From assembly GCA_038153405.1 (NCBI GenBank), contig JAYOYH010000016.1, positions 1 to 25,436 of the forward strand: DNA of 25,436 nucleotides. The letters run 5' to 3'. This DNA is from Gemmatimonadota bacterium. Its GTDB lineage: Bacteria; Latescibacterota; UBA2968; UBA8231. Under the pieces are notes generated by a model. That model ran no database searches, was not told the DNA's origin, and saw nothing but the letters and a program-made list of their open reading frames with translations. A program made the position numbers and the translations under genes. Shown here piece after piece: positions 1 to 25,436 of the stretch; within the stretch, counting starts at the first letter, position 1, and each line of letters begins with the position of its first letter.

Positions 1-21
1 AAGTCCCTGTTTATAATTAGA

Positions 22-97
22 TGGTGGCTCCTCCCAGAATTGAACTGGGGACACAGGGATTTTCAGTCCCCTGCTCTACCAACTGAGCTAAAGAGCC
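22..97 (-). tRNA. tRNA-Phe (anticodon GAA), CCA encoded
   Basis: Reverse complement reads GGCTCTT TAGCTCAGTTGGTAGAGC A GGGGA CTGAAAA TCCCT GTGTC CCCAG TTCAATT CTGGG AGGAGCC ACCA. This is a 76-nt cloverleaf with canonical D-loop, GAA anticodon and T-arm. Confidence 0.98.
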
Positions 98-114
98 ACC
101 CGAATCGGAGGATT

Positions 115-143
115 AAATTAGCGCCCTTCCATAATCTTGTCAA
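115..143 (-). promoter_or_regulatory. sigma70-type promoter of tRNA-Phe
   Basis: Minus strand TTGACA (143-138), 17-nt spacer, TAATTT (120-115), 17 nt upstream of the tRNA 5' end. Confidence 0.75.
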
Positions 144-152
144 GGATGTGCA

Positions 153-686
153 ATGCCCGTTTCAATCATTCCCTTTGCCATGCCCGAACCAGCGGAAATT
201 CCCGCGCATATTGTAGATGGGCTCAAGGAGATGCCGCCCGATGAGGCGGCTAGGAAAACCATAGAACTGCTAATGCAGATCGAGGTGGCCGATACCATCG
301 CCTACGAGCGCATCGATGAGATCGGTGCCGTGGTCGTGCGGCACGTTGCCGGGCACAGAGCCGCCGATCTAGAGGCGATCTTGGTAAAGGCCAACGGTTC
401 ACTCACCTCTACAGCGGCTGCGCACCGTTCGGCGCTGCTGGTCATGGGACAGGTTAGCGCGGGAGAAGAGAGCGACTTGCCCACAGGCGTGGTGGACTTT
501 TTGCTGAACGGAGCGAGTAACGGCAGCATCGGCTTTAATTACGTGCTGCCGCTGAGCGCCGCGGATGGGCAAGGGATAGGCTCGCTAACGCTAATGCGCT
601 CGGCCGGCGAAGGGCCTCTCAACCACGAACAGCCCAATATATGCGAGGCGATGCGCCGCGAGTTGAGCACTATGTTAGCCGGTTGA
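153..686 (+). CDS. hypothetical protein, probable stand-alone GAF-like domain
   Basis: 177-aa ORF with AAGGA upstream and a terminator downstream. C-terminal YVLPLSAADGQGIGSLTLMR...NICEAMRRELS resembles the GAF beta-hairpin and final helix. Confidence 0.6.
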   Translation: MPVSIIPFAMPEPAEIPAHIVDGLKEMPPDEAARKTIELLMQIEVADTIAYERIDEIGAVVVRHVAGHRAADLEAILVKANGSLTSTAAAHRSALLVMGQVSAGEESDLPTGVVDFLLNGASNGSIGFNYVLPLSAADGQGIGSLTLMRSAGEGPLNHEQPNICEAMRRELSTMLAG

Positions 687-703
687 CATCGATATTGGCC
701 AGT

Positions 704-753
704 AATAAAAAAGGCGCCGACCGCACATTTTCGCGGTCGGCGCCTTTTTTATT
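704..753. terminator. bidirectional intrinsic terminator
   Basis: AATAAAAAAGGCGCCGACCGC-acattttc-GCGGTCGGCGCCTTTTTTATT is a perfect stem with A and T tracts, between convergent genes. Confidence 0.92.
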
Positions 754-768
754 TAGGGCGGGTAAGAC

Positions 769-1038
769 TCAGGCGGCGACTGGTTCGACGACGCCTTTTT
801 CAATCATCCAGGCCTCGACCTCTTCGCCGCTTACGTCGGCCAGCATCTGTCCATTGATCTCGACGCAGGGCGAGAGCGGCTGTCCGCTCTTTTGCACCAT
901 TTCCGCGTAGATGTCAGGATTGTTGATGATATCTTTGTCCTCGTATTCGAGCTGGTATTTAGCGAACGTCTCGCGCACGCTATTGCTCCAGCCGCAAACC
1001 GGCTTCAGATAAGCTACGATTTTGGGGGCATCAGCCAT
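769..1038 (-). CDS. monothiol glutaredoxin-like protein (CGWS)
   Basis: 89 aa from ATG at 1038 (GGGGAAAGGA upstream). KIVAYLKPVCGWS...KSGQPLSPCVEING matches the glutaredoxin fold with a CxxS site and cis-Pro loop. Confidence 0.88.
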   Translation of the reverse strand: MADAPKIVAYLKPVCGWSNSVRETFAKYQLEYEDKDIINNPDIYAEMVQKSGQPLSPCVEINGQMLADVSGEEVEAWMIEKGVVEPVAA

Positions 1039-1116
1039 TTTTCTATCCTTTCCCCAATATGATGAAAGCATCGTTGAAAAAAGTGCGTGTTTTTTTGCCT
1101 TTGACGAATGCTTGGG

Positions 1117-1144
1117 AATATAGATAGGCCGGCGTATCTGTCAA
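1117..1144 (-). promoter_or_regulatory. putative sigma70 promoter of the glutaredoxin gene
   Basis: Minus strand TTGACA (1144-1139), 16 nt, TATATT (1122-1117). Confidence 0.55.
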
Positions 1145-1172
1145 GCGGGCAAGCCTTTAGGGGCATTTTTGT

Positions 1173-1201
1173 TTGACTCGATAAGGGCTTGCCTTTACAT
1201 T
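1173..1201 (+). promoter_or_regulatory. putative sigma70 promoter of murA
   Basis: TTGACT (1173-1178), 17 nt, TACATT (1196-1201). Confidence 0.55.
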
Positions 1202-1271
1202 GGAAACACCCCGGCTGTGACCAGTATCGCAACCACCCTCTCGCCCTCAAAAACTAAAGTTTAGGACGACC

Positions 1272-2543
1272 ATGGCTTCTGAAGAAGTGCTCTACGTGGA
1301 AGGTGGCCGTGCGCTGTGCGGCGAAGCCGTAGTGCAGGGTTCAAAAAATGCGGCATTGCCCATGCTGGCCGCTTCGCTGCTGGCTACTGAGGGGCAGACG
1401 GTGCTCCATAGGGTGCCGCCGGTAAAGGATGTGCTGGTCGCCATGCAAGTGCTGCGCCAACTTGGAGCTCATGTAGAATACGACGCGCAGAGCGAAGTGG
1501 CGGTCATCGATGCGACGGGTGATATATCGCATCGCTTGCCAGAAGATTTGTCGGTGCGCTTCCGCGCTTCCGTGCTCTTTGTCGGGCCGCTGCTAAGCCG
1601 CTTTCGCCGCGCATGGATACGCGAAGTGGGGGGCTGCACCATCGGTTCGCGTCCAACCGACTACCACTACCGCGGCTTTGCGCGTTTGGGGGCGCAGGTC
1701 AAGGGCATTCGCGGCGGCGGATTTGACGTAGTGGCCGAAGACTTGGCGGGCGCTTATATGTACTGCGATTTGCCCAGCCACACCGGCGTGGAAAATCTGG
1801 TGATGGCCGCATCGCTAGCCAAGGGCGAATCGATCATAGAAAACGCCGCTTCCGATCCAGAGATTGTCAACTTTGTCGAGTTGCTCAAGAAGATGGGCGC
1901 CGATGTCGAGGGTGCGGGAACGCGGCTGGTCCGCATACGCGGCGTAGAGCAGCTGCGCGGGGCCGAACACGAGGTGATGTACGATCGCCTTGATGCCGGT
2001 ATGCTGATGATGGCTGGGGCGATTACCGGCGGTGACATACACCTGAAGGGCGTCGAGTTAGCCCACTTGGGCATCTTTGCCGCCAAACTGCAGCAGATGG
2101 GTGTGCATGCCGAAGCAGACGGAGACGGAGTGCGCGTGCGAGGACCGCAGGCGCTGTCGCCGATCAATGTTGTGACCACTTTTTATCCGGGTTTTCCCAC
2201 CGACCTGCAGCCGTGCATTATGGCATTGGCCTGCGTGGCCAGCGGCGATAGCTACGTGCGTGAGACGGTTTTCGAAAACCGCCTTGGCCACGTCAAGAAT
2301 CTGCGTGCCTTCGGTGCTAAGCTATCGCCGGAAAAGGACAACCTGGTCATCGTGCACGGTCCGGCGCGCCTGCAGGGAGCGTCGGTGCGCGCACTCGATA
2401 TACGCGCCGGTGCCGCCTGTGTGTTGGCCGGTCTGGCCGCCGAGGGGCGCACGAGCATTCATAATCTATATCAGCTAGACCGCGGTCATGCCCACCTCGA
2501 AGAGCGCCTGCGCGGTTTGGGAGCGCATTTAGAGCGTCTATAG
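1272..2543 (+). CDS. murA: UDP-N-acetylglucosamine 1-carboxyvinyltransferase
   Basis: 423 aa with GSKNAALP, RASVL, GGCTIGSRP (catalytic Cys loop), YPGFPTDLQ, ETVFENR, DIRAGAA and LDRG motifs. Confidence 0.96.
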   Translation: MASEEVLYVEGGRALCGEAVVQGSKNAALPMLAASLLATEGQTVLHRVPPVKDVLVAMQVLRQLGAHVEYDAQSEVAVIDATGDISHRLPEDLSVRFRASVLFVGPLLSRFRRAWIREVGGCTIGSRPTDYHYRGFARLGAQVKGIRGGGFDVVAEDLAGAYMYCDLPSHTGVENLVMAASLAKGESIIENAASDPEIVNFVELLKKMGADVEGAGTRLVRIRGVEQLRGAEHEVMYDRLDAGMLMMAGAITGGDIHLKGVELAHLGIFAAKLQQMGVHAEADGDGVRVRGPQALSPINVVTTFYPGFPTDLQPCIMALACVASGDSYVRETVFENRLGHVKNLRAFGAKLSPEKDNLVIVHGPARLQGASVRALDIRAGAACVLAGLAAEGRTSIHNLYQLDRGHAHLEERLRGLGAHLERL

Positions 2544-2752
2544 CCTAGTCACTGTCTTGACTGCACTTTCAGGTGACCCCATTTTTGCGCCGCATAAACT
2601 CTAGCCAAGCGCACTCGCTGCGCCGTGCGGTCTGTGCATACCGGCGGGCGAGGCCCTATCTCACCATATCATGTTTTTAATCACTATTGCCCATGCGCAT
2701 CCCTCTATAGCGAATCGCTGCAGCCCCACAGCTCAATTTGCATTGGAGCACT

Positions 2753-3091
2753 ATGTCTGAGCGCACGTTGGCTTCTTGTCAGCGCGAAGTAGACGAGTGG
2801 ATTCGCACAGTTGGCGTGCGCTACTTTTCCGAGCTGACCAATACGGCCGTGCTGATGGAAGAAGTGGGCGAGTTGGCGCGCCTGATGGCGCGCACCTACG
2901 GCGAGCAAAGCTTTAAGGACGGCGAAGAGCGCGACCTAGGTATGGAGATGGCCGATGTGCTCTTTGTGCTGATCTGTCTAGCTAACCAGACGGGCGTCGA
3001 TCTGGAAGAGGCCTTTGCCAAGGCGATGGACAAAAAGACCCGCCGCGACCGCGACCGCCACGCCAATAACCCCAAGCTGCAAAGCGAATGA
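2753..3091 (+). CDS. MazG-like nucleotide pyrophosphohydrolase (YpjD-like)
   Basis: QREVDEWI...YFSELTN...LMEEVGELAR...EMADVLFVLICLANQTGVDL. ATG at 2753 follows GGAG. Confidence 0.92.
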   Translation: MSERTLASCQREVDEWIRTVGVRYFSELTNTAVLMEEVGELARLMARTYGEQSFKDGEERDLGMEMADVLFVLICLANQTGVDLEEAFAKAMDKKTRRDRDRHANNPKLQSE

Positions 3092-4416
3092 GTTGGAGGC
3101 GCCTGTGGTTGATGTTCTGCACATTGACGCTGGGAGTGGCGTCCTGTAGCGCCGTCAATCCGACGGCCAGCCTTGAATACGCGCCGAGCCGTCTATCCAT
3201 TGGGCCGCTGCTCGTCGGTACCTGGCTGCCGGCCGGCATGAACGACTTTCGCTTTGATGGCGAAGACCGCGCGCTGCTAGAAGAAGTGGGCATCAACGCC
3301 GTGCAGTGGCTGCAGCGCCACGAAGACGGGTCCGGAACAGCCGAAGCACAGTTGATGCGCTTTGCCTCGGAGCGCGGTTGGCAAATGCCGGCCTATTACG
3401 AGCCGTCCGATCTAACTCCATACGATAAGTTGCACAATTGGGCCACGCGCGTTGAGGAGGTGAATGCCGACTCTCTGCACTTGGTCGTCGAAGGCGTGCG
3501 CCGTCAGTGGGATGCGGTACCGGCTTTCGCCGGATATTTGGTCGGACACGAGGACTATCGCAGGGATTATTACCCTGCGCTAGCCGCAGTAGTAAAGGCG
3601 CTGGGCCAGAGCGATCCGCGGCGCCCGGTATACAGCGTGGGGCGCTTGCGCGACTATCAGGATGCGCGCGCGTTTTTCGATGCGCTTTTTGATGCCGGAG
3701 CACCGGGCAACGTATTTCAGCAGGAGCACTACGTTTTTCGCGGCCAGGTCCCCGAACAGGGGCGCGCCTTCCAGCGGCGCATCGCCGATCTGACCGATGG
3801 CTACGACGAGGTCGTGCGCGGTTTGGAAGGGCGCACGGGACGTTGGCACGCCATTGTCCAAGTGCAGAGCGAAGTGCGCGGTGAAAAAATATACTATCGA
3901 AAGCCAACGGCGGCCGAAATTCGCCTGCAAGTCGGTTTGGCGCTTTCGCGGGGTGCTTCGGGCATCGTCTACTTCCTCTATAGCTCGGGATTAGAAGAAC
4001 TGCGCGATGCGCAGGGCGATCTGGTCGAGACTCGCCTTTACGAAGGGCTCGTCGACCGGAGCGGGCGGCCAACGTCGAGCTATGCGGCTGTGCAGCGGCT
4101 CAACGGCGACTTGCGCACCTTGAGTAGCGAGCTGGAAGCGCTGCATTTTCACGGCGCGCTGTCCTCGCGCTTTCTCTTGGTAAACGAATGGGTAGAACGC
4201 CTTGACGGCGATGCGGAAGTCGGGCTTTTTGGCGACGGCCAGCAGGTCAGTCACCTACTCGTCGTCAATCGCTGGGGACACGCCGTCCAGCGCGTGCGCC
4301 TGCAGCTGGGTGCCCACTGGGCGCTTGACGGCGCCGAGCAACGCGTTGAGCTTGAACTGGCGGCGGGCGATTTTCGCCTGCTGCGCATTGAGCAAAGGAG
4401 CATTGGCAATGAGTAA
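3088..4416 (+). CDS. putative lipoprotein with glycoside-hydrolase-like TIM barrel
   Basis: ATGA overlap with the upstream gene. Signal peptide ends in lipobox-like VASC. FAGYLVGHE, ALSRGASGIVYFLY and a beta-rich C-terminus resemble clan GH-A-like barrels. Confidence 0.6.
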   Translation: MSWRRLWLMFCTLTLGVASCSAVNPTASLEYAPSRLSIGPLLVGTWLPAGMNDFRFDGEDRALLEEVGINAVQWLQRHEDGSGTAEAQLMRFASERGWQMPAYYEPSDLTPYDKLHNWATRVEEVNADSLHLVVEGVRRQWDAVPAFAGYLVGHEDYRRDYYPALAAVVKALGQSDPRRPVYSVGRLRDYQDARAFFDALFDAGAPGNVFQQEHYVFRGQVPEQGRAFQRRIADLTDGYDEVVRGLEGRTGRWHAIVQVQSEVRGEKIYYRKPTAAEIRLQVGLALSRGASGIVYFLYSSGLEELRDAQGDLVETRLYEGLVDRSGRPTSSYAAVQRLNGDLRTLSSELEALHFHGALSSRFLLVNEWVERLDGDAEVGLFGDGQQVSHLLVVNRWGHAVQRVRLQLGAHWALDGAEQRVELELAAGDFRLLRIEQRSIGNE

Positions 4417-5167
4417 GTTAGAAGGCAAAGTAGCGCTGGTAACGGGGAGCAATCGCGGTATCGGCAAGGCCATCGCTCGCGCGCTGGCTGCGGAGGGGGC
4501 CGCGCTGGTGCTGGCGGCGCGCAGCGCAGATACCCTTGAACGAGCCGCAGCAGATATCGCCGCTGAATTTGGCGTCGAGGTTTTGGCAGTGCCAACGGAC
4601 GTGTCGAATGAAGAGCAGGTGCGGGCCCTATTCGAGCGCGCACGAGAAAAGTATGCGCGCATCGATATTCTCATCAACAACGCCGGCGCCTTTGACGGCG
4701 GCCCCATCGAGGATATCAGCATAGAGGCGTGGAATAACGTCGTCGGTGCCTGCTTGACGGGGCCGTTCCTGTGCACGCGCGAGGCTTTCCGTATTATGAA
4801 GCCGCAGGGCGGCGGGCGCATCATCAACATCGGCAGCATTTCTGCGCAGATGCCGCGCATGTATTCCGTGCCCTATACGGCGACCAAGCACGGGGTATGG
4901 GGCCTGACCAAGGCCGCCGCTTTGGAAGGACGCCAGCACGGCATCGTGGTATCGGCGCTACATCCGGGCAACGTGCGCGTCGAGCGGCGCATAAACGAGG
5001 GCAGCAATACGGCGGGTAGTGGCATGGTGTCGGACGGCGGTGAGCCAATGATGACGATGGAGGAAATCGCCGACGCCTGCCTGCACATGGCGGCGCTGCC
5101 GCCACACGTCAATTTCTTAGAGGCGATTGTCCTACCCACTGAGCAGCACTATCTGGGGCGTGGTTAA
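4409..5167 (+). CDS. short-chain dehydrogenase/reductase (SDR family)
   Basis: MSKLEGKVALVTGSNRGIG, NNAG, IINIGS and YTATK (YxxxK). ATG at 4409 follows AAGGAG and overlaps the previous stop. Confidence 0.95.
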   Translation: MSKLEGKVALVTGSNRGIGKAIARALAAEGAALVLAARSADTLERAAADIAAEFGVEVLAVPTDVSNEEQVRALFERAREKYARIDILINNAGAFDGGPIEDISIEAWNNVVGACLTGPFLCTREAFRIMKPQGGGRIINIGSISAQMPRMYSVPYTATKHGVWGLTKAAALEGRQHGIVVSALHPGNVRVERRINEGSNTAGSGMVSDGGEPMMTMEEIADACLHMAALPPHVNFLEAIVLPTEQHYLGRG

Positions 5168-5196
5168 CGCGCAGCACACAGTAGCGCGCAGGAGTG

Positions 5197-5231
5197 AATC
5201 CCGCTGGTCCCCAAGACCGGCGGGATTTTTT
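5197..5231 (+). terminator. intrinsic terminator
   Basis: AATCCCGCTGGTC-cccaa-GACCGGCGGGATT running into a T-tract, 30 nt after the SDR stop. Confidence 0.85.
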
Positions 5232-5265
5232 ATATCAACGCCCGAAATCTAATATATTACCTAGT

Positions 5266-7311
5266 ATGAGTATTGAGCCGGACATAGCGTCGACTAGCAA
5301 CGACGAGCGGCCTAACAGCGGTCTGCGCGAAGGGTCTATATCGCATGCCGAGGTCAATGCCGCGCTGCGCGCGCACGAGAAGACCGTCGTCTTTGGCCAG
5401 CAAAATCGCCTGCGCGCCGGTATGCTCATGGCCGACGACAAGCTACCGCGCTACCACGCCGGCCACGACGTGGTGAAGTTTTTTTATGGCGCCATTCGCC
5501 AGTTGCCCGAGCCCTACGTGGATGCGCTACTCCACTGGGGCGTCAGCGTGACCATGGTCAAAAGTCCACATCTGCTGGTTTTTTACCACGCGCGCGCCCA
5601 CCAGTCCTTTCACGTAGGCTACACGCGCAAGACTGTCTACATGCCGGAAATGGTGCTGAAAGAAGCCTATAACAAAGGCTATGACTACTGGGCGATAAGC
5701 GAGACGCTGATAGCGGAGACCACGCCGCTGATGGACTATCTGATGCTGCTGGAATTTTTCCAGCGCGCGCGCCTACGCCTTCACTCGCACCATACGTTGG
5801 GCCACCATTTTGTGCGCAGCACCATGGAAGAGCTCAACAAGCATCTGGAGCATACCGACGATCCAGAGTGCGAATTCAATCTGTTCTACACTACCTACGA
5901 AGATCATTTATACGAGGTCCAGCGCGATGACGGAAGCGACCCGTTCGCGTGGGTCGATGGTATTTTTGACGAGGAGATCGAGCGCAAATGGGCGCGCTTA
6001 AAGCTCTTTAGCGTGCGCGTTCACTTCGGCTATCCGCGTTATTACGACATTGATCGCGACATCGTGCATCCGGCGGCATTTGCCGCGGCCGAGCGGTTGG
6101 GAATGTCGGTTGAGCCGCAGAGCGTGGCCGATCTCCAGCACGATCTGCAGGATGTGGCGCGCTTTGGGGTCAGTGCACAGATCAAGGGCGATGCGCTCAT
6201 TGACCAACTCATCGAGCGCGGCGCGCCGGGCATCAAGGGTTTTGCTGAACTGGGATGGACCGAGGGCGAATACTGGGGAGGGGGTTACTATCCGGCAGTC
6301 GAATTTAAAGACGAGCTGCAGCGCAATTCGAGCGGGCCAGATGAACCGATGTACGGCTGCGTCGCGCTGGATTTTCGTCAGCTGCTGCACCTGGATCAGC
6401 TCGACGATCTGCAGGGGCTCTTCAACAGCCGCCATCGGCTGGCTTTTCGCAAGAAGAAATCGGCCGTGTTTCGCCTGCTCAAATTGGGCGGTGGCAGCGA
6501 TGTTAAACAGCTAGTCATTGAATGCGCTGCGCTGCTGGAATATTCTCAGAACGACGACGAACTCATAGTTGGGTTGATGGAGATCCTATGGGACCACTAT
6601 CTGTGCCTCGACAGAGACGCCCCAGATTTTTCCCGCTTTTTGCTGGGGCAGATCGTGCGTAAGCTCGATCGTCACCCGCTATACCACGACGTATTCTTGC
6701 CGCAGTACACTCAATTGAGCGGCGGGCAAAAACTCGTCGTGCGCGAGAATGCACGCGAGGTCATAGACTATCTGGCAGAACGGGTGCCAGAGCAGCCATC
6801 GCGCTTTTCCTACGATCCCCAGCGCCTGCGCGCTCGCTGGCACGTCTTCACTGAGCGCAGGAAAATAGACGGCGGCAATCCAGAACTGCTGAATATCTTG
6901 GCCGGGGTGCTGCTGCGACTGGATCGCAGGGATGACTACGGCGAATTGGTTGCTGAAGTGGCTCAACTGGGTGATCGGGCGAATGAGGCCTGTCGCGAAA
7001 TTGTCGAGTGCACAGATCCCAAAGACGAACAGCGCCAAGCCATACTCCGCGCGGCGCTACATTTGTTGGACGATGAGAAGATCGATGGCGAGGAGGTCAC
7101 AGCACCCCCTGTAAATCGCCCGTCGCTGTTGGCGAGCTTCTACTCGGTGATAGACCGTCCCAAACCGGATGATCGCAATCAGCCGCTGAGCGGCTACATG
7201 CGCGATGAAGGGATGAGCAAGGAGCAAGTGCTGCACAAGCTGAAGGGGCGCGGAGGCCATGCGCTGGCGGCACACCGCGCAGTAGTAGAACTGCTTTTTT
7301 TCGCGTCGTAA
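5266..7311 (+). CDS. large hypothetical protein (681 aa), mostly helical
   Basis: Long ORF with host-like codon usage. The longer start at 5194 runs through the terminator, so ATG at 5266 is preferred. No recognised family. Confidence 0.85.
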   Translation: MSIEPDIASTSNDERPNSGLREGSISHAEVNAALRAHEKTVVFGQQNRLRAGMLMADDKLPRYHAGHDVVKFFYGAIRQLPEPYVDALLHWGVSVTMVKSPHLLVFYHARAHQSFHVGYTRKTVYMPEMVLKEAYNKGYDYWAISETLIAETTPLMDYLMLLEFFQRARLRLHSHHTLGHHFVRSTMEELNKHLEHTDDPECEFNLFYTTYEDHLYEVQRDDGSDPFAWVDGIFDEEIERKWARLKLFSVRVHFGYPRYYDIDRDIVHPAAFAAAERLGMSVEPQSVADLQHDLQDVARFGVSAQIKGDALIDQLIERGAPGIKGFAELGWTEGEYWGGGYYPAVEFKDELQRNSSGPDEPMYGCVALDFRQLLHLDQLDDLQGLFNSRHRLAFRKKKSAVFRLLKLGGGSDVKQLVIECAALLEYSQNDDELIVGLMEILWDHYLCLDRDAPDFSRFLLGQIVRKLDRHPLYHDVFLPQYTQLSGGQKLVVRENAREVIDYLAERVPEQPSRFSYDPQRLRARWHVFTERRKIDGGNPELLNILAGVLLRLDRRDDYGELVAEVAQLGDRANEACREIVECTDPKDEQRQAILRAALHLLDDEKIDGEEVTAPPVNRPSLLASFYSVIDRPKPDDRNQPLSGYMRDEGMSKEQVLHKLKGRGGHALAAHRAVVELLFFAS

Positions 7312-7425
7312 CAAGACCTTCCGTCTTGGCGACACTACAGCGATCGAGAGAGTGTATTGGTGTGGAGCGCGCCGGATCGATTGCGCGATATCGGCGCGCC
7401 CCACGGGAGGGTAATGCGCATCCCG

Positions 7426-7453
7426 AGTATGTCGACGAAGGCGCATTTGTCAA
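7426..7453 (-). promoter_or_regulatory. putative leftward sigma70 promoter with no annotated gene downstream
   Basis: Minus strand TTGACA (7453-7448), 16 nt, CATACT (7431-7426), with an A/T tract at 7464-7482 upstream. Confidence 0.45.
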
Positions 7454-7497
7454 CGTCCGTTAGTAAAAAAAGCTTTTTTTTTGCCAATGCTGCTGTA

Positions 7498-7525
7498 TTG
7501 ACAAGGCCTACTCACGCCTTAGATT
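7498..7525 (+). promoter_or_regulatory. putative sigma70 promoter of top6B-top6A
   Basis: TTGACA (7498-7503), 16 nt, TAGATT (7520-7525). The A7/T9 tract upstream is UP-element-like. Confidence 0.6.
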
Positions 7526-7617
7526 TTGCTCGCGTCTCCCCCGAATCATACTGCGCAATGCCACAGCGGGTCCATCCTGCGCGCGGGCGTTTTCGCATCC
7601 CTGCAGAAGGAATGTAG

Positions 7618-9240
7618 ATGGGTACAAGCAAAGAGGCCCAGATGGATTTACTGGCGGCCGATGCCCCAGCCGCTCCGCGCAGTGCGCGCAACGGCAAAGC
7701 CACTGCCCAGTCGATGGCGTCGCGCCAGCGCGAGATCTCCGTATCGGAATTTTTCAGCCGCAATCGCCATTTACTCGGTTTCGACAACCCGCGCCGCTCG
7801 CTGTTGACGGGCATAAAAGAGGCGGTTGATAACAGTTTAGACGCTTGCGAAGAAGCAGGTATACTGCCCGATATCGAGGTGCAGCTGACGCAGGTGGCTG
7901 ACGATCGCTATATCATGCGGGTGTGCGACAATGGTCCGGGCATCGTCAAAAGCCAGATCCCCAACATCTTTGGCAAATTGCTCTACGGTTCAAAATTTCA
8001 TCGTTTGCGCATGTCGCGCGGACAGCAGGGAATTGGCATATCGGCTACGAGCATGTACGGCCAGCTGACGACGGGTAAAGCTACGCGCGTCATTTCGCGC
8101 ACCGGGTCTCGTCGCCCGGCTACCTACTATGAAATTCAGATCGATACTGCACACAACAAGCCGCAAATCGTGCGCGACGAACAGTGTGAGTGGGATCGTG
8201 CGCAGGGCACGCAGGTCGAAATTGAAATGGAGGCGCGCTACCAGCGCGGCCGTCAATCGGTAGACGAGTACCTGCGCCAGACCGCGTTGGCCAATCCGCA
8301 TTTAAAGCTGTTCTACACGGCACCCGATGGGCGCGAAGAGCTATACGAGCGCAGCAGTGTGGACATGCCCGACGAGGCGCAGGAGATCAAACCACATCCG
8401 CACGGTATTGAGCTCGGCGTGCTGATGAAAATGCTGCAGGGTACTCCGCACCGCACGCTGCAGGGTTTTTTGACGCAGGAGTTCTCGCGCGTGTCGGTGC
8501 GCGTGGCCAAGGACATTTGCACCAAGGCCGATCTCAAACCCAATGGCAGGCCTAAGAGCATTGCGCGCGAGGAAAGCGATCGCCTATTCAAGGCCATCAA
8601 TGCGACCAAGTTGATGCGCCCGCCGACCGACTGCATCGTGCCTATTGGCGAGGAGCTATTACTCGACTCCCTGCGCTCCAACGTCAACGCGGCGTTTTAC
8701 GCTTCGACGACGCGCCCGCCCTCTGTCTACCGCGGTAATCCCTTTCAAATCGAAGTGGCGGTGGCCTACGGTGGCGATATCAATGCGGAGGGGGCCGTGC
8801 AACTCATGCGCTTTGCCAACCGCGTGCCGCTGCTCTACCAGCCTTCGGCGTGCGCCATTACGCGCAGTCTGATCGATACGGACTGGCGTAACTACCGCAT
8901 TAGCCAAAGCAACAACGCGCTGCCTACGGGACCCTTAGTCGTCATCGTGCACGTGGCCTCCGTGTGGGTTCCCTTTACGTCGGAGAGCAAAGATGCCGTA
9001 GCCCACTACGACGAAATTATTAAGGAAATTCGCTTAGGCGTGCAGGAATGCGGTCGCAAGGTCGGAGAGCATATTGGCAAGATGCGGCGCGAGGCTGAGG
9101 CGTCGCGCAAAAAAGATTACATCGCTCAGTATATAGGGCATATTGCCGCTGCGCTACAAGAGATAACGGGAGATAGCGACAAGAAGACGCAGAGTGTAGA
9201 AAACAACTTGCAGGGCCTGTTGGAGAGGAGTCGCTCGTGA
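7618..9240 (+). CDS. top6B: DNA topoisomerase VI subunit B
   Basis: [22 protein letters not shown] motifs ([28 protein letters not shown]), KPHPHG, an H2TH segment, [10 protein letters not shown] and [10 protein letters not shown]. Confidence 0.97.
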
Positions 9241-10325
9241 ACGAAGACCTGCTAAAACAGATTGCCAGAGAGGCCAAGAGCATCCGCGATAAGATTTTGC
9301 GCAAACAGAAGCCGTCCATGAAGTTTCCGCTGCGCAATCTGAGCAACGTCAAATTCGATCCTAAGGCAGGATTTTTTCAGATCGGTCGCAAAACCAAAGA
9401 GCGCACGCTGGCCGTGTCGACGGTAAAGACCTTTGCCCAGTCGCTCAAGATGATTGCGCTGTCGAAAAATCTGATCGAGACCGACGATATAGCGACCAAG
9501 CGCGAAGCGTATTACGTGGCCAAGGGCTGGTCGGAGGAAATTCGCTTTGCCGAGCAGACCGAGTCCGATGCGGTGCTCGACGACGTGGAGGCATTTTTTT
9601 CGGTCAATCGCGAGCAGTTGGGTTTTGTGCCCGAAGAAAAGGGCGGAGAGGTCGCCGGTCGCTTGGTCGTCTATGACGTCGACCGCGACAGCGGCGAGGA
9701 GTTAGCTATCGACTGCACCCGGTTTGGCTCAGGTGCCTATTCAATACCCATTTCTGTCGAGCATCTGCGCTTCGAGTCGGGCGCCAAATTTATTCTCGCC
9801 ATCGAGACCGCGGGCATGTTCCAGCGCTTGGTCAAGCACAACTACTGGCGCACGGCCGACTGCATCTTGGTTTCGATGGGCGGTGTGCCCACGCGCGCGA
9901 CGCGGCGCTTTATACGGCGATTGAGCGAAGAGTTGGATATTCCCACCTACGCTTTTGTCGACTGCGATCCCTACGGAATTTGCAATATCTATCGCACGCT
10001 CAAGGTCGGCTCGGGCAATGCCGCGCATATCAACGAAGCCTTCTGCGTGCCGCGCGCTCATTTTCTCGGCGTGACGCCCGACGATATCGAAGAGTACGGC
10101 TTGCCGACGCACAAGATGACCGATGTCGATATCAAGCGCATTGATGATGCGCTGAAAAATGATCCGTTTGTCCAGCACTACAAGAAGTGGCAGGACGCGC
10201 TGCTCAGGCTCAAAGAGATGGGTTACCGCGCCGAGCAGCAGGCCTTTGCCGTGCACGACCTAAATCACGTCATCGATACCTACCTGCCGGAAAAATTGGA
10301 GCGCGCCAACCAGTTTTTGCCCTGA
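9237..10325 (+). CDS. top6A: DNA topoisomerase VI subunit A (Spo11 family)
   Basis: GTGA overlap with top6B. ATKREAYY (catalytic Tyr), [38 protein letters not shown] and AEQQA. Confidence 0.97.
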
Positions 10326-10521
10326 GCTATTGTTTTCTCTGAGATGTATCATTGTGTTTTGATCATGAATATTTATGTATTAAGCGGTGCATTCGGAGAG
10401 GTCGTTGACCTGCTTTTCGGGCGCCGGGGTCATTATAAGTAGAGTCGGCTGTTTAATATGGCCCTATTCATGGATATAGAGCGCCAGTGCAACGACCGCA
10501 TAATCTGCAGGAGCACCCAGA

Positions 10522-11292
10522 ATGAAGAAGCCGTTATATAGGTACGGTCGCTATTTGTGGCGTAATAGGTTGGGCTATTGCAATATATGCAGAATGCCGT
10601 CAGTCTTTTTGCACACTCAGTCGTACAGCACGCTGCGCGATGACTTGGAATGTATATTTTGCCGTGGTATTTCTAGAAATCGCCATTTGGTGCAGAGTGT
10701 AGAGCGACTGTTTGCTAATCGAGGTGTTCGGTGTATTAGAGATTTGGACAATATAGAAGGCTTTAGCGCTTATATATCTGCTTTTTCGGGAGCAGTGGCT
10801 TCTAGTATTCGAGATCTCGAATGTGTAGTTACATCAGAATATCACGATGGTTGCCAATCAGGAGAGTGGAGAGAAGGCATTCTATGTCAGAATATAGAAG
10901 AGATGTCTTTTGACAGTGAGTCGTTTGATTTGGTAATAACGGAAGATGTTCTGGAGCATGTGCAAGATTACAAAAAAGCACTAACGGATATCTTTCGCGT
11001 ATTAAAAAAAGATGGGGCTTTTGTATTTACTGTACCATTTTTTTTCGATAGAAAAACAGAACCCCTGTGGAGTTTTGTCGAGGGGAACTGGCAGCCGATT
11101 GTTCATCCCATAGAGTACCACGGTGATAGTATTCGCGGGTTGATTCCAGCTTTTAATCGGTTTGGAAGAGATTTTTTTGATGTGTTAGAAAAAATTGGTT
11201 TTCAAACAGAAGTTGTGTTTTCTACTTTCCGAGATACGCGGTATGTGCGCATATATGACTGTTACACATTCGTATCGTCAAAAAGTGAATAG
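10522..11292 (+). CDS. class I SAM-dependent methyltransferase-like protein with N-terminal Zn ribbon
   Basis: CNIC...CIFC pair. QNIEEMSFDSESFDLVITEDVLEHV...RVLKKDGAFVFTVP is a Methyltransf_11-like signature. AGGAG RBS; AT-rich. Confidence 0.85.
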   Translation: MKKPLYRYGRYLWRNRLGYCNICRMPSVFLHTQSYSTLRDDLECIFCRGISRNRHLVQSVERLFANRGVRCIRDLDNIEGFSAYISAFSGAVASSIRDLECVVTSEYHDGCQSGEWREGILCQNIEEMSFDSESFDLVITEDVLEHVQDYKKALTDIFRVLKKDGAFVFTVPFFFDRKTEPLWSFVEGNWQPIVHPIEYHGDSIRGLIPAFNRFGRDFFDVLEKIGFQTEVVFSTFRDTRYVRIYDCYTFVSSKSE

Positions 11293-11308
11293 ATAATATG
11301 TTGTGAAT

Positions 11309-11361
11309 TCAATTTCTAAGCGCACTTTCCAAGCACCGCGAAAAGTGCGCTTAGAAATTGA
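11309..11361. terminator. 20-bp perfect inverted repeat between convergent genes (probable bidirectional terminator)
   Basis: TCAATTTCTAAGCGCACTTT-13 nt-AAAGTGCGCTTAGAAATTGA. Confidence 0.7.
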
Positions 11362-11365
11362 TGTG

Positions 11366-12412
11366 TTAATCGAGTTTAGCGGGTGTTTCTGCCGTCTTTG
11401 AAACGCGCCCCAGCGCGACAGGTATACCTCCGGCTAAACGCGATAATGTCCCCAAGAAACTTAGTGCTATATACACGCCCACTTCTTCAGTGCCTATACC
11501 CACACGCGTTAAAAGTAGTGTCATGAGTCCTTCGCGGATGCCTATACCACCCGGGGTAAGAGGTAATATTACGATGGTAACTTCAATAAGCGCTAAGATT
11601 GCAGCAAATGGCCAAAAGAAGAATTTCCCACTAATCCCATATAGAACAATTGCCGTACCGAATACCAGAGATAATTGAATGCAAAGCGTGATGATGATTG
11701 CGTATATCAGCGCCCGGTATTGCGTGCGGAATACGTACACTGCATCGCGTATAACGGCTAGCTTCTTGAGAAGGGGTGTGGGCACAATGCGCTCGCTTAA
11801 GAGCCTAATAGGCCGAGTGAGACGTTTGGAAAATGAAGCGGCAAGAGCAAGAAATAGAACAGTGGCAGATGCCAGTAATAAAGGGCCCACGTCGAATTTG
11901 CCCAAGTTGAGCAACTGCGTTTCCATCGCGATGCCCAACAAGCCGATCATCATCCAACCGACTAGGCCCAGCAGCTTGGATAACCAGGTTGATCCCCAGA
12001 CGACGGCATAGTCTATCTGGCGCGATAAAAGCACGGCGCGCACGATCTCTTGAGCACTAGCTCCCGGTAACACCATGGCGTAAAACGAAGCGGCAAAGTG
12101 GGTTTCTATGGTTTTCCACGGTGATAGGTCGGTTGCTGCAGTGCGCAGCAAAACCCACCAGCGAAATGCCTGAAGTGCCATTGGAAACAGGGGTGAGAGC
12201 AAGGCCATGGCTAAGACCCACAGCGGCACATCCCGTAAAACGCTCTCCAACTCGGCGTAGTCCAACTGCGCGTAGATCCACGCAAATGGAGCGACTATCG
12301 CCGCCGTGCGCAGTATGCGCAAAAACCACCTGCGCAGCGTCGCATTTGAAGCGATATAACGCTTTGCACAGAGTAGGAATCTACTGCGCGTTTTATCGTT
12401 TTGACTCGACAA
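11366..12412 (-). CDS. lysylphosphatidylglycerol synthase TM-like / UPF0104 flippase-like membrane protein
   Basis: About 8 hydrophobic segments; LQAFRWWVLL, FYAMVLPG and LPLTPGGIGIRE motifs. Start position uncertain. Confidence 0.88.
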   Translation of the reverse strand: MSSQNDKTRSRFLLCAKRYIASNATLRRWFLRILRTAAIVAPFAWIYAQLDYAELESVLRDVPLWVLAMALLSPLFPMALQAFRWWVLLRTAATDLSPWKTIETHFAASFYAMVLPGASAQEIVRAVLLSRQIDYAVVWGSTWLSKLLGLVGWMMIGLLGIAMETQLLNLGKFDVGPLLLASATVLFLALAASFSKRLTRPIRLLSERIVPTPLLKKLAVIRDAVYVFRTQYRALIYAIIITLCIQLSLVFGTAIVLYGISGKFFFWPFAAILALIEVTIVILPLTPGGIGIREGLMTLLLTRVGIGTEEVGVYIALSFLGTLSRLAGGIPVALGRVSKTAETPAKLD

Positions 12413-12530
12413 TATCTTTTATATAGTGAGAGGTAGAACCACTTAGCATTTTGTTAAATGTACGGCAAAAGAATATATGTGCATCAGAACGCACATTGAC
12501 TGCTACTGTCGTGATGGCTATGTCGAATGC

Positions 12531-13496
12531 CTAGCGAACTGCTTTCTCCTCGTCCAATTGCTTCAGATAGGCATCGAGTTCAGCTCGCGGCATGGGTAGG
12601 TCGGTTTTAGCTTTGAGCCACGCGCGAAAATCGCGCTCGAAGACATCGGCATCCACGACAAACGCCTCGTTGACATATTCGTATTTTTCGGTCTTGATGC
12701 AGAAGAAGTTATAGGCATCGCGCAGGGCGATGTACTCGCCTCGTATGACGACTTCTTGCACTAAGTGGGGCGGTATAAAGGCCACGCCCGTGGATTTGGC
12801 CAGGATAGCGTCGCCCGGCAGAACGGTGACTCGCCCAATGCGGATGGGTGCATTGATGGTCGCCACCATCATTTCGCGGATAGCCGATGGGTCGGAGCCG
12901 CGAATCCAAAAGTTAAACCCGTCGATTTCCGACAGGCCCTCGACGTCGCGCACGGAGCCATTGAATATTACGCCCCGCTTGCTCGCCGCATAGATAGCGT
13001 TGCCCAAATTGTCGCCAATGAGCGTGCCGTCGACAATTTTTCCGTAGCTGTCGGCAATATAGATATCGCCCTCCATGAGCTTGATAATGGGGGCGTAATT
13101 GGTCACCGGCGTTTTGGTGCCCTCGCGCTCGGCCTGTTTCTGCACATAGTTGTTGAAGTCGGATCGCAGTGGCATGAACTGTGCCGTGAGGGCGCGCCCG
13201 GTCATCACCTGCTCCGGATGCAGTATTTCCCAACCATTTTGCTGGGTACCAGCGAAATTTTCAAACTGATTGTTGTAGCCCTTGCGCCGCAGCGATCCCC
13301 AGACTTCTTCCATTGAAAGGCCCTTTAGGCGTTCGAGCAGCGCATCGGAGACCTTCGGCCTACCGTCCGGCGTGCGTTCGCCAGACCATTCGGCTGTAAG
13401 ATCAATAACGCTTTGCGCTGGCCAGGCTACGTGTTGAGCATGGGCGCCGATGGCCGATACCATCAGAAAGGTAAGTGCGAGCAGTCCATTTTTCAT
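12531..13496 (-). CDS. RraA/HMG-aldolase-like protein with signal peptide
   Basis: MKNGLLALTFLMVSAIGAHA signal peptide; DGRPKVSD, GRALTAQFMP, TLIGDNLG, NGSVRD and VTVLPGDAI. The longer ORF start overlaps the divergent gene and is rejected. Confidence 0.85.
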   Translation of the reverse strand: MKNGLLALTFLMVSAIGAHAQHVAWPAQSVIDLTAEWSGERTPDGRPKVSDALLERLKGLSMEEVWGSLRRKGYNNQFENFAGTQQNGWEILHPEQVMTGRALTAQFMPLRSDFNNYVQKQAEREGTKTPVTNYAPIIKLMEGDIYIADSYGKIVDGTLIGDNLGNAIYAASKRGVIFNGSVRDVEGLSEIDGFNFWIRGSDPSAIREMMVATINAPIRIGRVTVLPGDAILAKSTGVAFIPPHLVQEVVIRGEYIALRDAYNFFCIKTEKYEYVNEAFVVDADVFERDFRAWLKAKTDLPMPRAELDAYLKQLDEEKAVR

Positions 13497-13677
13497 TGCA
13501 TTGAGCTCCGACGAGTCGAGATGAGAGGCGAATGGGTAACTGCTTGTGGCAGGGCAATGTATTAATATCTGGGCGGTGTAACCAGAGAAAAGTGCGCTGT
13601 TTCGTCCCCGTTTGACGCGGCGTGCGACCCTGTCTTTTTTACTAGATGAGACGCGACTGCGCGGGAGTTTACCGAAT

Positions 13678-14967
13678 ATGTCTGTAGAACATCGCACTGC
13701 AATCGTCGTTGGCGGCGGACCGGCTGGCCTGCCGCTGGCTGCCGTACTGGGAGGTTGGTACCCCTTTTTTCGTTCGGGAACGACGTTTTCTCGCCGCTAT
13801 GCCCCCTTGGCTGACCATCTGCAGCAGGTGCGCGGATCGCTGCTGGGCCTCGATTTTAGGGACTTGGTTGCGCGCGGTATCGCGCCGGTGGACCTGTTTC
13901 GCGCACTGCACCACCCGCGTAAGCTGTTCGAAGACCTCGACCAGGTGGCGATGGAGTTTCGCCGCGCTGAGGGTGTCGACGTGCTGCTTCTAACGCGCGA
14001 AGAGGTAGGCGGTCTGTGGAACAATGCGCCGCGCAACCTGCTGACGCTGTCGCCGGGGCAGTGGATGGAGTTCGCCTTTTATCCGCTTGCCCAGCACGCC
14101 GAAGAAGTTGGTCTCGATATCGACGTCAACGCCCTGATAAAGAAAACGGACCTAATCGACTACTACCACCGCGTGCCGTCGCGCTTTGCCGTCGAAGATC
14201 GCGTCCGCACCTGGCAAGATGTCTACGAGATTGCGCCCCATGAAAAGGGGTTTGCGGTGCGCGCGCGCGATGTGCGCACGGGCGATGAAAGCGCTTATAC
14301 ATGCAAGTATGTAGTCTATGCGACGGGGCAGCGCGCCAAACTGCGCCAGCTCGAAGTGGAGGGCGAGGACCTGCCCTTTGTCACGCCGTTCTACGACAAC
14401 CCCGACGATTTTTCCGGCGAGCGCGTGATGGTCGTGGGTGGAGGGCGTTCGGGCGATTGGGCGGCCACGGAGCTGCACGACGCCGGCAAGCAGGTCTACT
14501 ATAGCATGCGGCAGGGCGACGGCGTGCACTGGCAGTTGATCAACGATAGCCTCTACCTGCCCTATTATCAGCGCATTGCCGATATCTTGCGCGATAATTC
14601 ACCGCGCTTAGAAGCGCTCTACGGCACGCGCATCGAGCGCATTGAAGCCAGCGGTGCCGTCTCGCTGAACGGTCCGGCCGGACTGCGTACGGTGGAGGTC
14701 GATCACGTCGTCAAAGAAATTGGTGGTTGGGCCGACTACGCGCTGTTGCAGAAATTTGGTCCACTCTCGCTTTTTGACAAGCGCGATGCCTACCGCTTTC
14801 AGGTTCACCAATTGCAGACCCATGCGCACAACTACGAGTCCGTCGATATTCCGAATCTGTACGCCGGGGGCTATTTGGCACAGGACATCGGGCTGGTCGT
14901 GATGGCCATGCACGGTACGACGTATGCCATAGCTGGTGATATCCTGCAGAAAGAGGGGATACTGTAG
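13678..14967 (+). CDS. FAD/NAD(P)-dependent oxidoreductase (flavin monooxygenase/YpdA-like), OSGIN-like N-terminus
   Basis: IVVGGGPAG (FAD), GGLW, YATG, VVGGGRSG (NADPH) and IPNLYAGG. GGGAG upstream of ATG at 13678. Confidence 0.88.
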   Translation: MSVEHRTAIVVGGGPAGLPLAAVLGGWYPFFRSGTTFSRRYAPLADHLQQVRGSLLGLDFRDLVARGIAPVDLFRALHHPRKLFEDLDQVAMEFRRAEGVDVLLLTREEVGGLWNNAPRNLLTLSPGQWMEFAFYPLAQHAEEVGLDIDVNALIKKTDLIDYYHRVPSRFAVEDRVRTWQDVYEIAPHEKGFAVRARDVRTGDESAYTCKYVVYATGQRAKLRQLEVEGEDLPFVTPFYDNPDDFSGERVMVVGGGRSGDWAATELHDAGKQVYYSMRQGDGVHWQLINDSLYLPYYQRIADILRDNSPRLEALYGTRIERIEASGAVSLNGPAGLRTVEVDHVVKEIGGWADYALLQKFGPLSLFDKRDAYRFQVHQLQTHAHNYESVDIPNLYAGGYLAQDIGLVVMAMHGTTYAIAGDILQKEGIL

Positions 14968-15004
14968 GTGCGGTGGGGCTGATCTACGGTCGGCAATGGG
15001 CACG

Positions 15005-15041
15005 CAAAAGGCCGCTACCCATACGGCGTAGCGGCCTTTTG
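15005..15041. terminator. bidirectional intrinsic terminator
   Basis: CAAAAGGCCGCTAC-ccatacggc-GTAGCGGCCTTTTG between convergent genes. Confidence 0.88.
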
Positions 15042-15065
15042 TATTGCCGTGCGCACAGCCTGCCG

Positions 15066-16052
15066 CTAGCGGGCCTGCGTCTCTACCAACAGCTTAAGCG
15101 CGTCTAAGTCAATCTCATTTTCGCCGGGAAACTCGTAGGGCAATAGCCACCAGTCCTCGGTGAAAGAGGCACTTTTTCCGGGCGCTATCTGCTCGCGTGG
15201 GCCGATGGGTTCCAGCTCGGTCATCTGGTCTTTGTAATACCAGATGGAAATGGTCAAGCCGGCCATCTCTCTGTAGGGTCGATCCGGGTAGGTCGGATAG
15301 CGTTTGACCCACAGCAGGTCGTTGCGTTCGGCATAGGCAAACCAGCCGACCATCGAATCCATGCCCAATTTGGGGCGCTGGGGCGTGTCGAGGACTTCGA
15401 TAAAGCCGTCGCGGATGCGGATATTCGGGTCTTCGGGGCGATAGTTCATGACCGGTCCGGGACCGTACATGATGTAGTGGGCGGGAAAGCGGCTCTCGGC
15501 CGACAGCGGGATCAGCACGATGCCGCCGCCGGTGCCAAAGGTGCGGCTCCAGTGTGCCCAGTGCTTTTCGCTGTCGGAAATATTTTTGATCGTTTGTGTC
15601 ACGCGTAGGTGCGTCCCGTGTTCGTCGAGTTCAACGTCGCGAATGAGCTGGACGCCGGTCGCTTTGTCCTCGACGCTGACCAAACGCGCCGCGCGTGGCC
15701 CGGTGATTTGGCCCGTCCACAGACCGAACCACAGGTTGGGGTGAGGAGGAATGGTTGTTTCGGGCCCGATGTCGAGTCGTCCGCCCGTTGGGTCGACGGT
15801 TTTTTCGCCGGGTTTATACACCCAACCCTCTTGTGCCGGGTCGAGGTAAATCGCGTTGTTGCCCTTAAGCGAGTATTCGAGAATGCGTCCACCGTGTTCG
15901 GTGAGCACGGCGCGCGCTTCTTTATTTTCAAGGACAATACAGCGGTCGTAGCCAAAATAGGAGGCGGTATGGGCGCCGGGCATCTGTGCGTGTGCTCCTG
16001 CTATGAGGGTGTGGGCCATTGCGGCGATGAAGATGCGTATAGGATAGCGCAT
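15066..16052 (-). CDS. exported hypothetical protein, DUF4380 / galactose-mutarotase-like beta-sandwich
   Basis: Signal peptide ending AHA; GGRILEY, GGRLDIGPE, VTQTIKN...HWSRT and ELEPIGP..IAPG.S..FTEDW. Confidence 0.7.
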   Translation of the reverse strand: MRYPIRIFIAAMAHTLIAGAHAQMPGAHTASYFGYDRCIVLENKEARAVLTEHGGRILEYSLKGNNAIYLDPAQEGWVYKPGEKTVDPTGGRLDIGPETTIPPHPNLWFGLWTGQITGPRAARLVSVEDKATGVQLIRDVELDEHGTHLRVTQTIKNISDSEKHWAHWSRTFGTGGGIVLIPLSAESRFPAHYIMYGPGPVMNYRPEDPNIRIRDGFIEVLDTPQRPKLGMDSMVGWFAYAERNDLLWVKRYPTYPDRPYREMAGLTISIWYYKDQMTELEPIGPREQIAPGKSASFTEDWWLLPYEFPGENEIDLDALKLLVETQAR

Positions 16053-16269
16053 GGCAGGATCCTTGGCTCGGGGTTAGATGGAGCATGAATATAGGCCGGA
16101 CGTTAGCCGGGGCAAAATAGCGCTGCTGAGCAGCGCGGAATGTACATGCGAATATTATTGCCTATTAATCTGACTAGTTGTCGAAATTCTCTTTTAAAAG
16201 TGAATGCCACTAGTTATTATTATGTGCTGAGAACTGTTTTCTTTTTGTTGGTCTTCCAAAGGAAAGGTA

Positions 16270-17034
16270 ATGAAATTGTTTACGCCTAGTGTTGCGCGCG
16301 CGCGCGGTTCTGTGACACTTTTCTCGCTTTCTTGGTTCATTGGCTTTATGGTACTTAGCATGCCAACCGTCGGTGAAGCAGGAGGTGAACTGACCTACTA
16401 TTTCGATTCGAGGTCGTACAATACGCTCAACGTCTTGACCAGCGTGAGTGACTTGCCCGGGAACGTCAATATCTGGGGTTTTACCGACTTTCACGGGGTG
16501 CAAAAGGACGCCGGCGAACGCTTTGATCTGACGCGCTACTTTATGGAGTACCGGCTGCGGCGCGGCATTGATCCAAACTGGATCGCAGGGCTGAACGGAG
16601 TGGGCGTTGAGGTCGAGTATAATGACGGGGCTGCTTACAGGGAGGACGCAACAAAAGATACTACGGCTACTACGGCTAAAAATCCGTCTAACATGCTGCG
16701 CTTCGGCGTCAATTACAAGCACGGCCTACAATTTGCGGGGTTGGAAGGGGGTTGGTTACAGTGGCGCCTATTCCCCTATGAAACCGATGAATCTGGCCAG
16801 CAGTTTAGCGTAGTGCATTTCCTGCCGCTGGCCCCCAAGGTTAGCGTTGCCGGTTTTGCCGATCTGAATATCAATAAGGGCACGTCGCATCGATGGGTCG
16901 TGGAGTCGCAGTTGACGTATCGCATCCACAAAGCGATCGGCCTGGTGCTCGAAGTGCGCTACAACGGCTTCGAAGATGCCAACCCAATCCTAGATGGAAT
17001 TGGCATAGCCGGCGGTCTGAGCGCGCCGCTGTAG
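16270..17034 (+). CDS. putative outer-membrane beta-barrel protein (Tsx-like)
   Basis: Signal-like N-terminus and alternating amphipathic strands (NIWGFTDF, RYFMEYRL, SVAGFADLN, WVVESQLTY, LVLEVRYN). First gene of a three-gene unit. Confidence 0.65.
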   Translation: MKLFTPSVARARGSVTLFSLSWFIGFMVLSMPTVGEAGGELTYYFDSRSYNTLNVLTSVSDLPGNVNIWGFTDFHGVQKDAGERFDLTRYFMEYRLRRGIDPNWIAGLNGVGVEVEYNDGAAYREDATKDTTATTAKNPSNMLRFGVNYKHGLQFAGLEGGWLQWRLFPYETDESGQQFSVVHFLPLAPKVSVAGFADLNINKGTSHRWVVESQLTYRIHKAIGLVLEVRYNGFEDANPILDGIGIAGGLSAPL

Positions 17035-17046
17035 GCTGGAGAGGAC

Positions 17047-18267
17047 ATGATGAACAAGCTAATGACATTTCACGCGGTGGTTCTGCTTGCACTGGTCGCG
17101 CCTGTTTGGGGCGCCCATCAACCGTACAGGATTTACATCGACGCTGATTTCACCAAGGTGGCGGCGGCGGCCATCTCAATTGAGCAGGGTCTGACGACGG
17201 CGTTGAGTGAGGTCGATTACACGCTGTCTGGGATCAAAGTGGAAATCGTGCGCAAAGACCATCGAGGTTCGGCGCCGCGTTCGAAACGCCATCTTGACGA
17301 ATACCTGCAAGACGATCTGGCGCTGGCCGTATTCTCTGGCCTACACTCACCTCCGCTACTGGCGCATCGAGACTTCATCAACGAACGGGGCATTTTGGTT
17401 CTCGATCCGTGGGCTGCTGCCGGTCCAATTACGCGCTATGCGGACGGCAAAAATTGGATATTTCGCCTCTCTATCGACGATAGCAATGCGGGAAACACTA
17501 TCGTGCGTCACGCTGTAGAGACGCGCGGTTTCAAAAAGCCCTACTTGCTTCTAGAAGAGACGGGATGGGGTAAATCTAACGAAGCTACGATGGGATTGGC
17601 CCTCAACTCCCTCGGCTTAAAGCCGGCTGGTTTGAGTTGGTTTAACTGGAACTTGAGCGATCTGCACGGCCGTGAGATTATGCGCAACATCGCGGATTCT
17701 GGAGCCGATGTAATTTTGCTGGTCGCGAATGCGCCCGAGGCTACGGTCCTATTAAGAGCCATGTCCGACTTGGATTTAAAAATTCCGGTGTGCAGTCATT
17801 GGGGTATAACGGGGGGGGATTTTTATGAGGCGATGGCGGAGATAAATGCGAATGTCGATCTCTCTTTTATTCAAACGCGCTTCTCGTTCATCGGCATTAA
17901 AGAGAGTATGCGCGGCTATAGCGTACTGCAACAGGCGCGCATACTCTATCCCGAGTTGATTCAAGATCCCGTGGACATCAAGGCGCCGACGGGTTTCGTG
18001 CATGCCTATGACCTCGGCAAGATTTTCATTCGTGCTGCCGAACAGGCGGGCCTAAATGGTCGCGTGGACGAGGATCGCGCCGCTTTGCACTACGCGTTGG
18101 AGAATCTCGGCGGTAAGGTAGACGGTCTAATAAAGCAGTACGAGAGCCCTTTCGCTCCTTGGAGTAACGCCAATACAAATGCGCACGAAGCGTTGAGCGA
18201 AGCTGATTACCTCATGGGAAGCTACGGTTCACGTGGCGAAGTTATTCTGCATGATGCGGAGGAGTAG
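17047..18267 (+). CDS. periplasmic ligand-binding protein, type 1 (LivJ-like)
   Basis: Signal peptide; IEQGLTTAL, KDHRGS, VFSGLHSPP, WIFRLSIDD, ETGWGKSN and HAYDL are typical of branched-chain-amino-acid-type binding proteins. Confidence 0.88.
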   Translation: MMNKLMTFHAVVLLALVAPVWGAHQPYRIYIDADFTKVAAAAISIEQGLTTALSEVDYTLSGIKVEIVRKDHRGSAPRSKRHLDEYLQDDLALAVFSGLHSPPLLAHRDFINERGILVLDPWAAAGPITRYADGKNWIFRLSIDDSNAGNTIVRHAVETRGFKKPYLLLEETGWGKSNEATMGLALNSLGLKPAGLSWFNWNLSDLHGREIMRNIADSGADVILLVANAPEATVLLRAMSDLDLKIPVCSHWGITGGDFYEAMAEINANVDLSFIQTRFSFIGIKESMRGYSVLQQARILYPELIQDPVDIKAPTGFVHAYDLGKIFIRAAEQAGLNGRVDEDRAALHYALENLGGKVDGLIKQYESPFAPWSNANTNAHEALSEADYLMGSYGSRGEVILHDAEE

Positions 18268-18271
18268 ATAG

Positions 18272-21145
18272 GTGGCTAAAGCCGCACATATGTCTCCTGG
18301 AGAGCCTGATCGCTTCGTAGAGGAACTGAGTGCAAAGCAGCTCATTGTGCCTCTGCTTATGACGCTGTTTTTAACCGGCGTGCTATTTGCTATGTGGGCT
18401 GCTAATAATCTCGGCGAAAAATTTGAACGACAATACGAATCCCATATCGATGGCGAATTGGAGAAAATCCGGAGCTTAGTCGGACAGGCCGAAAGCTATT
18501 ACGTGCTTGCGCTGCAGGATATCGCCAACATGCCCTCAGTCCGGCAAGCGGTTATGCAGCCCGAAGCGAGTAAGGCGAGAGTGGCCGATCTGCTGAGTAA
18601 CACGGCCCTGATGGGAGAGGATCAATGGCTGGCCCTATTCGACTTTTCGGGTGCGCCGATATACACTTCGCGCATTAATGTCGACTATGTAGACGATGCG
18701 TCGCTCGCTCGCGTACTCAGCAGTGCTACCCATGCCGTTTTTGAACTGCGCTCGGTAGCGGGGCGGAACTACTGGCTTCTGTGTGTGCCCGTAACGGTGA
18801 ATGGGCTGGTTGAGGGAGCTCTTGTGGCCGAAATAGAATTCACTCAAATGTTTAAAAACCGTGTAAGCGATCATGAGAACTATGTGGAATTTATGCGCCC
18901 CGGTGTTTCCGAACCGTTTGCGACCTTGGGCGTGCTAAATTCATCGTATGGCGAAAACCGGAGCAATCTTGACGTCGCTTCGCGCATGTGGAAGCGCTTT
19001 GATATAGAGCTGCAATTCTACCACAATCGCGAGAATATTCTTGCTGAGGAGCGCCGCTTTGCAGTGGATACGGCGCTGGCTTTCCTCTTTATCGGCATGG
19101 TGACGCTTTTCCTTGCCCATCGACTGAGTCAGCGTTTTGCAACTCGCCTTATTGAAGAGCGCAATGCAACGGCAATGCTGTACGAGCAGGTACAGCAAGC
19201 TAATGCTAAGTTAGAAGAAGCGATAAGTGAAGCGGGTAGGGCCAACCGCCATAAGAGCGAATTCTTGGCGAATATGAGCCACGAGATTCGCACGCCGATG
19301 AATGCAATTCTTGGTATGACAGAACTGCTGCTCGATACGCCGTTGCAGGAGAGCCAACAGAACGACCTACAAGTAGTGCGCCATTCTGCTCGATCTCTAT
19401 TGAATATTCTCAACGACATACTCGATTTGAGTAAGGTCGAAGCCGGTAAAATGTCGTTGGAAAGTATTGAGTTTAGCTTGAGAGAGGTTTTGGATAATCT
19501 CAATCAGGTCTTTTTGCTGCGCGCCGAGTCCAAAGGTTTGAAGTTCAAGGTCGACGTGGCATCGAATGTGCCGGAACGCCTCGTTGGCGATCCGACGCGC
19601 ATACGTCAGGTCATCACTAACTTGCTGGGGAATGCTATTAAGTTTACCGGGCAAGGAAGCGTCTACCTGCACGTTAATTGCGCCAGTATCGTAGATCAAA
19701 TCGCTGATCTGCGCGTGCTCGTGCGCGATACGGGGGTGGGTATTGCCAAGAAAAATCAGGAGGAAATCTTCAGTGCATTTACCCAAGCCGACGGGTCGAT
19801 CACCCGGAAATACGGCGGCACGGGGTTGGGCTTGAGCATCTCGCAGCAGCTCATTTCCATGATGGGAGGAGAGATGTCGCTGCAAAGTGTTGAAGGGAAG
19901 GGAAGCACCTTCTCTTTCAACCTATTTATTGGCGTTGCCGATGACGCTGTCGGATCCGAGGACACAGCTTCCGTTGTGGTCCCGCAACTGCTCAAGCAGC
20001 ATGAGATTTCGTCCCGGCGCATACTGTTAGTAGAGGATAACTTCTTCAACCAGGTCGTCACAACGGGCTTACTTAAAAAGCACGGCTACATACTCGAAGT
20101 AGCCAATAATGGGGAAGAGTGTCTGGATATGCTTGACCGAGGGCAATATGACTGCGTGCTCATGGATATCCAGATGGCGGTTATGGATGGGGTCGAGGCC
20201 ACCCATGCGATTCGGCGACGCGAAGAAGTGCGCGGTGGCCACATACCCATTATCGGCCTATCGGCGCATGCCATGACGGGTGACCGCGAGCACTATATGG
20301 CCGAAGGCATGGATGGCTATGCGACAAAGCCCGTTGAGATTGATAAGCTCGTCGGGGAAATTGAGAGCGTGTTGAGCGAGGTGGTTGCTTCTGCAGCACC
20401 AGGCGATAGCGCGCAGTCTTCGCGCGTAGATGTAGAGGCGGTTCTGGAAATGATCGGCGGAGATCGCGAGCTTCTGCTTCAACTAGTGGGAAACTATCTG
20501 GCCGCGCAGGAGCAGCACCGAGTAGATATCGAGGCTGCTGTAGATCAACAGGATGCGGAGGCGCTCCTTGTCGCGACAGGTTCTCTCAGGTCGCCTATGC
20601 AGACGCTGCAACTTGTCCAAAGTTTAAACCACCTCGATGTATTAGGAGCAATGTGCCAGACGGGAGACCTAACGGATGCGCGCGCTCGATGGGAATTACT
20701 TAATGCCGATATCGATATAGATGTGGCGGCACTGCGCGACATTGTGGCGCGCGAAGCCGGCGATGGCGCGGGCGAGGCGTCGAGTCCTGTCCAAGAAAAT
20801 GCCTCTGCGCAAGTGGCCGTGGATTCCCTCTTGGACCTGGTCGGTGGGGATCGCCAGATGTTTGCCCAGCTCGCCGATGCATTTCTCGTCTCGTACGAGC
20901 GCAACCTAAACGATTTGGTGCAAGCGGTCGATGAGGGCGATGGGCCGGCTTTAGCCGAAGCGGTTTATGTGCTCAAGACGTCGCTGGCCATGTTGCAACT
21001 CGAACAAGTAAATCGCCGCATTGAGGTGTTGGAAAAAATGGGCAAAGAAAACGCCATGGAGAATGCGCGACAGGAGCTCGAGCAGTTGGCAAAAGAATTA
21101 AAAGACTGCGCCGATGCGCTGAAAACGGCTGCGGCTGCATCGTAG
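18272..21145 (+). CDS. hybrid sensor histidine kinase (2 TM, Cache-like sensor, HisKA, HATPase, REC, two HPt-like domains)
   Basis: FLANMSHEIRTPMN, NLLGNAIKFT, DTGVGI, FTQAD and GGTGLGL; REC motifs LLVEDN, MDIQM and TKP; two C-terminal GGDR-initiated helical repeats. Confidence 0.95.
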   Translation: MAKAAHMSPGEPDRFVEELSAKQLIVPLLMTLFLTGVLFAMWAANNLGEKFERQYESHIDGELEKIRSLVGQAESYYVLALQDIANMPSVRQAVMQPEASKARVADLLSNTALMGEDQWLALFDFSGAPIYTSRINVDYVDDASLARVLSSATHAVFELRSVAGRNYWLLCVPVTVNGLVEGALVAEIEFTQMFKNRVSDHENYVEFMRPGVSEPFATLGVLNSSYGENRSNLDVASRMWKRFDIELQFYHNRENILAEERRFAVDTALAFLFIGMVTLFLAHRLSQRFATRLIEERNATAMLYEQVQQANAKLEEAISEAGRANRHKSEFLANMSHEIRTPMNAILGMTELLLDTPLQESQQNDLQVVRHSARSLLNILNDILDLSKVEAGKMSLESIEFSLREVLDNLNQVFLLRAESKGLKFKVDVASNVPERLVGDPTRIRQVITNLLGNAIKFTGQGSVYLHVNCASIVDQIADLRVLVRDTGVGIAKKNQEEIFSAFTQADGSITRKYGGTGLGLSISQQLISMMGGEMSLQSVEGKGSTFSFNLFIGVADDAVGSEDTASVVVPQLLKQHEISSRRILLVEDNFFNQVVTTGLLKKHGYILEVANNGEECLDMLDRGQYDCVLMDIQMAVMDGVEATHAIRRREEVRGGHIPIIGLSAHAMTGDREHYMAEGMDGYATKPVEIDKLVGEIESVLSEVVASAAPGDSAQSSRVDVEAVLEMIGGDRELLLQLVGNYLAAQEQHRVDIEAAVDQQDAEALLVATGSLRSPMQTLQLVQSLNHLDVLGAMCQTGDLTDARARWELLNADIDIDVAALRDIVAREAGDGAGEASSPVQENASAQVAVDSLLDLVGGDRQMFAQLADAFLVSYERNLNDLVQAVDEGDGPALAEAVYVLKTSLAMLQLEQVNRRIEVLEKMGKENAMENARQELEQLAKELKDCADALKTAAAAS

Positions 21146-21183
21146 TGCATAGCGCCGTTGACGACGTGCGACGGATGCGCAGG

Positions 21184-22179
21184 CTATCTATTTACGTCCA
21201 CTACGATTCGCCCCCTGATATTTCCCCGTAAAATTTCCCCGCCCAATTGCAGCAGTTCGTCCATGGCCGCTTCGCTTGTGATGGCGTCGATCGTCGCGTG
21301 CGGTATGGTGTCTGTTAGTTGCTGCCATACAGCGCGGCGCTCTCTATTTGGGTAAAATACAGAATCAATGCCGAGCAGGCTGATACCGCGAAGTAGGAAC
21401 GGTATGACGGAAGTCTCTAGGGTAGCGCCACCGGCTAGGCCAATGGCGGCCACTGCACCTCCCGGTTGCACTTGACCGAGCACGCGCGCCAGCACTGCGC
21501 CGCCGACCGAATCGATACAGGCGGCCCAGCGCCCGCTCTCTAGCGGTTTACCTGATGGCTTGTCCAACTGGTCGCGCGGTAGAATGGCGCTCGCTCCCAG
21601 GTCCATCAGGTAGTCGGCATGTTGGCTGCGTCCGGTGCTGGCGACCACTGCGTATCCCCGTGCGGCCAGCAGCGCCACCGCCATCGAGCCAACCCCGCCC
21701 GCCGCGCCGGTGACCAATACTTCGCCGCGCTGTGGCGTCAGGCCGTGCGCTTCGAGCGAGCGCAGCGCTATTCCGGCTGTGAAGCCGGCCGAGCCGAGGC
21801 CCATCGCCCGTTGGGGAGTGAGTCCGGCAGGCAGTCCAACTAACCAGTCGCCGCTGACGCTCACCTGCTGCGCGTAACCTCCCCAGCGAATTTCGCCGAC
21901 GCGGAAACCGGTGCCGATAACCTGGTCGCCCTTCGCAAAGTCTGCGTGCGTGCTGTGCAGCACGGTGCCTGCGTAGTCGATGCCCGGGACGTGTGGATAG
22001 GTCTTTACTAGATCGCCCAGCCCGTTGAGTACTAATCCGTCTTTATAGTTTAGCGATGAATGAGAGACAGCCACCGTGACATCGCCTTCGGGCAGACTGT
22101 CTATCGGCAGTTCGCGCATGCCAGCGGCAAGCGCATGGCCCTTTTTTTCTAAGACCAATGCATTGAATGTATTTATCAG
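21184..22179 (-). CDS. MDR-family oxidoreductase, YhdH/AcuI (acryloyl-CoA reductase-like)
   Basis: HSSLNYKDGL, PHVPGIDYAG, GSAGFTA, VTGAAGGVGS and PFLLRGISLLGIDSV. Start uncertain: CTG 22179, ATA 22176 or TTG 22158. Confidence 0.92.
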   Translation of the reverse strand: MINTFNALVLEKKGHALAAGMRELPIDSLPEGDVTVAVSHSSLNYKDGLVLNGLGDLVKTYPHVPGIDYAGTVLHSTHADFAKGDQVIGTGFRVGEIRWGGYAQQVSVSGDWLVGLPAGLTPQRAMGLGSAGFTAGIALRSLEAHGLTPQRGEVLVTGAAGGVGSMAVALLAARGYAVVASTGRSQHADYLMDLGASAILPRDQLDKPSGKPLESGRWAACIDSVGGAVLARVLGQVQPGGAVAAIGLAGGATLETSVIPFLLRGISLLGIDSVFYPNRERRAVWQQLTDTIPHATIDAITSEAAMDELLQLGGEILRGNIRGRIVVDVNR

Positions 22180-22988
22180 AAGGGTACCTCGTCGTTAAAG
22201 ATTTGCGTGCGCTTCATAATGCGGCGCTGCTGAGCGGGAAAGGGCAGGCGGCGATGCATGGTGGGGCGATTGTCCCAGAGCACTAGGTCGCCGACGCGCC
22301 ACTCGTGCGTCCACACAAAGCGCGGCTGGTCTAAATGCGCGTAGAGTATGGAGAGCAACTGCGCGCCTTCCTCTTCCTGCATATCGACGACGTATTGGGT
22401 CAGGTGTGGTCCTACATAGAGCGATTTGCGGCCCGTTTCGGGATGGGTGCGCACGATGGGGTGGTCGACCATTTCGGGTGGATTTTGCTCTTCGACATAG
22501 TGGCGGTGCACGGCGCGCAGGCCAGCCAGCCGTTCTTTCATCGCTTCATTGAGGGCGGAGTAGGGCGCCGTGCAGTTGCACCACTGGGTTTGGCCGCCCT
22601 GTTCGGGTATTTCCACTGCATAGAGTACCGACAAGGTGCCGGGCTGGCGCAGGTAGGACAAATCGGAGTGAAAAGATACCTCGCCGTGGCCGAGAGCGCC
22701 GATGGGCTCGCCGTTTTCTTCGACATTGGAAATGATAAAGATCTCCGGCACCGGCCGCGGCCGCTGTTTGCGCACGTGCTCTACGGGCTTGCCAAAGTAA
22801 CCGGTAAAGCGCAACTGGTCTTCTTCGCTGATGTGCTGGTCGCGGAAGAATACTACGCCGTAGTCGAGCAGCGCACCGCGCACTTGTGCTACCTGCTCAG
22901 GCGATAGCGGTTGGGCGAGGTCCGCTCCTGTGATTTGAGCGCCTAGTGCGCCGCCCGTGGGAATAATGTGTAGTGCTGCTGTCGTCAT
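22176..22988 (-). CDS. TauD/TfdA-family Fe(II)/2-oxoglutarate dioxygenase
   Basis: GALGAQITGADL, VVFFRDQ, FHSDLSY (HxD), HPIVRTHPETGRKSLY and WRVGDLVLWDNRPTMHRR. Confidence 0.95.
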   Translation of the reverse strand: MTTAALHIIPTGGALGAQITGADLAQPLSPEQVAQVRGALLDYGVVFFRDQHISEEDQLRFTGYFGKPVEHVRKQRPRPVPEIFIISNVEENGEPIGALGHGEVSFHSDLSYLRQPGTLSVLYAVEIPEQGGQTQWCNCTAPYSALNEAMKERLAGLRAVHRHYVEEQNPPEMVDHPIVRTHPETGRKSLYVGPHLTQYVVDMQEEEGAQLLSILYAHLDQPRFVWTHEWRVGDLVLWDNRPTMHRRLPFPAQQRRIMKRTQIFNDEVPF

Positions 22989-23023
22989 GGTATGCTCGCG
23001 TAACATGCGCCCGAACTCGGCGG

Positions 23024-23607
23024 TTAAATGGTGCAGATATCGTAGGTGGTCTGCAGCGCCTATAGCGAATCGCTTTTGAGACTAAACTCATGGCCGACGT
23101 ATCTGCTGTAGCCGGTGGCCTGTATGGCGCGCATAATGGCTGGATAGTAGAGCTCTTGCTCGTCGTCGAGGCCGTTACGGCCTGGGTTGCCAGCGGTGTG
23201 GTAGTGGCCGATGCGCTCGGCATAGTCAGTGATGGTGCGAATGATATCGCCCTCCATGATCTGCATGTGGTAAATGTCGTAGAGCAGCTTCACGGCGGGC
23301 GATCCGACGGCGCGGCACATGGCCACCCCCCACGGGGTGTGGTCGCACTGGCAGTCGGGGTGGTTGACCTTTGAGTTGAGCAATTCCATACACAGGGCGA
23401 CGCCTTTCTCCTCGGTGCTGGGTATAACACGACGCAGTTAGCCAAGCCTTCTTCTGAAGATTTGCCTTCGCTATTGCCCGAAAAGCAGATGAGCGCGGGA
23501 ATGTAGAATGCGGCGGACTCGTCGATGCGCGCAGCCTCTTTAACGACCTGCTCGGGCGTGACGCCGCCGCGCGTAAAAGGGCTAAAACACACCGATTGTT
23601 TGATCAT
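23024..23607 (-). pseudogene. disrupted hydroxypyruvate isomerase (Hyi)-family TIM-barrel gene
   Basis: [43 protein letters not shown] and [11 protein letters not shown] are split over two frames. Short N-terminus, frameshift near 23430-23437 and internal TAG at 23060-23062. Confidence 0.88.
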
Positions 23608-23619
23608 GGGGAGGGTCCC

Positions 23620-25101
23620 TCAGCGGTACAATTCGACGGTGGGGCGGAATTCCACATGGGCGTCGAGCGGATAGATCGGGCGCTGGCAGACGCGGTGGCC
23701 CAACGTCTTCAGGTTGGCGCTGGTCGAGCCGGGCGCATCGACGTTAACGTTTCTCTCTGCCCATTCGTCAAAGAACTGCGGCTGGCAATGGGGTGATTTG
23801 ACGACGATGAGGTCGTAGTCCTGCGGGTCGATTCCATGCGCGATAAAGGGCGAGCGGTCGACAAAGCGGACGGAGCGACTCAGGACGACAAGGGTATAGT
23901 TGGCGCAGCGCAGCACGGCCGTCAGGCCAGCGCTCTCTGGCGTGCCCGACGATTCGAGCGGATACTCGCCGTCGCCGAGCTGTTCGACCGTCACCTCTAA
24001 CTGCAGGGGGGGGAAGCGCGCGTCGAGCGCGCCGCCGATTACCACCTGCAGCTTGTTGTGCAAGCCGGCTTCGTGTGCCATGAGGGCGGCGGCTGGGTCG
24101 ACGATGGGCGCCAGCACTTCGCCGGCGAAATCGCCGTCGATGAGCGCCTGTAAAATGGCGTTGCTATCGCCGGTTGCGCCCGAAGAGGTGGCGTCGGCCG
24201 CGTCGGTAAAGATGACGGGGCCAGGCATCTCGCTGGCCTGGCGCACCGCTTCTTCCATTTCGATGAGTAAGGGCTGCATCTGTGCGCGGTTATCCCAGAA
24301 GGCCTGCGCCATGTGCAGCGCCTCGGCTTCGGCCAGTTCGGGTTGATCGTCCGTGATCACTACCGACTGGCAGCAGAGTTCAGGAACGTCGGTAAAGGGG
24401 TTGCCGATCATCATGCCGGCCGACAGCACGCGCGGATCCCTTTCTAGGTTCTGCGCGTAGCGAATGGATTCTCCGTAGACGCCGGTGGAGGTGATCAGCT
24501 CGTCGCCGCGCACGAGGGCGGGCACCTTCACGCGCGCTACGACGGGTTTAGCCCCGCGCAGCACCTTGATCAGCAGTTCGGCTGCGCGCCGGCCGGTATC
24601 GGCGAAGTCGACGTGTGGATAGGTGTGGTAGAGCGCCAAGCCGTTGCTGTTATCGAGCATCTTTCGCGTAAGAATGCCGTGTAGGTCGAGCGACAGCACG
24701 ATGGGCACGCTCGGTCCGAGCAGGCGGCGCGCCTCGGCCAGCAGATAGCCTTCCGGGTCCAGCTCCTCCGTGCAGCCCATGGCACCGTGCAGACAAAAAT
24801 AGAGGGCGTCTGCGCTGGCGGCGTGCGCTTCGAGGGCGTGGGAAAACTCGGCCACAATTCGCTCGAAACTTTCCTGCTCGAGCGGGCCAGCCGAATTGGA
24901 ACGCGCACCGTAAATGGGCACGGCTTCGATATCGGGATCGCCGCGAAAGGCGTCGAGCGCTCCGCGCACCTCCGTGCCCTTGCCATCGTGGTAGGCCAGC
25001 AGTTCGGCGCCGTAGTTTACGGTGAAGTAGTCGTACGTGGAGTCTACCGGGTTAAACGAAGAAATCTCCTGCTTGCACTCGGCGATGAGAATTCTCGGCA
25101 T
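23620..25101 (-). CDS. M81-family metallopeptidase (MlrC-like)
   Basis: RILIAECKQEISSFNP, LHGAM, DPEG, SLDLHG, YHTYPHVD, DAADATSSG and IVVKS. Confidence 0.93.
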   Translation of the reverse strand: MPRILIAECKQEISSFNPVDSTYDYFTVNYGAELLAYHDGKGTEVRGALDAFRGDPDIEAVPIYGARSNSAGPLEQESFERIVAEFSHALEAHAASADALYFCLHGAMGCTEELDPEGYLLAEARRLLGPSVPIVLSLDLHGILTRKMLDNSNGLALYHTYPHVDFADTGRRAAELLIKVLRGAKPVVARVKVPALVRGDELITSTGVYGESIRYAQNLERDPRVLSAGMMIGNPFTDVPELCCQSVVITDDQPELAEAEALHMAQAFWDNRAQMQPLLIEMEEAVRQASEMPGPVIFTDAADATSSGATGDSNAILQALIDGDFAGEVLAPIVDPAAALMAHEAGLHNKLQVVIGGALDARFPPLQLEVTVEQLGDGEYPLESSGTPESAGLTAVLRCANYTLVVLSRSVRFVDRSPFIAHGIDPQDYDLIVVKSPHCQPQFFDEWAERNVNVDAPGSTSANLKTLGHRVCQRPIYPLDAHVEFRPTVELYR

Positions 25102-25192
25102 ATGCGCTATCTCTCAATTAGAGCGGCGTAGAGGCCGCGTCGGAATGGGACGGTATAGTGGCGAATTGTGCATGGCCGAGCAAGGACTCTTC

Positions 25193-25435
25193 TCACTTCT
25201 TCCGTGGCCGCGAGTGCCCCTGGTGCAAATAGTCCACGGGGTGGTCGACAAAAACTGCCTGGACGTTGAGCACCGGGTGCTCGAGGAATGATTCTGTGCC
25301 CATTTCAAACTCTACGCTGCCGCCGTTCCACCAGCGTGCGTGGTGGACCATCGCCAGCATCGGGCGGTGGATGGGAGTCTCGTTGGGCATGCCGCCGTGC
25401 CACACGCGCAGATCGCGCACGACTAAGTCGCCGCG
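25193..25435 (-). CDS. C-terminal fragment of a phytanoyl-CoA dioxygenase (PhyH)-family protein, truncated by the window edge
   Basis: Frame is open to the edge. RGDLVVRDLRVWHGGMPN...RPML carries the distal His and 2OG-binding Arg motif. Confidence 0.8.
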   Translation of the reverse strand, partial: RGDLVVRDLRVWHGGMPNETPIHRPMLAMVHHARWWNGGSVEFEMGTESFLEHPVLNVQAVFVDHPVDYLHQGHSRPRKK

Positions 25436-25436
25436 C

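Follow-up and report, generated by a model that had tools for sequence, protein, structure and literature searches.

A flavoprotein gene of uncultured bacteria is a probable deep-branching relative of the OSGIN/OKL38 family

OSGIN1 and OSGIN2 (the OKL38 family) are animal enzymes of stress and cell division, and according to the accessible text of a 2025 review their genes appear confined to Eukarya, fungi and protists included; their substrate is unknown and no complete phylogeny exists. The review adds that 81 bacterial proteins are putatively assigned to the OKL38 family in InterPro, that orthologs from prokaryotes are identified in no database, and that a likeness to YpdA of Bacillus halodurans had been pointed out in 2004 (PMC11940746). 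In the available part of a second report, OSGIN of worm and human is an FAD-binding protein whose oxidation of methimazole and of the thiol TNB requires NADPH, its substrate being unknown (10.1101/2023.08.06.552159). The bacillithiol disulfide reductase Bdr (YpdA) reduces its substrate at the flavin C4a without a cysteine and oxidises NADPH in air when no substrate is present, as stated in the available part of the report on it (10.1101/2020.12.02.408641). The accessible portion of a 2026 preprint (10.64898/2026.09.08.750123) makes no mention of prokaryotes, phylogeny or YpdA. Beyond the review, we found no published study of bacterial OSGIN/OKL38 relatives in a search that lay mostly outside subscription papers, and the bacterial link has been foreshadowed in databases and apparently not analysed in print.

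In this study, we analysed a gene in a 25,436-nt stretch of DNA (the window) that encodes a 429-aa protein, P0001, in an intact open frame from an ATG to a TAG stop (Table 1). An alternative upstream TTG start (451 aa) is unlikely to be used, judging from the alignment, because the same Met starts the relatives. The gene is single-copy in its own 93%-complete genome. The gene upstream, for an RraA-like aldolase, points away from it and the one downstream (DUF4380) runs towards it, with a hairpin between the two stop codons that is likely a bidirectional terminator; the gene is therefore likely to be monocistronic at this locus. A search for a sigma-70-like promoter of the gene found none. One estuary metatranscriptome contained two 151-nt contigs matching the 3′ part of the gene at 99% or more, which are too few to count and may be DNA carry-over, and no contig on the adjoining genes.

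Table 1. Coordinates in the window of the P0001 gene, its protein motifs (residues of P0001) and the flanking signals
Feature	Position	Strand	Basis
GGGAG, likely ribosome-binding site, ATG 10 nt further on	13663..13667	+	sequence; function putative
ORF P0001, predicted 429-aa FAD/NADPH flavoprotein, probable bacterial sister clade of OSGIN	13678..14967	+	sequence, family search, profiles, tree
FAD-binding GxGxxG motif GGGPAG, residues 12-17; position of YpdA Cys14, without Cys	13711..13728	+	sequence, alignment
Insert, residues 23-99 (77 aa): strand, three or four helices, strand in model	13744..13974	+	profile alignment, predicted models
GGxW ... TLSPxxWME block, residues 111-131	14008..14070	+	alignment
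NADPH-binding GGGRSGDW (254-261) to invariant R278	14437..14511	+	sequence, alignment
C-terminal flavin-side loop GGYLAQDIGLVVMAMHG, residues 397-413	14866..14916	+	alignment
Strong hairpin between two convergent genes, with A and T runs on its flanks	15004..15042	.	-36.2 kcal/mol, z -6.6, 0/200 shuffles

Several other features of the window deserve record. Topoisomerase VI B and A genes of archaeal type lie at 7618-10325 (+) in this bacterium, where a gene for a 705-aa protein (5194-7311) comes before them; 11 of 81 loci have topoisomerase VI genes close to that of the flavoprotein. Neither Pfam nor NCBIfam gave a match for the 705-aa protein. Such matches are likewise missing for a 442-aa lipoprotein-like ORF (3088-4416, +) and for a 254-aa secreted or outer-membrane-like ORF (16270-17034, +), the latter followed by genes for a periplasmic binding protein and a hybrid histidine kinase. 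A patch of low GC content (10522-12412; 45-47% vs 55-60%) carries a methyltransferase and a membrane protein of the lysylphosphatidylglycerol-synthase type, and may be an insertion. At 23060-23607 (-), a xylose-isomerase-like gene, which we take to be of the hydroxypyruvate isomerase type, is apparently split across two overlapping short frames and may be a frameshifted or shortened pseudogene.

An earlier note, made from the letters of the window, had likened P0001 to OSGIN on the strength of a series of motifs. All of them are present in the translation and in the order given: GGGPAG, LAAVLGGWYPF (20-30), SLLGLDF (54-60), PVDLFRALHHP (70-80), GGLWN (111-115), LTLSPGQWME (122-131), DLIDYY (158-163), YATG (214-217), GEDLPFV (229-235) and HNYES..IPNLYA (384-396). 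An OSGIN1-like protein of the fish Polypterus (P0163) has the same blocks in the same order, as do proteins of tick, bed bug and sponge. The note had also pointed to an insert of about 70 residues after GGGPAG, and two annotated YpdA proteins indeed show a gap of about 70 columns exactly there; the insert is common to OSGIN and missing from the YpdA and FMO controls. In profile-profile comparison, it matched the eukaryotic OSGIN set with an HHalign probability of 95.2 (E 2.7e-8, score 54, 73 columns), the maximum score in 60 column shuffles being 22, and gave a probability of 0.5 and no alignment with YpdA-like proteins. The similarity to OSGIN thus covers the insert and is not limited to generic Rossmann motifs. 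Position, length and helix order are the same, and G26, P29, L48, D59, P70, L73, L77 and P80 are conserved with OSGIN. An ESM Atlas query with residues 18-175 returned two mostly chordate fragment clusters first (0.91 and 0.89), which is consistent with this and serves as a lead only. The insert likely caps the re-face channel or forms an oligomer surface.

AlphaFold models of P0001 (pLDDT 91.6) and of the bed bug OSGIN (pLDDT 92.5), compared by element order, pass through the insert with the same succession of strand, helices and strand. The top three solved matches are common to both models: Bdr 7A76 (Z 32.3 and 32.5), the type II FMO 4A9W (28.4) and 3D1C. P0001 superposes on Bdr 7A76 with an rmsd of 2.2 Å over 322 residues, the next match standing at Z 28.4, and its fold is predicted to be that of a Bdr/YpdA-like, Cys-free protein with two Rossmann domains.

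A family profile built from 109 members gave 1943 matches at 0.001 among 1.84 billion representatives; 150 were listed, and the names of 30 of these 150 were looked up. Among the matches listed, the family's own members and fragments were followed by full-length matches that were OSGIN-like, namely an OSGIN2-like protein of Oratosquilla (E 3.4e-29, positions 4-430), an OSGIN1-like protein of Polypterus (3e-25), and others from Cimex, Ixodes, the sponge Oscarella, Euglena, Panagrellus and Diplonema; the first YpdA-sized match listed came at 2.4e-19 and was partial. With a reciprocal HMM of 34 eukaryotic proteins, P0001 scored 133 bits in one domain (4-425) and 12 family members 121-159 bits, vs 30-83 bits for 14 YpdA-like and other controls. 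Named OSGINs therefore rank above every YpdA-sized match in both directions, as expected of an OSGIN relative in the earlier note. That note's view of the family as usually discussed as animal-specific is too narrow, given the Euglena and Diplonema proteins found here and the fungi and protists counted in the accessible text of the review (PMC11940746). The ESM Atlas, queried with the full protein, returned two bacterial clusters, then OSGIN1 clusters (0.98), ahead of clusters of YpdA length (0.96). A word-indexed search for longer relatives with an N-terminal alignment gave nine weak TrxB/ferredoxin-type fusions and no OSGIN, which reflects its limited sensitivity, because the full HMM search did find OSGINs.

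The C-terminal half presents another aspect. Over residues 176-345, the match to YpdA-like profiles is better than that to OSGIN (scores of 115 vs 83 and 85 vs 72), and the likeness of this half to YpdA, proposed from the letters, is borne out in that the best PDB and NCBIfam sequence matches are YpdA, over residues ~155-415 only. Pfam assigns P0001 only Pyr_redox_3/2, and its scores lie below the NCBIfam cut-offs for YpdA (TIGR04018, 81.4 bits vs 339.9) and TrxB (TIGR01292, 20.5 bits vs 343). An alignment of 42 eukaryote-type OSGINs has 84 columns with conservation of at least 85%; the P0001 clade keeps 43 of these, YpdA-like proteins 28 and a group of Nitrospirota proteins 82.

The main tree comprised 54 proteins and 307 columns, with the insert removed and the root on TrxB. 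In it the P0001 clade (100/100) is sister to all other OSGIN-like rows (98/95), which themselves form a clade (100/97); a mixture model gave the same shape with supports of 94 and 97, and a 64-row FastTree likewise. P0001 lies outside the YpdA and FMO clades in both trees. In AU tests, joining the P0001 clade with YpdA-like proteins was rejected (p 0.027), as was joining it with eukaryotes only (p 0.0005). Eukaryote monophyly was not rejected (p-AU 0.060), so that the position of the Nitrospirota proteins as sister of animals is a possible one only. Four of the five non-animal eukaryote rows are assumed to be eukaryotic, and the rows include no confirmed fungal or human OSGIN. Because 61 genomes of the phylum yielded no FMO-like outgroup at 1e-25, the FMO controls were taken from plasmid records. 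Taken together, these comparisons make P0001 very probably the deepest-branching bacterial OSGIN/OKL38 relative found. Of the two positions that the note had offered, member or sister group, the second stands and the first does not, since only 43 of the 84 columns are kept, the GDNFVR loop is missing and other bacterial groups intervene. By its residues and branching, P0001 is not an ortholog of OSGIN1/2, as it has neither the immediate-sister position nor their conserved residue set, which includes GNGP, LxD..L..P, GLSAAD, YPEY and GDNFVR and in which an invariant Asp, His and Arg are replaced in P0001.

Alignment with a YpdA-like protein that shares the numbering used in the Bdr report shows that the re-face Phe51 of Bdr corresponds to L124 and its gating Tyr128 to R219. 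T123, W129 and M130 are common to P0001 and OSGIN, and W114 of the GGxW motif is common to OSGIN and all four FMO controls and not to YpdA. The flavin-side loop 397-413 stands in place of OSGIN GPLxGDNFVR, and the invariant OSGIN Arg is missing; H412 in this loop is conserved in the P0001 clade and belongs to its invariant set, together with HH 78-79, R219, GRSxDW and DxYRFQ. R278 is presumably the binder of the 2′-phosphate. P0001 has a single Cys (C209), and the family has no conserved CxxC, any CxxC being present in 3 of 67 members. FxGxxxHxxxY/F, the fingerprint motif of canonical group B FMOs, occurs in 4/4 FMO controls, in 0/67 family members and in 0/34 OSGINs. In a subgroup of the family (loci L062, L063, L067, L070, L071 and L078), a further ~25-30 residues are inserted ahead of the YTC/ATG strand, a place at which long and variable insertions are found in animal OSGINs too.

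We propose, with a probability of about 0.5, that P0001 acts as a single-component flavin enzyme, cysteine-free and dependent on NADPH, which adds oxygen to the sulfur of a small metabolite. FAD would be bound at GGGPAG and the ATG motif, and NADPH, selected by R278, would reduce the flavin from the re-face; O2 would then yield a C4a-(hydro)peroxyflavin, and a small, probably anionic thiol or thioether would enter the re-face channel, where R219 stands for Bdr Tyr128 and L124 for Phe51, and be S-oxygenated. Flavin C4a chemistry on a small sulfur compound is suggested because both tested relatives act on sulfur and because the hosts lack bshC and a canonical gshB: bshC was found in 0/41 genomes (two control genomes exceeded the cut-off), and gshB over the cut-off in 0/41. 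egtB was under the cut-off in 5/5 genomes, with full-length near-matches in two and only a partial one in the genome of the window, while GCS2 was found in two of the five and not in that genome. Canonical TrxB had no match in two genomes (G025 and G040) and none was seen among the matches of the window's own genome (G000), which does encode an 800-aa membrane TrxB/ferredoxin-like fusion on another contig (C71). No residue that would stabilise a C4a-peroxyflavin was identified in P0001. Only 43 of the 84 columns are kept, and another loop takes the place of GDNFVR and its invariant Arg, so that P0001 may act on a different substrate from OSGIN.

The same placement would also accommodate a Bdr-like, cysteine-free NADPH disulfide reductase for a low-molecular-weight thiol of these bacteria, in which case oxidation in air would be flavin uncoupling. 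The closest solved fold, Bdr as clear top match, is that of a reductase, the NADPH half is the more YpdA-like, the gene occurs in one copy and is retained across much of its class as a housekeeping gene would be, and no canonical thiol system was found that would make P0001 redundant; Bdr, too, burns NADPH in air without substrate in the available part of its description (10.1101/2020.12.02.408641). However, the lack of bshC in 41 genomes means that bacillithiol is not the substrate, the TIGR04018 score is 81 vs a cut-off of 340, Phe51 and Tyr128 have given way to L124 and R219, and the relatives nearest by tree among those tested oxidise, as far as the accessible report goes (10.1101/2023.08.06.552159). 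A reductase is therefore the less likely of the two, although it is the alternative that we take most seriously, and S-oxygenation is favoured on account of the oxidising activity of the closest relatives tested and of the GGxW tryptophan, which P0001 shares with OSGIN and FMOs.

The neighbours of the family's genes vary between loci, no operon points to a substrate, and the sole recurrent tight partner is a same-strand gene of the GGT family directly upstream, present in 34/160 loci, 8 of them with a partial copy or remnant (130 loci hold at least 1.5 kb upstream). This linkage changes eight times on the 64-row tree, which suggests that it is old and has been repeatedly lost within one class. 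In the GGT-like protein (example locus L032:4381-5997), the nucleophile position is kept, and ANAKAP and RPLNN replace the REMAP/RERAP and RPLSS of solved GGTs; judged by these replacements, it is probably not a glutathione hydrolase. We take the Arg and the Ser-Ser that it lacks to be the glutamyl-binding residues of solved GGTs. The GGT-like gene is present in 71/153 genomes, all of one class, and was not found in the window's genome or in six congeners; in one genus it occurs in 15/21 genomes and the flavoprotein in 0/21. An obligatory pathway partnership was rejected on this account, the two genes not being co-distributed, and the GGT-like gene is retained as a lead only. Apparent fusions upstream in high-GC loci turned out to be shadow frames over a separate GGT-like gene. 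These surroundings bear on a further alternative, again with the same placement, in which sulfur is not the target: P0001 might be an N-oxygenase or another monooxygenase of catabolism, perhaps taking over from a divergent amidohydrolase of the GGT family, or might serve mainly as an NADPH oxidase. The fold matches that come next include type II FMOs and N-hydroxylases (Z 22-28), the GGT-family gene or fragment is scattered over the tree, and other neighbours are catabolic (PhyH, GFO oxidoreductase, sulfatase). Since the GGT-like gene is not obligatory and both characterised neighbours in sequence space act on sulfur, we consider this improbable, and S-oxygenation remains the reading that we prefer.

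It could further be argued that P0001 has no kinship with OSGIN beyond the superfamily: it might descend from YpdA or an FMO and have gained its insert independently, or be a chimera in which an OSGIN-like N-half is joined to the C-half of a YpdA. Over long alignments, P0001 is 21-27% identical to OSGINs, the same range as the 24-27% to YpdA; for its clade and tick OSGIN1 the figure is 23%. The insert as a single sequence scores weakly, its 6.9 bits exceeding all 2000 shuffles and falling below chance matches in its own genome (10.7 bits), and a grouping of the P0001 clade with FMOs was not rejected (p-AU 0.062). Against this stand the agreement of the insert with OSGIN in position, length, helix order and conserved residues, and the OSGIN-conserved columns, 22 of which are shared with the P0001 clade and not with YpdA, vs 7 in reverse. 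The FAD domain alone joins OSGIN with a support of 97 and the NADPH domain alone with 93 (C-half, 69), and the chimera was rejected because both domains separately group with OSGIN. We regard the absence of any special kinship as quite unlikely.

A protein search returned 245 relatives, the best 120 of which are 57-97% identical and nearly all full length, and 181 of 245 pattern matches were confirmed in species-representative genomes. The record titles of the 80 matches listed name Latescibacterota 44 times, Poribacteria 18, Gemmatimonadota 11, and Handelsmanbacteria and Opitutales once each, five being unclassified; one family member is named from Dehalococcoidia. In the window's phylum, 88 of 153 genomes carry a member at better than 1e-100, in one copy each and with single-contig chromosomes included (92 matched at 1e-30; four weaker rows were dropped, including a copy truncated where its contig stops). 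Of these carriers, 86 fall within the window's class (125 genomes) and two outside it (28 genomes), and the family looks like a vertically kept gene with losses, related genomes not being independent observations. The viral contigs searched held no member of the family or of the unplaced OSGIN-like group, the phages searched no OSGIN-like protein of the Nitrospirota type, and the plasmids searched only YpdA-level matches or none. Contamination or recent transfer from a eukaryote, which might be suspected from the fact that all known carriers are MAGs, several of host-associated lineages, is largely refuted, as the gene sits among bacterial genes (murA, mazG, topo VI), recurs once per genome in 88 of 153 genomes and branches outside all eukaryotic rows, with a eukaryotes-only clade rejected.

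Three or four further bacterial or prokaryote-like groups lie between the P0001 clade and the eukaryotes in the tree: the proteins of Endozoicomonas numazuensis and Spongorhabdus, the unplaced P0144/P0157/P0161, the unplaced P0190 and the Nitrospirota group. The last consists of P0169, P0315, P0334, P0337 and P0165, three of them named from Nitrospirota/Leptospirillia MAGs on contigs of 47-97 kb; P0334 is 38% identical to tick OSGIN1, the tree puts the group as sister to animals (94/91), and on these grounds it is to be seen as near-orthologous to animal OSGIN. The divergent OSGIN-like RefSeq proteins P0270 and P0227/P0424 come from named cultured species, E. numazuensis and Spongorhabdus nitratireducens, hosts in which genetics may be feasible; the accessions are WP_034839218.1 for E. 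numazuensis and WP_461536272.1 for Spongorhabdus. The Nitrospirota, Endozoicomonas and Spongorhabdus proteins are annotated only as NAD(P)-binding proteins, and presumably they are among InterPro's 81 bacterial OKL38 matches. P0144, P0157, P0161 and P0190 are prokaryote-like OSGIN relatives, P0157 being annotated as a thioredoxin reductase on a 154-kb contig.

With somewhat more doubt than confidence, we suggest that OSGIN arose in bacteria, from a YpdA-like, Cys-free flavoprotein that acquired a helical insert, and that eukaryotic OSGINs lie inside at least four bacterial lineages (the P0001 clade, Endozoicomonadaceae, the unplaced proteins and the Nitrospirota MAGs). If so, the cytokinesis regulator OSGIN1 would act on a small sulfur metabolite handed down from bacterial chemistry, and compact bacterial enzymes could serve to find it. 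A sister clade that is stably inherited in bacteria, together with the closer bacterial groups, roots the OSGIN family and gives an order of features, with the insert and the GGxW and WM blocks first and the GDNFVR loop later; it also places OSGIN structurally beside the Cys-free reductase Bdr rather than canonical FMOs. The expectation that a bacterial relative would help in tracing origin and substrate holds in its first part, P0001 being a good marker of origin, and less so in its second, since the most distant OSGIN-like lineage is a weaker proxy for the animal substrate. The short bacterial proteins are candidates for a first structure and for substrate screens, and the Nitrospirota proteins are the better proxy for OSGIN because the active-site loop of the P0001 clade, whose hosts are uncultured, differs. 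Of greater interest still is the succession of OSGIN-like lineages in bacteria, the Nitrospirota group above all.

Compared with known systems, P0001 shares with OSGIN1/OSGIN2 and the C. elegans protein OSGN-1 full-length homology that includes the insert, the GGxW, TLS, WM and GEDLPFV blocks, the lack of the FMO fingerprint, the predicted fold and the top PDB matches. Unlike them, it lacks the GNGP Asn, LEGRS, the insert Asp, the His before GGxW, GLSAAD, the HxFR His, YPEY and GDNFVR, and it is bacterial, with no RhoA or cytokinesis context. Bdr/YpdA (PDB 7A76, 7A7B; TIGR04018) is the closest solved fold and has in common with P0001 the absence of a redox Cys at the flavin, GEDLPxV and an NADPH-type Arg, whereas it has no insert, its Phe51 and Tyr128 are replaced in P0001, the acidic residue after strand 2 is Thr in P0001, and bshC is missing from the hosts searched. 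The group B FMOs (the type II FMO of Stenotrophomonas 4A9W and ArsO/CzcO-like proteins) resemble P0001 in their single-component fold of two Rossmann domains, the GGxW tryptophan and the re-face SP motif, but they lack the insert and form a separate clade in both trees, and the P0001 family lacks their fingerprint. In contrast to thioredoxin reductase TrxB, P0001 has no redox CxxC in its NADPH domain. The OSGIN-like proteins of Nitrospirota MAGs and of Endozoicomonas and Spongorhabdus are, like P0001, bacterial and of the same fold family with the same insert, and unlike the P0001 clade they branch closer to eukaryotes.
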